The translations under genes and the position numbers were made by a program. DNA of 63,268 nucleotides, counting the filler. It is 5 parts of 5 records of this genome, joined end to end, with 100 filler letters (N's around TTAATTAATTAA, not from the genome) between each part and the next. Parts side by side here need not be neighbours in the genome. Positions count along the whole stretch, not along the records: positions 1 to 13,493 come from SRR31156797_6283; 4 more parts are not named here. The stretch is one strand, 5' to 3'. The notes below the pieces were generated by a model, which searched no databases, was not told where the DNA came from, and saw only the letters and a program-made list of their open reading frames with translations. Below are positions 1 through 63,268 of this stretch, in pieces. Each line of letters starts with the position of its first letter. Positions within the stretch are counted from its first letter, which is position 1.

Positions 1-2
1 TA

Positions 3-278
3 GATGATTTTGGAAGTGGATATTCAAACTACAATTATATTTTAAATCTAGATATCGATATTATTAAACTTGATAGTAGTCTAGTAGAAAATATTTATAC
101 TGATCAAGAGTCTTTAGTAATAGTTTCAAATATTGTACGAACTGCAAAAGAGATCGGACTCATTGTTGTAGCTGAAAAAGTAAGTGATGAGCATATTGAG
201 AAGATCTTAACAGTTCATGAGGTAGATTATCTCCAAGGTTTCCATATAGGAAAACCAGCACCTGCAGTTTTGGACTAA
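3..278 (+). CDS. EAL-domain (c-di-GMP phosphodiesterase) protein, C-terminal fragment cut by window start
   Basis: Manual translation [24 protein letters not shown]...VVAEKVS...[11 protein letters not shown], which contains the canonical EAL C-terminal motifs. Confidence 0.9.
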
Positions 279-285
279 GTATCTT

Positions 286-963
286 ATGAAGTTTTCGTTT
301 GTAAGTTTATTTCCAAATCTGATTCAGCCTTATTTTGAAGATTCGATTTTAAAAAGAGCCTGTGAGAAAGAGCTTATACACTTAGAGTTTTTAAATCCAC
401 GGGATTTCACTACAAATAAACATAATAAAGTGGATGATACTCTCTGTGGTGGTGGAGCAGGTCAGCTCATGTTTCCCCAGCCACTTTTTGATATCTTACA
501 AGAGATAAAAAAACATGATCCAAATGCATATATCATCTTTCCACTAGCAGCAGCAAAACCTTTTAAACAAAATGATGCTAAAAGACTAGCTAAAAAAGAG
601 CACCTTGTATTTGTAAGTGGAAGATATGAGGGGATCGATGAGCGAGTCATTGAAACCTTTGCCAATGAAGTATTTAGTATAGGTGATTATATCCTTACAG
701 GTGGGGAACTAGCATCTACTGTGATGAGTGATGCAATTGCAAGAAATATTGACGGAGTCTTAGGAAACAATGCGTCACTTGATGAAGAGAGTTATAACCT
801 CCAAGAAAAGAACAAACTCCAACTCGAAGCACCCTCTTTTACAAAACCTATAAATTTTAACAATTTAAGTGTTCCTTCAGAATTATTAAAGGGAAACCAT
901 GCTAAAATTCGCAACTTTAAATCTAAGCTGTCTAAATACAAAACTAAGTATTTTAGACCATAA
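286..963 (+). CDS. trmD: tRNA (guanine-N1)-methyltransferase
   Basis: [22 protein letters not shown] and [11 protein letters not shown] motifs; lies directly upstream of rplS. Confidence 0.97.
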
Positions 964-1007
964 AATGGGGCACTTTGTAGAGACATACCCCCGAAAAAGG
1001 GAAAAAA

Positions 1008-1364
1008 ATGAAAAATAAATACATTGCAGCGTTTGAATCAGCACAAATAGAAGGGAAAGAGATTCCTCAGTTTAGAGCTGGTGATACATTAAGACTTGGT
1101 GTTGAAATTAAAGAGGGATCAAAAACAAGAGTTCAGAACTTTGAAGGTATTGTTATTGGTCTTAAAGGTGAGGGTATCTCTTCAACTTTTACTATTAGAA
1201 AAATTGGTGCTAATGGTGTTGGTGTTGAGAGAATTTTCCCAATGTATTCTGAAAGTTTAAAATCTATTGAACTATTAAGAAGAGGTGATGTAAGAAGAGC
1301 TAAACTTAACTACCTTAGAGGTCTTAAAGGGAAAGCTGCAAAAATTAAAGAACTTAGAAAATAA
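1008..1364 (+). CDS. rplS: 50S ribosomal protein L19
   Basis: [22 protein letters not shown] and [12 protein letters not shown] motifs. Confidence 0.98.
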
Positions 1365-1383
1365 TTCTTTGATTTTTGAAAAG

Positions 1384-1420
1384 AAAAAAGGTAAGTATCT
1401 TTTGATACTTACCTTTTTTT
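1384..1420 (+). terminator. Rho-independent terminator after rplS
   Basis: Perfect hairpin AAAAAAGGTAAGTATC-TTTT-GATACTTACCTTTTTT followed by a U tract. Confidence 0.9.
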
Positions 1421-1431
1421 ATGTTTAGACA

Positions 1432-2307
1432 ATGCAACTTTTACACTCACCTATCCAAGCTATCCATTTTAAAGAGCACAACTTTTTATTAAAACGTGAT
1501 GATCTACTTGATAGTAACTTCTCAGGAAATAAAGCAAGAAAGCTTCTCTATTTTTTACACAATGATTTTCCAAATATAAATACTCTTATGAGCTATGGAT
1601 CAAACCAATCAAACGCTATGTATTCATTATCAGTACTTGCAAAACTAAAAGGATGGAACTTTATCTATTATGTTGATCATATCCCCTCTTTTTTACAAAA
1701 GAACCCTTTGGGAAACTATAAACATGCTCTTCAAAATGGGATGGAGATAAAGCTCTTAAAAGAGAATGAAACAATAAGTACCATATTTTATGATGTAAAC
1801 TCTACCCTTTTTATAAAAGAGGGAGGAGCTGTAAAAGAAGCAGAATATGGGATCAAAACTTTAGCAGATGAGATAAATGAGTATAAAAAAAACAATAATA
1901 TTCAAAACCTTAAGATATTTTTGCCAAGTGGTACAGGGACAACTGCCCTATTTTTACAAAAACACTTAACAGATGAAGTTCTTACTTGCCCTTGTGTAGG
2001 AGATAGTGAGTATTTAAAAAAACAGTTTTTAGAGCTTGAAGATGATGAATCTTTTCATCCAACTATCCTAAAAACAGATAAAAAATACCATTTTGGAAAA
2101 CTTTATAAAGAAAACTACATTTTATGGAAAGAGATAAAAGAGCTTACAAAGATAGAATTTGATCTTTTATATGATCCTATTGGACTTAGAACTTTTTTTA
2201 CACTAGAGAAAAACCAAGACACCACATACCTTTATATCCATCAAGGTGGAATAAAAGGGAATCAAACCATGTATCAAAGATACTGTTACAAATATTCCAA
2301 TCTTTAG
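1432..2307 (+). CDS. PLP-dependent D-cysteine desulfhydrase / ACC deaminase family protein
   Basis: LKRDDL, SGNKARKL (PLP lysine), SYGSNQSNAM, PSGTGTT and YIHQGG motifs. Confidence 0.88.
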   Translation: MQLLHSPIQAIHFKEHNFLLKRDDLLDSNFSGNKARKLLYFLHNDFPNINTLMSYGSNQSNAMYSLSVLAKLKGWNFIYYVDHIPSFLQKNPLGNYKHALQNGMEIKLLKENETISTIFYDVNSTLFIKEGGAVKEAEYGIKTLADEINEYKKNNNIQNLKIFLPSGTGTTALFLQKHLTDEVLTCPCVGDSEYLKKQFLELEDDESFHPTILKTDKKYHFGKLYKENYILWKEIKELTKIEFDLLYDPIGLRTFFTLEKNQDTTYLYIHQGGIKGNQTMYQRYCYKYSNL

Positions 2308-2417
2308 AAAAATTACAGTTTGGCTACAAGTTATACAGCAAAAACTACTTTTAAGGTTCCATTTTATAGTATGATTCAAAAAAGATTTTTTAAACTAAAA
2401 TATATAAAGAGAATACA

Positions 2418-3878
2418 ATGAGCGAACACAATAATTTACTAGATATTATCATTTTTGGTGGGCATGGTGATCTTGCCTTTAGAAAACTAATGCCAGCACT
2501 GTACCATATATACAATGGGAGTTTTTTACATGAAAACAGTAGAATTATCACGGTTACAAGACGTGATATGAGTAGAGATGATCATCTAACACTTTTAAAA
2601 GAGAAAATGGATGAATTTTTACCCGCTGAATATTATGATGATGAAAAATACCATTTTTTCTCTGAGCATTTAGAAGTAGTAACGGTAGATCTAAACGATA
2701 GTTCTTCTTATCAACCACTTCATGATATGTTAGCCCAGAATCCTGATAGAGAGAGATTCTACTATCTCTCAACTGCACCAGACTTTTTTGGCTCTATTTG
2801 TAAAACTCTATCAGAATTTAGCCTTATCAATAATAACTCAAGAGTTGTTTTAGAAAAACCTATTGGACGAAGTCTTGAAACTTCACGTGAGATCAACAAT
2901 GAAGTATTAAAATATTTTGAAGAGAAACAGATCTATCGAATCGATCATTATCTAGGAAAAGAGACTGTTCAAAATATTATGGCACTTAGATTTTCAAATA
3001 GATTCTTTATGCCTTTATGGGATGAAGGGAATATTGACCATGTACAGATCACTGTTAGTGAGAGTGTAGGAGTTGAGGGTCGTTGGGGGTATTATGATGA
3101 TTATGGAGCATTAAGGGATATGATCCAAAACCATCTTTTACAACTTGTTTGTCTAGTAGCGATGGAGCCACCATGTTCACTTGATGCAGATAGTGTAAGG
3201 GATGAAAAAGTAAAGGTTTTAAAATCTCTTCGGCCAATGAATGAAGATGATATAGAAAATAAAACTGTAAGAGCCCAATATACAGCAGGATCAATTGCAG
3301 GAAAAAGTGTACCAGGATATCGTGAAGGGGAAGGTGTAGAAGAGAGCAATACTGAAACTTTCGCATCAATGAGACTCGATATCCATAACTGGAGATGGAA
3401 AGATGTTCCATTTTATATACGAAGTGGAAAAAGGATGAGTAAAAGAAACTCTGAAATCGTGATCCAATTTAAATCGATCCCTTATTCTATCTTTGCAAAT
3501 AAAGGAAGATGCATCTCAGCAAATAAACTGATCATCTCACTCCAACCAAATGAATCGATCAAACTACAACTTATGAATAAGATCCCAGGGCTTAGTGAAC
3601 AGATGAGATTAAAGCCAGTGGAGCTTGAGCTTAACAATGAGTTTGAAGATGAAAGAAAACCTGAAGCGTATGAACGACTTCTTTTAGATGTAATACGATC
3701 AAATCCTACTCACTTTATGAGACTTGATGAAGTGGAAGCTGCATGGAAATGGGCAGATATTATCTTAGATGGATGGAAAGAAAATCTTGTCAATATGAAA
3801 GAGTACCCAGCTGGAACCGATGGACCAACTGCGTCTATTGCCCTGATTGAAAGAGATGGAAGAAGCTGGCATGAATAA
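2418..3878 (+). CDS. zwf: Glucose-6-phosphate 1-dehydrogenase
   Basis: FGGHGDLAFRKL, EKPIG, RIDHYLGKE, DMIQNHLLQ and PEAYERLL motifs. Confidence 0.97.
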   Translation: MSEHNNLLDIIIFGGHGDLAFRKLMPALYHIYNGSFLHENSRIITVTRRDMSRDDHLTLLKEKMDEFLPAEYYDDEKYHFFSEHLEVVTVDLNDSSSYQPLHDMLAQNPDRERFYYLSTAPDFFGSICKTLSEFSLINNNSRVVLEKPIGRSLETSREINNEVLKYFEEKQIYRIDHYLGKETVQNIMALRFSNRFFMPLWDEGNIDHVQITVSESVGVEGRWGYYDDYGALRDMIQNHLLQLVCLVAMEPPCSLDADSVRDEKVKVLKSLRPMNEDDIENKTVRAQYTAGSIAGKSVPGYREGEGVEESNTETFASMRLDIHNWRWKDVPFYIRSGKRMSKRNSEIVIQFKSIPYSIFANKGRCISANKLIISLQPNESIKLQLMNKIPGLSEQMRLKPVELELNNEFEDERKPEAYERLLLDVIRSNPTHFMRLDEVEAAWKWADIILDGWKENLVNMKEYPAGTDGPTASIALIERDGRSWHE

Positions 3879-4566
3879 AAATGTATCATTTTCTCAGTTT
3901 GATAAAAAAGAGAAACTCTATGAAGAGCTTACTAATACTATAGTATGTAAACTTGAAAAGGCTATAGAAGAAAATGACTTAGCACTTATTGCACTCTCAG
4001 GAGGCTCTACGCCAAAGCCTCTTTTTGAAAAGCTGAGCCATATGACACTTCCTTGGGAAAAAATCTATATCACTTTAGTGGATGAAAGATGGGTTCCCAA
4101 TACCCATGATGATAGTAATGAAAAACTAGTAAAAGATTTTCTTATTCAAAATAAAGCGATAAAAGCAAACTTCATCCCTTTAAAACTTGATTTACCTACC
4201 CCTTTTGATGCAGTAAAAGAGTGTGGGAAACAGTTTGATACTTTTAAACAAAATATTGATGTAGTGATCTTAGGAATGGGTGGAGATGCCCATACAGCTT
4301 CTTTTTTTCCAAAAGATGAAAACCTACACAATGCTCTTACCACAAAAGACACCTGTGCAGCAACTATCCCAACCGATGCACCTCATCAAAGAATGACATT
4401 TTCACTCTCAAAACTTTTAAGTGCAAAAGATATCTTTTTACATATTGAGGGAAAAAATAAACTTGATGTGTATCAAAAAGCAAGTCAAGAAGGAAAAATA
4501 GAAGATATGCCAATACGAGCCTTTTTATTCAATGAAAAACCACTAAAGGTCTACTATGCCGATTAA
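3871..4566 (+). CDS. pgl: 6-phosphogluconolactonase
   Basis: ALSGGSTP, VDERWVP and LGMGGDAHTASFFP motifs; ATG at 3871 overlaps the end of zwf. Confidence 0.95.
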   Translation: MNKNVSFSQFDKKEKLYEELTNTIVCKLEKAIEENDLALIALSGGSTPKPLFEKLSHMTLPWEKIYITLVDERWVPNTHDDSNEKLVKDFLIQNKAIKANFIPLKLDLPTPFDAVKECGKQFDTFKQNIDVVILGMGGDAHTASFFPKDENLHNALTTKDTCAATIPTDAPHQRMTFSLSKLLSAKDIFLHIEGKNKLDVYQKASQEGKIEDMPIRAFLFNEKPLKVYYAD

Positions 4567-6385
4567 ACAAATAACAGACGTAACAAATGATATTATCAAA
4601 AGAAGTACTACTACACGTTCATTATATCTTCAAAGAATCGAGGAAGCGTGTGAATATGAAGTGAATAGAAAAGCTCTAGGGTGTAGTAATCTAGCCCATG
4701 GAGTAGCACCACTTGATGAGAAAGAGAAAAAAGAACTGCTTGAATTTAAAAGAGAAAATGTCGCTATCGTCTCAGCGTATAATGATATGCTCTCAGCCCA
4801 TGAGCCTTATAAAAGTTATCCTCCTCTTATAAAACGTGCACTAAATCTCCAAGGGGTAAGTGCCCAATTTGCAGGAGGTGTTCCTGCTATGTGTGATGGG
4901 ATCACCCAATCACAACCAGGGATGGAGCTAAGCCTTTTTAGTCGTGATAATATAGCAAGTGGAACTGCTATTGCTTTGAGTCATAATATGTTTGATGGAG
5001 CACTTTATCTTGGAGTGTGTGATAAGATCGTCCCTGGACTTCTAATAGGAGCTCTAAAGTTTGGTCATCTTCCATCTATATTTATCCCAGCTGGGCCAAT
5101 GCCAAGTGGAATTAGTAATAGTGTAAAAGCAAAAGTAAGACAAGAGTATACACAAGGGAAAGTAGACTTTGCAACACTCCTTGAAACTGAAGCAAAATCA
5201 TATCATGCTAGTGGAACTTGTACTTTTTATGGAACGGCAAACTCAAATCAAATGCTTATGGAAATAATGGGTCTGCATCTTCCTGGAAGCTCTTTTGTTC
5301 CTACAAATACTCCTTTAAGAGATGCTTTAACAGAAGAAGCCTCAGTACAACTTATTAAGTTAATGAAAAATAGTGGAAACTTTACTCCAATAGGAAAAAT
5401 GCTTGATGAAAAAAGTTTTGTTAATGCTATCATTGGACTTTTAGCAACAGGAGGATCAACTAACCACACGATCCACTTAATCGCAATGGCAAGAGCTGCT
5501 GGTATCACACTTACTTGGGATGACTTTGATAGACTTTCCGCTGTAATCCCACTCCTATGTAAAATGTATCCAAATGGTTCAGCAGATGTAAACCACTTTC
5601 ATCAAGCTGGTGGAATGGGTGTCGTTATAAAAGAGCTTTTAGAAAACGATCTTATTCATAATGATGTCAATACTATCTTAGGAGAAGGACTAGAGAAATA
5701 TATAAGTGAACCAATTCTTGAAAAAAATAAATTAATTTTCAAAGATATAGAAAATGGTTCTAAAAATTCTGATATAATAGGAACTGTTCAGTCACCATTT
5801 AGTGATGAGGGTGGAGTAAAGCTTCTTAGTGGAAACCTTGGGCGATCAATTGTGAAAACCTCAGCACTCAAAGAGAGCAATAGAATCATAGAAGCTCCAG
5901 CACTTGTATTTGAATCACAAGATGAGTTACAAAAAGCCTTTAAAGAGGGAAAACTCAACCAAGATTTTATAGCAGTAGTAAGATATCAAGGGCCAGCAGC
6001 CAATGGGATGCCAGAACTTCATGGGCTTATGAAACCACTTGGAGCTTTACAAGATGAGGGCTATAAAGTGGCGATCGTCACAGATGGACGAATGTCAGGA
6101 GCAAGTGGAAAAGTTCCAAGTGCTATTCACCTAACACCTGAAGCCCTAAGTGGCGGAATGATCGCAAAAGTACAAGATGGAGATATGATCAAACTTGATT
6201 GTAATAGTGGAGAATTATCACTTTTAGTTGATAATTCTACTTTAGAAAAAAGAGAGATTTCAAAACCTGATCTATCATCAAATAGACATGGAATGGGAAG
6301 AGAGCTGTTTAGTATGATGAGAAACTATGTAAATGGTGCCGAAGATGGAGCCTGTACATTTCAAAAAGTAGGAGAAGAGAGATGA
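4556..6385 (+). CDS. edd: Phosphogluconate dehydratase
   Basis: CSNLAHG, AYNDMLSAHEP, GVPAMCDG, NGMPELH and TDGRMSGASGKVP motifs. Confidence 0.97.
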   Translation: MPIKQITDVTNDIIKRSTTTRSLYLQRIEEACEYEVNRKALGCSNLAHGVAPLDEKEKKELLEFKRENVAIVSAYNDMLSAHEPYKSYPPLIKRALNLQGVSAQFAGGVPAMCDGITQSQPGMELSLFSRDNIASGTAIALSHNMFDGALYLGVCDKIVPGLLIGALKFGHLPSIFIPAGPMPSGISNSVKAKVRQEYTQGKVDFATLLETEAKSYHASGTCTFYGTANSNQMLMEIMGLHLPGSSFVPTNTPLRDALTEEASVQLIKLMKNSGNFTPIGKMLDEKSFVNAIIGLLATGGSTNHTIHLIAMARAAGITLTWDDFDRLSAVIPLLCKMYPNGSADVNHFHQAGGMGVVIKELLENDLIHNDVNTILGEGLEKYISEPILEKNKLIFKDIENGSKNSDIIGTVQSPFSDEGGVKLLSGNLGRSIVKTSALKESNRIIEAPALVFESQDELQKAFKEGKLNQDFIAVVRYQGPAANGMPELHGLMKPLGALQDEGYKVAIVTDGRMSGASGKVPSAIHLTPEALSGGMIAKVQDGDMIKLDCNSGELSLLVDNSTLEKREISKPDLSSNRHGMGRELFSMMRNYVNGAEDGACTFQKVGEER

Positions 6386-7026
6386 CACCAAGAAAAGTAT
6401 TAAATGTATCACCAATTATCCCAGTAGTAGCAATAGAAGACCCAGAAAAAGCTGTAGATCTTGCAAATGCTCTACTTGAGGGTGGAATCAATATTATTGA
6501 AGTCACTTTAAGAACACCAAATGCGATCCAAGCAATAGAAAATATCGCTAAAAATGTTCCTGATATGGTATTAGGAGCTGGAACTGTGATCAATCCTGAG
6601 CAATATGATCTTGCGATCAATGCGGGAGTACAATTTGTAATTAGCCCAGGGTTTACTTACAAACTTCTAGAACATGCTGCAAAAGACGATATCCCACTTA
6701 TACCTGGAGTTGCAAGTGCTAGTGAAATTATGTATGGGATAGATTTTGGACTAGATACATTTAAACTTTTCCCTGCAAATGTTGTAGGTGGTGTAAGTGC
6801 TGTAAAATCTTTTGCTGGACCATTTTCAGATGTGGTATTTTGCCCAACTGGTGGAGTAAATGAAGATAATATCCAAGACTACCTCAAACTTTCAAATGTA
6901 GCATGTGTAGGTGGTACTTGGTTAGCTTCTAAAAAACTTATTGAAAATGGAGATTTTGATCTTATCAAAAGAAACTGCAAGGAAGCAGTTGCAAGTATTA
7001 CAAGAGAGAAGCCTTTACATTTATAA
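6382..7026 (+). CDS. eda: KDPG/KHG aldolase
   Basis: IEVTLRTP, GAGTV, KLFPA and FCPTGGV motifs. Confidence 0.96.
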   Translation: MTPRKVLNVSPIIPVVAIEDPEKAVDLANALLEGGINIIEVTLRTPNAIQAIENIAKNVPDMVLGAGTVINPEQYDLAINAGVQFVISPGFTYKLLEHAAKDDIPLIPGVASASEIMYGIDFGLDTFKLFPANVVGGVSAVKSFAGPFSDVVFCPTGGVNEDNIQDYLKLSNVACVGGTWLASKKLIENGDFDLIKRNCKEAVASITREKPLHL

Positions 7027-7038
7027 AGGCTTTGTATA

Positions 7039-8424
7039 TTAGATAGAAGCTAACCAATCTTTAAAAGCTTCTACTTGCTCGCTTGTTCTTTTGGTACTTG
7101 TACCACCAAAAGAATCTCTAGCATTCATAGAGTTTCTAAGATCTAAGCACTCTAAAATATCCTCATCGATATCTTTCAAAGTCTCATTTGAAGCTCTAAT
7201 CTCTTCAATATTTAATTCACTTACATCTTTATGTAAAGAATTTGCATGAGCTACCACATCTTTAGTGATATAATATGCCGTTCTAAATGGGATATCTCTT
7301 TTTTGTACTAGATAATCAGCTAGATCTGTAGCAGTTAAATGCCCTACTTTACAAGCCTGCTCCATTCTTTCACTTTGGATAATAAGTGTCTGCATCACTG
7401 AATTTAATATCTCAATACTTATCTCACAATTTACCACAGAATCAAATACACCCTCTTTATCCTCTTGGGTATCTTTATTATAAGCAAGCGGTAAACCTTT
7501 CATCACTGTAAGAAGTCCCATAAGATTTCCATAGGCTCGTCCAGTCTTTCCTCGAAGAAGCTCAGGTACATCAGGGTTTTTCTTTTGTGGCATGATAGAG
7601 CTTGTCGTCGCATACTCATCACTCATCTTTACAAATCCAAACTCATAACTAGACCACAAGATTAGTTCCTCAGAGATTCTACTAATATGCATCATCGTTG
7701 TAGAGATATTGTATAAGATATCTAAAGCAAAGTCACGATTACTACTCGTATCAAGTGCACAAGGTGTCGGAGCAGAAAACCCTAAAAGTTCACTTGTCTT
7801 AAATCTGTCAATTTGATGAGGAGTACCAGCTAGTGCAGCACTTCCAAGTGGAGAATAGTCATTTCTACTTATTGCGTCTTCAAATCGCTCATAATCTCTT
7901 TTAAACATATTAGCATATGCCAACATATGAAATCCAAAATTGATAGGCTGAGCATGTTGTAAGTGTGTCATCCCAGGGATCAAAGTCTCAGTATGCTTAG
8001 AAGCGATATCTACAAAAGTACTTACAAGCTTTTTAAGCTGATCTTTTAGACTGATTGACTTCTCTTTTACATAGAGTGTAAAATCTGTAGCTACCTGATC
8101 ATTACGACTTCTAGCTGTATGAAGTCTTCCACCAGCATCACCAATATATTCCGTAAGCTTACTCTCGATCGCCATATGCACATCTTCATGCTCTATTTTC
8201 CACTCGAACTCACCCGATTCGATCTCACCCTTTATTCGTAAAAGTCCGCTTTCTATCTTTTCTTGATCTTCAATAGAGATGATCCCTTGAAGAGCGAGCA
8301 TCTTAGAGTGGGCAATACTCCCTTGAATATCTTGAGCATATAGCTCTTTATCAAACATCACCGAAGCATTGAACTGATCTAAAAGCTTGGCATTTGTATT
8401 TTTTAAAATCTGATCTTGTGACAT
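7039..8424 (-). CDS. argH: Argininosuccinate lyase
   Basis: [30 protein letters not shown] and [10 protein letters not shown] motifs. Confidence 0.97.
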
Positions 8425-8590
8425 AAAATATCCTATATAAATTGTTGGTGTGATTATAACATGTTAGGGATAAATAGAAAAATGAAAGGAAAATTTTACA
8501 AAAAATATTTTGTGACAGGAATTTTGACACTTTTTTGATAGAATAAATAAAACAGTTTTTATATCTAAAAAACCTAACAAAGGATAGATC

Positions 8591-8806
8591 ATGATAGAGA
8601 TGGTACCTATCAACAGTGAAAATATAAAATCACTTGGATTTGATAAATCAACAAATTATCTTTATATTATATTTGAAGATGATGATATGGAGTATTTATA
8701 TAAAAATGTACAAATGGAAACTTTTATAGAACTGCTTTTTAGTCAATCTAAAAGTCAATATCTAGAAGAAAATATTTTTAATAGATGTGAGAAGATTGCA
8801 GTGTAG
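8591..8806 (+). CDS. KTSC-domain small protein
   Basis: 71 aa with MVPINSENIKSLGFD...LYIIF...YLYKNV...SQSKSQY, the KTSC pattern; AAGGA RBS upstream. Confidence 0.75.
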   Translation: MIEMVPINSENIKSLGFDKSTNYLYIIFEDDDMEYLYKNVQMETFIELLFSQSKSQYLEENIFNRCEKIAV

Positions 8807-8966
8807 TATAGAAAATAAATCAACTAAGTGAGCAAATTATTTGATAAAAAACTGCACATATGTCTTACATTGTTATATCTATATTATTTAAATTAACAAA
8901 ATCATTTATATTTCAAGGATAAAAATCAGAATGAATGTAAAAAAAATTCTGTCCATTTTATATAAG

Positions 8967-9020
8967 TGGTGCGACCGGCGAGATTTGAACTCGCACATCC
9001 GAAGACACTCCCCCCCTCAA
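8967..9020 (-). pseudogene. 3' half of disrupted host tRNA-Leu(GAG) (attR-like end)
   Basis: Minus strand reads TTGAGGG-GGGAG-TGTCTTCGGATGT-GCGAG TTCAAAT CTCGC-CGGTCGC-ACCA: anticodon loop, long variable arm, T arm and CCA, with no D arm upstream. Confidence 0.9.
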
Positions 9021-9029
9021 AACTGTGTT

Positions 9030-9166
9030 TTACATAACTTATTTTTTGAAATTATTTTACAAAACCCTTTATTTAAAGACTTTACAGGAGTTACACCATC
9101 CCTTTGAATACATCAAAAAGGTAATATAAGTTACATAACTTTTTACATAATCTTTTAGTTATGTAA
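9030..9166. repeat. TTACATAACT motif cluster at the island left end (putative integrase arm-type sites)
   Basis: Copies at 9030, 9131 and 9143 (TTACATAATC), plus an inverted copy AGTTATGTAA at 9157. Confidence 0.65.
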
Positions 9167-11374
9167 AAATAGATTCATTTTATCAGATGTTTTCACCTCT
9201 TTATAGCCCATTTGTTTATACCCTTTCATACGCTTTGTAAAGCTAGATCTAAGCATAGGTGTAAGCTCATCTACAAAGTCAATTGCTAAACATTTTTGAC
9301 CACGTCTTCCGATACGTCCTAGATATTGAACTATACGACCAGAGAATGAAATAGGCATGGTTAGAACAATAGTATCTAAATGTGAAAAATCTATTCCTTC
9401 TCCAATATAACTACTTGTAGAGAGAATAACATTGGCAGTCTGTGATTCCTCTAAAGCTTGTCTTTGAATTTTTGTAGGCATACCGCCATGAAGAAGTGTA
9501 GATTTTATATTTTTTGTATCCAATAGATGATATAAAATATTCAAGTGTTCAATCCTATCACTTAGTATCAAAATGTTTCTATCTTTAATCTTTTCAATTT
9601 CAGAAATGATAAGATTATTTCTATCGTAATCCTCAACAAGTTCATTTAGAATTAATGCAAAATCATCTTGTAGTGCTTCAAACTCAGTTTTTATTGTGAT
9701 TAGTTCATGAATTTTTTCAACTTGTTGTTTTTCTTCATAGGCTATATCTCCACACTGCATAAACATAATTGGATGCATTCCATCTTTTCGTTTAGGAGTA
9801 GCACTAAGACCTACTACATATTTACCTCTAAATCTCTTTAATGGCACTTCAAATGAAACAGCTGGAATATGGTGCACTTCATCAATAATAATTTGAGAAT
9901 ACTCTTCAATAAGTTCAGGTCTGTTTTTGAGTGACTGCAGAGTTGCAATATCTATTTTAGATGTTAGCTTTTTCTTTCCTTTACCAAGTTTACCTATCTC
10001 TTTTATATTTATATCAAAATACTCAGATAATCTTTCAGCCCATTGATCAAGTAAAGTGGTTTTATGTATCAAAATAAGTGTATTCACTCTTCTTTTAGCA
10101 ATAATCGCTGAAGCAATAGCTGTTTTTCCAAATCCAGGAGGTGCAATAAGAAGTGAATAATCTTGTTTAACCATTTTATTGAATGCACTTTTTTGCTCAT
10201 CTCTAAGCTCTACAGTAAAGTTTGGTTTATCTATCTTTTTGATGATTCTTTTATCTTCAATAAATAGATTTGCATTATTTTTAGAAAATAGTTGTTTAAT
10301 TTGCCCAATTAATCCTCTTGGTAAGATAATATATCTTTCATTCATATTATACAAAGAGATTATTCTTGGTGTGTTAAAAGTAGACTTTCGAAGGTTTTGT
10401 CGTATAAAAAACTCTGGATTAGCGAATGATGCTAATCTTTGAATAGTATGTAAAAGAGACTTGGATAGTTCAAGTTTTTCTATGTACAAGGCATCAAATA
10501 AAACGGCTTTAGTATTTTGAGGGAATTTAAGTGGTATTTTTCTTTTAATCTCCCATGGCATTAATGACTCTTCATCTGCACCATTTGAAATAATATTTTC
10601 TCTGATAACTATACTTAACTGATATTGTGATAGCTTTTTAGCCTCTTTTAAAACTTTCCACTGATCATTAGATGGCTGCATTGTATCAATATCTATAAAA
10701 ATAGTTTTATTTTCACTTCTTGATCTAAAATGAAGTGGTAGAGCTACAAGATTTCCAAGTGCATCAGGTGCTACAAAATCTTGATTTGGAAACATCCTAT
10801 CATAACTTCCCATATCAATACCATCACTTATATCCATAGCTTTTGTTACAAGTATATCACCCAGTTTTCTTGCATCACTTGCCCTGACTAGGCTTTCAAA
10901 GAAAAACCATATATGAATGCCATTGCCAGATTTTGATATTTCAAATAACGGATTTAAGTGCAATTCATCACAAATCTTTTTAATAGATCTAGCATCATCA
11001 ATAAAACTTTGTTTATCAAGATCAAGTACAAGAAACTTTGCCATTGTTTGGTTTACAACTGCATAGGTTCCAAGTCTTACCTTACCCTCTAAATGCCTTT
11101 GAATAATATCATCACTAACTGGGATATAATCCGTACCTCTAAATGTATAAGCATCTGGTGAATATCCTTTTTTGGTTCCCTCTTTATTAATCCAATATGT
11201 TGCATACACATCTTCTCTACCAACGAATAAAGACTTAAACAAGCCTATCTTTTGAGATTTTGTAAAAGGTGATAGTCTTTGAATAAGCTTTTTGGTTTCA
11301 ATTATCTCATGTTCAATGTTTTGTTTTTGAGATTCTAGGTAGTTTAGTTTATTATAGAGGTCTTGTATTTGCAT
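9155..11374 (-). CDS. TOTE-type archaeo-eukaryotic primase domain fused to an SF2 (ResIII/DEAD-like) helicase
   Basis: N-terminal LFVGREDVYA, LVLDLD, EISKSGNGIHIWFFF, YDRMFPNQD and GNLVALPL motifs; C-terminal APPGFGKT, DEVHH, SAT and QYLGRIGR helicase motifs. Confidence 0.8.
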   Translation of the reverse strand: MQIQDLYNKLNYLESQKQNIEHEIIETKKLIQRLSPFTKSQKIGLFKSLFVGREDVYATYWINKEGTKKGYSPDAYTFRGTDYIPVSDDIIQRHLEGKVRLGTYAVVNQTMAKFLVLDLDKQSFIDDARSIKKICDELHLNPLFEISKSGNGIHIWFFFESLVRASDARKLGDILVTKAMDISDGIDMGSYDRMFPNQDFVAPDALGNLVALPLHFRSRSENKTIFIDIDTMQPSNDQWKVLKEAKKLSQYQLSIVIRENIISNGADEESLMPWEIKRKIPLKFPQNTKAVLFDALYIEKLELSKSLLHTIQRLASFANPEFFIRQNLRKSTFNTPRIISLYNMNERYIILPRGLIGQIKQLFSKNNANLFIEDKRIIKKIDKPNFTVELRDEQKSAFNKMVKQDYSLLIAPPGFGKTAIASAIIAKRRVNTLILIHKTTLLDQWAERLSEYFDINIKEIGKLGKGKKKLTSKIDIATLQSLKNRPELIEEYSQIIIDEVHHIPAVSFEVPLKRFRGKYVVGLSATPKRKDGMHPIMFMQCGDIAYEEKQQVEKIHELITIKTEFEALQDDFALILNELVEDYDRNNLIISEIEKIKDRNILILSDRIEHLNILYHLLDTKNIKSTLLHGGMPTKIQRQALEESQTANVILSTSSYIGEGIDFSHLDTIVLTMPISFSGRIVQYLGRIGRRGQKCLAIDFVDELTPMLRSSFTKRMKGYKQMGYKEVKTSDKMNLFLHN

Positions 11375-11379
11375 GATAT

Positions 11380-12360
11380 TTAAAGACTGTTAATCTCAAT
11401 TTCAAGTTTTTTCAATATTTCAATTATCTCTTCAAACTCTAATTTCTTATCAAATATCATATGCTCCATTGCTTTATAGTCTTTTTTAAGCTCTTGAAGG
11501 CGATACTCTTCTGGAATTAATTTAAAAGTGCCAACTTTAGCAGTATCATAATTAGCCCAATTTACAGGGTAAAACTTCTTTTTAAAATCAACCACTTTTT
11601 CTAAAAGCTGAATTTCTTCAAAAGCATTATCTTTGACATCTGATTTCGCCATAATAGCTAAATCATAGTAGTGTCTTGAATATCTAAGTGGCATAGGTTT
11701 TGACTCATCTCTATGAACCTCTTGATGTAGAATTGTTGCTTTCTCCCAAAATGTTCTGTGTGCTACTATTGCATTAACACTACATTTTGATTTATCAAAA
11801 AGTTGTGGGAAGTATTCTGATGCATAAGAACTTATCTCATAAGTATCTGATGGCAACCAAGCAGCTAAAGGACCGATTTCTAATAAAATTTGTGGTCTTA
11901 GATATTGGTCATCAAAGGCAGCCGGATAATTTATATTGATATTATGTTCATCATCTTCATTTATTTCACAACTACAAAACGGTGCTAATATTTCTGATAT
12001 TACTGGTAATAGAAATTCTTTAATATATGTTTTAGCACTTTCATTGACTGTCTTATTATATTTATCTTGTTTATTTTTACTTCTTTTATCATTTGGATCT
12101 TCTCTTGATACAAGGTTCCAATCAAGTATAAGATCAATATCTTCTGAAAATCTTCCAATAAGATCAAATACTTTAGAAAGTGATGTTCCACCTTTAAACA
12201 TCAAAATATTGCTTAATCTCTCATCGTTAAATATCTTATCTAATGCCCAAACAACCCAAAAGTCTTTTTCAATGATTGCATTAGTAGTATGCATCATTCT
12301 TGCTGTTTCACTAAATAGCTCTTTTCTTTGCTTAGTTGATAAATTAGCTACCTTATCCAT
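11380..12360 (-). CDS. AbiEii/AbiGii (DUF1814) nucleotidyltransferase toxin, type IV TA
   Basis: IEKDFWV, FKGGTSLSK, RFSEDIDL, RTFWEK and SRHYYDL motifs. Confidence 0.9.
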   Translation of the reverse strand: MDKVANLSTKQRKELFSETARMMHTTNAIIEKDFWVVWALDKIFNDERLSNILMFKGGTSLSKVFDLIGRFSEDIDLILDWNLVSREDPNDKRSKNKQDKYNKTVNESAKTYIKEFLLPVISEILAPFCSCEINEDDEHNININYPAAFDDQYLRPQILLEIGPLAAWLPSDTYEISSYASEYFPQLFDKSKCSVNAIVAHRTFWEKATILHQEVHRDESKPMPLRYSRHYYDLAIMAKSDVKDNAFEEIQLLEKVVDFKKKFYPVNWANYDTAKVGTFKLIPEEYRLQELKKDYKAMEHMIFDKKLEFEEIIEILKKLEIEINSL

Positions 12361-12958
12361 TTTTACAAACCTCTTTTATTGTTTCATAAATCCAAACGGT
12401 TGATGTTTTTGTATCTTTTAAAATTTTCTCATACATATTATTGTCAATTTGATCTCTTATTTTTTTAATGACTTTATCATCAATATTTTCTTTGCCTAAT
12501 GTTTTAAGTGCTTGAACAATTAAGGAGCTCTCTTTGTATTTAAAACCTATGTTTTTTAATGCAGATTTTTTAAATTCAATTACACTGCCATCATTGAGTT
12601 TATATTTTTTATTTGGACCATCACTATAATAGATATAAGAAGCTGGAATTTGAGTTGATAAGCCTAATAAGTTTAATGCAGTATCTCCACTCACTTCAAT
12701 TCGCCAATTAAATTTTCTAGCATACGCAAGTGCCACTTGTTCAATATCAGGGCTTAGCTCTTTTTTTAGCAGTTCACTATATTTTGGATAATCATATATT
12801 CCACGAGCCACTCTTCGTATCTTTTTACTTTTAGTTAGATCTGACAACACACTATCGGCTTCTTGTCTTGTAAACTTACCAAGTAAATCACTGGATGAGA
12901 ATGCCCACCCCCTCTTGTGACCAGCTATAAAGTAAAACACCTTTTCATAAAGCTTCAT
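12353..12958 (-). CDS. DUF6088 / AbiEi-like antitoxin and transcriptional regulator
   Basis: N-terminal wHTH-like region, IRRVARGIYDYP and ALNLLGLSTQIP motifs; overlaps the toxin start. Confidence 0.82.
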   Translation of the reverse strand: MKLYEKVFYFIAGHKRGWAFSSSDLLGKFTRQEADSVLSDLTKSKKIRRVARGIYDYPKYSELLKKELSPDIEQVALAYARKFNWRIEVSGDTALNLLGLSTQIPASYIYYSDGPNKKYKLNDGSVIEFKKSALKNIGFKYKESSLIVQALKTLGKENIDDKVIKKIRDQIDNNMYEKILKDTKTSTVWIYETIKEVCKNG

Positions 12959-12981
12959 AAGACCTCTATACTTTTTATTTT

Positions 12982-13009
12982 TCCAGAAAAAAGTATAACG
13001 TTTTCTGGA
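12982..13009 (-). promoter_or_regulatory. Putative AbiE autoregulatory operator overlapping a -10 box
   Basis: Inverted repeat TCCAGAAAA-N10-TTTTCTGGA with minus-strand TATACT (12992-12997) in the spacer, 23 bp upstream of the antitoxin ATG. Confidence 0.6.
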
Positions 13010-13107
13010 TTTATAATTCCTTTTGTAGCATAATAATATATCAAATCATAAGCTCTCTTTAGAAATAAATATAGATAAAACTCTTACTATAATGAGTATT
13101 TATTAAA

Positions 13108-13129
13108 TTACATAACTTTTAACATAACC
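13108..13129. repeat. Tandem TTACATAAC motif at the island right end
   Basis: TTACATAACTTTTAACATAACC is 20/22 identical to 9131-9152 and has the same 12-bp tandem spacing. Confidence 0.7.
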
Positions 13130-13208
13130 ATATTTTTTGAGTTTAACGTGTTAAACGAAAAAGTTTTTGTAAAATATATATAAAGTAAGTATTTAAGGTA
13201 TTTGTAGA

Positions 13209-13292
13209 TGGTGCGCTAGAAAAGATTTGAACTTTCACTCCGTTAAGAACGAGCCCCTCAAGCCCGCGTGTCTACCATTCCACCACTAGCGC
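13209..13292 (-). tRNA. tRNA-Leu(GAG), complete, island-borne
   Basis: GCGCTAG TG GTG GAATGGTAGA CAC G CGGGC TTGAGGG GCTCG TTCTTAACGGAGT GAAAG TTCAAAT CTTTT CTAGCGC A CCA. All four stems pair; long variable arm, A73 and encoded CCA; 84 nt. Confidence 0.93.
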
Positions 13293-13353
13293 ATTTTAGT
13301 TATATTTTATATATTTAAGTAATAATATATTACTCACAGCCTAATTTTTTCGG

Positions 13354-13392
13354 CCCTCAAGATAGCGTGTCTACCAATTCCACCATGGTCGC
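13354..13392 (-). pseudogene. 5' half of disrupted host tRNA-Leu(GAG) (attL-like end)
   Basis: Minus strand GCGACCA TG GTGGAATTGGTAGACAC G CTATC TTGAGGG, then non-tRNA sequence; GCGACC pairs with GGTCGC of the 8967-9020 fragment. Confidence 0.9.
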
Positions 13393-13408
13393 GTAATTGA
13401 AGAGTGAA

Positions 13409-13414
13409 ATTATA
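13409..13414 (-). promoter_or_regulatory. sigma70 -10 box of the host tRNA-Leu promoter
   Basis: Perfect TATAAT on the minus strand 16 nt upstream of the tRNA 5' half, with AT-rich upstream DNA. Confidence 0.7.
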
Positions 13415-13493
13415 GAAAATTTTAGCTGTAGGTTTCATTAAATTAGATAGCACTACTATTTTATGTAGTCTAATCTATTAAAAACTCTTAATT

Positions 13494-13593
13494 NNNNNNN
13501 NNNNNNNNNNNNNNNNNNNNNNNNNNNNNNNNNNNNNTTAATTAATTAANNNNNNNNNNNNNNNNNNNNNNNNNNNNNNNNNNNNNNNNNNNN
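13494..13593. other. Artificial contig spacer
   Basis: N44-TTAATTAATTAA-N44. Confidence 0.99.
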
Positions 13594-13812
13594 AATGGTT
13601 TCCATTTTACGAATTGGGAAATATAGCACTACTGCTTTTTTAACCCATTCATTAATTTGCCAGCCACCTTGAATAGGTTCAGCTACTCTTAATTGTCCAT
13701 CATCAAGCAATTGAATAACCTGCTCAATTGCTTCAATATTTTCCGGTTGATGAATTTCTGATTGATTGTCCCACAGATGATTAATCTGTGACTTTAATTG
13801 CTCAGTGTTCAT
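13594..13812 (-). CDS. dapD: Tetrahydrodipicolinate N-succinyltransferase, N-terminal fragment
   Basis: LLDDGQLRVAEP...WQINEWVKKAVVLYFPI; truncated at the contig end. Confidence 0.9.
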
Positions 13813-15575
13813 GAAGAATTCTTTGTACTGTTAGTTACTTCGTTTTCTTTAGGTTTTGAATCTTCTTTAAAATGGATGTCTTTTATTCTAAGCTGCAACG
13901 TTGTTTTATCGCGATAGGTATTCTCGTCAATACTGTAACAAATGCTAAAATTACTTTTATCGGCTACTTTGTGCCAATGCTCTGCCTGATTAAATGCAAT
14001 AGCCGGAAAGAGGGTCTCTCCGCCTTTTTTATCAGTTACCATTAGCTTAAGATGCTTTCCATCTTTTCCTACACAGCGACTAAAACCTGAATCATATAGA
14101 TTTTCAGTAATAAAAACCGGAGCCATATTCTCGGGTCCAAAAGGTTCGAATTGTTTCAAGACCCGCCAAAATTTAGGTGTAATTTGACCCAATGAAATTA
14201 CGGCATCAGCATTAATTTTTTGAACAGTTTGATCTGGTTTAATTGACTTACGAACAGCATCCTCAAATCGCTGTTTAAATATAGAAAAGTTCTCCTCTTT
14301 AATAGACAAACCCGCTGCATACATATGACCACCATAGTTTTCCAATAAATCAGCACATTCTGTGATAGCCTCATAAACATTAAAGCCAACAACTGACCTG
14401 GCAGAACCGGTTATTAAACCATTTGAACGGGTGAAAATAATGGTTGGCTTATAAAAATGCTCAACCAAACGAGATGCCACAATTCCAATAACTCCTTTTA
14501 ACCAATTAGGATTAAAAAGGACGATTGATTTATTGTCATGTAATCCCTCCTGCATGACCAAATCCAATGCTTCACGTGTGATCTGACGATCAACATCTTT
14601 TCGGGTTTTATTCTCGTTATTAATTTTCTGACTGATCTCCCTTGCCTCATCCAAATCTTTGGAAACAAGCAAGTCAACAGCCATTTGACCACTATCCATT
14701 CTACCGGCAGCATTAAGCCTCGGGCCTATCTTAAAAACAATATCGGAAATAACAATATGCTTATCTAATTCTGAAACTTCCATTACACTTTTTAAGGCAA
14801 CTGATGGCCGTAAGTTAATTTTTTTCAACCCGTAATGAGCCAAAATACGATTTTCACCTCTTAAAGGAACAATGTCAGAAGCAATACTAACAGCCAAAAT
14901 ATCTAAATATTCATAGGCCATTTCCATATCCATGTTATTGGATGTTAAAAACGCCTGTATTAATTTAAATCCTACCCCACATCCTGATAATTCTTTGAAT
15001 GGATAAGTGCTATCTTCTCTTTTGGGATCTAGTATAGCATACGCTTTAGGAAGTTCTTCATCGGGTGTATGATGATCGCAAATAATAAAATCTATATTTT
15101 TCTCATTAGCCATGTCAATTTTATCAATGGCTTTAATCCCGCAATCCAGTGCAACTACAAGGCTAATGCCCTTTTCAGCTGCGTATTCAATACTTTTTTC
15201 TGAAATACCGTAACCCTCGCTATATCTGTCAGGAATATAATATTCAATACTTTTATGGAATTGATGGAGGAAAGAATACATCATTGCAACAGAGGTAGTT
15301 CCATCAACATCATAATCACCGTAGACCAATATCTTTTCATTTCCTTGAATGGCACGATTAAGCCGCTCGACGGCTTTTTCCATATCAACCATCAAAAACG
15401 GATCATGCAAGTCTTTTAATTCGGGTCGGAAAAATGCCTTGGCCTGGTCGAAGCTATTAATGTTGCGCTGAACTAGGAGCTGCGCAATTATATGATCGAT
15501 ATTTAATTCGCTCGATAATTTATTTATAACTTCGGGATCGCCCTTCTCTTTTACAACCCATTTTTTTTCTTCCAT
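13809..15575 (-). CDS. recJ: ssDNA-specific exonuclease RecJ
   Basis: YGDYDVDG, DCG, CDHH, PRLNAAGR, GSARS, GGH and EPFGPEN motifs. Confidence 0.97.
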   Translation of the reverse strand: MEEKKWVVKEKGDPEVINKLSSELNIDHIIAQLLVQRNINSFDQAKAFFRPELKDLHDPFLMVDMEKAVERLNRAIQGNEKILVYGDYDVDGTTSVAMMYSFLHQFHKSIEYYIPDRYSEGYGISEKSIEYAAEKGISLVVALDCGIKAIDKIDMANEKNIDFIICDHHTPDEELPKAYAILDPKREDSTYPFKELSGCGVGFKLIQAFLTSNNMDMEMAYEYLDILAVSIASDIVPLRGENRILAHYGLKKINLRPSVALKSVMEVSELDKHIVISDIVFKIGPRLNAAGRMDSGQMAVDLLVSKDLDEAREISQKINNENKTRKDVDRQITREALDLVMQEGLHDNKSIVLFNPNWLKGVIGIVASRLVEHFYKPTIIFTRSNGLITGSARSVVGFNVYEAITECADLLENYGGHMYAAGLSIKEENFSIFKQRFEDAVRKSIKPDQTVQKINADAVISLGQITPKFWRVLKQFEPFGPENMAPVFITENLYDSGFSRCVGKDGKHLKLMVTDKKGGETLFPAIAFNQAEHWHKVADKSNFSICYSIDENTYRDKTTLQLRIKDIHFKEDSKPKENEVTNSTKNSS

Positions 15576-15766
15576 ATTGCTGCACTTTTTGGTCAGGTTT
15601 GGTGATAATGCCTGGCAAAATCAGTAACAGACGCCACCCCAAAATCAAACGTAAAGATACGTAAAAAAAGCTTGTCATAAAACTGTAATATTAATTATGG
15701 AAAAGAAAAATTGGTAATTGCCTGTGGATTTTGGGGTTGAAATTTTTTGCCCGATAAAAATTGGGC

Positions 15767-15774
15767 TATCTTTG
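15767..15774 (+). promoter_or_regulatory. Bacteroidota -7 promoter element for lysS
   Basis: TATCTTTG matches TAnnTTTG, 17 nt upstream of ATG 15792. Confidence 0.6.
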
Positions 15775-15791
15775 CCGAAAATTTTGTAGAT

Positions 15792-17516
15792 ATGGCAATT
15801 TTAGAACTTAGCGAACAGGAAATTATTCGCCGGAAAGCACTTGAAGAATTAGAGAAACTGGGAATTAACCCATACCCGGCTGAGAAGTATGATGTAACTC
15901 ACTACTCAGATCAGATAAAGAAGGAGTTTAATGAAGAAGAAGAAAATTTGCAGGATGTGACATTAGCCGGACGATTAATGTCTCGCCGTATCATGGGAAA
16001 AGCCTCTTTTGCAGAGCTTCAGGATGAGAAGGGACGTATTCAATTATATTTTAACCGTGACGAACTTTGTCCGGAAGAAGACAAAACATTCTACAACACT
16101 GTTTTCAAAAAACTAACAGATATTGGAGATATTATTGGCGTAAGAGGAAAGGTTTTCAAAACGCAAATGGGAGAAATTTCTGTGAGCGTAAAAGAACTTA
16201 CTATATTAAGTAAATCACTCCGCCCTTTACCAGTAGTAAAAGAAAAAGACGGAAAAACTTATGATGCTTTTACTGATCCTGATCAGCGTTACAGACAACG
16301 TTACCTGGATTTAATCGTAAACACTCCGGTGCGTGACACTTTCAAACAAAGAGCTCGTTTGGTGCAAACCATGCGTAACTTTTTAACTTCTAAAGATTAC
16401 CTGGAAGTTGAAACACCAATATTACAGCCTATTTATGGTGGTGCAGCGGCACGCCCGTTTAAAACACACCACAATAAATTAGATATGACGCTTTATTTAA
16501 GAATTGCCAATGAGCTTTATCTTAAAAAACTAATTGTAGGTGGTTACGATGGTGTATTCGAGTTTGCTAAAGACTTTAGAAATGAAGGGATGAGCCGTTT
16601 CCATAATCCGGAGTTCACTCAAATGGAACTTTATGTAGCGTATAAAGACTACAAATGGATGATGGAATTAGTAGAAGAAATGGTTGAAAAAATTACCATT
16701 GAGTTACACGGAACAACTAAAGTTAAGGTTGGTGAAAATGAAATTGATTTCAAACGTCCATGGAAACGATTTACAATGTTTGAAGCCATTGAGCATTTTA
16801 CAGGTATTGATATTAGCCAAATGGATGAAAAACAATTGGCAGAAACTGCTAAAAAGCTACACGTTGAGATAGATGAATCTATGGGTAAAGGTAAGCTGAT
16901 TGATGAAATATTCGGTGAAACCTGCGAAGCCAAATTGATTCAACCAACATTTATTACAGACTATCCTGTTGAAATGTCCCCACTTGCTAAAAAACACCGA
17001 TCTGTAGATGGTTTAGTGGAGCGTTTTGAAGGTATTGTAAACGGAAAAGAAATTTGCAATGCATATTCTGAGTTAAATGACCCTGTTGATCAGCGTCAAC
17101 GTTTTGAAGAGCAGTTATTATTGGCCAAACGTGGCGATGACGAAGCCATGATGTTGGACGAAGACTTCCTAAAAGCCATTGAGTATGGAATGCCTCCAAC
17201 AGCAGGGTTGGGAATTGGAATTGATCGTTTAGCGATGATTATGACTAATTCAAATTCTATACAGGATGTGTTATTCTTCCCACAAATGAAACCTGAGAAA
17301 AAAGCACAAATTGATCCGCCTGCCATGTTTATAGAGTTGGGTGTACCTGAAGAATGGGTTCAGGTTGTTCAGAAAGTTGGCTTCCTTACTGTAGCTGAGC
17401 TAAAAGAAGCTAACCCAAATAAACTGCATCAGGAGTTATGTGGTATGAATAAAAAACATAAAATGGGCCTTCAAAACCCAAAACCTGAAGATGTAAAATC
17501 ATGGGTTGAAGCCTAA
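15792..17516 (+). CDS. lysS: Lysine--tRNA ligase (class II) with C-terminal HhH-like extension
   Basis: [25 protein letters not shown] and [15 protein letters not shown] motifs. Confidence 0.97.
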
Positions 17517-17530
17517 AAAACAATAAATTG

Positions 17531-17562
17531 AAGGCTGTTATACATCGTATAGCAGCCTTTTT
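17531..17562 (+). terminator. Rho-independent terminator after lysS
   Basis: AAGGCTGTTATAC-ATC-GTATAGCAGCCTT hairpin followed by Ts. Confidence 0.8.
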
Positions 17563-17575
17563 AATTAAAATAGCT

Positions 17576-18241
17576 GTGAAAATATTGATATTTATTACTT
17601 CCTTAATATTCCTTGTGGGTTGCAAATCAATGGAACCACTTGAATTTTATACATTTGAAAAGGAAGGACCAAAACTACCTTATCTTATTCCTGAGGCAAA
17701 TGTGGAAATCATTAATACAGCATTCCACTATAACTCAATTAATACAGGACATTTACCTAAGTTTAAAGAATTATCATTATTTGAAAAATATAAAAGTCAG
17801 GACCAGGAATTTTCATATGAAAAGGATCAAAGAATTGATGATCTTTTAAAGTTCTATTTGTTATCGCTTAAAAATCATATGAAATTAGATACCACTAAAG
17901 TATTTGGAAAAATTCAGCTTAGTTTATTAGATTATAATGAACTCAATAACGATGCTTTAATGATACCCAACATTTTCTTATTGGGGATACCATCTTACTT
18001 TGGGGCTGCAGTAAGCACTGCACGATCTTACATGAATATTTCTTTAACTATTTGTAATGCTGAAGGAAATGCTATCAAAATTTATACTGGTGAAGGTCAG
18101 GCAACTGAGCACAGAGCATTATATTATGGATATGGTAGGGATGTTTACAGAGTAGCAAGCCTGAAAGCATTTAGAATGGCCTTAATTGAAGCTTTTCAAA
18201 AAATAAAACAAGACCAGAAAACACTTATCAGAAATTTGTAA
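17576..18241 (+). CDS. Hypothetical lipoprotein
   Basis: GTG start gives MKILIFITSLIFLVGC, a lipobox; the ORF-track start at 17528 would run through the terminator. Confidence 0.7.
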   Translation: MKILIFITSLIFLVGCKSMEPLEFYTFEKEGPKLPYLIPEANVEIINTAFHYNSINTGHLPKFKELSLFEKYKSQDQEFSYEKDQRIDDLLKFYLLSLKNHMKLDTTKVFGKIQLSLLDYNELNNDALMIPNIFLLGIPSYFGAAVSTARSYMNISLTICNAEGNAIKIYTGEGQATEHRALYYGYGRDVYRVASLKAFRMALIEAFQKIKQDQKTLIRNL

Positions 18242-18339
18242 AGGAAAGATACTAGGCATCAAGTCAAAAAAAATCGTTAGATTTGTTCATATCTCATTGC
18301 GTTCAATAATTGAATTGCAAACGAAATAATAAGAATTCT

Positions 18340-18663
18340 ATGAAATTACGCATATTATTATTATCGATAATTGGTCTTTTCCTTATTGGTTCTTGCACCG
18401 TTTCAAAAGAGCAATTTGGCACATATGACGATTCCAAATACAAAACCATTACATATAAAGAAGGTCGTGAATTATACCTTTTTTGGAATCAGCTACCCAT
18501 TAAAAAGTTAGACAAAAGAATCAAACACGAGAACTACGAGAAAATAACCAAAAGAAAACCTTTTGATGCCATTGTATTCTATGGTACCATTGGTATTTTC
18601 TCATTTTATTCTGTGAAAATCAATATCCCTGATCCCAAAGATGCAGGTGCCTCTGGACGATAA
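18340..18663 (+). CDS. Small hypothetical lipoprotein (Bor/Iss-like layout)
   Basis: MKLRILLLSIIGLFLIGSC lipobox; YLFW motif and C-terminal GTIGIFSFYSVKI segment. Confidence 0.6.
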   Translation: MKLRILLLSIIGLFLIGSCTVSKEQFGTYDDSKYKTITYKEGRELYLFWNQLPIKKLDKRIKHENYEKITKRKPFDAIVFYGTIGIFSFYSVKINIPDPKDAGASGR

Positions 18664-18675
18664 ATCTTTTTATAG

Positions 18676-19494
18676 ATGACAAGGTATAACTTAATCTTTG
18701 TGGGTTTCTTCCTTTTTCTCAGCTTGGTGCTTATGCGTTCACAAGGTATAAAAAATCATATGCAGGATATTCAAACCGGAGTGTATTTAAATTCAGGATA
18801 TGTTGTAAAAAACGATACGTTGTTATATCGTATTTTGTACCCACATGATTTCAATTTAAATAAAAGTTATCCCATTTTATTTTTCTTGCATGGAAGCGGT
18901 GAACGAGGCAATGACAATGAAAAACAATTGACTCATGGAGGGCATCTTTTTCTTGATTCCATTGAAAAATATCCTGCCATTATAGTTTTCCCTCAATGTC
19001 CTGAAAGTGACTATTGGGCTAATATTAGCAAAACTGGTTCATATGAAGATAAAAATTTAATGTTTGATTTTCAGGATATACAATCACCCACCAAAACAAT
19101 GGCTTTACTAGAGAAATTAATAGACTATTATACCAATAAATCTTTCGTGGATAAAAGCAGAATTTATATTGCAGGTTTATCAATGGGCGGTATGGGCACA
19201 GCCCAATTAATAGCAAAAAGGCCCGGCTTTTTTGCTGCCGGCACAGTAATATGTGGTGTAGCTCCACTTAATTATTCTGAAGAACTTACCAAAACACCAA
19301 CCAGCATCTATCATGGTGAAGCTGATCCTGTTGTTTCTGTCGAATACGGGAAAAAGTATTTCAACGCCATTGATGATGGTACTTCAAAACATCGCATCAA
19401 AGTATACGACGGTGTGGATCATGAATCATGGAATTACGCGTTCAAAGAACCAGACTTCTTAAGTTGGATATTCAATCATAAAAAGGACTTATAA
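18676..19494 (+). CDS. Secreted alpha/beta-hydrolase (phospholipase/carboxylesterase-like)
   Basis: FLHGSGERGNDN, GLSMGG, HGEADPVV and HESW motifs. Confidence 0.85.
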   Translation: MTRYNLIFVGFFLFLSLVLMRSQGIKNHMQDIQTGVYLNSGYVVKNDTLLYRILYPHDFNLNKSYPILFFLHGSGERGNDNEKQLTHGGHLFLDSIEKYPAIIVFPQCPESDYWANISKTGSYEDKNLMFDFQDIQSPTKTMALLEKLIDYYTNKSFVDKSRIYIAGLSMGGMGTAQLIAKRPGFFAAGTVICGVAPLNYSEELTKTPTSIYHGEADPVVSVEYGKKYFNAIDDGTSKHRIKVYDGVDHESWNYAFKEPDFLSWIFNHKKDL

Positions 19495-20154
19495 ATATTG
19501 CTTGATTTTTCCAATCAGCTTGGCTGCTGTATCAACTCCACCTGTTAGTAGCCCAAGTCCCAAATCTACTGTCTTTTTACCTGCAGTTGATGCAACTCCC
19601 TCCAAATACTTTTTCAGTAAAAGCTTAAATGTGATCTGGTTGGGATCTTTTTCTTTTACTAACTCCTTACACTCTTTCACTATTTCTTCGATTGATTCAT
19701 CTGAGAAATAATGCTCTACTAAATCTATAAATGATTCGAAATGAATGCGAATGATTTCAGCATTAAAAGAGCTATCAGCATAATGGCCTAAGCGTTTCAG
19801 CTGAGCACTAATACTAGAGCGAATGAACTTGTTTTCAATTACAAATTCAATTTTATCAAGGTCCTTTCGAAGTTTCGATTGCGCCACAATCTTAAAAAAT
19901 GCAAGTTTAATATCTTCATCTGTGTATTGACCATATTTCAGGTCACTTTCATAACTTAATCTTCTGACTTTCGACTCAGGTATTTGTAAATTCAGGCTAA
20001 TTTCAAATTGTGATTTGCCCTTCAGGTTCCCATATTTGCGTAGTAAATCAAAAATGAGTATTTCAAATTCACTTTTATTCATTGATCCAAAACCTCTTTG
20101 AGCGTATTGGTTCATAAATTCCTCTGCAAACTTTTCTTTTTCAAATATTTCCAT
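19489..20154 (-). CDS. Hypothetical protein with N-terminal HTH-like segment
   Basis: 221-aa ORF containing GFGSMNKSEFEILIF and SQFEISLNLQIPESKVRRL. Confidence 0.65.
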   Translation of the reverse strand: MEIFEKEKFAEEFMNQYAQRGFGSMNKSEFEILIFDLLRKYGNLKGKSQFEISLNLQIPESKVRRLSYESDLKYGQYTDEDIKLAFFKIVAQSKLRKDLDKIEFVIENKFIRSSISAQLKRLGHYADSSFNAEIIRIHFESFIDLVEHYFSDESIEEIVKECKELVKEKDPNQITFKLLLKKYLEGVASTAGKKTVDLGLGLLTGGVDTAAKLIGKIKQYL

Positions 20155-20266
20155 GACTATTTTTTCTTGTCCCTATTAAAAATGATCTATAAATTTACTG
20201 GAATTAAGTTAATGTTTAAAAAAATAATAAACTAGATTTATAAAGCTAATTTAAACATTACAACCA

Positions 20267-21316
20267 ATGACAAAAATATCATTCTATTACTTCTCCGGAA
20301 CAGGCAACTCTAAAGCTGTAGTCAATTGGTTTACGGAATTTGCTGAAGAAAAGAATGTTGAAGTTGACAAAATCGATATTGCACATCTTAAAAAACGAAA
20401 AATTGAAAAACTCGATAAAGATCAAATTAATGGATTTTGCTCACCAACCCATGGTTTCAATTTTCCTCCTATTATGCTGCATTTCATTTTTAGATTTCCT
20501 AAAGGAAAAGGCAATAAAGTATTCATTATGAATACCCGGGCAGGTATGAAAATCGGAAAGTTATTTGTACCGGGACTGAGTGGCTTGGCACTCTGGATGG
20601 CAGCATTAGTATTGATTTTTAAAGGATACAAAATCATTGGCTTGCGCTCCATTGATTTACCTTCCAACTGGATTTCATTACATCCGGGAATGAAACAAAA
20701 AGTAGTCAATTCTATTTTTGAAAGGAGAAAAAAAGACGTGCAGCAATTTGCCAAAATGATTATTTCTGGCAAAAAATCATTTAGAGCACTTCGAGACCTG
20801 GTTCAGGATATCATCATTACACCCATTTCAATTGGATATTATTTAGCTGGAAGATTTGTATTCGCAAAATCATTCATTTCTTCGCGAAAATGTATCCATT
20901 GCAATATTTGTATTGACCAATGTCCCGTCAATGCCATTAAAATTGTAGATTATCGTTGTTTCTGGACACACAAATGCGAAAGCTGTATGCATTGCATGAA
21001 TATTTGTCCTACCAGGGCAATTGAAACAGCACATGGATTTGTAATTGGCTTAGCATTTTTGTTTTATGCAGTTTTATTAAGTTGGTTATATAGTATTACA
21101 CAATTAAATGAATTTTTAGAAATTCAATTAAACCCTATTTTACACTATTTTACAAGAGTTATCTTCCATACAATCCTGTTTATATTATTACTTCTTTCTT
21201 TCTATTATGTGATGCATTTTCTCATGCGTTTCAAGATATTTGAACGTTTTTTTGTACTCACTTCATTAACCACTTATAAATTTTGGAGGCGTTACAAACC
21301 TAAAAATCTAAAGTAA
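20267..21316 (+). CDS. EFR1-family flavodoxin-ferredoxin fusion with C-terminal membrane helices
   Basis: YFSGTGNS motif; CIHCNICIDQCP and CESCMHCMNICP 4Fe-4S motifs. Confidence 0.88.
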   Translation: MTKISFYYFSGTGNSKAVVNWFTEFAEEKNVEVDKIDIAHLKKRKIEKLDKDQINGFCSPTHGFNFPPIMLHFIFRFPKGKGNKVFIMNTRAGMKIGKLFVPGLSGLALWMAALVLIFKGYKIIGLRSIDLPSNWISLHPGMKQKVVNSIFERRKKDVQQFAKMIISGKKSFRALRDLVQDIIITPISIGYYLAGRFVFAKSFISSRKCIHCNICIDQCPVNAIKIVDYRCFWTHKCESCMHCMNICPTRAIETAHGFVIGLAFLFYAVLLSWLYSITQLNEFLEIQLNPILHYFTRVIFHTILFILLLLSFYYVMHFLMRFKIFERFFVLTSLTTYKFWRRYKPKNLK

Positions 21317-21644
21317 AGTTACTTTGCATAATACTATTTTGATTTTTCAGATAATATTGCTTACCATTGCCAAGTCTACCCGTAACATTTAGTTAACATT
21401 TGCGTAGAAGAACAAAACCATGATAAACCCAATAGAATCAAGACATTTTGATTCTATGAAGCATGTGCTGAACAACTAGAATAATATATACCGACCTGAT
21501 ATCGGATAAACATACATCAATATTTGAATCGCTTTCAAAGAGAAAGCAAATATTCATTTGTATGCTATAGTTTTTTTTACAATTTGCTTGTATGTTATGC
21601 TATAGGTCGCTATGAAAATATATGAGAAACATTAAACCAACCAT

Positions 21645-24600
21645 ATGATTAAAAAACTACTACTTATTGGATTTAGCTTATTTATTCTTGGAATCACATA
21701 TGGTCAAAGACCATTAAAAAATAAAATACTCAATAAAGGTAAAAACATCAGCAATATTGAATGGAATATTGGCAGTAAAGTTATTCATTGTTCCAATTTC
21801 AAAAAAACTATACCTGTTAGAGATATGCCTCAAGTAACAGAAATGCGACTACCTGATGATTATTTGTTTATGCAAGAGCCGGACAAAAGAGATATGCCTG
21901 TACAAGAATTTGAGTTTTCATTTGAAAAAGATGGCCCTAAATATGGAAACGAACCTGATATAATTCAAAAATTTCATGGGAAAAGTGAAAGTAAAGCTCC
22001 ATTGCAAAATTGGGATGGATATGTAAATGCTGGAGGTCGACCAAATGACCCAACCGGAGCTGCCGGATCAAATTATTACATCCAAGCTACCAATGGTGAT
22101 AAATATGTAATTTACGATAAGACAGGAAATTTAGAACATACTGGAACAATCAGTGATTTTTGGAATCCTGATTATGGAGGTGATGGTGACCCAATTGTTT
22201 TGTATGATAAGGATGCCAGTCGGTGGTTTATTGGGCAATTTGGAGGAAGTGGAGATAATGGACTATACATTGCTATATCGGCCACTTCTGACCCTCTAGG
22301 TTCATGGTACGCCTATACGTTCTCTTCATCTGATTTTCCTGATTATGAAAAGTTTTCAGCATGGCATGATGGGTATTATATGACTGCTAACTACTCGCAG
22401 AAAATATTTGCATTTAACCGCACTAAAATGCTTGCAGGGGATCCCTCAGCCGAAGCTGTATATCAAACTTTTTCCCCACCGCAAAGTGGATTCTTTGTAC
22501 CTATGCCTGCAGATGCTTCTGATGGAACCATGCCAACTACAGGACCCTGTCCGGTATTCTGCTACCAGGATAATGGGTGGAGCGGAGTTAGTACAGATGC
22601 TATTAATATTTATAATGCAGAAGTAAACTGGAGTACATTGAATATGACAGTAACGCAGGCCGCTTCTATACCAACAAGTTCATTTGATGCCTCATACGAC
22701 AGTGGCTGGGATGATGTTGCTCAACCGGGGACATCTCAAAAATTAGATGGAATTGGGGGTGCTATGGGCTTTAGAGCTCAGTTTAAACCCTGGAGTGGAT
22801 ACAATACTGTAGTAATGACCTGGGCTGTGCAAGTTACCAGCTCACAGCGTGGTATTTTCTGGTGTGAACTGCGACAAGATCAGAGTACAGAAAACTGGTC
22901 ATTGTACCAGGAAGGCATTTATGCCCCTGGAACAGATAATGTATGGCTGGGAAGTATTGCAATGAATGATGCGGGCCATATTGCCCTTGCATATGCTAAA
23001 ACAAATACTTCAAATAATACATACATGAGTCTGGCCTATACAGGAAGGTTATCATGTGATCCTTTAGGCACACTACCAATTGCTGAAGTAGTTGCTCAGA
23101 CTGGTTCAGGTTACCAATATGGAGGCATAAACAGAGTTGGGGATTATGCACATACCGCACTAGACCCAGACGGAGTAACATTTTGGCACACAAACGAATA
23201 CATGTTTAAAAATGGTCAATGGGATGCAGCAAAAACACGAATATTTTCATTCCAATTACCCGGAAGTTGTGCTCCACCAACTATTTCAGGTGTCTCACCA
23301 ACAAACCTTTATAAAGACCGGGGGAAAGAAATTACAATAACTGGATCGGACTTATCTGGAGCAACATTTGAAATTGGAGGTATTACAGGAGTAGTAACTT
23401 CAAATGATGGATCAACTGCAATAGTTAATTTCCCAGCCGGTAATTATACTGATGGTACACTAACTGCATCAAACAGTTCAGGATCAGACAATAGCTCAAT
23501 AACTATTAACACAAGAACTACAATACCTGTAGATGCCAGCACAGGTTCAAATACTGATTACCACCAAACCATAGATGCAGCAGTAGATGGATTATATTCC
23601 TGGATTGGCTCTTCAAGTTTTTCTACCCCTTACATTATTGAAGTTGCCGGTGGAATTTATTCTGAAACTGTAACTCTAAACAGCAATTTAAACCCAACTT
23701 CATCCAATAACTTAACTATTCAAAACGCTTCTGGAGCTTCTCCTGTAATTGATGCAACAGGAAATGATTATGGATTTGATTTGGGTACGGTTGATTACAT
23801 AACTTTAAATGGATTTACAGTCCATTCGTCAAATCTGGATGGAATTTATGCCCAGGGTAATGATTTAAGCATAAACCTTAATCAAATATATGGATCAACA
23901 GGAGGATCAGGGATTAAAATAGAAACCGGGAATAATTGTTCAATTGATAACAACTTATGCTATGATAATAGTAGATATGGTATTCATCTAAATAGTAATT
24001 CCCACTCTATCAAAAACAACACATGTTATGGAAATGGTTCAAGTATAACTGCTAGTGAAGAAGTAATTTTTAGCGAGGGATTTGAATCAGGGTCATTGCC
24101 AGGTTCATGGACACAATATGGAACCGGACCTAATAATTGGTCGGTTGGCTATTTTACGGGACCAGTTGCAGGACCAGATGGTTCTACCTACTACGCAGTG
24201 CACAATTGGAATGCAAGTTATATCAACAGATCACTTGAAACAACAGAAGTAGATTTAAATGGATACAGTACTGCAACATTAGAATACTATATTTATAACA
24301 GAGGAAATTGGGGAGAAGTAATATATGTCGAGATTTCAACTAATAGTGATGGATCTGGCGGTGGTACCTGGACTGAATTAACTAGCCATGTAAATGATGC
24401 ATCAAATAGTTTTGGAGGCTGGAGTTCATTGCTATCACAAGATATTAGTGCTTATGTTGGCAATACTATAAACATCAGGTTTAGATATGAAGGCACTGAT
24501 GGAAATAGTGGTGCAGTTGATGCTGTAGCCATAAAGGCAGCTCCACCAAGTTTCAATGCTGGTGCAGGTTTGTATGTCGAAAGTGGTACTGGAGTAAACA

Positions 24601-26480
24601 CAGAAAATAATATTTTTTATGCTAAATCTGGTGATGATAATTATTATGCCTTGAAATCTGAAAATGGTATTACAATTACTTCAGATTACAATATTTACTA
24701 TACTTCAAATACTAACCTGTTCGATTACAACGGCACAATTGGAAATACTGGACCAATGGGATCAAATGACTTAACAAGCGACCCATTGTTTGTAAATGCC
24801 GGAACAGATTTCCATATTCAATCAGTGAATGGTTCTTATGCCGGAGGAGACTGGCCACCAACTGCTCTATCCGGAGGAAATTGGACAAATGATGCGTCAA
24901 CCTCACCCGCTCTTGATGCGGGTAATCCTGCTGATAGCTATACGAATGAGCCTTCAGGGGGTAGCGCTATCAATATGGGAGCTTATGGTAATACTGTACA
25001 AGCATCAAAATCAGAAAGCACATATGTTTGGCAAGGAGATGATATAACTTCACCAACAGATTGGAATACAGAAGAAAACTGGAGTAGCAATACCATTCCC
25101 GGTGCAGCAAATGATATTACAATTCCTGCATCTTGCCCCACCTACCCTAGCATTTCTGGTGCTGCAGCATGTAGAAATCTGACTATTGAATCTGGTGGTT
25201 CTTTAACTTTGACTTCAGGATCACTCTCGCTAAGCGGTAATTGGACTAACAATGGAACCTTTAATGCAGGATCAGGAACAATCAACTTTAGCGGATCAGA
25301 AGATCAATCAATTGGAGGTACTCAAACCAATTCATTCTATAATCTTACTATTAATAATGACAATAACCTGGTTATTTCTCAGAATATTACAGTTACAAAT
25401 TCATTGACATTAACATCAGGTAGTTTAAATATAACTGATAAAAATGTTAATCTGGGAACTTCAGGAAGTATAAGTGGTGAAAGCAACACCAATATGATAC
25501 ATGGTACAACAGGGACCATCATCGCTAATGATCGAGTAGGTGAACTAGGACTTGGAAATGATATCGCAGGACTGGGGATTGAAATTGCAAGCGGTTCAAT
25601 AAGCGACATTGATATTATTAGAGGTGTGCAAGTACAATCAGGTGCTGCAAGCAGCTCAAGTTTGCGAAAGTATTTTGACATCTCAGCCACTCCAAATTCC
25701 GGGCTAAATGCAAGTATGGTAATGCAATATTACGATCATGAATTTGATGCTGATAATGGTGGAACAGATGAAAAAACATTTGTTTTTTATCGCTCTACAG
25801 ATGGTGGGGCAACATGGACTGAAAAATATGAAGCTACAGTTGATGTTGACTTAAATACCATGACAATTGGTGGAATTGACGCATTCTCACGCTGGACAGT
25901 TAGTAGTAAAACTGAACAGGTTTTGCCTGTCGAATGGAATAATTATAGTGCCTCATGCGAGGCAAACTCAATATCTATCAATTGGTCTACTTTAACTGAG
26001 AAAAATAATGACTATTTCACAATTGAAAAATTAACAACAAATGGGAATTACACAGAAATTGGTAGAATTGAAGGTGCAGGAAACTCGAATGAAATAAATA
26101 CCTATTATTATACCGATCTGTATCCTTCAAGCGGGATATCATATTTTAGGATTAAACAAACAGATTATGATGGCAATTATTCATACTCACCAATATTCTC
26201 TGCAAATTGTAATGAGATGATGATCGACCCATCCATCAATATTTTCCCAAATCCATTTACAAATAAGATTAGTATTTATGTAACAAGAAATTATCTTGAC
26301 ATAGTAAATATTGAGATATTTGACAGCAAAGGAGTTTGTGTAACGAAAAACCGATTCGAACTTTCCGGAGGTAATTCCATTGGGTTAACTGTAAATACAT
26401 CAGAATTAGACAATGGAATTTATTTAGTAAGAGTTTCAGGTGAAGATTATTCAGAGACTAAAAGACTAATTAAACAATAA
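21645..26480 (+). CDS. Large T9SS-secreted multidomain protein
   Basis: Signal peptide, IPT/TIG-like region, parallel beta-helix repeats, LPVEW motif and C-terminal IFPNPF...GIYLVRV...KRLIKQ type-A sorting domain. Confidence 0.88.
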   Translation: MIKKLLLIGFSLFILGITYGQRPLKNKILNKGKNISNIEWNIGSKVIHCSNFKKTIPVRDMPQVTEMRLPDDYLFMQEPDKRDMPVQEFEFSFEKDGPKYGNEPDIIQKFHGKSESKAPLQNWDGYVNAGGRPNDPTGAAGSNYYIQATNGDKYVIYDKTGNLEHTGTISDFWNPDYGGDGDPIVLYDKDASRWFIGQFGGSGDNGLYIAISATSDPLGSWYAYTFSSSDFPDYEKFSAWHDGYYMTANYSQKIFAFNRTKMLAGDPSAEAVYQTFSPPQSGFFVPMPADASDGTMPTTGPCPVFCYQDNGWSGVSTDAINIYNAEVNWSTLNMTVTQAASIPTSSFDASYDSGWDDVAQPGTSQKLDGIGGAMGFRAQFKPWSGYNTVVMTWAVQVTSSQRGIFWCELRQDQSTENWSLYQEGIYAPGTDNVWLGSIAMNDAGHIALAYAKTNTSNNTYMSLAYTGRLSCDPLGTLPIAEVVAQTGSGYQYGGINRVGDYAHTALDPDGVTFWHTNEYMFKNGQWDAAKTRIFSFQLPGSCAPPTISGVSPTNLYKDRGKEITITGSDLSGATFEIGGITGVVTSNDGSTAIVNFPAGNYTDGTLTASNSSGSDNSSITINTRTTIPVDASTGSNTDYHQTIDAAVDGLYSWIGSSSFSTPYIIEVAGGIYSETVTLNSNLNPTSSNNLTIQNASGASPVIDATGNDYGFDLGTVDYITLNGFTVHSSNLDGIYAQGNDLSINLNQIYGSTGGSGIKIETGNNCSIDNNLCYDNSRYGIHLNSNSHSIKNNTCYGNGSSITASEEVIFSEGFESGSLPGSWTQYGTGPNNWSVGYFTGPVAGPDGSTYYAVHNWNASYINRSLETTEVDLNGYSTATLEYYIYNRGNWGEVIYVEISTNSDGSGGGTWTELTSHVNDASNSFGGWSSLLSQDISAYVGNTINIRFRYEGTDGNSGAVDAVAIKAAPPSFNAGAGLYVESGTGVNTENNIFYAKSGDDNYYALKSENGITITSDYNIYYTSNTNLFDYNGTIGNTGPMGSNDLTSDPLFVNAGTDFHIQSVNGSYAGGDWPPTALSGGNWTNDASTSPALDAGNPADSYTNEPSGGSAINMGAYGNTVQASKSESTYVWQGDDITSPTDWNTEENWSSNTIPGAANDITIPASCPTYPSISGAAACRNLTIESGGSLTLTSGSLSLSGNWTNNGTFNAGSGTINFSGSEDQSIGGTQTNSFYNLTINNDNNLVISQNITVTNSLTLTSGSLNITDKNVNLGTSGSISGESNTNMIHGTTGTIIANDRVGELGLGNDIAGLGIEIASGSISDIDIIRGVQVQSGAASSSSLRKYFDISATPNSGLNASMVMQYYDHEFDADNGGTDEKTFVFYRSTDGGATWTEKYEATVDVDLNTMTIGGIDAFSRWTVSSKTEQVLPVEWNNYSASCEANSISINWSTLTEKNNDYFTIEKLTTNGNYTEIGRIEGAGNSNEINTYYYTDLYPSSGISYFRIKQTDYDGNYSYSPIFSANCNEMMIDPSINIFPNPFTNKISIYVTRNYLDIVNIEIFDSKGVCVTKNRFELSGGNSIGLTVNTSELDNGIYLVRVSGEDYSETKRLIKQ

Positions 26481-26486
26481 AACAAG

Positions 26487-26520
26487 AAGAGGTTGCATTA
26501 TCAGCAACCTCTTTTTTTTT
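26487..26520 (+). terminator. Rho-independent terminator between convergent genes
   Basis: AAGAGGTTGC-ATTATCA-GCAACCTCTT hairpin plus T run. Confidence 0.85.
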
Positions 26521-26536
26521 ATTTTTTCAATTATAA

Positions 26537-28720
26537 TTAAATCTCAAGATTCGTCATTTTACCGGTCATTTCGAAATCATATTCCGGATATTCGTAAATA
26601 GGCATTCTGTGTTCTGTTTCACCAATAGAATAACCATAAACACTTAAATACTCCTCAAGATCCTCTCCCATTTCCTCAATTTCCTCCAAATATTGCCCAA
26701 TAGGCTTAGACTCTACAATATAAAATTTGTCCATTTTTTCTAAAATCGGGCTATGCGAGCGTGTATGATCATGATCAAACTCTAATACACGTTTTCCGAA
26801 TCTGGTAACTCCAATTACTCTGAAAGTTTGACTCTTACCTACTCCAGGTAAATTCAAAACATTTCGGTCAGTTGCAAGGAAAGGAACGTGTAGCTTTTTT
26901 CTCAAATGATCTATATTCTCTACTAATTGCTCAGCATTCACTGACAAATTTCGAATATTATTATACTCAGCTTCCGGAATTTTACCAATGCTCTTTTCCT
27001 CTTGTTGTTCTTGCATTGCCCTGCTGTTTGTGGCAAAATTGTGGCTATTCTCAATAAAACCTTTCACAGAAAAGGTATAATAGGTTATAATACCAATATC
27101 ATTCAAAATCTTTCTCAACTTAGCTGTATGTCCTCTTCTGGATGCAGCTGTTGTGAAAACCTGTTGGTTAGTAACTGTCCAACCTGCATTACGCAACCTT
27201 TCTATTCCTATCTTTACCTCAGGAGTTATTTCCAAAGCTGATTCGAAGTGGGTTTGTACCACAAACTGCTTAAATCCTATTTTTGATGCCTTATTTTTAA
27301 AATCTGCTAATATTTCCTGTAATTCAGGGGTAATACGCTGTGGCAAATACGCAGGTAATCTTGTACCCAGGCGAATTCTAACCATTTCCGCATATTTTTC
27401 TCCATCAGGTCTTTGTTTATTGGCATCTCTCTTGCGATTAGCCATTTCATAAACTTCTTGCAGAATTTGCTTTAAACTTCGATCGCTATTCATAAAAGCA
27501 TCCCCACCTGTTATCAATATATCACGCAATTGTGAGTCCTGCTCAAAGTATTGCATCAATCGCTTCAATTTGTCTGGCCACTTTTCATCGGGATTTAGTT
27601 TATCCAGATTAAAGTTCAAGTGTCCACTTTGAAAATCATACATCCTCTGGCATGATGAACACAAACCTGCACAAGCTCTACCAACTGTATCAGGTATTAA
27701 AATAGCAACTTCGGGGTAGCGTCTGTGAACATTATGTTGTTCCGGAAGTAACCAACCTGCAGCATTAGGCTTACCTGGTTCAACTATATCTTCTTTTTCC
27801 CAGGCCTGAATATGCCCAAATTCATCTACTAATTGTCTGGAATAAAATATATAATCTCTAATGGCTAAATCAGCACCAACATAATCAGTTGGCTCTACAT
27901 TTAATAATGACAAATAATATGGATTAACGAAAAAGGGGATCCCAGCTTCTTTGGCCTCCATCATAATTCGCATGGTTTCCTTAGTCAAAGAATAATCTAA
28001 TAACTCATTGATTCTTTCGGGTGAACGTGCAGCAAATTTTAAATGAAAAATGCGGTCTTGCCACCAATTTTTTATGGCAAAATCTAAATTCTCATCAAAT
28101 GACTGATCGTGATTGTATTTATATTTTGGATCTTGTAGTTCACCATGCTGCATTTTTTTCAACAACACGGTTAATATTCTATCTCTACTTTGCTCACGAG
28201 CAACAACAATTTCTTTTTGCAACCCAGAAGGATGTCTGCTCATCCATTCTTCAATAGTTTCTCTATCTGGCTTTTTGTATTCTAATTTTCCATTCAATTG
28301 TCGGAACAAAAAAAGCATATCCAGATAAAAATAATACATTGCTCCACCACGACCGGTTTGAAAAGCATTCCATAGTATACCAAATGGATCTAGAATTGAT
28401 TCATCAGCCATTGATAAACTTGGATCTTGTATTCGACGCCCAGTATGCTTTATGTAGTCATAAATACGAATAACCGCTTTATCTTTGAATGAAAGGTTCT
28501 CAAAAGCTGCTCTTTTATCTTGATCATCTTTTAAAAAAGCAGCAGCTCTTTTATTCGAATTGATTAATTCATCTGACCAATCACGCATTGCCTTTCTCGC
28601 TTCATCCTCATCTTTCGAATATTTTAATATATCTCTCAATCTGGGATTTTCTTTTAAAAGCGTATGAAACACACGCTGCGCTTTTGGTGTTATCGCAACC
28701 TTATTCAAATCTCTTTCCAT
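26537..28720 (-). CDS. Long-form KamA (lysine 2,3-aminomutase)-family radical SAM protein
   Basis: HRRYPE, CAGLCSSCQR (CxxxCxxC), LITGGD, RLGTRLP, QTHF and LPGVGK motifs. Confidence 0.85.
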   Translation of the reverse strand: MERDLNKVAITPKAQRVFHTLLKENPRLRDILKYSKDEDEARKAMRDWSDELINSNKRAAAFLKDDQDKRAAFENLSFKDKAVIRIYDYIKHTGRRIQDPSLSMADESILDPFGILWNAFQTGRGGAMYYFYLDMLFLFRQLNGKLEYKKPDRETIEEWMSRHPSGLQKEIVVAREQSRDRILTVLLKKMQHGELQDPKYKYNHDQSFDENLDFAIKNWWQDRIFHLKFAARSPERINELLDYSLTKETMRIMMEAKEAGIPFFVNPYYLSLLNVEPTDYVGADLAIRDYIFYSRQLVDEFGHIQAWEKEDIVEPGKPNAAGWLLPEQHNVHRRYPEVAILIPDTVGRACAGLCSSCQRMYDFQSGHLNFNLDKLNPDEKWPDKLKRLMQYFEQDSQLRDILITGGDAFMNSDRSLKQILQEVYEMANRKRDANKQRPDGEKYAEMVRIRLGTRLPAYLPQRITPELQEILADFKNKASKIGFKQFVVQTHFESALEITPEVKIGIERLRNAGWTVTNQQVFTTAASRRGHTAKLRKILNDIGIITYYTFSVKGFIENSHNFATNSRAMQEQQEEKSIGKIPEAEYNNIRNLSVNAEQLVENIDHLRKKLHVPFLATDRNVLNLPGVGKSQTFRVIGVTRFGKRVLEFDHDHTRSHSPILEKMDKFYIVESKPIGQYLEEIEEMGEDLEEYLSVYGYSIGETEHRMPIYEYPEYDFEMTGKMTNLEI

Positions 28721-28927
28721 CTAAATTCCGTTTTATTTTTGTCGGTTAATAAAGAAACCCGCTATTAGGTTTATTGTTGACTTGAAGAAAACAAGACAAA
28801 CAGGAATTTCAACCTCACTATACCGCGAAAATACAAATTATATGCCATATGTCCAAAGCCCTTGCAGCGCCGTAAGATTGAAGTATCCTTTAAGCAACTA
28901 GTTTATAAGTTTTTATTTAATGAAAAC

Positions 28928-30349
28928 TTAACGTAACAGTTCCCTGCGCGAAGCATCAAGTCTGAGAAAAACAAACAACAAAGCAGTAAAAGCCCACAAG
29001 GATGATCCTCCGTAACTAAAGAAAGGTAATGGTATACCAATTACCGGTGCCAAACCAATGGTCATTCCTATGTTAACAATAAAATGAAAGAATAATATTG
29101 ATACTACAGCATACCCGTATATCCTACTAAATGAGGACCTTTGACGTTCAGCTAAGAAGATGAGTCGTAAAAGTAATACTACAAAAAGTACAATTACTGT
29201 TGTTGTTCCTAAAAATCCCCATTCCTCTCCAACTGTGCAAAAAATAAAATCTGTACTTTGCTCAGGTACAAAATCATATTTGGTTTGTGTACCTTGTAGG
29301 AAACCTTTACCGGAAAGACCTCCTGAACCAATAGCAATTTTACTTTGATTGACATTGTATCCTGCGCCCAATGGATCGGATTCAATACCTAGTAAATGAT
29401 TTATCCTACTTCTTTGGTGTTCTTCTAAAACATTTTCAAAAAAATAATCGGTAAAATATGTAAATGATAAAGCACCAAAAGTAATTCCTACTATTGCAAA
29501 CAAAAAGCGGTGTTTATATATGATAGCCCTTATTATCAAAATAATAGCAAACACACCAGCAGCTGCTAACAATACCAGAATAATTGAAAAATCAGCAAAT
29601 AACAAATTAGCAAGATAAACTAATCCAATTATTATTAAGAATCCGAAAAATCCCTTTATTACATCCCTACGATCATGATAATGAACTAAAGCAATAATTG
29701 TGCTTATTACAAAAATGATAATAATTATATAAATCAAAGGCACGGTTAATGCCAACAAAAATAGAATTGCAGCATATACTCCCAATAAAACAACAAATGC
29801 AGATAATCCTTCTCTAAATAACACTATGATAAAAGATGCATATACCAGGGCCGAACCCGTATCGTTTTGTAATAATATGAATGCTGCAGGGATAAAAATA
29901 ATAGTACCTATTAGAAATAAGTTCTTTAAATTATGAATCTTAAAATTATGACTACTCAAGAATCTGGCAAGTGCCAAGGCAGTGGCAAATTTTGCAAATT
30001 CACCGGGTTGAAAGCGAAAACTTCCAATGGCAAACCATGAACGGGATGCATTCACTTCTGTTCCAAACAAAAGCACCGCTACCAAAAGTCCCAATAAAAC
30101 AAAATAAAAAGGATAAGCAAAAAACGCATAGAACCTACTCTCAATTAGCAAAATAGCAATAATAATTACAAGCGCTGCAACTATCCAAATCATTTGCTTT
30201 CCATAACGTTGTGAAAGATCAAAAATACTATTGTATTCTTCATTATACACAGCTGCATATATATTGAACCAGCCCATTAATACCAGCAATAGGTACAAAA
30301 CTACAGACAGCCAATCAATATCTTTATATATGTTAATCCTTCTTCTCAA
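28928..30349 (-). CDS. rodA: Rod shape-determining protein RodA
   Basis: QPGEFAK, QNDTGSA, AIGSGG, PEQSTDFIF and LPFFSYGGSS motifs. Confidence 0.96.
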   Translation of the reverse strand: MRRRINIYKDIDWLSVVLYLLLVLMGWFNIYAAVYNEEYNSIFDLSQRYGKQMIWIVAALVIIIAILLIESRFYAFFAYPFYFVLLGLLVAVLLFGTEVNASRSWFAIGSFRFQPGEFAKFATALALARFLSSHNFKIHNLKNLFLIGTIIFIPAAFILLQNDTGSALVYASFIIVLFREGLSAFVVLLGVYAAILFLLALTVPLIYIIIIIFVISTIIALVHYHDRRDVIKGFFGFLIIIGLVYLANLLFADFSIILVLLAAAGVFAIILIIRAIIYKHRFLFAIVGITFGALSFTYFTDYFFENVLEEHQRSRINHLLGIESDPLGAGYNVNQSKIAIGSGGLSGKGFLQGTQTKYDFVPEQSTDFIFCTVGEEWGFLGTTTVIVLFVVLLLRLIFLAERQRSSFSRIYGYAVVSILFFHFIVNIGMTIGLAPVIGIPLPFFSYGGSSLWAFTALLFVFLRLDASRRELLR

Positions 30350-32168
30350 CGTTCAATAAGTTTGAAGTTTTAATATAATTTTCGTACCATTTTCGTTTTA
30401 CCTCTCCAGTTAAATATTTTTCAATCATAAAACTAGCTATCGGCGCCGCATAAGTTGTTCCATAACCGGCATTCTCTACATAAACCGAGATCGCTATTTT
30501 AGGATTATCTTTAGGAGCAAAAGCTATAAATATACTGTGATTTTCTCCGTGTGGATTTTCTGCTGTACCTGTTTTCCCACAAATATCAAGACTATCTACC
30601 CGAGCATTTCTGGCAGTGCTACCTGCTTCTCCATGAACTACCAGATACATTCCTTCCACAACAGGTTCAAAATATTGTGAATCAACTTTTGTATATCTCT
30701 TCACCTTATATTTCGGTTCAATATTATCATCTCCTTGTATGTCTTTAACTAAATGTGGCGTAAAATAATAACCACGGTTTGCTATTGTTGCTGAAAAATT
30801 CGCCATTTGTAGTGGTGTTACCAATAGCTCTCCCTGACCAATAGCCATTGAAACTATATTTAGTGAATTCCATGCTTTTCCATAAATCTTTTCAAAACGA
30901 TCAGATGGAGGAACTAATCCTTTTAATTCAAATGGGAAATCGATATCAAGAAGTTTTCCGTAACCAAAAGACATTACCAGTTCCCTCCACCTTTTATAAT
31001 TAGATATTATCCCTTCGTCTGAGCTCAAATCTAAAATATCTCTATATACATGGCAATAATAAGCATTACAACTATGCTGTATTGACTCAATTAAATTTAA
31101 TGGTGAAGGATGCCCATGACAACCAAGTGAGAAATTACCCACATGATAACCATATTGACAACCATATTTGGTAGTAGTTCTTACAACTCCAGTTTGCAAG
31201 CCAATCAAAGCAGTCATAGGTTTGAAAGTTGATCCGGGAGGATATTGCGCTTGCAATGCTCTATTAAACAATGGCTTCAACGTATCTACCTGAAGATTTC
31301 TAAAGTTTTTAGCACGTGGTCTACCACTTAAAAGTCCAGGGTTATAAGTAGGAGCTGTTATCATGCATAGAATCTCACCAGTAGATGGCTCAATAGCTAC
31401 TATACTACCCTTTTTGTTTTGCATTAACATTTCACCATATGCTTGCAGTTCAGCATCAATGGTAAGGTTGATATTTTTACCAGGTACCGCATTCTTATCT
31501 AATCTTCCATTTTCATAAGAACCTTTAATACGGTTATGCACATCAACCATAAAAACATTTACACCCTTTTCGCCCCGCAAATAATTTTCATATGACTTTT
31601 CTATTCCACTTGCACCAATATAGTCACCACTTTTATAGTATTTTTCTCTTTCAATTATTTTTTCATCGACTTCACCTACATATCCTAAAACGTGAGCTGC
31701 AATAGAATCCGGATATTTTCTTAGTGTACGTGTTTGAGCAAAAAATCCAGGAAATTTATACATCTGCTCTTGTAAAACAGCGTAGTTCTTAGCTGATACC
31801 TGCTTCAAAAAAATAGATGGCTTATATCTACTGTAAGATTTGGCTTCTTTAAGTTTTTCAACTAAAAACTCTTTTTCAATTCCCAGTATCTCACAAAATC
31901 CGGTTGTATCAAATTCATCCAACTGTTTCGGAATTACCATCAAATCATAAGACGCTTCATTATAGGCCAAAAGATTTTGATTTCTATCGTATATTAAGCC
32001 TCTTACAGGGTATTGAGTTACATAACGTAGTACATTAGAGCTAGCCGAAGTTTTATATTGATTATCAACCACCTGTAAGGAAAATAACTTGATAATATAG
32101 ATCAAGGATATCAGTATAATTATACCAATAATAACAAGACGTCGATTATTTGGTAAATTACTCTCCAT
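30333..32168 (-). CDS. mrdA: Penicillin-binding protein 2
   Basis: RGLIYDR, YPPGSTFK (SxxK), SCN and KTGT motifs. Confidence 0.96.
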   Translation of the reverse strand: MESNLPNNRRLVIIGIIILISLIYIIKLFSLQVVDNQYKTSASSNVLRYVTQYPVRGLIYDRNQNLLAYNEASYDLMVIPKQLDEFDTTGFCEILGIEKEFLVEKLKEAKSYSRYKPSIFLKQVSAKNYAVLQEQMYKFPGFFAQTRTLRKYPDSIAAHVLGYVGEVDEKIIEREKYYKSGDYIGASGIEKSYENYLRGEKGVNVFMVDVHNRIKGSYENGRLDKNAVPGKNINLTIDAELQAYGEMLMQNKKGSIVAIEPSTGEILCMITAPTYNPGLLSGRPRAKNFRNLQVDTLKPLFNRALQAQYPPGSTFKPMTALIGLQTGVVRTTTKYGCQYGYHVGNFSLGCHGHPSPLNLIESIQHSCNAYYCHVYRDILDLSSDEGIISNYKRWRELVMSFGYGKLLDIDFPFELKGLVPPSDRFEKIYGKAWNSLNIVSMAIGQGELLVTPLQMANFSATIANRGYYFTPHLVKDIQGDDNIEPKYKVKRYTKVDSQYFEPVVEGMYLVVHGEAGSTARNARVDSLDICGKTGTAENPHGENHSIFIAFAPKDNPKIAISVYVENAGYGTTYAAPIASFMIEKYLTGEVKRKWYENYIKTSNLLNVEKKD

Positions 32169-32170
32169 AG

Positions 32171-32677
32171 TTACTTTCTAAATATCAGATATTGACTTAT
32201 CATAATTAAAGTCAAAGAAAATATAGTGCTAAGAAAAATTCTTATTAATACGTGGCCAAATGAAGCGAAATGAAATGACTCAACTATAAATAAAACAAAA
32301 TGATGAGCCAGCGTTAAAATCAAAGCATATCTGAAAAACCATTTAAATCCATAATATGAAACTCGAGGAAAAGTTCCTGGTTCATATCCATCACGAGGCG
32401 ACATATATCTTAATACAAATAATCGTAAATAACCCATAAAGGTTGTGGCAATAGCATGCATTCCCGGTGTATTAGCAAACAAATCAATGGTCATACCAAT
32501 AGCAAAACCAAACAAGGTCACAATCCATCCTGGGGTTTCAAAAGGCAATAGCAGAATAAAAAGAATATAGAAATATGGGTTTATATACCCGCTCATTTGA
32601 ATATTATTAAGCACCAGCACCTGGATAAGTACCAGAATAAGAAAGCGTATTATATTTCGGCTCAATAATCTAATCAT
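32171..32677 (-). CDS. mreD: Rod shape-determining protein MreD
   Basis: Hydrophobic 168-aa protein between mreC and mrdA. Confidence 0.9.
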   Translation of the reverse strand: MIRLLSRNIIRFLILVLIQVLVLNNIQMSGYINPYFYILFILLLPFETPGWIVTLFGFAIGMTIDLFANTPGMHAIATTFMGYLRLFVLRYMSPRDGYEPGTFPRVSYYGFKWFFRYALILTLAHHFVLFIVESFHFASFGHVLIRIFLSTIFSLTLIMISQYLIFRK

Positions 32678-33503
32678 CGATATTTAATTTACTTTCTAAT
32701 TCGTTAATCTCCTTTGCCATGTAGTTTTCGACTACATAAACCTGAGTAAGGCTTTGCATTTCAATAAATATTCTCACTTTAATATGATAGAAATTGCTAT
32801 TCTGATCTTTTTTAGCTTCAACCACTTTACCCAATGGAATTTGTGCCGGAAAAATTGCGCTGTATCCACTAGTCTCAACTTTATCACCCACTTCTACTTT
32901 TATGTGATTTGGAATATCATCTAACCAGCAAAATTTAGGATCAATTCCATCCCAATGTAAGGATCCAAAATGCTTTGTTTCCGATAACCTTGCGCTTAAT
33001 TTAAAGTTTGGATTCAGGATTGAAATAACCACCGCATAGTTGGGCGATGTATGTTTCACTACACCTACTACACCCTGAGGCCCTACAACACCCATATTCT
33101 CTCGCACACCTTGATTTGTTCCTTTATCAATGGTTAGATAATTATTCTGTAAATTAACTGAATTGTTAATTACATTACCTACCATATAATTCCATTGCTT
33201 TACAAAAATTGAATCATAAATCTCCTTATAAGAAACTTTGTTTTCTTTGTAGGATTTTTTTAACGTATTTAATATATGGGCGTTTTCTTCAGCCAATTCA
33301 CGATTAGCATCGCGCAGATAGAAAAAATCTTCTATATCATCTGTAAAATGATGAACGCCACTTAAGGCCGCTCCGGCATTATTAATAAAGGTAGAACGAT
33401 GATACTGATTATACTGAAATAGAAAAAAGAAAGCTACGACCTCGGCAATAAGGAAAACAAAAAAATGATGATTTCGTACGATCAATCGAATCAGATTATT
33501 CAT
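32670..33503 (-). CDS. mreC: Rod shape-determining protein MreC
   Basis: N-terminal TM plus coiled coil; IDKG, GVVG and ETSGYSAIFP motifs. Confidence 0.93.
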   Translation of the reverse strand: MNNLIRLIVRNHHFFVFLIAEVVAFFFLFQYNQYHRSTFINNAGAALSGVHHFTDDIEDFFYLRDANRELAEENAHILNTLKKSYKENKVSYKEIYDSIFVKQWNYMVGNVINNSVNLQNNYLTIDKGTNQGVRENMGVVGPQGVVGVVKHTSPNYAVVISILNPNFKLSARLSETKHFGSLHWDGIDPKFCWLDDIPNHIKVEVGDKVETSGYSAIFPAQIPLGKVVEAKKDQNSNFYHIKVRIFIEMQSLTQVYVVENYMAKEINELESKLNIDD

Positions 33504-33567
33504 TCAACCGGGGTTTTAACTTTCAAAAAAATGGTAACCATGAGGATGTTTTCCCCATGGTTAATAT

Positions 33568-34002
33568 TTATCTCATCAAGAACTGAAACTTGTCAACGTT
33601 CTTAAGCGCAATTCCAGTTCCTCGCGCAACGGCATGCAAAGGATCTTCTGCAATATGGAATGGAATTTTAGTTTTTTCTTCCAACCTTTGGGCTAAACCT
33701 CTGAGCAAAGCTCCACCTCCAGCCAGATAAATACCTTTATTGTAAATATCAGCATATAATTCCGGTGGTGTATGTTCCAGTGTTGCTAAAATGGCTGCTT
33801 CAACTTTTGAAATTGAACGATCTAAACAATGAGCAATCTCCTGGTAAGAAACAGGAATCTCCATTGGAAGTGCAGTCATTTGGTGAGGCCCGCGAACAAT
33901 AAAATCTGGTGGTGGATCATCCAAATCAGGTAAGGCAGATCCTACTTGAAGTTTAATTGTTTCAGCTGTTTTTTCACCAATTTTAATATTATGTTGATGA
34001 CG
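33568..34002 (-). CDS. mreB: Rod shape-determining protein MreB, C-terminal fragment
   Basis: IGEKTAETIK, TPPELYADI, LAGGGALL and AEDPLHAVARG motifs; truncated by the contig end. Confidence 0.95.
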   Translation of the reverse strand, partial: RHQHNIKIGEKTAETIKLQVGSALPDLDDPPPDFIVRGPHQMTALPMEIPVSYQEIAHCLDRSISKVEAAILATLEHTPPELYADIYNKGIYLAGGGALLRGLAQRLEEKTKIPFHIAEDPLHAVARGTGIALKNVDKFQFLMR

Positions 34003-34102
34003 NNNNNNNNNNNNNNNNNNNNNNNNNNNNNNNNNNNNNNNNNNNNTTAATTAATTAANNNNNNNNNNNNNNNNNNNNNNNNNNNNNNNNNNNNNNNNNN
34101 NN
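34003..34102. other. Artificial contig spacer
   Basis: N run containing TTAATTAATTAA. Confidence 0.99.
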
Positions 34103-34105
34103 TGA

Positions 34106-34132
34106 TACGGGCGGTTCGCGAACCGCCCCTAC
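34106..34132 (-). repeat. GTAG-type REP palindrome
   Basis: Minus strand GTAG-GGGCGGTTCGCGAACCGCCC-GTA, a perfect palindrome downstream of the cytochrome gene. Confidence 0.75.
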
Positions 34133-34165
34133 GGTATGGTTGCCGCTATTTATCCTTTCACATTA

Positions 34166-34792
34166 TTACCGGGCGGTTTTCGGGCAGACTTTGTGGATAT
34201 CAAAATCATCTTCGGGATGGCAGTCATTGCAGGAGGGAATTTTTCCCGGTCCCCAGCCGTTTACATGGCATTTATCGCAGGAAAAACCGTTATGCAGGGA
34301 GTCCAGGTTGCAGCCGGTGCGGGCATGATCCCAGAGGCCAGGAACAAAATCCTGGTGACATTGATTGCAGGCCGACTTTACATCTCTATACTTTCCGCCG
34401 TCTGGATGACAGCGACGACATTCGATTTTTGAATGATACTTACCCAAATCGAAACCTGTCCAGGAATGATCAAACCTGTTCTCGTCAACCCAGGCCGATG
34501 CCAAGGGATAATCGCGTGTTCGGTGCTCTACATGACAATCGGCGCATTCTTTTAGCGGTGCGTATTTATGCACTCCCCTGTCCATAACCAGTTTCATGTC
34601 CGTCTTGCAACTCAGGCAACTATTGTTCGGCGTCCCCTTGAAACCCGGATGACAAAGTTCGCATCTTGACTCATGGCGAGCATGGGCCCGGCTGACCGGG
34701 CCTGGCATAAACCACGTTTCATCAGTAATGCCGAGAACAAGCAGCCCCAATGCCGCCAGCACCCAGATGTATTTCCATTTGAATCGTTTCAC
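34166..34792 (-). CDS. Membrane-anchored multiheme cytochrome c (6 CxxCH + 1 CxxCK)
   Basis: CELCH, CLSCK, CADCH, CRRCH, CNQCH, CDKCH and CNDCH; N-terminal TM; GTG start overlaps the upstream TAG. Confidence 0.88.
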   Translation of the reverse strand: MKRFKWKYIWVLAALGLLVLGITDETWFMPGPVSRAHARHESRCELCHPGFKGTPNNSCLSCKTDMKLVMDRGVHKYAPLKECADCHVEHRTRDYPLASAWVDENRFDHSWTGFDLGKYHSKIECRRCHPDGGKYRDVKSACNQCHQDFVPGLWDHARTGCNLDSLHNGFSCDKCHVNGWGPGKIPSCNDCHPEDDFDIHKVCPKTAR

Positions 34793-35640
34793 TAGTAATA
34801 AATCCAGGAAAAAAGATGCAAGGTCGCAACCCACCACATCAACCACGACAAGGGAACGTGGCAGGTACGCCAAAGGGAAAATAACTCGTGAAGCGAAACC
34901 AGGCGCCTGACGTCGTATTCCAGGCGCAGCAGCTCCATCAATTCTTCCGCCTTGATATCCGTCGCCCTGCGCTCGGCCCGCGCCCGATTTCGAATCAGCT
35001 GTTTTATGTTTGAAAGATCCCTGCGCCCTTGCCGATAATCCCGCCATAAATCAATTATACGACCGGGCTCTTTGGCAAGAACCGCTTTAGGCAGCTTGAC
35101 CTTGTCCGCTTCGGCAATCTTTATAAACAGGCTTTCTTCATCTATCCGGCTTCTAGCCATGTCCGCGGAAGAAGCAAGTTCTTGAATCTTCTTTTCAAGG
35201 CGGTCTAATTCCGTCAGAAGATCCTTTCGTTCTTCGGCCCGCGCCCGCACTTCCTCTGGCAGGCGGCGAACTAAAAAATGGCCTATTATTCCCGTCAGCA
35301 AAACCAGCCACATAATGACAAAAGCCAGCCCGCCAAAACCATAATATTTACCATAAGCATGAAAAGCGATAAGGATCGGTCCGATCATGCCCAAGGCCGC
35401 ATGAGCCCGATACCATGTCCTTATTTTTCCCTTGGTAAACCACTTTTTTTTCCGGCCTATATATAACAGGGACAAGGCCATGGCGGTCATGCCCAACCAC
35501 CCGGCGGGATGGCCGAACATATGGATAAAATCCCAAACTAAAATCAATCCCTGGAAATGAAGTAAATACCCAATATTGGCCGCCACAGCCAGAAGAGCCA
35601 GGCCCCAGAACAGTAAGCTGAATTTCTCGAAAGACCTCAT
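34792..35640 (-). CDS. Ferric-reductase-like / cytochrome b membrane protein
   Basis: Multiple TM helices with paired histidines (WYRAH...IAFH; WRTCH...TLH) and an intervening coiled coil. Confidence 0.72.
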   Translation of the reverse strand: MRSFEKFSLLFWGLALLAVAANIGYLLHFQGLILVWDFIHMFGHPAGWLGMTAMALSLLYIGRKKKWFTKGKIRTWYRAHAALGMIGPILIAFHAYGKYYGFGGLAFVIMWLVLLTGIIGHFLVRRLPEEVRARAEERKDLLTELDRLEKKIQELASSADMARSRIDEESLFIKIAEADKVKLPKAVLAKEPGRIIDLWRDYRQGRRDLSNIKQLIRNRARAERRATDIKAEELMELLRLEYDVRRLVSLHELFSLWRTCHVPLSWLMWWVATLHLFSWIYY

Positions 35641-38504
35641 GCCTTGTTTCCGGTTATCCGCTTTTTTATTTCCGCTTCACTAATTGGAATCTCATTCAGG
35701 CTTTTACCAACGGCATCCCGAATTGCATTCAACACTGCCGGAGCTGTCGGTACGAGAGACAGTTCGCCCACGCCCTTGGCGCCGGTCGGGCTTGCCGGAT
35801 CCGGGACTTCAACAATCAATGCTTCGACTTCAGGAATATCTTTTGTACGAGGGATAAAATAGGTATCAAAATTATCGGTGATTATACGCCCTTTATCAAT
35901 TTTCAGGTTCTCCTTCAAGCACCAGCCCAAGCCCATAACCACGCCGCCCTCGATTTGTCCTTCCACCCCTGCCGGATTGATTACCCGGCCGACATCATGG
36001 GCCGCGAATATCTTTAAAATCCTGACCTCGCCTGTCTGTTCGTTCACCGCAACCAGGGCGGCTTGAGCGCCATAACCCAGAGAAGGCAGGATGCGCTGCT
36101 CCGGACCAATAGCCTCTACCTTTTTCGGTAATTCAATATTAGTGACATCCGGAGTGTACTCATGGGAATAAGATAGATCCTGGCCGGCCAAACCGGCCCG
36201 CCAGGCCAGCTCGTTATATGAAATTACTATTTTACCTGTCTGCCTGTTTAATATCCCCTTTGAATCGAGGTCAAGTTCCCGTCTTTCAATCCCTGATAAT
36301 TTAGAAGCCATTTCTATCAAATGACGCCGAAAACCCGGCAGTCCGTCCGATACGGCCCCGCCGGTGAGAAAGGTTGCCTGGCTCGAAGTCGTCAATACCG
36401 GAGACGATGTTTTATCGGTGGATCCAAATGCTATTTCGAACATATCAGCTGGCAAACCCAGCTCTTCGGAACCGATCCTGGCCAGGACCGTCACCAGTCC
36501 CTGACCGAGTTCGCATGAACCGACATGAATGACAATCTTCCCCTGGCGGTTAAGAGAAAAATTAACATCAGCCTTTCCAAAGGGCAAAAATGTGGGCGTG
36601 CTTGCATTCTTGTAACAGGCGGCATAACCCAACCCCGGTTTTTCATTCGGTTCCAGTTCTATTTTCTCCATGTCCTTTGGCGCAGATTTTTTCAAAGCAT
36701 CCAGGCAGGCCTTGATCCCCACGCCCTTACCCATTACCTGGCCCCATTGGGAAACTTTCCCCTCATCCAGGGCGTTTATCAACCTGAATTCCAGGGGATC
36801 CATGTTTAATTTATTAGCCAGTTCATCGATCTGCCGTTCCATGGCCAGGCAAACCTGGGGAGTCCCGAATCCCCGCATGGCCCCGCAAACAGGGTTATTG
36901 GTAAACGCCCCGGTAATGCGAACGTCGATATTGTCTACCTGGTAAGGCCCTGTTGCAAACGTAGCCGCGTCTTCAATCACCACCATGCTGGCGGAATGAT
37001 AAGCGCCTGCATCAGCCAGCCCTTCCACCACGCAGTGGGTCAAGCGCCCTTGCGCGTCGGCGCCGGTTTCATATTTCAGATTAAAGGGATGCCGCTTGAC
37101 GCTGACTCTAATGGATTCATCCCTGGTCAGATCGATTCGAACCGGCCGGCCAGTCGAAAAGGAAGCCAGGGCGCATAGATGCTGCACAGTCAAATCGCCC
37201 TTGCCGCCGAATGCACCACCGGCCAGAGTAGTATTGATCCTGATCCTGTCCTTGGGCAGATCCAGTATCGCGGCTATTTGCTCCTGAAAGCCGTGGGGCG
37301 CCTGGCTGGCGGTAGTCACTTCCATGCGGCCGTCTTCACTTATGCGTGTCAAGCAGGATTCAGTTTCAAGATAGGCGTGTTCTATACAAGGAGTCTTATA
37401 AACTCCTTTAACTATTGCCGCCGCCCGTTTTCTCCCTGATTCAATCGAACCCTTGGTCATTTCCGTCCGGCAGCAAACATTGCCTTTATCAGTCAATTGC
37501 GGAGCACCGGGCGCCAGGGCCTCCTTAGGACTGAAGACGCCCGGAGTCTCACGATAATAAACCTTTACCCCGCCCGCTCCTGAAAGGGCAGCCTTCTTTG
37601 TTTCCGCGACAACAACAGCTACCGCGTCTCCATGGCATTTTACCTTGTCGGCCGCCAAAACAGGCTGGTCGGGGAAAATCGAACCAAAAGTCTTTCGCCC
37701 CGGTATATCCCGGTGAGTCAGAATCCGGACAACACCCGGCATCTTTTCTGCTTCAGTTGTATCTATTTTTTCAATATAAGCATGAGCGGCTTCGCTCCAA
37801 ACGACCTTGGCCGTCAGACAATTTTTAAAATCATGATCTCCGGCATAAGCCAGGCCGCCCGTTACTTTCATTTCCGAAAGTACATCCACGGCGGAACAGC
37901 CCAGGCCGGAACACGGTTTTTTCTCAAGATAACGCTTTAACTCAGGGTTGTTTACCGCCTGAACCGCATTAATGATTTTTTGATAACCCGTACAGCGGCA
38001 AAGGTTTCCCCAAAAGGCTTCCCTGACTTGCTCAACGGATGGATCGGGCGTCGCGGCCAGCAGGGAACGCGCAGTCATTACGAAACCGGGCGCGCAGTAC
38101 CCGCACTGAAAAACTCCAAGATCTGAAAATGTTTTTTGGATGGGATCCAGTGCGCCCAATCCGCCCAAATCCTCGATGGTCCTAACCGACATACCCTTCA
38201 AATGACGGACGTTGACCACGCAGGAACGGACCGGCTTGTTGTTGATAAGCACGGTGCAGGCCCCGCAAGCCCCGACTCCGCAACCGCATTTTGTCCCTTT
38301 AAGATTGAGGTCTGTCCTGAGAAAATCAAGGAGGCCGGCTTCGCGGGTATTACTATAAACCACAGGCCGGCCATTGACTAGAAATTGCACCTGCGAATTT
38401 CTCGGACCGGATCCGGCAAATGCGCTCAGGGCAGGCGCAGCCGGAACCAACAAGGCCGACCTTCCAAGCAGATTTATAAATTCTCGTCGCGTAAGCAAGG
38501 ACAC
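35637..38504 (-). CDS. Tat-exported molybdenum hydroxylase (aldehyde oxidoreductase/xanthine dehydrogenase family), 2x[2Fe-2S] + Mo-binding fusion
   Basis: LTRREFI twin-arginine signal; GCGVGACGAC, QCGYC and NLCRCTGY Fe-S motifs; GGAFGGK, AMRGFG and AKGVGE Mo-domain motifs. Confidence 0.9.
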   Translation of the reverse strand: MSLLTRREFINLLGRSALLVPAAPALSAFAGSGPRNSQVQFLVNGRPVVYSNTREAGLLDFLRTDLNLKGTKCGCGVGACGACTVLINNKPVRSCVVNVRHLKGMSVRTIEDLGGLGALDPIQKTFSDLGVFQCGYCAPGFVMTARSLLAATPDPSVEQVREAFWGNLCRCTGYQKIINAVQAVNNPELKRYLEKKPCSGLGCSAVDVLSEMKVTGGLAYAGDHDFKNCLTAKVVWSEAAHAYIEKIDTTEAEKMPGVVRILTHRDIPGRKTFGSIFPDQPVLAADKVKCHGDAVAVVVAETKKAALSGAGGVKVYYRETPGVFSPKEALAPGAPQLTDKGNVCCRTEMTKGSIESGRKRAAAIVKGVYKTPCIEHAYLETESCLTRISEDGRMEVTTASQAPHGFQEQIAAILDLPKDRIRINTTLAGGAFGGKGDLTVQHLCALASFSTGRPVRIDLTRDESIRVSVKRHPFNLKYETGADAQGRLTHCVVEGLADAGAYHSASMVVIEDAATFATGPYQVDNIDVRITGAFTNNPVCGAMRGFGTPQVCLAMERQIDELANKLNMDPLEFRLINALDEGKVSQWGQVMGKGVGIKACLDALKKSAPKDMEKIELEPNEKPGLGYAACYKNASTPTFLPFGKADVNFSLNRQGKIVIHVGSCELGQGLVTVLARIGSEELGLPADMFEIAFGSTDKTSSPVLTTSSQATFLTGGAVSDGLPGFRRHLIEMASKLSGIERRELDLDSKGILNRQTGKIVISYNELAWRAGLAGQDLSYSHEYTPDVTNIELPKKVEAIGPEQRILPSLGYGAQAALVAVNEQTGEVRILKIFAAHDVGRVINPAGVEGQIEGGVVMGLGWCLKENLKIDKGRIITDNFDTYFIPRTKDIPEVEALIVEVPDPASPTGAKGVGELSLVPTAPAVLNAIRDAVGKSLNEIPISEAEIKKRITGNKA

Positions 38505-38566
38505 TTCAGATATTCTTATCCCATTGTTATTTAAGTCTTAAAATCGGTTCATAAAGCATTGAAAGC

Positions 38567-39805
38567 TTATTTTCCCGGAAACAGCCTTAATCCGGCCTTC
38601 CATAGCTCCGTTTCGGGGTCAATGTGCAAAAGACCTGCTTCCTGGCAGACTTCAAACACCAGGATGCCTGAAAAACAGACAACCATTACCAGGCCCAATA
38701 TTTTAGCTTTTGACGACTTTGCCTGCTGAATAAGCAGCACGCCGGGCAGAATGCCGAACAACAGGCTGATGCCCACTCCGCCGACCACGTCCAATGCCTT
38801 TAAAAACAAATTCGGATAAAACAGGGTCACGGCCAAAGGCGGTCCAAAAGCCAGGAGAGCATCCACAACTTTGTTTTCTATTTTTAGCAATCCTTTACTC
38901 ATGTCCCGGCAGAAGCCCAGCAAGGCCGTTCCATTGGCCAGGTAGCTGGTTGTAATGGCCAAAATGGCGAAGGCCAATCCAAAAGAGGTGAAAAGATGCG
39001 AGCCGACTATTGCCGCCAGAGGCACGGTAGCCGGGAGCCCTTTTTCAAAAGCATATAAAATGTTGTTCTGGCCCTGGTCGGAAACAGGCAAGGCGCCCAT
39101 TACCGTCAGGTTCCAAAAGGCGTTCATGCCCAACCCGATCAAGGCGCCTATAAAACACGCTTTGATGACTGCTGACCGGTCCATATTCAAACTGCGGCAG
39201 GCCGTGGGAATAATGTTATGAAAATGAAAGGCCGTAATCATGATCGGCAGGGCCGAGGGCAGCAAGGCCAGGTTTGTAAAAGCCAATTGTTTGGGCTGCA
39301 TTTTCGGCAAAGCCAAGGCAATAAGCCCTAAAAAAGCGACCCACATCGCCGCCATGAGCACGGCATTGCCCTTTCTAACTATGACCACGCCGAACAAGGT
39401 CATGGCTGTCGTAAAAAAGAAAAAGACAAGGGTCGCAGCCCAGGTCGGTCCGGGTATACCGAATATATTGACCAGGATGGCTGTACCGCCGCTCAGGTAG
39501 GCAACTAAAAGACCGTATAAAATCAAAAGATTGGCCAATACGGCCGCCCATTGTCCCGCCAACCCCAAAGTGCGCCCGAACAGAGAAGGCAGATCGAAAT
39601 TCTCCGTTCCGGAAGCTAAAACCTGGTCGGAAATAACCACGGCCGACCCGAGCATCAATCCCCAAACCAGTATCATTATTATAAAGGACGGCAGAAAGCC
39701 GGCCAGCCCCGTATTGATCGGCAATCCCAAAATTCCCGCTCCCACCAGATTCCCGGTTATCAGAATGCCGACCGTCAATACAGGGGCGGCAGCCTTTCCA
39801 TCCAT
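38567..39805 (-). CDS. Aromatic/hydroxy amino acid permease (HAAAP, TyrP/Mtr-like)
   Basis: GNLVGAGILGLP, AFHFHNIIP and AITTSY motifs; polytopic membrane protein. Confidence 0.88.
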   Translation of the reverse strand: MDGKAAAPVLTVGILITGNLVGAGILGLPINTGLAGFLPSFIIMILVWGLMLGSAVVISDQVLASGTENFDLPSLFGRTLGLAGQWAAVLANLLILYGLLVAYLSGGTAILVNIFGIPGPTWAATLVFFFFTTAMTLFGVVIVRKGNAVLMAAMWVAFLGLIALALPKMQPKQLAFTNLALLPSALPIMITAFHFHNIIPTACRSLNMDRSAVIKACFIGALIGLGMNAFWNLTVMGALPVSDQGQNNILYAFEKGLPATVPLAAIVGSHLFTSFGLAFAILAITTSYLANGTALLGFCRDMSKGLLKIENKVVDALLAFGPPLAVTLFYPNLFLKALDVVGGVGISLLFGILPGVLLIQQAKSSKAKILGLVMVVCFSGILVFEVCQEAGLLHIDPETELWKAGLRLFPGK

Positions 39806-39818
39806 ATATTATCCTCCG

Positions 39819-41183
39819 TTAGCAGTCGGCCAGGTTCACGGCCAGACCGCCCTGTGATGTTTCCTTGTATTTATTGGACATGTCGCGGCCGGTTTCAAAC
39901 ATGACTTCAACCGCTGTATCAAAATCAACTTTCTGGAGCGCCGGATCGCCCACGGATGCCAGAATAAAAGCATTGTAGGCCTTGACCGCACCCATGGCGT
40001 TTCTCTCCACACAGGGGATCTGCACATATCCCATAACCGGATCGCAGGTCAGGCCCAGGTGGTGTTCCAAGGCAATTTCCGCAGCGGTCGCGGCCGCATC
40101 CGGGCTGAAATCCAAAGCAGTACACAAGAGACCCGCGGCCATGGCCGAGGCCGCCCCAACCTCACCCTGGCAACCCACTTCGGCTCCGGCAATGCTGGCG
40201 TTATGCTTGATTAAAAACCCAATGGCCGCAGCCGTCAAAAGCCCTTGATGAAGCTTTTTCCTGCTGAGCCTGTGCCGGGTTTTCAAATGGTTTAATACAG
40301 CCGGTATCACGCCGGCCGATCCTAAAGTAGGCGCCGTGACAACTATGCCCCCGGCCGCGTTTTCTTCCGATACGGCCAGGGCATAAGCATTTAACTCAAC
40401 TAGCATCCGGTCCGGCAAATGTCTCTGGCCCGCCGCCCTTTTAAATAATCCGCCTGCTTTGCGACTCAATCCGATGGGGCCGGGCAGCAAACCCTCGGCC
40501 TTCAAGCCGCGGTCGACCGCTGCGTCCATTATGTCAATGACCTTATCCAGGCCGTTTGCAATCTCCTGCTCGGTCGAACCCATAATCGCCGTCTCATTGG
40601 CCAGCATAATTTCGGCCGGGCCCAGGCCGGTCGCGGCCAGGACGCCTAAAAACTCTTTCATGGTTTGATAGGGATGTTTCGGGATTCCCCGCTCAGGCGC
40701 CTTCCGGCCTTCCCACTGAATGAATCCGCCTCCGATTGAATAATAAGTCTGTTCAAAAAGCGGTCCATCCGGCCCCATAAGCTGAAATGTGAGAGTATTT
40801 GAATAGGGATACTCGTGCACCAGCGGCCCATATTCAATATCATCCCGGTTCAAAACAAGCTTCCGGCCCGAAAGATCCACTTCAGTGGACGGGTCCTCGC
40901 CCCGAAGCAATTCCGAAAAAGCGCGGGCTTCCACCTTTTCCGGCGTCCAACCCAAAAGCCCCGCGGCAACAGCCCGATCGGTTCCATGCCCCTCGCCCGT
41001 GGCGCTGAGCGACCCGAACAGAACCACATGGAGCCTCACCGCACGATCCAAGACCTGGTCCGGTAAATCCAATACACGATCGCGGAATTCCAGGCCCGCC
41101 GCCATGGGGCCGATGGTGTGAGAACTGCTCGGTCCCGGACCGATTTTGAATATTTCAAATATGGATAAATCAATTGCAGACAT
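39819..41183 (-). CDS. sdaA: L-serine ammonia-lyase (Fe-S dependent, single chain)
   Basis: [41 protein letters not shown] and [10 protein letters not shown] motifs. Confidence 0.95.
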
Positions 41184-41615
41184 GCCGATGATTAACCCGC
41201 CTTATAATATTCATTCGGAATCATATTTCCAGATTTCATTAATTTATTCTCACAGAAAAAAATCTCTGAATAATCTTTTTTCCGATTAGAGAACTTGGCG
41301 GCGCCTTGATTAAAGCGTATTTCCCGCCAAGTAATTCCGAATTTCCTTAATTTTAGAACCTTTAAGGATAATAAACTATTTGATCGCCTATCGTCAAAAT
41401 GATTTTCTTCAAGCCTGCGTAATAAAACCGAACTCTAACGTGGTATTCGCTGCAAGGCGATGAAGTGCTTAGCGGGCGTGTCACGAGATATATAGAGGCT
41501 CGAAACATAGGAAGGTAGATTGCTGAATAAGATGAAACCGGATGTATTGAATAAATCCAGGCGCCCATCCGGTAAAGCTGATAAATGGATTGAGAAAAAA
41601 CACCGCCAAGATTGA

Positions 41616-42401
41616 TCAAGGCCGTGCGATCTGAAAAATAAAATCCTTTATGGCCCGGTTTACTTCCCGGTAGTTTTCTATCATAACCATGTGGCCGGCT
41701 TCGGGAATCATTTCCAATCGTGCGCCCGGAATATCCGCGGCCAACCGATGGGAAAACTCCGGAGGCGTTACCTTGTCCTGGTCGCCGCAAATCACCAGGG
41801 TCGGCGCCGCAATTTCGGGCAGGACCGACAGGCGGTCGTAACCATGGGCGGCCAGGAAATCAGACTTTATTATTTCCTGAGGTAATGCGCTAAGCAGATT
41901 TTTCGTTAAAACAATATTTCGCCTAGGGGCGTTATCGGCAAAAAGCTTTTCGGCAAACGATTCAATTGCGCCCTTATAATCTGTGGTAATAGCATTAAAA
42001 CGTTCATCATCGACATTCAGCCTGGCGCCCGAAGCTATAAGGATAAGCCCATTAATCAGGTCGGGATTATTAATAGCTGTTTCCAGACAAATAGCCCCGC
42101 CCAAAGACGCGCCTCCCAGGAAAGGTTTTGATGGAAATGTCAGTTTTTTCAGGAATCGGCAGATCCAGTCCGCATATTCTTCCACTGATTTTTTAAGGGG
42201 ATCCGCGGACTCGCCGTGTCCGGGCAGATCCACAGCTATAACATTTATATCTCCGCTTAAAGGGCCGAGTTGGGCCCGCCAGGAAGCCGCCGATCCTCCG
42301 GATCCGTGGACGAGAACCAGCACCGGCTTTTCCGGATCCAGCCCTTTTCTTCCCGTTTCCAGGCCGACCGGACAGCCGTCAATCAGAATATCGTCAAACA
42401 T
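41616..42401 (-). CDS. Alpha/beta fold hydrolase
   Basis: LVHGSGG, DLPGHG, GASLGG, GDQD and AGH motifs; start chosen at MFDD. Confidence 0.88.
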   Translation of the reverse strand: MFDDILIDGCPVGLETGRKGLDPEKPVLVLVHGSGGSAASWRAQLGPLSGDINVIAVDLPGHGESADPLKKSVEEYADWICRFLKKLTFPSKPFLGGASLGGAICLETAINNPDLINGLILIASGARLNVDDERFNAITTDYKGAIESFAEKLFADNAPRRNIVLTKNLLSALPQEIIKSDFLAAHGYDRLSVLPEIAAPTLVICGDQDKVTPPEFSHRLAADIPGARLEMIPEAGHMVMIENYREVNRAIKDFIFQIARP

Positions 42402-42438
42402 ATAATTACGTCTTCTCTTGAAGTCCTTCAATATATAA

Positions 42439-45400
42439 CTAATTAACTACAAATCGCGCCGTACTGCCCGCCCGCGACGAGCTAACCTCCAACCGGGCGC
42501 CTATCCTCTCCTTCATTTCCGGAACGTGGGAAATAAGCCCCACCAAGCGGCCTCCCTTTTGCAAATCCTCCAACGCCCTCAAGGCCAGATCCAAAGATTC
42601 AGGATCCAGGCTGCCGAATCCTTCATCCACAAAGATAGTATCCAAATGGATGCCGCCGGCGTAAGATTGAACTACATCGGCCAAGCCCAGGGCCAGGGAA
42701 AGTGAAGCCAGGAAACTTTCGCCGCCGGAAAGTGTTGACGCCGGCCGCGACAACCCTGTGTATTCATCAAAAACCTGCAGGTCCAAGCCCCAGGCTTTGC
42801 CCCTGTGATCTCCGGTTTGCTTACGCTGCAACTGGTACCGGCCGCCGCTCATAATCCTTAACCTGTCGGTGGCCGCGATCAATACATCATCCAGGAGAGC
42901 CCCCAAAACAAAACGCTGAAATGACAAATTCAATGGGTTGGAGCCCGAAGCCGTATCGGAAAGGCGGCCGACAAGGCCGTAAAGTTTTTCCAAATCCTCC
43001 ATCCGCCTGTAATCCGCTTCCAATCCGTCCAGCCATTTTTCCATCTGCGCCAGGCGTCCCTCAAGAGCCGCCTGCCTCGAAACCGCTTCTTCAACCGCTG
43101 CTCCGGCGTTTCCGTCTTTTTCCTCCAGATCGTCCATATCGGGCATGGTTATCTTCACGGCTTCCCGGTATGCTTTTTCCGAGGCCTGCTTTGCCGCCTC
43201 GAACTCCACTTCAAAATCCCGGATCAAGGCATCCAGTTCCTTTATCCGATCATCCGGCATACCGGCCCTTTCGTACGCCGACATATCCTCAAAACCTGCT
43301 TCTCCCATTGCCTTTATAAAATCCATTTCCTGGACTTTGAATTGTTCTTCCGCCTCAATTATCCTATTCTTTGCCGCTTCCAAACCCGCCCTTGCTCCGG
43401 CCATTGCTTTTTCCGCTTCCGCAAAAGCTGCTTCTGCCTTTTTACGGTTTCTTTCCAGATCTTCAATACGCCGGGCTGCATCATCCACTGATAGTTTTAA
43501 CCGTCCGCTTTCCCTATATTCCATTGGAATTTGCGATTCAAGCGCTTTATAAGCCGCCGAAGCTTCCATGGCTTTTGAATTTGCCTCCGCCTGCTTTCTT
43601 TCCGCCTGTTCCCGTTTTTCCAAATTTTCGGCTTCTTCTTTGACGATCATTGCGAGACGTTTTTCCAATCTTTCGATACTCGCCTTTGCCTTTTCCGCGC
43701 CGGCCAGGTCACGGCGGCATTTTTCAAACTTCATGGAAATCGAGCCAATATCTTCAGTCGCATTTTCCCCCAAATTTGAAACAACCGTTTCCAATTCAGC
43801 CTGCAACGCAGCTAATTCCCTACCGACACCGGCTTCCATATTTCGAGCCGACCGCAAATTTTTTTCCAAACTCTCAATCTCTATTTTAAGGGCATCCAGG
43901 GTTTCATCCGAAGGGATGTCTCCGATTGAACAGGCCGGCTCCGGATGATCGATCGATCCACAAACCGGACAGGGACTGCCCGGCTTTAGAGTGTTCGCTA
44001 AAACCGCGGCCTGCCCATCCCGCCAGGATTTTTCAAGTTCATTTAAACTCGCCTTCAGTTTCTTTAATTCAGTTTCCAGCCTGTTTACTTTTTCCGTATT
44101 GTCCTTAAGGCGTTTTTTTAATTGAGACTCGATTTTGGATAATTCATCCACCTTGCCGCGCCCGACAATTATTTTTTCCAACTCCCGCATTTCAAGATTA
44201 AGAGCCTCAATTCTGCCGGAACCGGCCGCGGCTTCAATCATTCTTTTTTCCAGGTCCGCTTTTTCCGATTGGATTTTTTTCAAACCCTCAACCAAGCCGG
44301 CCAGTATTTCCGCCTTGTTTGATGATTCTTTTTCCGCCGCATTGTGCTCATGCCAGGCCTTTTCAAGCTCGCCGACCTTAGGCGCCAAACCCTCCAGCCG
44401 GGCCAGCTTGTTTTTCAATTCATTAACTTCCAAATCCCGGGTCATTTCCTTTTTAAGGCGCTCTTCAGCCTGTCTTCGCTCCTCTTCCCTACTATGCAGC
44501 ATCTTTTCAGCAGCCTTAAAATTTTTTGCTGCCGCAACCGATTCCGCCTTTCGCTTTTCCAGGATTTCAGAAACAGGCTTCAAGCTCGCCGCCAAAATCC
44601 CCTTTTCCAAATCCTGCCGCCATTTCATCATCTCCGGCTTACGACCTTCCAAATCGCGAACCCTCTTTTCAGCCGAAGCCCTTGCCTGGATTTTTTCAAC
44701 GTCCCGTTTGGCCTGTTCCAGCTTTTCGCTTGTTCGCGCCTTTACCTGCCTTAGTTCAACAATCGCTTTTTCCAAGCCGGCTTTTTCCAGGCTTTGGGTT
44801 TCAAATCTCTCCTTCAGTTCAGCAGCAGTTTCGGCGTCCGCCATATTAAGCACCAGTTCGACTTTTGTCCTGACTGCCTTAATTTCGGCTTCCTTCTCCC
44901 TGGTTCTCTTTTTCAACTCTTCTTGTATGAACCGGAATTTTTCCGCCTCAAAAAGAGTTTCCAATATTTGACGCCGCTCTTCCGAACCGGCGACCAGAAG
45001 GTCGCGAAATTTACCCTGGGGCAGGATTATTACCTGGCGAAACTGATCGCAGTGAAAACCCAAAAGGCTCACAACCTTTTCATTCACCGAACCGACCTTA
45101 TCCGCCAGCACAACGCCGTCATCCGCAATCCCATTTGGGTAATCATCTTTAAGGCCGGTCCTATCCCAGACGGCGGCCCACTGGGGATGCTTGCGGCTGC
45201 CATCGCCTTTTTTCTTGGGCATTTCCTGTTCCGGCGCCCGGCGGATTCTGTATTTCCTTTCCCCCAACGAAAAATCAAAAACGACCTCGGTCTTTATGTC
45301 CGGTCCCGCCTGCTGGCTTCTCATCCGCCGGGGATCCCTGTCCCGGCCCGAAGATTCGCCGTACAGGGCAAAACAAATCCCATCCAGCACCGTTGTCTTG

Positions 45401-45519
45401 CCCGCCCCGGTCTGTCCATGAATAAGGAAATATGTCTGCATCCCCAATTCGGAAAAATCCAACTCAATTTTATCCGCAAAAGGACCGAAAGCCTGCATTG
45501 ACAACTTCAGCGGTCTCAA
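42439..45519 (-). CDS. sbcC: SMC-family exonuclease subunit SbcC
   Basis: GQTGAGKTT Walker A, LPQGKF, CPVCGS zinc hook, LSGGE and DEGFGSLD motifs; long coiled coils. Confidence 0.95.
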   Translation of the reverse strand: MRPLKLSMQAFGPFADKIELDFSELGMQTYFLIHGQTGAGKTTVLDGICFALYGESSGRDRDPRRMRSQQAGPDIKTEVVFDFSLGERKYRIRRAPEQEMPKKKGDGSRKHPQWAAVWDRTGLKDDYPNGIADDGVVLADKVGSVNEKVVSLLGFHCDQFRQVIILPQGKFRDLLVAGSEERRQILETLFEAEKFRFIQEELKKRTREKEAEIKAVRTKVELVLNMADAETAAELKERFETQSLEKAGLEKAIVELRQVKARTSEKLEQAKRDVEKIQARASAEKRVRDLEGRKPEMMKWRQDLEKGILAASLKPVSEILEKRKAESVAAAKNFKAAEKMLHSREEERRQAEERLKKEMTRDLEVNELKNKLARLEGLAPKVGELEKAWHEHNAAEKESSNKAEILAGLVEGLKKIQSEKADLEKRMIEAAAGSGRIEALNLEMRELEKIIVGRGKVDELSKIESQLKKRLKDNTEKVNRLETELKKLKASLNELEKSWRDGQAAVLANTLKPGSPCPVCGSIDHPEPACSIGDIPSDETLDALKIEIESLEKNLRSARNMEAGVGRELAALQAELETVVSNLGENATEDIGSISMKFEKCRRDLAGAEKAKASIERLEKRLAMIVKEEAENLEKREQAERKQAEANSKAMEASAAYKALESQIPMEYRESGRLKLSVDDAARRIEDLERNRKKAEAAFAEAEKAMAGARAGLEAAKNRIIEAEEQFKVQEMDFIKAMGEAGFEDMSAYERAGMPDDRIKELDALIRDFEVEFEAAKQASEKAYREAVKITMPDMDDLEEKDGNAGAAVEEAVSRQAALEGRLAQMEKWLDGLEADYRRMEDLEKLYGLVGRLSDTASGSNPLNLSFQRFVLGALLDDVLIAATDRLRIMSGGRYQLQRKQTGDHRGKAWGLDLQVFDEYTGLSRPASTLSGGESFLASLSLALGLADVVQSYAGGIHLDTIFVDEGFGSLDPESLDLALRALEDLQKGGRLVGLISHVPEMKERIGARLEVSSSRAGSTARFVVN

Positions 45520-45521
45520 AA

Positions 45522-45884
45522 TCAGGTCTCCTTCTGCGCCTTAAGCCAAGAGTCCACTGCGCCTGAAAAAACCTGCTCCTCCTCGGGCGTCAGTTCTTCA
45601 CCCATTACCTGGCTGAAAAATGAACGGAACAAATCGGTTTCGGTCTGCCGCCTGTGGTCCCCCCGGGAATGGGCTCCCGGCCCGACCGGGTTCAACAAAG
45701 GCCTCGTTATATGCAGCACATTGGGATAAACTTCCCTCAAACGCCCCATGGCGTCCAGCACAGCCCCCTTGTCTTTCAATTGCACCAACAGATAGTCCTC
45801 ACGACTCAAGCCGTCCCCCGGCCCTTTCAAAAGTTCCTTTAGTTCTCCCTCAACCAGGCGCAAATCCCGGCGCGGACTTAACGA
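45522..45884 (-). CDS. sbcD: Exonuclease SbcD, C-terminal fragment
   Basis: PRRDLRLVEG...DYLLVQLKD...DAMGRLREVYPNVLHI; directly upstream of sbcC and truncated by the contig end. Confidence 0.9.
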   Translation of the reverse strand, partial: SLSPRRDLRLVEGELKELLKGPGDGLSREDYLLVQLKDKGAVLDAMGRLREVYPNVLHITRPLLNPVGPGAHSRGDHRRQTETDLFRSFFSQVMGEELTPEEEQVFSGAVDSWLKAQKET

Positions 45885-45885
45885 A

Positions 45886-45985
45886 NNNNNNNNNNNNNNN
45901 NNNNNNNNNNNNNNNNNNNNNNNNNNNNNTTAATTAATTAANNNNNNNNNNNNNNNNNNNNNNNNNNNNNNNNNNNNNNNNNNNN
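45886..45985. other. Artificial contig spacer
   Basis: N run containing TTAATTAATTAA. Confidence 0.99.
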
Positions 45986-46112
45986 TTTAGAGTTTAGAGT
46001 TTAGAATTTAGAGTTAAGGATTTTGAAATGCCAGATACTAATTACCAATTACCAATTACTAATTACCAATTACTAATCACTAATTAACGAATACCCAATT
46101 AACGAATAACCA
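45986..46112 (+). repeat. Short tandem repeat tract (7- and 8-mers)
   Basis: (TTTAGAG)n followed by (TAATTAC/CAATTAC)n and AATTAACGAATA units. Confidence 0.8.
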
Positions 46113-46118
46113 ACCCCC

Positions 46119-48107
46119 ATGAGTCACTCGAGGCGAAAACAGCTGGTTTTTACGGTGAAGGACCGATGCAGGGTCTGCTACACCTGTGTTCGCGAATGCC
46201 CGGTCAAGGCCATCCGAATAGAAAACGGGCAGGCCGAGGTCATCAAGGAGCGATGCATCGGTTGTGGTAACTGCACCATCGTTTGCAGCCAGGATGCCAA
46301 GGTTTTCCTGCGCACCAACGACGATTTAAAAAGCCTGTTAAAAAAGGAAGAAAAAGTCGTAGCCATTGTGGCGCCAAGTTTTCCGGCTGAATTTACCGAT
46401 ATTAAAAACTACAAAAAATTCACCGGGATGGTGAGGAAGCTTGGCTTCAGCAAAGTTTGTGAGGTGGCTTTCGGTGCCGATATGGTGGCCCGCGAATATA
46501 AAAAAATGCATCATAATCTGGCAGAACTGGGAAGCATCTCCTCCGATTGCCCGGCCATTGTTTTTTATATCGAACATTATCATCCCAACCTGGTTCCTGA
46601 CCTGGCCAGGGTAGTTTCGCCCATGGTAGCCATGACGAGGATCGTTAAGGAAGAATATGGCAAGGATTCAAAAGTTGTTTTTATCGGTCCTTGCATAGCC
46701 AAAAAAGCTGAGTCGGATGAGGTGGATGAAGCCATCACATTCAGAGAACTGCGGGATCTTTTCAAAGAAAAAAATATCACACCTGAAAATACCGACACCT
46801 CAGATTTCGACCCGCCACACGCCGGAAAGGGCGCCATTTTTCCTGTGAGCCGCGGATTGTTGCAAACGGCCAACATTTCGGAGGACATCATCAACGAAAA
46901 TGTGATTGTAGCATCTGGAAGGGTTAATTTTAGAGAGGCAGTAAGGGAGTTTGAAAGCGAAACCGAAGACAAACACCATCTTGAACTGCTCTGCTGCCGC
47001 GGATGCATTGTGGGCCCCGGCATGTCGAAAAAGGGCTCCCGCTACAGCCGCCGGACCAGTGTAAGCAAATATGTGCGCAAACGGCTGCAGGACACCGACC
47101 CCAAAGCATGGGAGGAGAATGTAAAGCGATTTTCAACCATTGATTTTAGCCAAATCCACGATGTCAAAGATCGCCGCCTGCCGGTTCCAAACGAGGAGGA
47201 AATTAGCGAGGTATTAAAATCCATTGGTAAATTCGAGGACAAAGACCACCTGAATTGTGGATCATGTGGCTACGACACCTGCCGCGAACATGCCATCGCC
47301 ATCATCCAGGGACTTGCCGAAGATGAGATGTGCCTGCCCTACAGCATCGAAAAATTACACCAGTCGATCGACGATCTGAACATCTCAAATCAAAAACTGG
47401 CGTCAACACGCCAGGCATTGAAACAATCGGAAAAGTTGGCCAGCATGGGCCAGCTATCTGCGGGAATCGCGCACGAACTCAACAATCCTCTGGGTGTAAT
47501 CACCATGTACAGCAACATCCTGAAAGATGAAGCCGCCGAAGATGATCCCATCCGTGAAGACCTTGACCTGATTGTGGAGCAAACCGCCAGGTGCAAAAAA
47601 ATTGTTGGCGGACTGCTGAATTTTGCCCGGAAAAACCAGGTCAACCTCACCGAAACCAATATGATCGATTTTGTGAAACAAAGCATTTCATGTGTCATCA
47701 AACCGGAAAACATCAGCATCAATTTCGAGAATACCATTTCCGACCCGATGGCCAATATCGACAATGACCAAATGATGCAGGTTTTGACGAACGTGGAGAA
47801 GAATGCTGTGGAAGCAATGCCTGAGGGCGGAGCTTTAAACATCTCTTTATCTGACAACAATGAAAGTATTTTTATAAATATTCAAGATAGTGGCATCGGA
47901 ATTTCGAAGGAAAACATGGAACACATTTTCACCCCGTTTTTCACCACCAAAGCAATAGGCAAAGGAACCGGACTGGGACTGCCATTGGTTTATGGCATCG
48001 TTAAAATGCACAAAGGCAAAATAGACGTGGAATCCAATGCCGATCCGGAAGCTGGACCCACCGGAACAACATTCAAGGTAAGCCTCCCAAGAAATCTGGA
48101 AAATTAA
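46119..48107 (+). CDS. Putative sensory (group C-type) [FeFe]-hydrogenase fused to a histidine kinase
   Basis: N-terminal 2x4Fe-4S; H-domain motifs SSDCP, GPCIAKKAE and ELLCCRGCIVGPG; NCGSCGYDTC...MC FeS domain; AHELNNP H-box and FFTTK...GTGLGL. Confidence 0.85.
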   Translation: MSHSRRKQLVFTVKDRCRVCYTCVRECPVKAIRIENGQAEVIKERCIGCGNCTIVCSQDAKVFLRTNDDLKSLLKKEEKVVAIVAPSFPAEFTDIKNYKKFTGMVRKLGFSKVCEVAFGADMVAREYKKMHHNLAELGSISSDCPAIVFYIEHYHPNLVPDLARVVSPMVAMTRIVKEEYGKDSKVVFIGPCIAKKAESDEVDEAITFRELRDLFKEKNITPENTDTSDFDPPHAGKGAIFPVSRGLLQTANISEDIINENVIVASGRVNFREAVREFESETEDKHHLELLCCRGCIVGPGMSKKGSRYSRRTSVSKYVRKRLQDTDPKAWEENVKRFSTIDFSQIHDVKDRRLPVPNEEEISEVLKSIGKFEDKDHLNCGSCGYDTCREHAIAIIQGLAEDEMCLPYSIEKLHQSIDDLNISNQKLASTRQALKQSEKLASMGQLSAGIAHELNNPLGVITMYSNILKDEAAEDDPIREDLDLIVEQTARCKKIVGGLLNFARKNQVNLTETNMIDFVKQSISCVIKPENISINFENTISDPMANIDNDQMMQVLTNVEKNAVEAMPEGGALNISLSDNNESIFINIQDSGIGISKENMEHIFTPFFTTKAIGKGTGLGLPLVYGIVKMHKGKIDVESNADPEAGPTGTTFKVSLPRNLEN

Positions 48108-48149
48108 CCATTAGAAATTTATTACCACAATCAGAATACCATTACAGTA

Positions 48150-48536
48150 ATGAAAAAGACAATTTTAATAGTTGATGACGACATGGATTACCTGTTTCAG
48201 CTAAAACTGAAGGTTGAACGGTTTGGATTTGAAGTGATCACTGCTGACGGACAGCGGGAGGGCGAAAAAGTGATCGAGTCGATGAAACCCGACCTGGCCA
48301 TCTTCGACCTGATGATGGAAAATGAAGACAGCGGGTTCATCCTCAGCTACAAAATCAAAAAGAAATACCCGGAAGTGCCGGTGATACTGGCTACAGCGGT
48401 AACTGCCGAAACAGGCATGAGTTTCGATTTAAGTGAAGAAAGCAACAAGGAGTGGATCAAAGCTGATTTGTTTCTGGATAAAGGGATCCGGGCCGATCAA
48501 CTGGAAAAGGAAATTAAAAAACTTTTGAAAATCTAA
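48150..48536 (+). CDS. Single-domain response regulator
   Basis: ILIVDDD, FDLMM, LAT and LDK receiver motifs. Confidence 0.9.
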   Translation: MKKTILIVDDDMDYLFQLKLKVERFGFEVITADGQREGEKVIESMKPDLAIFDLMMENEDSGFILSYKIKKKYPEVPVILATAVTAETGMSFDLSEESNKEWIKADLFLDKGIRADQLEKEIKKLLKI

Positions 48537-48541
48537 TCGAT

Positions 48542-49660
48542 ATGGCCACGCTGAAAATATTGGTCGTTGACGACGAGCCCGGCATTCGTTCCGGGGTAAC
48601 GCGTATCCTGCGAAACTTTAAAGTAGATTATCCATTCATGGATGAGATGTACGACTTTAAAGTTTTTGAGGCTGAAACCGGCGAGCGGGGTGTTGAACTC
48701 GCCGACCAGGAGCAACCTGACATTGTTTTGCTCGACAATAAACTCCCCGGCATGCAGGGTGTGGAAGTACTGGAATACATACGCAAAAAGAAGTACGACA
48801 TGTTTGTGGTGATGATCACCTCCTATGCATCGCTTGAACTGGCCGTAAAAGCCACCCACGATGGAGCCGTGGATTTCATCCCAAAACCCTTTACACCCCA
48901 GGAACTGAAATCATCATTGGAAACCATCGTTAAGCAGATTTACCTGAAACGCATGGCCCGCGACATGAAGCAGGAGGGCAAGCAGATCCGGTTCCAGTTC
49001 TTGTCAGTGCTGTCACATGAATTGAAAGCACCACTCAATGCTGTTGAAGGTTACCTGAATATCTTCAAAGACCGTCAGCTTGGTGATAACCTCAGCGACT
49101 ACAACGAGCTGGTGGATCGTTCACTGAAACGCCTGCAGGGCATGCGCAACATGATTCTTGATTTGCTGGATATGACTAAAATTGAATCGGGAAAACCCAG
49201 CCAGAAATCCGAAGATACCGACCTGGTGAAGATCACCCAAAATGCCATCGACACCATGATGCCTTTCGCCATCCAAAAAGAAGTGGAGATTGCCCTGGAT
49301 GCACCTCCAAAGCTGGTGAAGTTTCTGGACCCTGAAGAAATGGAGATCATTCTGAATAACCTCATTTCGAATGCCATCAAGTATAACCGCCAAACTGGCT
49401 GTGTGGATATCGGCCTAATTGAAAAAGAAAACCAAACCATAATCCGGGTGGAAGATTGCGGAATAGGTATCAGCAAAGAAGACCAGGAAAAACTGTTTAA
49501 AGATTTCTCCAGGATTAAAAATCCAAAAACCAAGAACATTTCAGGCAGTGGCCTTGGATTATCCATTGTGAAGAAAATTGTGGAACTGAATAAAGGAACC
49601 ATTGAGGTAGAAAGTGAGCCTGACAAGGGAACCGTTTTTACTGTGATATTGCCGGTTTGA
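48542..49660 (+). CDS. Receiver-histidine kinase hybrid
   Basis: LVVDDE, LLDNKLP and PKPF receiver motifs; SHELKAPL, NLISNAIKY and GSGLGL kinase motifs. Confidence 0.92.
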   Translation: MATLKILVVDDEPGIRSGVTRILRNFKVDYPFMDEMYDFKVFEAETGERGVELADQEQPDIVLLDNKLPGMQGVEVLEYIRKKKYDMFVVMITSYASLELAVKATHDGAVDFIPKPFTPQELKSSLETIVKQIYLKRMARDMKQEGKQIRFQFLSVLSHELKAPLNAVEGYLNIFKDRQLGDNLSDYNELVDRSLKRLQGMRNMILDLLDMTKIESGKPSQKSEDTDLVKITQNAIDTMMPFAIQKEVEIALDAPPKLVKFLDPEEMEIILNNLISNAIKYNRQTGCVDIGLIEKENQTIIRVEDCGIGISKEDQEKLFKDFSRIKNPKTKNISGSGLGLSIVKKIVELNKGTIEVESEPDKGTVFTVILPV

Positions 49661-49681
49661 GGGAGATAGGATGGAAAGAAC

Positions 49682-49826
49682 TTAGCGACTGAAGCGAAGG
49701 GGGCGACTTTAGAGAACGAAGAGACTTAAGTGAACGAGGAGATTTTAGCGACTGAGGCGAAGGGGGCAACTTTAGCGAAGAAGGCGAGACTTGACAACCA
49801 TGATAACAATGACAACTTTGACAACA
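49682..49826 (+). repeat. 9-nt periodic intergenic repeat tract
   Basis: ttagcgact gaagcgaag ggggcgact ttagagaac..., then GACAAC-type 9-mers. Confidence 0.75.
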
Positions 49827-50002
49827 AATATCACCATAACCAATATAAAAACAGTCATTTGCTCAAAATCAAACAACCGCCTTTACCCCAGCCCGGATAG
49901 CATAAATTAAGTTTAAATTAAGAATGCCTGGAATGTGGGGAATTTTAAAACCTGTTTTGGCAGAACCAGTAATCTTGCAAGGCAAACTTAAAGAATTATA
50001 AA

Positions 50003-50941
50003 GTGAAGATTTATCGAGACATAGAAAATATCAGCTCCATCAAGAATTGTGTGGTAACCACCGGTTCGTTTGATGGGGTGCACATGGGCCACCAGGTTTT
50101 GATCAACAGGCTAAACGATCTGGCCCGCTCAATTAACGGAGAATCGGTGCTCATCACTTTTTATCCGCATGTTCGTAAAGTGCTCTACCCGGAAACCAAA
50201 GGCAAGGACCTGGAGATGATCAATTCACAAAACGAAAAAATTGAACTGCTTGAAAAGACCGGCCTCGACAACCTTGTGATTATCAACTTTACCTGTGAAT
50301 TTGCCAAAACCACTGCAGAGGATTTTGTGAGAAACCTGCTGGTGGGAAAGCTGGGGGCGAAAATTATTGTGGTAGGCTACAACCATTATTTTGGCCACAA
50401 CAAAGAAGGGAACTATGATAAGCTCATCAAACTGGGCAAGGAGCTGGATTTTAAGGTTGTGGAAATCCCCAAACAAGAGCTGGAAAAGGAAACCGTGGGA
50501 TCAACAAAAATCCGCAAATCGCTCAAGGATGGGAAGATCATGCACGCCAATGCCTACCTCGACCACATTTATTACATCAACACCGCGTTTTGTGAGGGCA
50601 GCAGGCTTTACTCCGATTTGGGTTTTAAAACCTATTTGTTGGAAATTGAAGAAGACAGCAAACTCATCCCGCCCGACGGTATTTATGCCATTAAAGCCGA
50701 AGTAGATGGCCAGGTTTCACGCGGAATGTTACTGAACAATTATCACGGAAAATTCAGTCACCCAAAACTTGGAAAGGCAGCAGAAATATTTCTTTTTGAC
50801 CTGAATGAAGATGTGTGTAAAAAACCAGGGAAAGTTTACGTGCACCGCGAAATGAGTAAGATTATTCAGATAGATCGGGAAGAAAGGTTAAATAGCCAGC
50901 TGAATCAGATCAGATCAGGGATTGAGGAATTGATCTATTAA
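50003..50941 (+). CDS. RibF-like FAD synthetase paralogue (FMN adenylyltransferase domain intact, kinase domain divergent)
   Basis: GSFDGVHMGHQ, VVGYNHYFG and VGSTKIR motifs; lacks the GFPTAN kinase motif. Confidence 0.8.
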   Translation: MKIYRDIENISSIKNCVVTTGSFDGVHMGHQVLINRLNDLARSINGESVLITFYPHVRKVLYPETKGKDLEMINSQNEKIELLEKTGLDNLVIINFTCEFAKTTAEDFVRNLLVGKLGAKIIVVGYNHYFGHNKEGNYDKLIKLGKELDFKVVEIPKQELEKETVGSTKIRKSLKDGKIMHANAYLDHIYYINTAFCEGSRLYSDLGFKTYLLEIEEDSKLIPPDGIYAIKAEVDGQVSRGMLLNNYHGKFSHPKLGKAAEIFLFDLNEDVCKKPGKVYVHREMSKIIQIDREERLNSQLNQIRSGIEELIY

Positions 50942-50967
50942 TTTTTCATGATGCAAGCATAAATTGA

Positions 50968-51759
50968 ATGCCAGACAAACCACAACAACAATTAGACATG
51001 ACGGTCACCTTCCTGGGAACAGGTACCTCAATTGGCGTGCCGGTAATCACCTGCGATTGTCCGGTGTGCACCTCTGCTGATCCACGTGATAACCGTACCC
51101 GCGCTTCTGTTATGATCGAGGTGGACAAAGAAGTGTTTGTTATCGATTGCGGGCCGGACTTCAGAATGCAAATGCTTCGCGAAAAAGTGATGAACCTGTC
51201 GGCAATTCTTTTCACACACGAACACCGCGACCACATTGCCGGACTTGACGATGTGAGGGCTTTTAATTATGTGCTAAATAAACGCATCGATATTTATGGC
51301 GTGAAGCGTACACTGGATATGATCCAAACCGAATTTCCGTATATATTCACCACCCAGCGATATTTTGGCGCGCCACAGATCAACATCAAAGAAATAGATT
51401 CAGAACCCTTTACCATCGATGGTTACGAGTTTATCCCCATCACCGTAAATCACGATAAATTGCCCATCAAAGCTTTCAGGTTCAGAGATTTTTCTTACAT
51501 CACCGATGCCAGCAGTATTGATGATGAAGAACTTGAAAAAGTGAAAGGATCGAGTGTGGTTGTGTTGAATGCACTGCGAAATTCCAAACATCCCTCCCAT
51601 TTTTCGGTGGAAGAAGCCGTGGAGATGATTGAAAAAATAAATCCCGAAAAGGCTTTCCTCACCCACATGAGCCATTTTATCGGCATGCATGAAGATGTGG
51701 ATCGAAAGCTGCCTGATTACATTTCTCCGGCATATGATGGGCTGAAGATATTCGTGTGA
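50968..51759 (+). CDS. MBL-fold metallo-hydrolase (PhnP-like)
   Basis: FLGTGTSIGVP, CDCPVC, THEHRDH and THMSH motifs. Confidence 0.92.
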   Translation: MPDKPQQQLDMTVTFLGTGTSIGVPVITCDCPVCTSADPRDNRTRASVMIEVDKEVFVIDCGPDFRMQMLREKVMNLSAILFTHEHRDHIAGLDDVRAFNYVLNKRIDIYGVKRTLDMIQTEFPYIFTTQRYFGAPQINIKEIDSEPFTIDGYEFIPITVNHDKLPIKAFRFRDFSYITDASSIDDEELEKVKGSSVVVLNALRNSKHPSHFSVEEAVEMIEKINPEKAFLTHMSHFIGMHEDVDRKLPDYISPAYDGLKIFV

Positions 51760-51768
51760 AGACTTGTC

Positions 51769-51975
51769 TTATAGGTTTTGAAAGCTTTGTTTATTAGCTT
51801 CCCACCAGGCTTTGTTTACTTCTGCTGCCAGCTTATCAACATCTTCCTGCATGGCTTCCGATTTCGATGTCGCCTCCTGATACCTGATGTAATCGATAAT
51901 GCGTTGCACAGATTCAATTCCTATTGATTGAGGTATCCGAATCAATATTTCTTTATCGGTTCTTTCAATTACCAT
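51769..51975 (-). CDS. Small hypothetical protein (antitoxin-like)
   Basis: 68-aa ORF MVIERTDKEILIRIP...VNKAWWEANK; resembles small proteins that usually precede PIN toxins in Bacteroidota (recollection, not searched). Confidence 0.55.
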   Translation of the reverse strand: MVIERTDKEILIRIPQSIGIESVQRIIDYIRYQEATSKSEAMQEDVDKLAAEVNKAWWEANKQSFQNL

Positions 51976-52104
51976 AACAAAATATTTTGTTCAAAATTAC
52001 AATATTTAAAACAATCAAACTGGTTTAATATTGTAAACTTCTCAATACGTATTTTTATGGTAATTTGCGTTCTTTGCAACCTATTTAAGTAAATAAATAC
52101 CAAA

Positions 52105-53532
52105 ATGATATTTAATCCGGAAAAATGCGCTATCCCCGACGAACCGATGAAACCTTTCATCGATCCGGATGAAATATGGGGATACCTTAACCAGCCGAAA
52201 CCTACAAAGGAGCGTGTGCGGGAAGTCATCGCCAAATCACTCAATAAGCAGCGGCTCACCCTCCAGGAAACCGCTGTACTCATCAATGCCGACGACCCTG
52301 AGCTAATTGACGAAATCAAGCAGGGTGCCCGCGAGCTAAAGGAAAAAGTTTATGGCAACCGTATTGTTTTGTTTGCGCCGCTCTACATCGGAAATCATTG
52401 CGTGAACAACTGCAAATATTGCGGCTTTAAAGCTTCCAATAAGTTTGCTGAACGCCGAAAACTCACCGACGAGGAGATTATCCGCGAGACGGAAGCTCTG
52501 GAAGAAAACGGCCAAAAGCGCCTGATCCTGGTTTACGGCGAACACCCCATGTATGATGCCGAATACATCGCGCATTCGGTGAAGCTGGTTTATGGCGTGA
52601 AAAAGGGGAACGGCGAAATCCGCAGGGTAAACATCAACGCGGCACCTTTAGATATTGAGGGTTTTAAAACCGTGAAGGAAGCCGGAATAGGCACCTACCA
52701 GGTTTTCCAGGAAACATACCATCCGGAGGCATACAAAAAATACCACCTTGGAGGCCCCAAAAGAGATTACAACTACCGCCTCACTTCCCTCGACCGCGCC
52801 CAGGAAGCCGACGTGGACGATGTGGGCATTGGCGCACTCTTCGGATTATACGACTGGCGTTTCGAGGTGATGGGGCTGGTGCGCCACACCAATCACTTTG
52901 AGGCCGTTTACAATGTTGGCCCGCACACCATTTCTTTTCCAAGAATTACAGACTCTTCGGAACAGGACACCAATCCCGGGTACCAGGTTAGCGATGATGA
53001 ATTTGTTCGGATCGTAGCCATTTTGCGCCTGGCGGTGCCCTATGCCGGTATGATCCTCACGGCCAGGGAAAATAAGGAAGTGCGGACAGAAGTCCTGCAA
53101 TATGGTGTTTCGCAGATCGATGGTGGCACAAAACTTGAGATCGGCAGCTACTCCAATTCACTGAATGAAGACCAAAACCTCAACAGGGAGCAATTCAAAA
53201 TCAACGACCCACGCTCGCTGGGTGAGGTGATTGATGAACTTTTGGAAAACGATTACCTACCCTCATTCTGCACCGCATGTTACCGCAAAGGCCGCACCGG
53301 CGAACATTTCATGGAGTTCTCGGTACCCGGATTCATCAAACGGTTCTGCACACCCAACGCCATCCTCACCCTTGCCGAATACTTAGAAGATTACGCCAAA
53401 CCTGAGATTGTGGAAAAGGGCTGGAAAGTGATCGAAAAGAACAAAAAGGAACTAACGGAATTTAACAGGCTGGAGGAGTTGGAGAAACGGATCGAGCGGA
53501 TCAGGAAGGGAGAGCGGGATTTGTATTTTTGA
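52105..53532 (+). CDS. hydG: [FeFe]-hydrogenase H-cluster radical SAM maturase HydG
   Basis: FAPLYIGNHCVNNCKYCGF, GEIRRVNIN and C-terminal SFCTACYR...RFCTPNA second-cluster motif. Confidence 0.95.
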   Translation: MIFNPEKCAIPDEPMKPFIDPDEIWGYLNQPKPTKERVREVIAKSLNKQRLTLQETAVLINADDPELIDEIKQGARELKEKVYGNRIVLFAPLYIGNHCVNNCKYCGFKASNKFAERRKLTDEEIIRETEALEENGQKRLILVYGEHPMYDAEYIAHSVKLVYGVKKGNGEIRRVNINAAPLDIEGFKTVKEAGIGTYQVFQETYHPEAYKKYHLGGPKRDYNYRLTSLDRAQEADVDDVGIGALFGLYDWRFEVMGLVRHTNHFEAVYNVGPHTISFPRITDSSEQDTNPGYQVSDDEFVRIVAILRLAVPYAGMILTARENKEVRTEVLQYGVSQIDGGTKLEIGSYSNSLNEDQNLNREQFKINDPRSLGEVIDELLENDYLPSFCTACYRKGRTGEHFMEFSVPGFIKRFCTPNAILTLAEYLEDYAKPEIVEKGWKVIEKNKKELTEFNRLEELEKRIERIRKGERDLYF

Positions 53533-53569
53533 GAAAGCAGAGCACTTTGCGCATAGCGCGTACCGAAGG

Positions 53570-53708
53570 AGAGACTGGAGAGAATTAGAGACTATAGCGA
53601 ATTAGGCGATGTAAGCGAAAATAGCGATTGTGGAGAATTGAGGAAGTTGTGAGTTGTGAGTTTTTCATAACAACGACAACTACGATAACAACGACAACCT
53701 GACAACCT
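53570..53708 (+). repeat. 9-nt periodic intergenic repeat tract
   Basis: GAGA/GCGA-cored 9-mers followed by (GACAAC/GATAAC) 9-mers; same layout as 49682-49826. Confidence 0.65.
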
Positions 53709-53850
53709 CCGAATCAATGACTACAAATGACCATTCAATGACGAGTAGCGCAGCAAAGAAAATCACGCCGACCGAAGGAGGCAAATGACACACATAGAAC
53801 AGCTATATTCTCGTAAAGATGCACGGGCATGAACTTTAACTCAATAACTT

Positions 53851-54429
53851 ATGCAGCTATATTCTCGTAAAGACGCACAGCCTGCCCCGATTTTTCGGGG
53901 GCCGTACGTCTCAACCCAATACTTCAAAACCCGCATCGGGGAGTTTATCCTCGGATCTTTCCAGGATCAGCTTTGCCTGCTGGATTATCGCTACCGGAAA
54001 ATGCGAAAGGCAATCGATGACAGGATTAAAGCAGGCTTGAATGCTGAATTTGTTGAGCAGGATGATGAAGTGCTTGCCGAAACCCGCAAACAAATCCGGG
54101 AATATCTCGCCAAAGCACGAAAGGAATTTGATCTGCCGGTTTTACCTGTCGGTACTGATTTTCAAAAAGCTGTTTGGGAGGAACTATTGAAAATCCCTTA
54201 CGGCCATACATCCACCTACTTCGATCTGGCCCGAAAAATGAGTAGCGAAAAAGCTGTAAGGGCTGTGGCATCTGCCAATGGCGCCAATGCCATTTCGTTG
54301 GTTATCCCCTGCCACAGGGTAATTGGCAGCAATGGTGAAATGACGGGCTATGCCGGTGGCATCGATGTAAAGAAAAAACTGCTGATCATGGAGAAAGAGG
54401 ATTTGCCGGTTTTTGATTTTCCGGAATAA
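53851..54429 (+). CDS. ogt: Methylated-DNA--protein-cysteine methyltransferase
   Basis: GTDFQKAVW, IPYG, RAVASA, IPCHRV and GYAGG motifs. Confidence 0.92.
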   Translation: MQLYSRKDAQPAPIFRGPYVSTQYFKTRIGEFILGSFQDQLCLLDYRYRKMRKAIDDRIKAGLNAEFVEQDDEVLAETRKQIREYLAKARKEFDLPVLPVGTDFQKAVWEELLKIPYGHTSTYFDLARKMSSEKAVRAVASANGANAISLVIPCHRVIGSNGEMTGYAGGIDVKKKLLIMEKEDLPVFDFPE

Positions 54430-54449
54430 GAATAATGAACTTTCAAAAT

Positions 54450-54479
54450 TGTAGATACGTACGGCCGTGCGTATCTACA
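54450..54479. repeat. GTAG-type REP palindrome
   Basis: TGTAGATACGTACGGCCGTGCGTATCTACA, a near-perfect inverted repeat. Confidence 0.8.
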
Positions 54480-54675
54480 TCCAATTATGTACATTATTAT
54501 AAGGACCCATTTTCAAATGTCACAAAGCTTTACCTTGCTCAACCCTTACTGGGTTGTATCATCCGACCTAACATCATGCAGCTACAATACCTAAACCTTC
54601 CGCAATAGCCGAACAGGCTGTAGCGGGTTTCCAAAAACTTCCCTACTTTTGACCAAACATTGAAACAACAATATC

Positions 54676-55440
54676 ATGAATACCAACCTTGCAGTACTCA
54701 TCGACGGTGATAACATCCCGGCAGGCAATGTGAAAGAAATGATGGAAGAGATCGCCAAATACGGCAGCCCTACCATCAAACGCATTTATGGCGACTGGAC
54801 CAAACCTGCACTCACCCGCTGGAAAACCCTGCTACTGGAAAATGCCATCACTCCCATACAGCAATACGCCTATACCACCGGAAAAAATGCCACCGACTCG
54901 GCCATGATCATCGACGCTATGGATATCCTCTATACCGGGAAAGTGAATGGCTTTTGCATCGTTTCCAGCGACAGCGACTTTACCCGCCTGGCCACACGGC
55001 TGCGCGAAGCCGGCATGCAGGTGATCGGTATCGGCGAAAAGAAAACCCCCAACCCGTTCATCGTATCCTGCGATAAATTCATTTACATCGAAATCCTGAA
55101 ATCACAGGATATTTCGGAAGAACAGGGAGATGAAGAAAGTGCAGAGAAACAAAAACAGAAATTCGATAAAATTACCAACAAGGAAATCAAGCTGATTTCG
55201 CATACCATCAACGACCTGGCCGATGATGACGGATGGGCCTTCCTGGGCGATGTGGGCAGCCTCCTGCAAAAAAAGCAACCCAACTTCGACTCACGTAACT
55301 ACGGATTCCAAAAACTAACCCCATTGATCAAATCCACCAAAAGGTTTGATATTGAATTCAGGGAAAGCCCCGGCGGCAGAACTAAATTAATTTATGTGAA
55401 GAATAAAGAACGCCGCAGGCCACCAAGAGCAAAAAAGTAA
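54676..55440 (+). CDS. NYN-domain protein with C-terminal OST-HTH/LOTUS domain
   Basis: LIDGDN, KRIYGDW, GKNATD, VSSDSDF and FDSRNYGFQKL motifs. Confidence 0.92.
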   Translation: MNTNLAVLIDGDNIPAGNVKEMMEEIAKYGSPTIKRIYGDWTKPALTRWKTLLLENAITPIQQYAYTTGKNATDSAMIIDAMDILYTGKVNGFCIVSSDSDFTRLATRLREAGMQVIGIGEKKTPNPFIVSCDKFIYIEILKSQDISEEQGDEESAEKQKQKFDKITNKEIKLISHTINDLADDDGWAFLGDVGSLLQKKQPNFDSRNYGFQKLTPLIKSTKRFDIEFRESPGGRTKLIYVKNKERRRPPRAKK

Positions 55441-55449
55441 ACCCTGGTC

Positions 55450-56139
55450 ATGTCCTGGTCCAATCACATCACACGCCGCCTGATCAATTACAACCATGAG
55501 GGTTCTCCGGCATTCCGGTTAAGGAAAAAGCGCGCCAGCCAACTCCGGGGCATGATATCTGAAATTTTTGCTGTACATGGAAAAGTTGATGTGATTGACA
55601 TTGGCGGCACTTGGGATTACTGGCGGATTATCCCGGAATCTTTTCTGAGAGATCATCAGGTGAAAATCACAGTCATAAACAACTATCCACAGAAAAATAT
55701 GCCGCAGAATGGCATTTTTGAATTTATAAATGAAGATGGCCGCGACCTCTCACAATTTCCCGATAAATCGTTCCACCTGGCCCATTCCAATTCAGTAATT
55801 GAACATGTTGGCGATTTTGATGATATGCAGCAATTTGCCGGTGAAATACAGCGTGTTGCCCGGCATCATTTTGTGCAAACCCCAAACCATTGGTTTCCCA
55901 TTGAACCACACGTGGTATTCCCGTTTTTCCAGTTTTCCCCCATAAAATTCCGCATCTGGCTCATCATGCATTTTAGCCTGGGGTGGTGGAAAAAAACCAG
56001 TAATCCGGATTTTGCACGGCAAAGGGTGGAAAGCATCCGGCTGTTGACGCACAGAAAGTTTCAACGGCTTTTCCCAAAATCCACGATTTACAAAGAAAGG
56101 TTCGCCCTGATGGTGAAGTCCTTTATTGCAGTGCGGTAG
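55450..56139 (+). CDS. Class I SAM-dependent methyltransferase
   Basis: VIDIGGT, SNSVIEHVG and VQTPNHWFPIEPH motifs. Confidence 0.88.
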   Translation: MSWSNHITRRLINYNHEGSPAFRLRKKRASQLRGMISEIFAVHGKVDVIDIGGTWDYWRIIPESFLRDHQVKITVINNYPQKNMPQNGIFEFINEDGRDLSQFPDKSFHLAHSNSVIEHVGDFDDMQQFAGEIQRVARHHFVQTPNHWFPIEPHVVFPFFQFSPIKFRIWLIMHFSLGWWKKTSNPDFARQRVESIRLLTHRKFQRLFPKSTIYKERFALMVKSFIAVR

Positions 56140-56290
56140 GTTTTGATTTTGGGTGATTGGATTTTTTGGTTATTTTCAATTAACCCTCGGCGGTAAGGCA
56201 TGCAAGGGAGTTCGGAAATGTATAGCTTTCTACCGTATGGTGAGTTGATTTGGAAAACCAAATTCCCAATTCAAATTTCGCCCCTTTTTG

Positions 56291-56455
56291 CTATTCGGCG
56301 AGTTGAGTATATTTGCCTTTTTTAGAAGTCTTTTTCCTTTTCCGTTTTTCTTTGTCAGCCTTAATAAAATCACTTATCATTTTTTTCTCTCTCTCCGTTA
56401 ACGGTTTGGGGTCAACAAAGAAATCTACATCTAAAGGTTCTCTAATTAATCCCAT
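56291..56455 (-). CDS. Small basic hypothetical protein (54 aa), missed by the ORF track
   Basis: Manual translation MGLIREPLDVDFFVDPKPLTEREKKMISDFIKADKEKRKRKKTSKKGKYTQLAE*; starts 5 nt after the upstream stop. Confidence 0.65.
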   Translation of the reverse strand: MGLIREPLDVDFFVDPKPLTEREKKMISDFIKADKEKRKRKKTSKKGKYTQLAE

Positions 56456-56460
56456 AATAT

Positions 56461-56693
56461 CTAATTTTTAAAATATTTGTCAATCAATCTAAATGCAGCA
56501 TCGGTGTTAATCACCATTAAATGTCCACCGACATTAATTGCTCCAAGTGTGTTTTTGTAATGCTCAATCAATTGTGTTTTAGCAGCAAAAGAAACATATC
56601 CTTCAAATCCACGATGAAATGAAATCCGACAAACAAATGCCACAAGGTTTCCGGGTACTCCCAAATAAACTTTGTTTCGTCCGAGATTAAACG
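56461..56693 (-). pseudogene. 5'-truncated GNAT-like gene fragment
   Basis: FNLGRNKVYLGVPGNLVAFVCRISFHRGFEGYVSFAAKTQLIEHY...; its upstream part is replaced by the duplicated methyltransferase 3' end on the other strand. Confidence 0.55.
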
Positions 56694-56694
56694 T

Positions 56695-56857
56695 AGGAAA
56701 TTCCAAAAACTTTTCGCCCATTCAAAAATTCACAACGAAAGATTTGCATTCATGGTAAAATCCTTTATTGCAGTGCGGTAAGTTTTGATTTTGGGTGATT
56801 GGATTTTTAGGTTATTTTCATTTAACGGTCGGCGGCAATGTTTTTGCAATGGATTCA
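56695..56857 (+). repeat. Diverged direct repeat of the methyltransferase 3' end and downstream region (copy of ~56053-56213)
   Basis: Encodes RKFQKLFAHSKIHNERFAFMVKSFIAVR* versus RKFQRLFPKSTIYKERFALMVKSFIAVR*; near-identical 3' UTR; offset 642 bp. Confidence 0.85.
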
Positions 56858-56972
56858 TCGGTGAAGCAGTAAAGAAAACGGGCTACACACAAAATCGGCT
56901 TCCAGCCGGAACCCTCCAAAACACAAAGCCTCTTCGCAAAGTGCATAGAAAATCAACGGGATGCCCCATAGG

Positions 56973-57072
56973 NNNNNNNNNNNNNNNNNNNNNNNNNNNN
57001 NNNNNNNNNNNNNNNNTTAATTAATTAANNNNNNNNNNNNNNNNNNNNNNNNNNNNNNNNNNNNNNNNNNNN
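56973..57072. other. Artificial contig spacer
   Basis: N run containing TTAATTAATTAA. Confidence 0.99.
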
Positions 57073-57118
57073 TAAATAAGTTGGGCAGAAATAACGCCGA
57101 ATATTTACGGTTAATATT

Positions 57119-57958
57119 ATGAAGCATGCGTTTTATTTTTTTGTCGTTCCTCTCCTGGCTCCCATCTCCCTGGGCCTGTGCTGGGTATGGCTGGCCGGCC
57201 GGGTTGATAACCAGGTAATTTTGCCCCCCATTGACCAAGTTTTTTATATTCTTGCTCATCCCTTCCAGGATATGCTTAGCATGGGCTCTTTGCTGAGCAA
57301 TGTCATCGTCAGTTTGATCCGCGTTCTTTTAGGCTATGCTGTGGCCGCAATCGTGGCCATTCCCTTAGGGGTGGTAATGGGCTATTATGGCTTTGTTTTT
57401 AGGGTTTTTAACGGATTTTTGAGCTTGTTCAGGCCAATCCCGCCCCTGGCCTGGGTTCCCTTGGTTATGGCGTGGTTCGGCATATCCAGCCTGGCTACCA
57501 TGACAGGTGTGGAAATCGGCCAGTGGTATGTCTATTTGAACAACATTAAGTTTTCCATGCTTTTTATTATCTTTGTGGGGGCCTTTTATCCTATCCTCAC
57601 AGCAACCATCCATGGAGTCCGCTCAGTGAATGCCACCCTGATCGACTCCGCTCGTGTTCTGGGCGCCACCCAGGGACAGATTTTCAGAAAGGTCCTGATT
57701 CCCGCAGCCATGCCTGCCATTATCACCGGTATGCGCATCGGTCTGGGTATTGCCTGGATGTGTCTGGTCTCGGCGGAGATGTTGCCCGGTTCCTTGTCCG
57801 GTATCGGCTACATGATCACCCATGCATTTACCCTGGCCTCCACAGATATCGTCATTGCCGGCATGATCTCCATCGGCTGCGTGGGGGCGTTCATGGACAT
57901 GATTTTCCGATACATTGAAAAATCTCAATTCTCTTGGCAGAGGCAGGCAAACTCATGA
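57119..57958 (+). CDS. ABC transporter permease (NitT/TauT/SsuC family)
   Basis: RPIPPLAWVP, DSARVLGA (EAA loop) and LVSAEM motifs. Confidence 0.92.
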   Translation: MKHAFYFFVVPLLAPISLGLCWVWLAGRVDNQVILPPIDQVFYILAHPFQDMLSMGSLLSNVIVSLIRVLLGYAVAAIVAIPLGVVMGYYGFVFRVFNGFLSLFRPIPPLAWVPLVMAWFGISSLATMTGVEIGQWYVYLNNIKFSMLFIIFVGAFYPILTATIHGVRSVNATLIDSARVLGATQGQIFRKVLIPAAMPAIITGMRIGLGIAWMCLVSAEMLPGSLSGIGYMITHAFTLASTDIVIAGMISIGCVGAFMDMIFRYIEKSQFSWQRQANS

Positions 57959-58722
57959 ACAACGGTCACATTATCGACATCCTGGGGCTGTCTAAATCCT
58001 TTGCCACCGAGGCCGGAGAGCATCTACTTGCGCTGGACAACGTCAATCTGACCATCCACCCCCAATCCTTTACTTGCATTGTAGGCCCCTCGGGCTGTGG
58101 GAAGTCCACCATCCTGCGTATTGCCTCCGGCTTGGAAAAGGCCACCCATGGACAGGTCCTGTACAAGGGCTTCCCGGTACTCAGGCCCTGTGCCGACATT
58201 GGTCTGGTTTTCCAGGAGTATTCTTTGTTTCCTTGGCAGTCGGTTTTGGACAATGTGGCTGTTGGCCCTGAATTTGCCGGGGTGGACAAAAAGACCCGGC
58301 ACAAGGATGCTATGAATTTTTTGGCTATGGTAAACATGGTGGAGTTCAAAGATGCATTTCCCCATGAATTATCCGGGGGGATGCGTCAGCGTGTGGCCAT
58401 TGCCAGGGCACTGGCCAATGCGCCGGATGTTTTGTTTATGGACGAGCCCTTTGGCGCCTTGGATGCGCATACCCGCATTCTTCTCCAGCAAGAGCTTATC
58501 AATCTCTGGCAGGTCACCAATAAAACCGTTGTGCTGGTGACCCATAGCGTCGATGAGGCCGTGTTTCTGGCCGATCAGATCGTAATCATGTCCTCCCGTC
58601 CTGGTCGGATCCAGGATATTCTTTCCGTGGACATGGCCCGCCCCCGGACCCGTGCGGATAAAGCCTTTGGTGAACTTACCGATTTTATACTCAATGCGCT
58701 TTCCCCGGACAACCGTAAATAA
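57955..58722 (+). CDS. ABC transporter ATP-binding protein (NitT/TauT family)
   Basis: GPSGCGKST, LSGGMRQR, MDEPFGALD and VTH motifs. Confidence 0.95.
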   Translation: MNNGHIIDILGLSKSFATEAGEHLLALDNVNLTIHPQSFTCIVGPSGCGKSTILRIASGLEKATHGQVLYKGFPVLRPCADIGLVFQEYSLFPWQSVLDNVAVGPEFAGVDKKTRHKDAMNFLAMVNMVEFKDAFPHELSGGMRQRVAIARALANAPDVLFMDEPFGALDAHTRILLQQELINLWQVTNKTVVLVTHSVDEAVFLADQIVIMSSRPGRIQDILSVDMARPRTRADKAFGELTDFILNALSPDNRK

Positions 58723-58901
58723 TACATTTCGAAATTCCGGAAATTCAAGGGACATCTTACGTCATTCTTGCCTGGAGATATCCAATCTGAAATTGGTTGA
58801 TGAGGATAATCCACAAATGTAGTGCCATAATGCACCGTTTGAAGGTTGTAACACGCTGAAATTACACTACAACACGACATAGATTTAAAAATATGGGTTG
58901 A

Positions 58902-61520
58902 TTATTTTTCTCCCATCGCCGTCTGTATCGTTGCTGACAACTCCCGGATGGAAAAAGGCTTATTCACAACGGCGCTTACCCCTGCGGCCATGGCAGTTTC
59001 CCGGGTAAAATGGTCATGATATCCTGTACAGAGGATAATGGGGATGTCTTGCCGCACTGCCAATAATTTTTTCGCCAGAGTGATGCCGGTCATTTTTTTC
59101 ATTTGAAGGTCGGTGATCACCGAGTCAAACATGTCGGGATTTGATCGGAATCTGTCCAGGGCCCGTTCAGGGCATTTTTCTACTTTAACCTCATACCCCA
59201 GGCTTTCCAGGAGTTTGCGGCCGATGTCCAGAAGTTCCTGGCGGTCGTCCACCAAGAGGAGGCGGCCGTGGGCCTTTTTTTCCTTTGCAGCCGGCATGGA
59301 GGGCTGCCTTGCCTCCTTTTTTTCCGCCTGGGGCAGGTAGACATGAAAACAGGTACCCTCATTTTCCTGGGATTCAAACCTGATGCTGCCCCCATGTTTT
59401 TTTACGATGCCGTGGCTTGTGGCAAGCCCAAGGCCTGTGCCGGTATCTTTAGCCTTAGTCGTAAAGTATGGCTCAAACACCCTGCTTTTAATATCATCAG
59501 GGATGCCGGAGCCTGTATCAGCTACGCTGATTTTTACGTATTTTCCAGGAGCAAGTTCAAGGTACGGACCCAATTTTTTGGAATCGACATCTATGCTTTC
59601 CACAATGATTTTGATCTGCCCCGGTCCTTCACCCATGGCCTGGTAGGCATTGGTGCACAGGTTTAAAATCACCTGGTAAATCTGCCCGGCGTCTCCTGTA
59701 ACCCTTTGCGTTTCGGCCACATCAGCTTTCACCTCAATGGTGGGCGGCAACGTCGCCTTTAAAAGCTTCACTATTTCTTTGACAATCGGCCGAACCATCA
59801 AGGAAGAAATCTTCTGATTGGTCCGGCGGCTGAATCCCAGGATCTGGGTGACCAGATTTGCGGCCCTGCTGCATGCATTGAGGACCTCTTGCAGATTTTT
59901 CTGTACCTTTTTTTCTCCTGGAATTAATGCCGCTGTCAGCTGGGTGTATCCCATGATTGCAGAAAGTATATTATTGAAATCATGGGCGATACCCCCTGCA
60001 AGGGTTCCAATGGCCTCCATTTTCTGGGACTGAATCAGCTGTGCTTGAAGCATGGCCTGTTCTTGTTTTAAGTGGGTGCTTTCCGTAATGTCCCGGGCCA
60101 CAAGGACCGTGCCTGCAGATCGATTGTTTTCATCCAGACGGGAGAACGCCTGAACTTTAAAATGCCGGTTCAGGTCTTTTGCATAAATCTCGACCGGTAC
60201 ATCTCCTAAAGGAGAGTGGCCTTTGTCTTCCACATACGTTGCCACGGCTTTCGCAGCACCATTTTCTGCGGCCCTGTTATTCAAAACAGGATGTCCGGCC
60301 CTGTCCAAAATAATGATGGCATCGGTGATGGAATCAAATGAGATTTTCCAATCTTTTTGGGCCTGGAAAAGCTTTCGCCCCATAGTTTCCAGCTTGATGA
60401 CGTGGGCTAAAACCAGAGCAATGGTCAAAACCACCCAAAATGCAACAGGCGGCATCCATAAATGAAACCGGCTGAACAATAAAAAATCCATGATGCTAAA
60501 AATGATTAAAAATACAGTCCCGGCGGCCAGGGCCCTGGCAGATCCCATACAGCTAAACCCCAGGGCACTGAGTATAAAAACCAGGACAATACCTGCCCAT
60601 TGACCCCCTATGCTCATGGTACGGATATGGGAACCGTCCAGAAGATTATTCAGCACTGTGGCCTGAATCTCCACCCCGGGCATCCGGTCACGATTTTGGG
60701 TGAAACTGGTTAAATGGTTCTGGTCGATTCCGGCAGCAGTCAGCCCCCAAATTAGTATTTTGCCCTCAAAAAAAGCGGGGGGGTATTTGTTTTCCAGTAT
60801 GTCGGAAAACGAAAGACGTGGAAAGATTCCGGCAGGACCATAATAGTTGATGCCCCTGCCGTCCTCCTGGATGATGCTTTCAAGACTACAATCACTGGTA
60901 TCTGTACCGTCAGTTCGAAATTGATCGGCCCTGACCCTGGTGCCTTTGGATATGAGGTCAACCAGGGCTGAAGAAATGGAAGGCAGTTTTTTGCCGTCAA
61001 GAAAGAGGGTATGAAAGACATCACGAACCACCCCGTCCATGCCAGGCTCGGTATGAACATGGCCCAGGGTCGGGTTCCCCATGGACGGGGCAGGCAAAAC
61101 AAGATGGCTGCCGCTGTCTACATAAGCCGGCAGTACAAGCCTGGGAAACCGGGCCATGGCATTTTCCAAAAGCAAATCATCTGCAGCGGATTCCGCCAGA
61201 ATAATATCCCCAAGAATCCCCGATGCCCGATTCGTCCGATCCAGAAAGTGGGCATAATGACGCCGGGGAATGGGCCATGGCCCCAGTTTTCCAAGGGTTT
61301 TCTCGTCAATGGCGACAATGAGAATCTCTTCCGTGGGGGGCTGGGTACCCCTGAGTCTGAAAAAAAGATCATAGGCATAAAAATTCATGCCCCGAAAAAA
61401 GCCCATGGCATCCACCAGACCGACCACCAAAAGACAGACCAATCCCATGAGCAGGTAACGGCGGTGATATTTTCCCCCGGTTAAAACGATTCCGGGAGCC
61501 AGTGGATCTGGTTTAATCAT
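58902..61520 (-). CDS. CHASE2-PAS-histidine kinase-receiver hybrid sensor
   Basis: IVAIDE, DGVVR and MPGVEIQA CHASE2 motifs plus 3 TM; AHDFNNIL, FTTK...GTGLGL; C-terminal receiver (ITD...KP). Confidence 0.92.
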   Translation of the reverse strand: MIKPDPLAPGIVLTGGKYHRRYLLMGLVCLLVVGLVDAMGFFRGMNFYAYDLFFRLRGTQPPTEEILIVAIDEKTLGKLGPWPIPRRHYAHFLDRTNRASGILGDIILAESAADDLLLENAMARFPRLVLPAYVDSGSHLVLPAPSMGNPTLGHVHTEPGMDGVVRDVFHTLFLDGKKLPSISSALVDLISKGTRVRADQFRTDGTDTSDCSLESIIQEDGRGINYYGPAGIFPRLSFSDILENKYPPAFFEGKILIWGLTAAGIDQNHLTSFTQNRDRMPGVEIQATVLNNLLDGSHIRTMSIGGQWAGIVLVFILSALGFSCMGSARALAAGTVFLIIFSIMDFLLFSRFHLWMPPVAFWVVLTIALVLAHVIKLETMGRKLFQAQKDWKISFDSITDAIIILDRAGHPVLNNRAAENGAAKAVATYVEDKGHSPLGDVPVEIYAKDLNRHFKVQAFSRLDENNRSAGTVLVARDITESTHLKQEQAMLQAQLIQSQKMEAIGTLAGGIAHDFNNILSAIMGYTQLTAALIPGEKKVQKNLQEVLNACSRAANLVTQILGFSRRTNQKISSLMVRPIVKEIVKLLKATLPPTIEVKADVAETQRVTGDAGQIYQVILNLCTNAYQAMGEGPGQIKIIVESIDVDSKKLGPYLELAPGKYVKISVADTGSGIPDDIKSRVFEPYFTTKAKDTGTGLGLATSHGIVKKHGGSIRFESQENEGTCFHVYLPQAEKKEARQPSMPAAKEKKAHGRLLLVDDRQELLDIGRKLLESLGYEVKVEKCPERALDRFRSNPDMFDSVITDLQMKKMTGITLAKKLLAVRQDIPIILCTGYHDHFTRETAMAAGVSAVVNKPFSIRELSATIQTAMGEK

Positions 61521-61541
61521 CTATTTACCCCGGCTCAATTG

Positions 61542-63209
61542 CTATAAAATAATTAATAATGCCCCCAGCAGCCATGTGGCAATGGCCCCTGCTTTTAGAT
61601 AGGGGAATTTTTCAATTTCAAAGGTCTGAGCAGGGGAAAATTTACCTTCATATCCCTCCGAATCAATGGCCTTGATCCGGACATGATAGGTTCCGCCGTC
61701 TTCAGGTTTGTTAAAGGTGATGTCAGCCTGTTTCGTGTTTTTATCAATAAGAATTTTTGTAAAAAGGGGGTCTTTTGCCATTTGAAACTGATAGCTCATG
61801 CCCGGGCCAAGGTCCTGCCAACGGAGTGAAATAGAGTCCTCATCCATTGTGGGCACCTCTGCGGAAGGTGATTTTGGAGGCGCAACAAAACAAAAGCGTA
61901 CCCCATCGGACCAAAGTCCCTCAAACCCGTCCCCGGCAATGGACCGGACCCTGAAATAATAATCTCCGTAACCGTCCAGATCAATGGACTGGCTATTTGA
62001 TTTTATGCTGTCAAGTCGTTTGTAAAAATTCTTAAAATCGGACTGCCGGGAAACCTGAACCTGGTACGATGCAGCGTCACCAACTTTCAACCATTCCAAT
62101 TCAACAGAATCCGTTTTTATTTCACTGCCGTCCTGGGGCCGTTGAATAAAAGGCGGCAAAGGGTTGATCCTGACCTCAAAGGGTACGGCCCGGGAAGGAA
62201 TTCCTTCAAGGCCGGCAGCGTTAATGCTCAGGACTTGGCAATAATACCTGCTGTCTAACAACATGGCCTGGGGAACCGGATCACCCCGTTTTACAATATC
62301 CTCTTTGACGACGTCTTTCATATCCGGATCCTTTGCCAAAATGATCCGGCAGGACACGGCCTTTTCAACAGGGTCCAGGCCGAATTGAACCGGCAAGCTC
62401 TGGTAAAGGGGGGCCAAATCTTTCAAGGCAGGCGGCAACAGCAAAATTTCAGGTGCCGTAGGAATCCTTCCTCGTTTGACCCATGTGCCCTCTCCCGGGT
62501 CCAGGAGCACCTCTTTTCCACGGCCTGTTACTCCGACCACTCCATCCAGAACCTCGGTTCGGGAGACGTCTTCCCTGTCAACGGAAACCCTGAACCGGGT
62601 CCCCCGGGCAGCAGAAATAGACGAAGGTGTATAAATTTCAAACCGGGAGTCCTGGCCCGTGCCTTTTTTTATTTTCATCAGGGTTCTTCCGACGGGCACG
62701 AAAAGTTTGCGGATCATATAATAGGGTTTTTTTTGTCGGGCGGTGCGAATACCAACCCGGGTGTTGGGTCTGAGGAAAAAAGAACTGCCGTCTTCAAAGG
62801 TAATTTCGACCGCACTGTCGTTTCCGGTTTCAATCTCCGATCCCTGGTTGACGATATCTCCTTTTTTCAGGGACACCCGGTCCAGGGCCCCGGGAGGCGC
62901 TGAGGTCACCCGCCCTTTGAGAAAGGTAATCGTTCCGTCCATGGGAACACCCTTGAGTAGATTTGCCGGGATCCTCAGGCGTTGGCCCGGATAGATCAGA
63001 TGGGGGTTTTCAAGACGGTTAAATTCGGCAACAGCGTTCCATGCATGGGGATCTTCAAGCCAGGTTTCGCAGATATTAACCAAATTATCTTGTTTCACAA
63101 CAATCACTGTCGCTGTCTTTTCATTGGGCATTTCTGCAAAGACAAAGAAAGGGAAGAATAAAACAAAAAAAACATACAGAACTGATAATACTAAGAATTT
63201 AAGTTGCAT
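61542..63209 (-). CDS. Exported LysM-FecR-FN3 protein with C-terminal membrane anchor
   Basis: Signal peptide; LysM (NPHLIYPGQRLRIP); FecR (TPSSISAARGTRFRV, TEVLDGVV); FN3-like repeats (YYFRVRSI, YHVRIKAI); hydrophobic C-terminus. Confidence 0.85.
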   Translation of the reverse strand: MQLKFLVLSVLYVFFVLFFPFFVFAEMPNEKTATVIVVKQDNLVNICETWLEDPHAWNAVAEFNRLENPHLIYPGQRLRIPANLLKGVPMDGTITFLKGRVTSAPPGALDRVSLKKGDIVNQGSEIETGNDSAVEITFEDGSSFFLRPNTRVGIRTARQKKPYYMIRKLFVPVGRTLMKIKKGTGQDSRFEIYTPSSISAARGTRFRVSVDREDVSRTEVLDGVVGVTGRGKEVLLDPGEGTWVKRGRIPTAPEILLLPPALKDLAPLYQSLPVQFGLDPVEKAVSCRIILAKDPDMKDVVKEDIVKRGDPVPQAMLLDSRYYCQVLSINAAGLEGIPSRAVPFEVRINPLPPFIQRPQDGSEIKTDSVELEWLKVGDAASYQVQVSRQSDFKNFYKRLDSIKSNSQSIDLDGYGDYYFRVRSIAGDGFEGLWSDGVRFCFVAPPKSPSAEVPTMDEDSISLRWQDLGPGMSYQFQMAKDPLFTKILIDKNTKQADITFNKPEDGGTYHVRIKAIDSEGYEGKFSPAQTFEIEKFPYLKAGAIATWLLGALLIIL

Positions 63210-63268
63210 TTAAATAGTCCTGAATAAAAATGTTGGGTTTGATCATAACTTCGGCCACTTTGTGTTCA

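Follow-up and report, generated by a model that had tools for sequence, protein, structure and literature searches.

The locus described here lies in a 63,268-nt stretch of DNA (hereafter the window), which is a chain of contigs joined via N44-TTAATTAATTAA-N44 linkers. One such artificial linker occupies positions 13494..13593, past which adjacency is not real, and the contig that carries the locus, contig A, ends at 13493, just 100 nt past the 5' half of a tRNA gene. Read along the minus strand, the order of features is the 5' half of a host tRNA-Leu(GAG), a 61-nt spacer, a complete tRNA-Leu(GAG), the genes for AbiEi, AbiEii and a PrimPol-SF2 helicase, and the 3' half of the host tRNA. The 5' half (13354..13392, minus strand; tRNA positions 1-38), at attL, ends in TTGAGGG (13360-13354). 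At the other end, attR (8967..9020, minus strand) starts with the same loop, TTGAGGG (9020-9014), and continues into a decayed host 3' remnant (9013-8967), so that this half comprises, from TTGAGGG on, variable arm, T arm, acceptor 3' strand and ACCA. All coordinates given in the initial annotation, which had placed the two halves on the same strand ~4.3 kb apart with TTGAGGG at both junctions, hold. The enclosed cassette (9021-13353) measures 4333 nt, with a G+C content of ~0.30 vs ~0.37 in the flanks.

The cassette is organized as two arms and three genes, all on the minus strand. First, the 61-nt proximal Y arm adjoining attL (13293..13353) is AT-rich and not tRNA-like, in agreement with the earlier observation that the gene was not rebuilt by the insertion; it includes TATAAC and TAAAAT directly upstream of the element tRNA, and its first ~27 nt are similar to the Y arms of L150, a metagenome contig, and of L151. 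The distal Y arm, together with the AbiE upstream region (12959..13208), is conserved in L150 and L151, and contains an inverted repeat, GTTTAAC-N2-GTTAAAC (13141-13156), and a TTACATAACTT motif (13108-13118). Second, an AbiEi-type antitoxin (DUF6088) of 201 aa (12353..12958; Pfam PF19570, 1.9e-34; PADLOC AbiEi, 1.8e-61) and an AbiEii nucleotidyltransferase toxin of 326 aa (11380..12360; Pfam PF08843, 6.7e-34; PADLOC AbiEii, 6e-103) make up a type IV toxin-antitoxin, or abortive-infection, pair. These are followed by a 739-aa protein (9155..11374) in which a PrimPol (archaeo-eukaryotic primase, AEP) domain is fused to an SF2 helicase (Pfam AEP-TOTE, 5.5e-68; ResIII, 2e-22; Helicase_C, 2.5e-12; PADLOC PrimPol, 3.3e-67), and whose gene ends 134 nt from attR. 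Third, the X arm adjoining attR (9021..9154) bears TTACATAAC / GTTATGTAA repeats at 9030-9040 and 9131-9141, with an extra copy at 9156-9166, just outside the arm and over the helicase stop; this motif has seven matches in the window vs 1.9 expected, four of the seven at the cassette ends. No phage genes were seen and the cargo consists of known or putative defence genes, which is consistent with the non-phage element proposed at the outset.

To establish the origin of the halves, we compared them with intact tRNA-Leu(GAG) genes of relatives. The 5' half is identical (39/39) to that of G068 (L115) and matches that of G004 at 37/39 positions, with position 6:67 covarying with respect to the latter (C-G against G-C), and the 3' half matches its counterparts in G066-G069 at 86-88% identity; judged by these alignments, the match is far beyond chance. 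The claim that the acceptor arms of the halves pair with each other stood for six of seven positions, the seventh being an A7.C66 mismatch. This mismatch is part of the decay of the 3' remnant, which also has GGGGAG for the GGTAG of intact relatives and a shorter variable arm, and in which only the T arm contributes to the Rfam score. ARAGORN called no tRNA at the 5' half (13354-13392), and the halves joined in silico, which the initial annotation had put forward as a check, gave only an ambiguous 'tRNA-?(Ser|Leu)(ga)' with a 6-nt loop and a defective anticodon arm, because the remnant has GGGGAG where intact relatives have GGTAG. The promoter-like site of the split gene, ATGAAA-18-TATAAT (13409..13438, minus strand), was the top site of the scan (10/12), and the sequence of this region is akin to that upstream of tRNA-Leu(GAG) in G003 and G002 (76% over 88 nt, half included).

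Since the 5' half lies so close to the contig end, an artefact of assembly or binning, by which the half and its upstream 100 nt would come from another population joined through tRNA sequence in common, has to be weighed. The half is indeed a repeat of high depth (bin depth 2736 vs ~210) that other populations of the sample share, the Logan assembly breaks within it, and several further contigs hold variants of it; the last 110 nt thus rest on a 28-nt overlap. However, an independent Logan contig of 13,383 nt from the source run spans 8500-13383 with 0 differences, and includes the junction at 13354 and 30 nt of the half. The 138-nt unitig that completes the half (13356-13493) has a depth of 214.5 vs 209.5 for that contig, whereas among the other carriers listed the depth is 5.7, 15, 82, 387 or 588, with 2-3 mismatches each. 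As the same architecture also occurs in complete genomes, we regard an artefact as highly improbable.

The complete tRNA-Leu(GAG) reported 61 nt inside the element (13209..13292, minus strand), downstream of a host TATAAT site, was recovered by both ARAGORN, for which it is the single tRNA of the whole window, and Rfam (RF00005, 48.2 bits, E 2.2e-8; gathering score, 29). It has an acceptor stem, GCGCTAG/CTAGCGC, unlike that of the host halves, a discriminator A73 and a long variable arm. Among 31 relatives of G001, no tRNA with this acceptor stem was recovered, and the top matches (94%) are limited to positions 7-70; the one sequenced match reaching position 1, in G186, is 88% identical over 1-69 and has the acceptor GCGATCG.

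Our data suggest that this element copy is now probably the working one. An alternative is that it replaces nothing, either because the host has another tRNA-Leu(GAG) or because tRNA-Leu(UAG), which is present in relatives, covers CUN, and that the element tRNA has another use, for example in evading defence or toxin systems that target tRNAs, or in meeting the codon demand of the cargo. The cargo includes AbiEii, relatives of which are said to act on tRNAs. Counter-defence is also raised as a possible selective force in the account of phage tRNAs in PMC10865867. Nevertheless, we find this alternative quite unlikely. First, tRNA-Leu(GAG) is near-universal in Arcobacteraceae: a sequence pattern matched it in 119/184 genomes, mostly once per genome, and it was present in 4/5 sampled genomes that the pattern missed. 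Second, searches of the complete genome G005, which has the same layout, gave two halves and the element tRNA, but no further tRNA-Leu(GAG). Third, the anticodon of the element tRNA is that of the split gene in all 12 genomes with this layout described below. Moreover, in five host genes of the flanks, CUU and CUC together account for 39% of the codons for Leu, CUY being the largest Leu codon class there.

The flanks bear on which host was hit. The flank at 8572..8966, with a KTSC-domain gene (8591-8806, plus strand), is syntenic in none of the relatives. L001, a relative with 97% identity, can be aligned to window positions 1-8571 and diverges after that; against 8572-13493 its assembly, G001, gave only one 67%-identical stretch, matching the helicase gene, and neither KTSC, the two tRNA halves nor the AbiE genes were found in it. 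A larger transferred island (8572-13493 and beyond), already with the split tRNA, could explain these observations, in which case the halves would come from a former host. Two further results fit this scenario: the tRNA alleles of relatives at the tRNA-Leu(GAG) locus disagree with their flanks, and none of 80 argH loci of relatives has a tRNA-Leu or KTSC gene nearby, so that the empty site proposed for this locus was not found. Yet the promoter region preceding the 5' half resembles that of the native loci of G002 and G003, and G001, at 1.8 Mb, is an incomplete assembly in which the aligned contig stops 90 nt past the divergence point. We therefore consider a larger island rather unlikely; it would alter which host was hit, leaving the mechanism unchanged.

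The interpretation as an insertion that replaces the tRNA is supported by the recurrence of the layout. Using a D-arm-to-loop pattern, matched by 119 of 184 Arcobacteraceae genomes, we found 12/184 genomes with two or three matches that lie on the same strand and within 150 nt of each other. In every one of these 12, TTGAGGG is where the upstream copy breaks off; after it come a spacer and then a full tRNA-Leu(GAG), whose acceptor stem differs from that of the upstream copy. The spacers fall into at least five classes, one of which follows two distinct host halves in G002, G124 and G126. Four elements are fully bounded, spanning 16-48 kb, namely those of G005 (~48 kb), G150 (16.4 kb), G096 (20.3 kb) and G151 (20.3 kb), and each has a matching 3' half and an adjoining tyrosine integrase. 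Their halves pair perfectly, and those of G005, when joined, give a perfect 84-nt tRNA-Leu. The empty-site search was also successful for two of them, as G149 has an intact tRNA whose left flank is 98.5% identical (201 nt) to that of G150 and 100% (142 nt) to that of G151. The search for split halves with an internal isoacceptor was thus successful in the family, and supports the insertion reading. At the same tRNA, G166 carries an element of the classical, tRNA-restoring type.

Integrases could not be found in the cassette of the window itself, neither by Pfam in its three ORFs nor by tblastn across the 63-kb window with the G005 integrase as query, nor by an HMM built from four integrases and run on 173 ORFs (80 aa or longer) of the window, L150 and L151. 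L150 holds a copy of the cassette, with 91% identity over 4101 nt, whose end reads X arm, TTGAGGG and the intact 3' half of another host allele. Preceding this copy, a Gabija GajB cassette is followed by an attP-like X arm-TTGAGGG-Y arm junction. The copy lies in a cassette array, in which the X arm is conserved at 85-91% at two junctions. The Y arm of the L150 copy lacks a tRNA gene, and hence cassettes of this type do not always carry the tRNA. On this comparison, the cassette appears to move as a unit.

The lack of an integrase, together with the array copy, leaves two readings: the cassette of the window most likely owes its movement to an integrase supplied in trans, or else it is a fixed remnant. 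In the latter case, an internal deletion would have taken the integrase and most of the body of a once-autonomous element, leaving it immobile, with its tRNA kept by selection. The related bounded elements all have the integrase directly beside attR, where the window has none, its helicase gene ending there instead. The decayed 3' remnant suggests an old insertion, and neither the 184 family genomes nor viral contigs yielded an autonomous element having these arms. We see a remnant as possible but doubtful, given that L150 contains the same integrase-less unit, with the same ~150-nt X arm, at 91% identity; there, an attP-like junction precedes it and the adjoining host tRNA is of another allele. 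The unrelated Gabija cassette has this X arm at its end as well, and different cargos with conserved arms are more readily explained by a mobilisable module than by chance deletions. The arms of the integrase-bearing classes, compared as arm sequences rather than by motif scan, look unrelated to those of the window. Integrase-less, att-flanked derivatives of conjugative elements are known as cis-mobilisable elements (CIMEs). The window cassette resembles them in being flanked by attL and attR, in having no recombination or transfer genes, and in occurring in tandem with other elements at the same site (L150). Unlike for CIMEs, a partner element with a matching integrase was not found in these searches, and mobilisation is our proposal.

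Classical tRNA-restoring islands and prophages, with the anticodon loop as a sublocation, were reportedly described by Williams in NAR in 2002. Together with tycheposons (bioRxiv 10.1101/2020.12.28.424599), these offer parallels to the reading proposed for the window in a tyrosine-integrase crossover in or near the anticodon loop, the stacking of repeated insertions into arrays at the tRNA, and the persistence of integrase-less, degenerate remnants. In them, the displaced part of the tRNA is carried in attP, and thus the gene is rebuilt and a partial tRNA repeat is left at the far end, whereas the element of the window has only the 7-nt loop in common with its target and brings a whole separate gene.

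The principle of replacement is already in print. Compensation by an element tRNA had been thought at first to be known only from mycobacteriophages, which proved too narrow, since prophage Lj965 (cited in PMC10865867) and Pasteurellaceae conjugative elements of the ICEPmu1/ICEMh1 type, with a replacement tRNA-Leu (Front Microbiol 2018, PMC6028734), are described in such terms. In the tRNA-dependent lysogeny of actinobacteriophages (Guerrero-Bustamante and Hatfull, mBio 2024, PMC10865867), the attachment site likewise overlaps a host tRNA gene, with a short common core (~10 bp vs 7 nt here), and for this reason no tRNA is rebuilt in either case. According to that account, the actinophages are temperate phages with their own tyrosine integrase that target tRNA-Lys(TTT), among other tRNAs, in Actinobacteria, and experiments demonstrated that the phage tRNA is needed; the cassette of the window is non-phage, lacks an integrase, has a member of Campylobacterota as host and, directly beside attL, a tRNA with a predicted replacement role. 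The Pasteurellaceae elements are, like our cassette, non-phage and integrated at a tRNA-Leu anticodon loop (PMC6028734, PMC6861422), but as described there they use a different tRNA-Leu (UUG codon) and a 13-nt repeat, and are large and conjugative, with integrase, relaxase and resistance cargo, as opposed to 4.3 kb without mobility genes. The same junctions have been read as one functional and one partial copy (Front Microbiol 2019, PMC6861422).

We thus propose, with good though not full confidence, that the locus is an integrase-less cassette at the anticodon loop of tRNA-Leu(GAG), with a replacement tRNA aboard, that belongs to a guild of Arcobacteraceae elements and was most likely inserted by an integrase acting in trans. 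The cassette would have entered the chromosomal gene by site-specific recombination within TTGAGGG, the only sequence that its attachment site would have in common with the tRNA, and so would have left the host gene as two dead halves, the 5' one at attL and the 3' one at attR. Its attL-side arm would bring a complete, structurally sound tRNA-Leu(GAG) downstream of the intact host promoter, to be expressed and to take over CUU and CUC decoding, with the AbiE toxin-antitoxin pair and the PrimPol-SF2 helicase as cargo. Autonomous members of the guild carry a tyrosine integrase adjoining attR, whereas the elaborate arms of the window type, with repeated GTTATGTAA but no integrase, would point to an integrase most likely supplied in trans. 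Because the host 3' remnant has decayed since the insertion, even exact excision would not give back a sound tRNA, and the host may need the element tRNA and depend on it. From the genomes compared, replacement of the tRNA appears to be a recurrent strategy in Arcobacteraceae, and the cassette of the window one of a guild of elements hitting the same tRNA.

We confirmed that the first contig of the window carries a host tRNA-Leu(GAG) gene that has been split, and a complete tRNA of the same specificity between its halves, as the initial annotation had proposed. First, the host 5' half (13392-13354, minus strand) contains the first 38 tRNA positions and ends in the anticodon loop TTGAGGG. Second, after a stretch of 61 nt on the same strand that is not tRNA-like, a complete tRNA-Leu(gag) gene follows (13209-13292, minus strand), which is the sole tRNA called by ARAGORN in all 63 kb and scores 48.2 bits with Rfam, against a threshold of 29. 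Third, the host 3' half (9020-8967, minus strand) begins 4.2 kb beyond this complete gene, and comprises TTGAGGG, the variable arm, the T arm, the 3' strand of the acceptor stem and ACCA. Upstream of the 5' half, a promoter scan yielded a promoter-like site (13438-13409, minus strand), in surroundings similar to the region upstream of the native gene in two relatives, G002 and G003. The loop TTGAGGG alone is common to attL, attR, intact tRNAs and the attP-like junctions of two metagenome contigs, L150 and L151. Given this short common core, no functional tRNA is rebuilt at attL or attR, and indeed neither ARAGORN nor Rfam called a tRNA at either junction.

The two halves were compared with native tRNA-Leu(GAG) genes collected from the family Arcobacteraceae, whose match to the halves places the attachment site within the host tRNA gene. 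The 5' half is identical (39/39) to the native gene of G068 (L115), and the 3' half is 86-88% identical to those of G066-G069. Their acceptor strands, which were said to pair with each other, do so at six of seven positions; moreover, pair 6:67 is C-G in the window and G-C in G004, a compensated difference which argues that the two halves belong together. Judged from these sequences, the two halves are a real split gene. Joining them in silico, which had been put forward as a check, bore this out only in part: although the halves match tRNA-Leu(GAG) of the family, ARAGORN called the plain join as 'tRNA-?(Ser|Leu)(ga)' with a 6-nt loop, because the 3' remnant is damaged, having GGGGAG where intact genes have GGTAG, C66 opposite A7 and a shorter variable arm.

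The element tRNA, for its part, shares the D and anticodon arms with the commonest native allele of the host's relatives, to which it is 94% identical over positions 7-70, and its changes in the acceptor, T and variable arms are paired. It is therefore sound and comes from the family pool. The alternative that it is simply the native gene of this lineage found no counterpart, as it does not occur as such in any of the 31 relatives searched. The element tRNA may matter to its host; as indirect evidence, CUU and CUC make up 39% of the leucine codons of five flanking host genes, and the family survey and the complete genome of G005, described below, point the same way.

The cassette between the halves has a G+C content of 0.29-0.31, compared with 0.36-0.38 on the argH side, and contains three genes. 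An AbiEi-type antitoxin (DUF6088 by Pfam; PADLOC AbiEi, 1.8e-61), encoded on the minus strand like the tRNA, is adjacent to an AbiEii nucleotidyltransferase toxin (minus strand; PADLOC AbiEii, 6e-103), the two genes overlapping by 8 nt at 12353-12360, as in AbiE type IV toxin-antitoxin, or abortive infection, systems. The third gene (9155-11374, minus strand) encodes a protein of 739 aa in which Pfam and PADLOC detect a PrimPol/AEP domain fused to an SF2 helicase. This gene content agrees with the proposal of a non-phage island. The AbiE pair has a candidate operator upstream of the AbiEi gene, namely, the inverted repeat GTTTAAC-N2-GTTAAAC (13141-13156), which L150 and L151 have also conserved.

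No integrase was found by Pfam in the three ORFs of the cassette, by tblastn with a related integrase in the whole window, or by a profile of four related integrases among the 173 ORFs of the window, L150 and L151; type IV secretion and relaxase genes are likewise absent from the cassette. With attL and attR at its ends and neither recombinase nor transfer genes inside, the cassette resembles in this respect a cis-mobilisable element.

The PrimPol-helicase, noted together with loci L137-L148, has homologs of around 710 aa and 40-45% identity in 163 of 184 Arcobacteraceae genomes, and thus resembles a core gene. About 13 genomes have copies of 62-74% identity, and others, of around 72% nucleotide identity, are found on six Arcobacter and Aliarcobacter plasmids of 133-238 kb; many of the chromosomal matches are flagged with one in-frame stop. 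This wide occurrence, in 163 of the 184 genomes and on such large plasmids, led us to discard a role as the replicase of a small plasmid. Membership of the TOTE systems (TPR, OB, TBP, effector; PMC12458937) was also rejected, the other TOTE parts being absent from the three cassette ORFs, and the Pfam name is taken only as a domain label.

The window is a pseudomolecule, whose contigs are joined by N44-TTAATTAATTAA-N44 linkers at 13494-13593, 34003-34102, 45886-45985 and 56973-57072, and gene neighbors across these artificial linkers are therefore not real. An ORF at 13546-13812, which runs into the first linker, corresponds to the N-terminal portion of a truncated dapD-like gene. Since the first contig ends at 13493, shortly beyond attL, a misassembly of the split gene has to be considered. 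An independent Logan assembly of the source run does break near this end, as its 13,383-nt contig is identical to window positions 8500-13383 and a 138-nt unitig is identical to 13356-13493. However, both pieces have the same depth (209.5 and 214.5), the attL junction is inside the long contig, and the break is located inside the tRNA half, which is common to other populations in the sample (bin depth, 2736); the other listed carriers of this half have depths of 5.7-588 and two to three mismatches. A misassembly is thus unlikely on this sequence evidence.

Relatives with an empty site, having tRNA-Leu next to KTSC and argH, had been suggested as a check, and none turned up: neither a tRNA-Leu nor a KTSC gene was found near argH in any of the best 80 loci from 533 argH-encoding stretches (among 600). 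The 97%-identical relative (L001, positions 1-90) parts from the window upstream of argH, precisely between 8571 and 8572, where its contig ends; window 8572-8966 contains a KTSC gene that is missing from those 80 loci. In the incomplete assembly of this relative, the rest of 8572-13493 is absent, save for one stretch, 67% identical, with a match to the helicase gene. In addition, the native tRNA-Leu loci of relatives have no flank in common with the window. With neither flank anchored in a relative, the locus may lie within a larger variable region, of which the divergence at 8571/8572 may be the edge.

A search for split halves flanking an internal isoacceptor, another of the proposed checks, gave further cases. 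We surveyed 184 Arcobacteraceae genomes with a pattern running from the D arm to the anticodon loop, which matched 119 genomes, 16 of them more than once. Most genomes gave a single match, and almost the whole family has a tRNA-Leu(GAG), as such a gene is also present in four of five genomes sampled from those without a match. Twelve of the 16 (G002, G005, G057, G096, G104, G112, G123, G124, G126, G150, G151 and G181), a lower bound set by the pattern, have same-strand matches 61-145 nt apart. In all 12, which were read individually, the upstream copy ends at TTGAGGG; about 23-55 nt of spacer then separate it from a full tRNA-Leu(GAG), and the acceptor stems of the truncated copy and of the full gene are not the same. 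The spacers fall into at least five classes. In G002, G124 and G126, spacers of a single class follow host halves of two kinds, so that spacer and tRNA travel as a module.

Four of these elements could be bounded at both ends, and each encodes a tyrosine integrase. First, in the complete genome of Arcobacter sp. 15-2 (G005), an element of about 48 kb carries type III restriction-modification genes, a TrwB/TraG coupling protein and the integrase; some 70 nt past the latter, TTGAGGG and the missing 3' half appear, followed by the native tRNA-Gly, tRNA-Arg and dnaG. The joined halves give a perfect 84-nt tRNA-Leu(gag), and no tRNA-Leu(GAG) was found in this genome beyond the two halves and the element copy. 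Second, the 16.4-kb element of G150 carries AbiE, a type I restriction-modification system and an integrase 53% identical to that of G005. Third, the elements of G096 and G151, both of 20.3 kb, each encode an integrase 41% identical to that of G005. In G150, G096 and G151, the matching host 3' half follows the integrase. The scanned ORFs of the relatives' elements, in what is a partial annotation, include restriction-modification, AbiE and conjugative coupling proteins, and several without a family match.

An intact tRNA in G149, whose left flank matches that of G150 at 98.5% and that of G151 at 100% identity, provides the empty site of both; in these two relatives, that site is taken by two different elements. 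The same tRNA is also used in other ways. In G166 (L133), a classical restoring element of 12.5 kb leaves a full gene and a repeat from the D loop to the 3' end. In G112 (L128 and L180), two truncated 5' halves are followed by a tRNA cut after the T arm, whose 3' end is 23 kb away; this compound locus, which includes a T-loop insertion, exploits two sublocations within one tRNA. For G104, a search of 39.9 kb gave no matching 3' half.

In G151 (L131, first 350 nt, tRNA orientation), a 71-nt unit formed by the loop, the spacer and the 5' half of the element tRNA is tandemly duplicated before the full element tRNA. The three loop-bearing pieces could be taken for a stacked double insertion, which we rejected because there is a single element body and a single attR. 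The duplication may be what remains of a second insertion that hit the tRNA of the element itself and later collapsed.

A metagenome scan with 26 nt of the cassette arm adjoining attR matched two contigs, L150 and L151. Over 4101 nt, L150 is 91% identical to the window and contains its three genes and this arm of about 150 nt. Downstream, the arm adjoins TTGAGGG and the intact 3' half of a different host allele, whose acceptor strand is CGATCGC. The upstream end lacks a tRNA half; in its place, and behind a Gabija GajB gene, a second copy of the arm, TTGAGGG and an arm like that adjoining attL in the window form an attP-like junction, of which L151 has a shorter version before another AbiE pair. 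The shared arms and attP-like junctions show these to be cassettes without an integrase that have conserved arms and are stacked up at the tRNA.

The neighboring cassette of L150 (3-1811 and 2051-2722) encodes the GajB helicase (PADLOC, 1.1e-216) and a 223-aa protein without a family match, and it ends in the same arm of about 150 nt as the AbiE/PrimPol cassette. In L151 (3-788), Mutator-family (IS256-like) transposase, rhodanese and DUF302 genes interrupt what appears to be a truncated PrimPol-helicase after the AbiE pair. Contigs from two landfill runs, which join around 13035 to 9014 through about 340 unlike letters, might have suggested a small circular plasmid form; however, L150 shows the same join between neighboring cassettes that share the arm adjoining attR, and the landfill contigs therefore do not support a circular form.

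Repeats of GTTATGTAA, which reads TTACATAAC on the opposite strand, are present in the arms. This motif has seven matches in the window, against 1.9 expected, four of them at the two ends of the cassette, and the repeats are candidate arm-type sites for an integrase that would be supplied in trans. The integrases of G005, G150, G096 and G151 target the same loop; no element combining the window's arm sequences with an integrase was found among these, the 184 family genomes or viral contigs. ARAGORN detected no tRNA in L150 and, when L151 is set beside the window, the window's tRNA and the short stretch upstream of it have the appearance of a piece inserted into the arm. The tRNA is thus optional in this type of cassette; one copy would be required per array, and the cassette adjoining attL would presumably carry it.

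As a rule, tyrosine integrases whose crossover falls in the anticodon loop bring along the displaced part of the tRNA and rebuild the gene, as was reportedly described by Williams in 2002. The window departs from such classical tRNA-restoring islands, as attL has no chimeric intact tRNA and the sequence past the core is not tRNA-like; the host gene was left unrebuilt, as had been claimed.

Tycheposons are of the tRNA-rebuilding kind (10.1101/2020.12.28.424599). The opposite principle, a gene that is not rebuilt and an element-borne isoacceptor, is known as tRNA-dependent lysogeny and has been defined and proven for actinophages (PMC10865867). The window shares with it an attachment site overlapping a tRNA gene, a short core and an own complete tRNA-Leu(gag), and differs in that the cassette is not a temperate phage and has no tyrosine integrase, which the elements of G005, G150, G096 and G151 do have. 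Such compensation had been ascribed to some mycobacteriophages only; the same source also points to prophage Lj965, and conjugative elements of Pasteurellaceae (PMC6028734) provide another case. Like the latter, the window has an insertion at the anticodon loop of a tRNA-Leu and an intact tRNA-Leu at one end of the element, although the isoacceptor is GAG rather than a tRNA for UUG codons, and the cassette lacks the conjugation genes and integrase; the G005 element does encode an integrase, along with a TrwB/TraG coupling protein. Similar junctions are read as one functional and one partial copy in PMC6861422. At the level of titles and abstract openings, no report of this layout in Arcobacter or Campylobacterota was found, more generally worded searches gave none either, and the supplements of the cited papers may list more.

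The principle itself, correctly recognized in the window, is therefore already known. What is new is the phylum, Campylobacterota, and the target tRNA; the frequency, at least 12 of 184 species genomes given the limits of the pattern; the variety of elements that use one 7-nt site; the defence cargo throughout, together with integrase-less cassettes with full arms in arrays; and a decayed host remnant, through which the tRNA of the element would become fixed.

The tRNA-Leu(GAG) alleles do not always follow their surroundings. The flanks of G133 (L175) and G120 (L169) are 81-84% identical, whereas their tRNAs are only 78% identical; conversely, G134 (L168), G120 (L169), G140 (L170) and G123 (L171) have tRNAs that are 100% identical between flanks of 63-78% identity. 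L081 (G004) is also among the loci listed for such disagreement at a conserved locus. In these few genomes, the disagreement suggests that the tRNA gene has been replaced by foreign, element-borne alleles.

It is tempting to speculate, albeit as a rather doubtful joint reading, that the single tRNA-Leu(GAG) of Arcobacteraceae is a shared landing pad, where a guild of unrelated-looking elements, each with its own tRNA-Leu(GAG), inserts at the 7-nt loop. This guild would include small integrase-less defence cassettes with full arms, which would stack into integron-like arrays; the split halves would decay, as in the window, leaving the cell locked to the element tRNA, and a heavily used, normally single-copy tRNA gene would be replaced by foreign alleles over time. 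If true, this would explain the tRNA-Leu(GAG) alleles that are at odds with conserved flanks.

Splitting the tRNA and bringing a replacement is not just an actinophage curiosity, as it recurs in non-phage defence islands and conjugative elements of another phylum, with a simple search signature, namely, a 5' half that breaks off, followed after a short spacer by a complete isoacceptor. For annotation, this means that a tRNA gene adjoining a tRNA fragment should not be taken as the native gene. For the organisms, integrase-less defence cassettes with complete attachment arms would shuffle anti-phage genes at one tRNA, and the decayed host remnant suggests a ratchet that could fix the element, or at least its tRNA, in the genome.

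Follow-up and report, generated by a model that had tools for sequence, protein, structure and literature searches.

The window analysed here is a stretch of DNA of 63,268 nt, which consists of five contigs joined by N44-TTAATTAATTAA-N44 linkers at positions 13494-13593, 34003-34102, 45886-45985 and 56973-57072. By ARAGORN, a single tRNA gene, a tRNA-Leu(GAG), was found in the whole window, some 200 bp short of where contig 1 (1-13493) ends; the rest of this contig harbours trmD, rplS, zwf, pgl, edd, eda and argH. The GC content of the five contigs ranges from 0.33 to 0.51 and their gene content is mixed, with a T9SS sorting-domain protein encoded in contig 2 and FeFe-hydrogenase maturation and xanthine dehydrogenase-like genes in contigs 3-5. 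The window looks like a mixed bin; therefore, the neighbouring contigs are uninformative on the tRNA locus.

The complete tRNA gene lies in an insert of 4333 bp, which splits a second tRNA-Leu(GAG) gene exactly after its anticodon loop, and the heptamer TTGAGGG is present at both junctions (Table 1). Read along one strand, the locus comprises the 5' half of the split gene, TTGAGGG, a spacer, the complete tRNA gene, three genes, TTGAGGG again and the 3' half. The GC content of the insert is 0.30 vs 0.343 for the flank. The 5' piece consists of the acceptor strand GCGACCA, the D arm, CTATC and the loop TTGAGGG, while in the 3' piece the T stem GCGAG/CTCGC is followed by the acceptor strand CGGTCGC, A and CCA.

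Table 1. Features of the tRNA-Leu(GAG) locus and its insert (positions in the window)
Feature	Position	Strand	Basis
Host tRNA 3' part: 3' anticodon stem, variable arm, T arm, acceptor, CCA	8967-9013	-	
Right 7-bp core TTGAGGG, attR crossover	9014-9020	-	sequence
Right insert end with clustered GTTATGTAA motifs (9030, 9131, 9143, 9158)	9021-9166	-	motif search, L091 comparison
AEP-TOTE-type primase fused to SF2 helicase, 739 aa	9155-11374	-	Pfam PF22548 5.5e-68, ResIII, Helicase_C; PADLOC PrimPol 3.3e-67
AbiEii nucleotidyltransferase toxin, 326 aa	11380-12360	-	Pfam 6.7e-34; PADLOC AbiEii 6e-103
AbiEi-like antitoxin/regulator (DUF6088), 201 aa	12353-12958	-	Pfam 1.9e-34; PADLOC AbiEi 1.8e-61
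GTTATGTTA/GTTATGTAA motif pair, left end of insert, putative arm-type recombinase site	13104-13128	-	repeat D2
Complete island-borne tRNA-Leu(GAG)	13209-13292	-	ARAGORN, Rfam, family alignment; A73 and encoded CCA
AT-rich spacer, 61 nt, crossover to island tRNA	13293-13353	-	sequence
Left 7-bp core TTGAGGG, anticodon loop, attL crossover	13354-13360	-	sequence
Host tRNA-Leu(GAG) 5' part, positions 1-38, ends with anticodon loop	13354-13392	-	sequence, relatives
Promoter-like site ATGAAA-18-TATAAT, candidate host tRNA promoter	13409-13438	-	promoter scan

Six of the seven acceptor pairs match between the split halves, so the halves belong together. An exact copy of the 39-nt 5' piece occurs as a fragment in another genome (G402), and both host pieces are 89-91% like the intact tRNA-Leu(GAG) gene of a Sulfurimonas MAG (L035); judged by sequence, the two pieces are not chance matches. 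The split gene has three pairing defects, namely A.C at 7-66, A.G at 29-41 (CTATC vs GGGAG) and one additional G in the G run after the loop; the anomalies of the 3' piece are one extra G and a G in place of the expected T. The A7.C66 mismatch may be native rather than a product of decay, since the same 5' fragment occurs in G402. A hybrid intact gene is absent from the junction: the host 5' part runs into AT-rich non-tRNA DNA, the attL junction, which continues into this sequence, is non-functional, and the 7-bp core is too short for a tRNA to be rebuilt. The 13,383-nt contig of the source run ends inside the 5' tRNA fragment (window 13354-13493), and several other contigs of this run share only 13354-13393; the contig break is caused by tRNA-Leu sequence that organisms of the sample have in common.

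The tRNA gene inside the insert has the features of an intact class II tRNA. It scored 48.2 bits against Rfam RF00005 (gathering score 29; model positions 1-71), carries the anticodon GAG at positions 34-36 in a 7-nt loop (ARAGORN: Leu (gag), position 34), and has a long variable arm with a variable region of 13 nt and 3 pairs. We aligned it with 32 other tRNA-Leu(GAG) genes, taken from the best matches in 401 sampled Campylobacterales genomes, and imposed the cloverleaf on the resulting alignment of 33 distinct genes (755 pair cells). The results showed that all 23 stem pairs of the island tRNA are canonical and that it possesses all 38 columns which are invariant in the family. Throughout the family, standard pairs occupy 99.7% of the 755 cells and double-sided changes are found in 16 of the 23 pairs; none of 500 shuffles reached the pairing and double-change values of the family, and pairing fell to 34-61% when the partners were slid along the alignment. 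The compensatory divergence that had been noticed in the stems of the inner tRNA is thus supported across the 33 genes.

The possibility that the inner tRNA is a decaying pseudogene, CUU and CUC being read by another tRNA, would fit its weak, AT-rich T stem, which is composed of a closing G.U pair, three A-U pairs and one G-C pair, and also the single-sequence fold, which was no better than that of shuffled sequences (z = -0.40) and whose minimum free energy structure is not a cloverleaf. However, such a fold is uninformative for a tRNA, and the fully canonical stems, the complete set of family-invariant positions and an Rfam score above the threshold all speak against decay, as does the contrast with the truly disrupted halves and their three defects. 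We consider a pseudogene highly improbable. In the host genes of contig 1, CUU and CUC together make up 133 of the 274 Leu codons, which implies a strong need for a tRNA that decodes them.

Comparison of the island tRNA with the split tRNA revealed 58 identical positions out of 85 aligned. The anticodon loop TTGAGGG is the same in both, the D arm differs by one extra T, and the stem sequences quoted for the two tRNAs in the original prediction are all correct. Its statement that the remaining arms differ yet stay paired holds for the island tRNA, but not for the split halves with their defects. The nearest relative of the island tRNA among the 32 other genes is identical at 72 of 84 positions, and in two loci (L033 and L048) different host fragments are joined to one and the same island sequence, which agrees with the foreign origin proposed earlier for the inner tRNA. 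In 50,697 phage records, no close match to the 84-nt tRNA was obtained (best 76-79%). The best match in the plasmid collection was only 75.6%, and with these values a phage or plasmid origin was rejected. The CGGGC/GCTCG anticodon arm of the island tRNA is the ordinary native arm in many of the sampled Campylobacterales; therefore, a different lineage within this order looks like the source of the tRNA. Taken at the level of sequence, the view that it is a foreign, element-borne replacement with compensated stem divergence, functional by design, is well supported.

It had further been suggested that, owing to the altered stems, the tRNA of the element may not be accepted by the integrase as another attB. 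In the anticodon-loop class of tyrosine integrases, binding takes place at the stem arms on either side of the 7-bp overlap, and among the 13 cases of this layout described below the 5' anticodon stem of the island tRNA differs from that of the host fragment in 11, by 3-4 of the 5 bases in 10 of them. However, the fragment and the island tRNA share both the 5' stem and the loop in two of the 13 (G350 and G002), the stem in G389 differs by only one base, and at the array junctions of two further loci (L091 and L154) the core is in use although no tRNA stem surrounds it. Moreover, native stems vary widely and a foreign tRNA would differ anyway: since the CGGGC/GCTCG arm is natively common, the stem difference is what foreign origin alone gives. 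An adaptation of the stems against reuse as attB is thus unlikely.

The layout of a host 5' fragment, a short spacer and a complete tRNA-Leu(GAG) in the same orientation was found in at least 11 of the 401 sampled Campylobacterales genomes. A pattern search for two D-stem-to-loop copies 25-55 nt apart detected 8 genomes, to which G004, G364 and G350, with the same layout and larger gaps, were added; G002 is a further case from outside the 401-genome sample. In all 13 cases the full tRNA is co-oriented with the fragment and begins 10-61 nt behind it (10-44 nt in the 12 other genomes). Most of the 401 genomes gave a single pattern match. For nine of the genomes with an island, the fragment and the island tRNA are the only matches of the pattern, and these nine probably have no other copy of tRNA-Leu(GAG). 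Among 28 loci with a tRNA regarded as native, 27 have no fragment upstream and one (L036) has; a further locus (L053) was left out of this count because its coordinates were wrong. G004 and G364 have an identical spacer and tRNA behind host fragments that differ, which pins the island boundary to the last position of the loop.

Where both ends were found, the islands are 14.0 kb (G014), 9.8 kb (G369), 16.1 kb (G405), 29.9 kb (G364) and 23.3 kb (G004) in length. In G014, G369 and G405, an intact tyrosine integrase gene (387-405 aa) stops 64-70 nt short of the 3' fragment. In the G004 integrase (L040 8196-9350), an in-frame stop separates an N-terminal piece (8196-8666) from a catalytic piece (8670-9350), and judging from this sequence the G004 island is probably immobile too. 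The cargo of the related islands is mostly of the defence type (restriction-modification, AIPR, NACHT, Fic, AbiE), and the layout recurs independently of the cargo. In the window, no integrase was detected within the 4.3-kb insert by ORF and Pfam analysis, nor among the 39 window ORFs of at least 110 aa by NCBIfam (E<=1e-10).

The lack of an integrase in the insert, together with the wide native occurrence of the anticodon arm, might favour a different account, in which the inner tRNA would be the organism's own gene, not brought in by any element, and an older, unrelated duplication would have left the two half-tRNAs behind. However, the complete gene lies between two halves that belong together, in the company of three defence-type genes of lower GC content; the same spacer and tRNA stand behind different host fragments in G004 and G364; and the intact relatives carry an integrase at their far end. 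We regard this account as very improbable.

Spacers of 10 nt, as in G097 and G083, leave no room for a promoter, so a promoter of the tRNA's own in the spacer is excluded for these two genomes. A scan of the region 8900-13493 of the window placed the site ATGAAA-18-TATAAT, located 17 nt upstream of the host 5' fragment, at the top with 10 of 12 matching positions, tied with two sites elsewhere; the number of promoter-like sites in this region showed no excess (25 vs 25.4 in shuffles). The notion that this site is the host tRNA promoter now driving the island tRNA is a weak lead.

The three protein-coding genes of the insert consist of an AbiE pair and a primase-helicase gene. The adjacent abiEi and abiEii genes, whose reading frames overlap at 12353-12360, constitute an AbiE system, and they lie about 250 bp from the island tRNA. 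In the strong profile matches and the overlapping frames the pair is like the AbiE type IV toxin-antitoxin/abortive infection systems, but differs in that a primase-helicase gene directly follows; in relatives, Zeta, ParE or AAA_14 genes precede that gene, and these varied partners suggest, from gene order, a larger cassette. Matching of the insert to PHROGs gave helicase/primase matches and one family of unknown function only as regards phage genes. With the TOTE conflict system (2022, cited in PMC12458937), as far as it is outlined there, the insert shares the primase domain (the Pfam AEP-TOTE match in Table 1), but genes for TPR, OB/cold-shock and TBP proteins are absent from the insert, where the other two genes are AbiEi and AbiEii; the effector-type domain alone is thus shared.

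The primase-helicase has some 30 homologues, 64-78% identical to it, among Campylobacterota genomes, and 60-odd come from metagenomes. We rejected it as a constant neighbour of tRNA genes, since, of the 32 genome loci with a homologue, 28 lack a tRNA, while tRNA-Asn occurs at three and Met/Gln tRNAs at the remaining one; as the gene is not usually near a tRNA, it is considered cargo. A toxin-like gene of variable kind (AbiEi/AbiEii, AAA_14/DUF4143, Zeta toxin or ParE) is located almost always directly before the AEP-helicase gene (window 9155-12958; L001, L003, L004, L009-L014, L020, L022 and L029), and the surroundings of the AEP-helicase loci are rich in defence genes. From their arrangement, the toxin-like gene and the AEP-helicase look like a modular two-part cassette.

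MenT toxins, which are relatives of AbiEii, modify tRNA 3' ends. Given this and the 250 bp between the tRNA and abiEi-abiEii, the tRNA might be carried not as a gene replacement but as a means of evading or buffering toxins or nucleases that act on tRNAs, for instance as partner or decoy of AbiEii, and a changed sensitivity to such enzymes had indeed been put forward for it. Counter-defence has also been raised as a possible added role of phage tRNAs of this kind in the available text of PMC10865867. However, the acceptor end of the island tRNA is the standard A73-CCA, and nucleases that cut the loop are not escaped, because the island anticodon loop is identical to that of the host. Furthermore, one locus (L091) has the same three genes, 91% identical over 4.1 kb, without the tRNA, and such tRNAs are also found in islands with unrelated cargo, namely restriction-modification, NACHT or AIPR genes. 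A role in evading toxins is therefore very unlikely, and the proposed change in sensitivity was not upheld.

The L091 locus also bears on the ends of the insert. Its AbiE/primase-helicase cassette adjoins a host 3' fragment different from that in the window (acceptor CGATCGC), and a Gabija-like cassette, comprising an OLD-TOPRIM ATPase and a UvrD helicase, lies in tandem before it (L091 1-8420). Each L091 cassette is closed by a repeat of about 140-155 bp ending in TTGAGGG, and the right end of the insert in the window (9021-9166) is about 83-85% like the two repeat units. No tRNA is present at the internal junction of L091, nor at L154 3930-4180, which is a condensed version of it. In run X3, one contig links 9143-9014 to 13035-12133, with 341 other letters in between. 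We rejected a circular or plasmid form as its explanation: L091 shows the same join inside a tandem array, as an internal array junction, so a circle is not shown. Cassettes 90-99% like that of the window were found in contigs of biofilm, landfill and soil metagenome runs, and one soil contig continues beyond the core into sequence unlike the flank in the window.

The motif GTTATGTAA is concentrated at the two ends of the insert. Four of its six exact matches in the window lie there (three in 9030-9166 and one at 13108), as do 7 of the 25 matches with at most one mismatch (9030-9166 and 13104-13128), including an inverted pair directly after the helicase stop codon. The left-end motifs lie about 85 nt beyond the island tRNA, while the right-end cluster adjoins the core. 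These clusters may be arm-type recombinase sites or an operator, as far as their sequence and placement indicate.

Mobilisable islands without an integrase, such as the CIMEs of Streptococcus and the MGIs of Vibrio, share att sites with a helper element. The window cassette resembles them in being a short element with attL- and attR-like flanks and no recombinase, and in the tandem arrangement, seen at L091, with another cassette that ends in the same repeat. It differs in that no helper or cognate integrase was found for this cassette type in the 61 genomes of the G402 family or in viral_contigs: the right-end DNA (9014-9166), used as a probe for a helper, matched none of the 61 genomes, and a 25-nt right-end/core string gave no match in viral_contigs.

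The split gene, the repeats, the intact cloverleaf, the recurrence of the layout and the integrases of the relatives are directly observed, and we give a probability of roughly 80% to the reading that a working tRNA-Leu(GAG) is carried by a small integrative element, which entered the host tRNA-Leu(GAG) gene by site-specific recombination at TTGAGGG. A tyrosine integrase would recombine the 7-bp core of the element with the anticodon loop of the host gene, which has the same sequence; some integrase subfamilies reportedly integrate at the anticodon loop. As the attachment site of the element lacks the 3' half of a tRNA, the host gene would stay broken, and the element would supply a whole tRNA with the same anticodon, in the same direction, 61 nt downstream of the crossover. 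Transcription of the island tRNA would start from the host promoter and proceed through the dead 5' fragment, and the tRNA would be cut from this transcript by the normal processing enzymes and charged; that transcription comes from upstream in the integrated state is argued by the 10-nt spacers, which have no room for a promoter. The stems of the island tRNA would differ from those of the host because it came from another Campylobacterales lineage, and would stay paired because it must function.

Within this reading of a tRNA-carrying element, the element in the window would be a minimal, integrase-less cassette of 4.3 kb containing the AbiE toxin-antitoxin and the primase-helicase, which may have been moved in trans by a related integrase or may have lost an integrase of its own. 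The host halves appear to have decayed since integration; thus, CUU and CUC are now probably read in this cell by the island tRNA, which is presumably essential. Cassettes moved in trans could be stacked in tandem, in which case the tRNA would be needed only once. We offer, tentatively and with less than even confidence, an extension of this reading in which the tRNA-Leu(GAG) gene of Campylobacterota is an accretion site for integrase-less defence cassettes sharing the 7-bp core and the GTTATGTAA arm sites. The replacement tRNA would be required only in the cassette that adjoins the host 5' fragment, the first of the row; it would be driven by the captured promoter and could not be lost after decay of the host halves. 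Cassettes without a tRNA, exemplified by the internal junctions of L091 and L154, would stack only behind this first one, and the island tRNA would in time become resident, leaving scars like that in G350. If this extension is true, the tRNA gene itself undergoes xenologous turnover driven by the elements.

The closest parallel is the tRNA-dependent lysogeny of actinobacteriophages (Guerrero-Bustamante and Hatfull, mBio 2024, PMC10865867). According to the text available, it has been shown experimentally for mycobacteriophage Fionnbharth and others that a phage tRNA of the same isotype is needed for viable integration, and the authors expected a wider occurrence, citing prophage Lj965 of Lactobacillus johnsonii. 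[quoted passage not shown] Unlike the phages as portrayed in that text, the elements described here are not phages, have no structural genes and carry defence systems as cargo; the tRNA lies 10-61 nt behind the crossover in the same orientation, whereas that of Fionnbharth lies elsewhere and has its own demonstrated promoter; and the window copy is without an integrase, the hosts are Campylobacterota and the system is known here from sequence alone. The logic of disruption and complementation thus appears, from gene arrangement, to operate here in non-phage defence islands, with the tRNA directly behind the crossover. A literature search of partial coverage returned no account of such islands in Campylobacterota.

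Classical islands and prophages that target tRNA genes, as far as the Islander model is set out in PMC4383910, have in common with the present islands a tyrosine integrase (in the relatives here), a tRNA gene as target, a displaced fragment at one end and crossover in the anticodon loop. In those islands, attP carries the 3' part of the tRNA and the target is regenerated as a hybrid, whereas here the junction is dead and a whole gene is supplied. As the defining hybrid junction is absent, the insert is not a classical tRNA-restoring island.

If the reading of a tRNA-carrying element holds, the strategy of breaking a tRNA gene and bringing one's own extends from temperate actinophages to non-phage defence islands in a different phylum, with a distinct layout in which the replacement gene lies directly behind the crossover and can use the host promoter. 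Programs that depend on an intact tRNA together with a 3' fragment to find islands will overlook such islands or put them in the wrong place, and fragment-based finders would see an extra 5' fragment at them. A tRNA gained by horizontal transfer can end up, unnoticed, as the sole tRNA-Leu(GAG) in a genome, and this turnover matters for tRNA phylogeny and for calling genes dispensable. The tRNA would also make a small defence cassette hard to lose, which is a possible route to the fixing of defence genes.

Some further loci were observed during the comparison of the genomes. L079 (G350:C62) and L041 have ADP-heptose pathway genes directly after the host 5' fragment and the imported tRNA-Leu(GAG), and no island is left; by its sequence, the G350 locus is best described as a scar, indicating that an island tRNA can become a resident gene. 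The host fragment and the island tRNA agree at loop position 38 (G or T) in all 13 cases, including five T-type hosts, which carry two types of island. This agreement may reflect relatedness of donor and recipient, or a link between the tRNA and the core carried in attP. At G323:C1 (about 471880-520081), a fragment-like match was accompanied by a second tRNA-like match (1 mismatch) 93 nt away and by a match like a 3' half 48 kb off, and from this arrangement the locus may be a larger island of the same kind.
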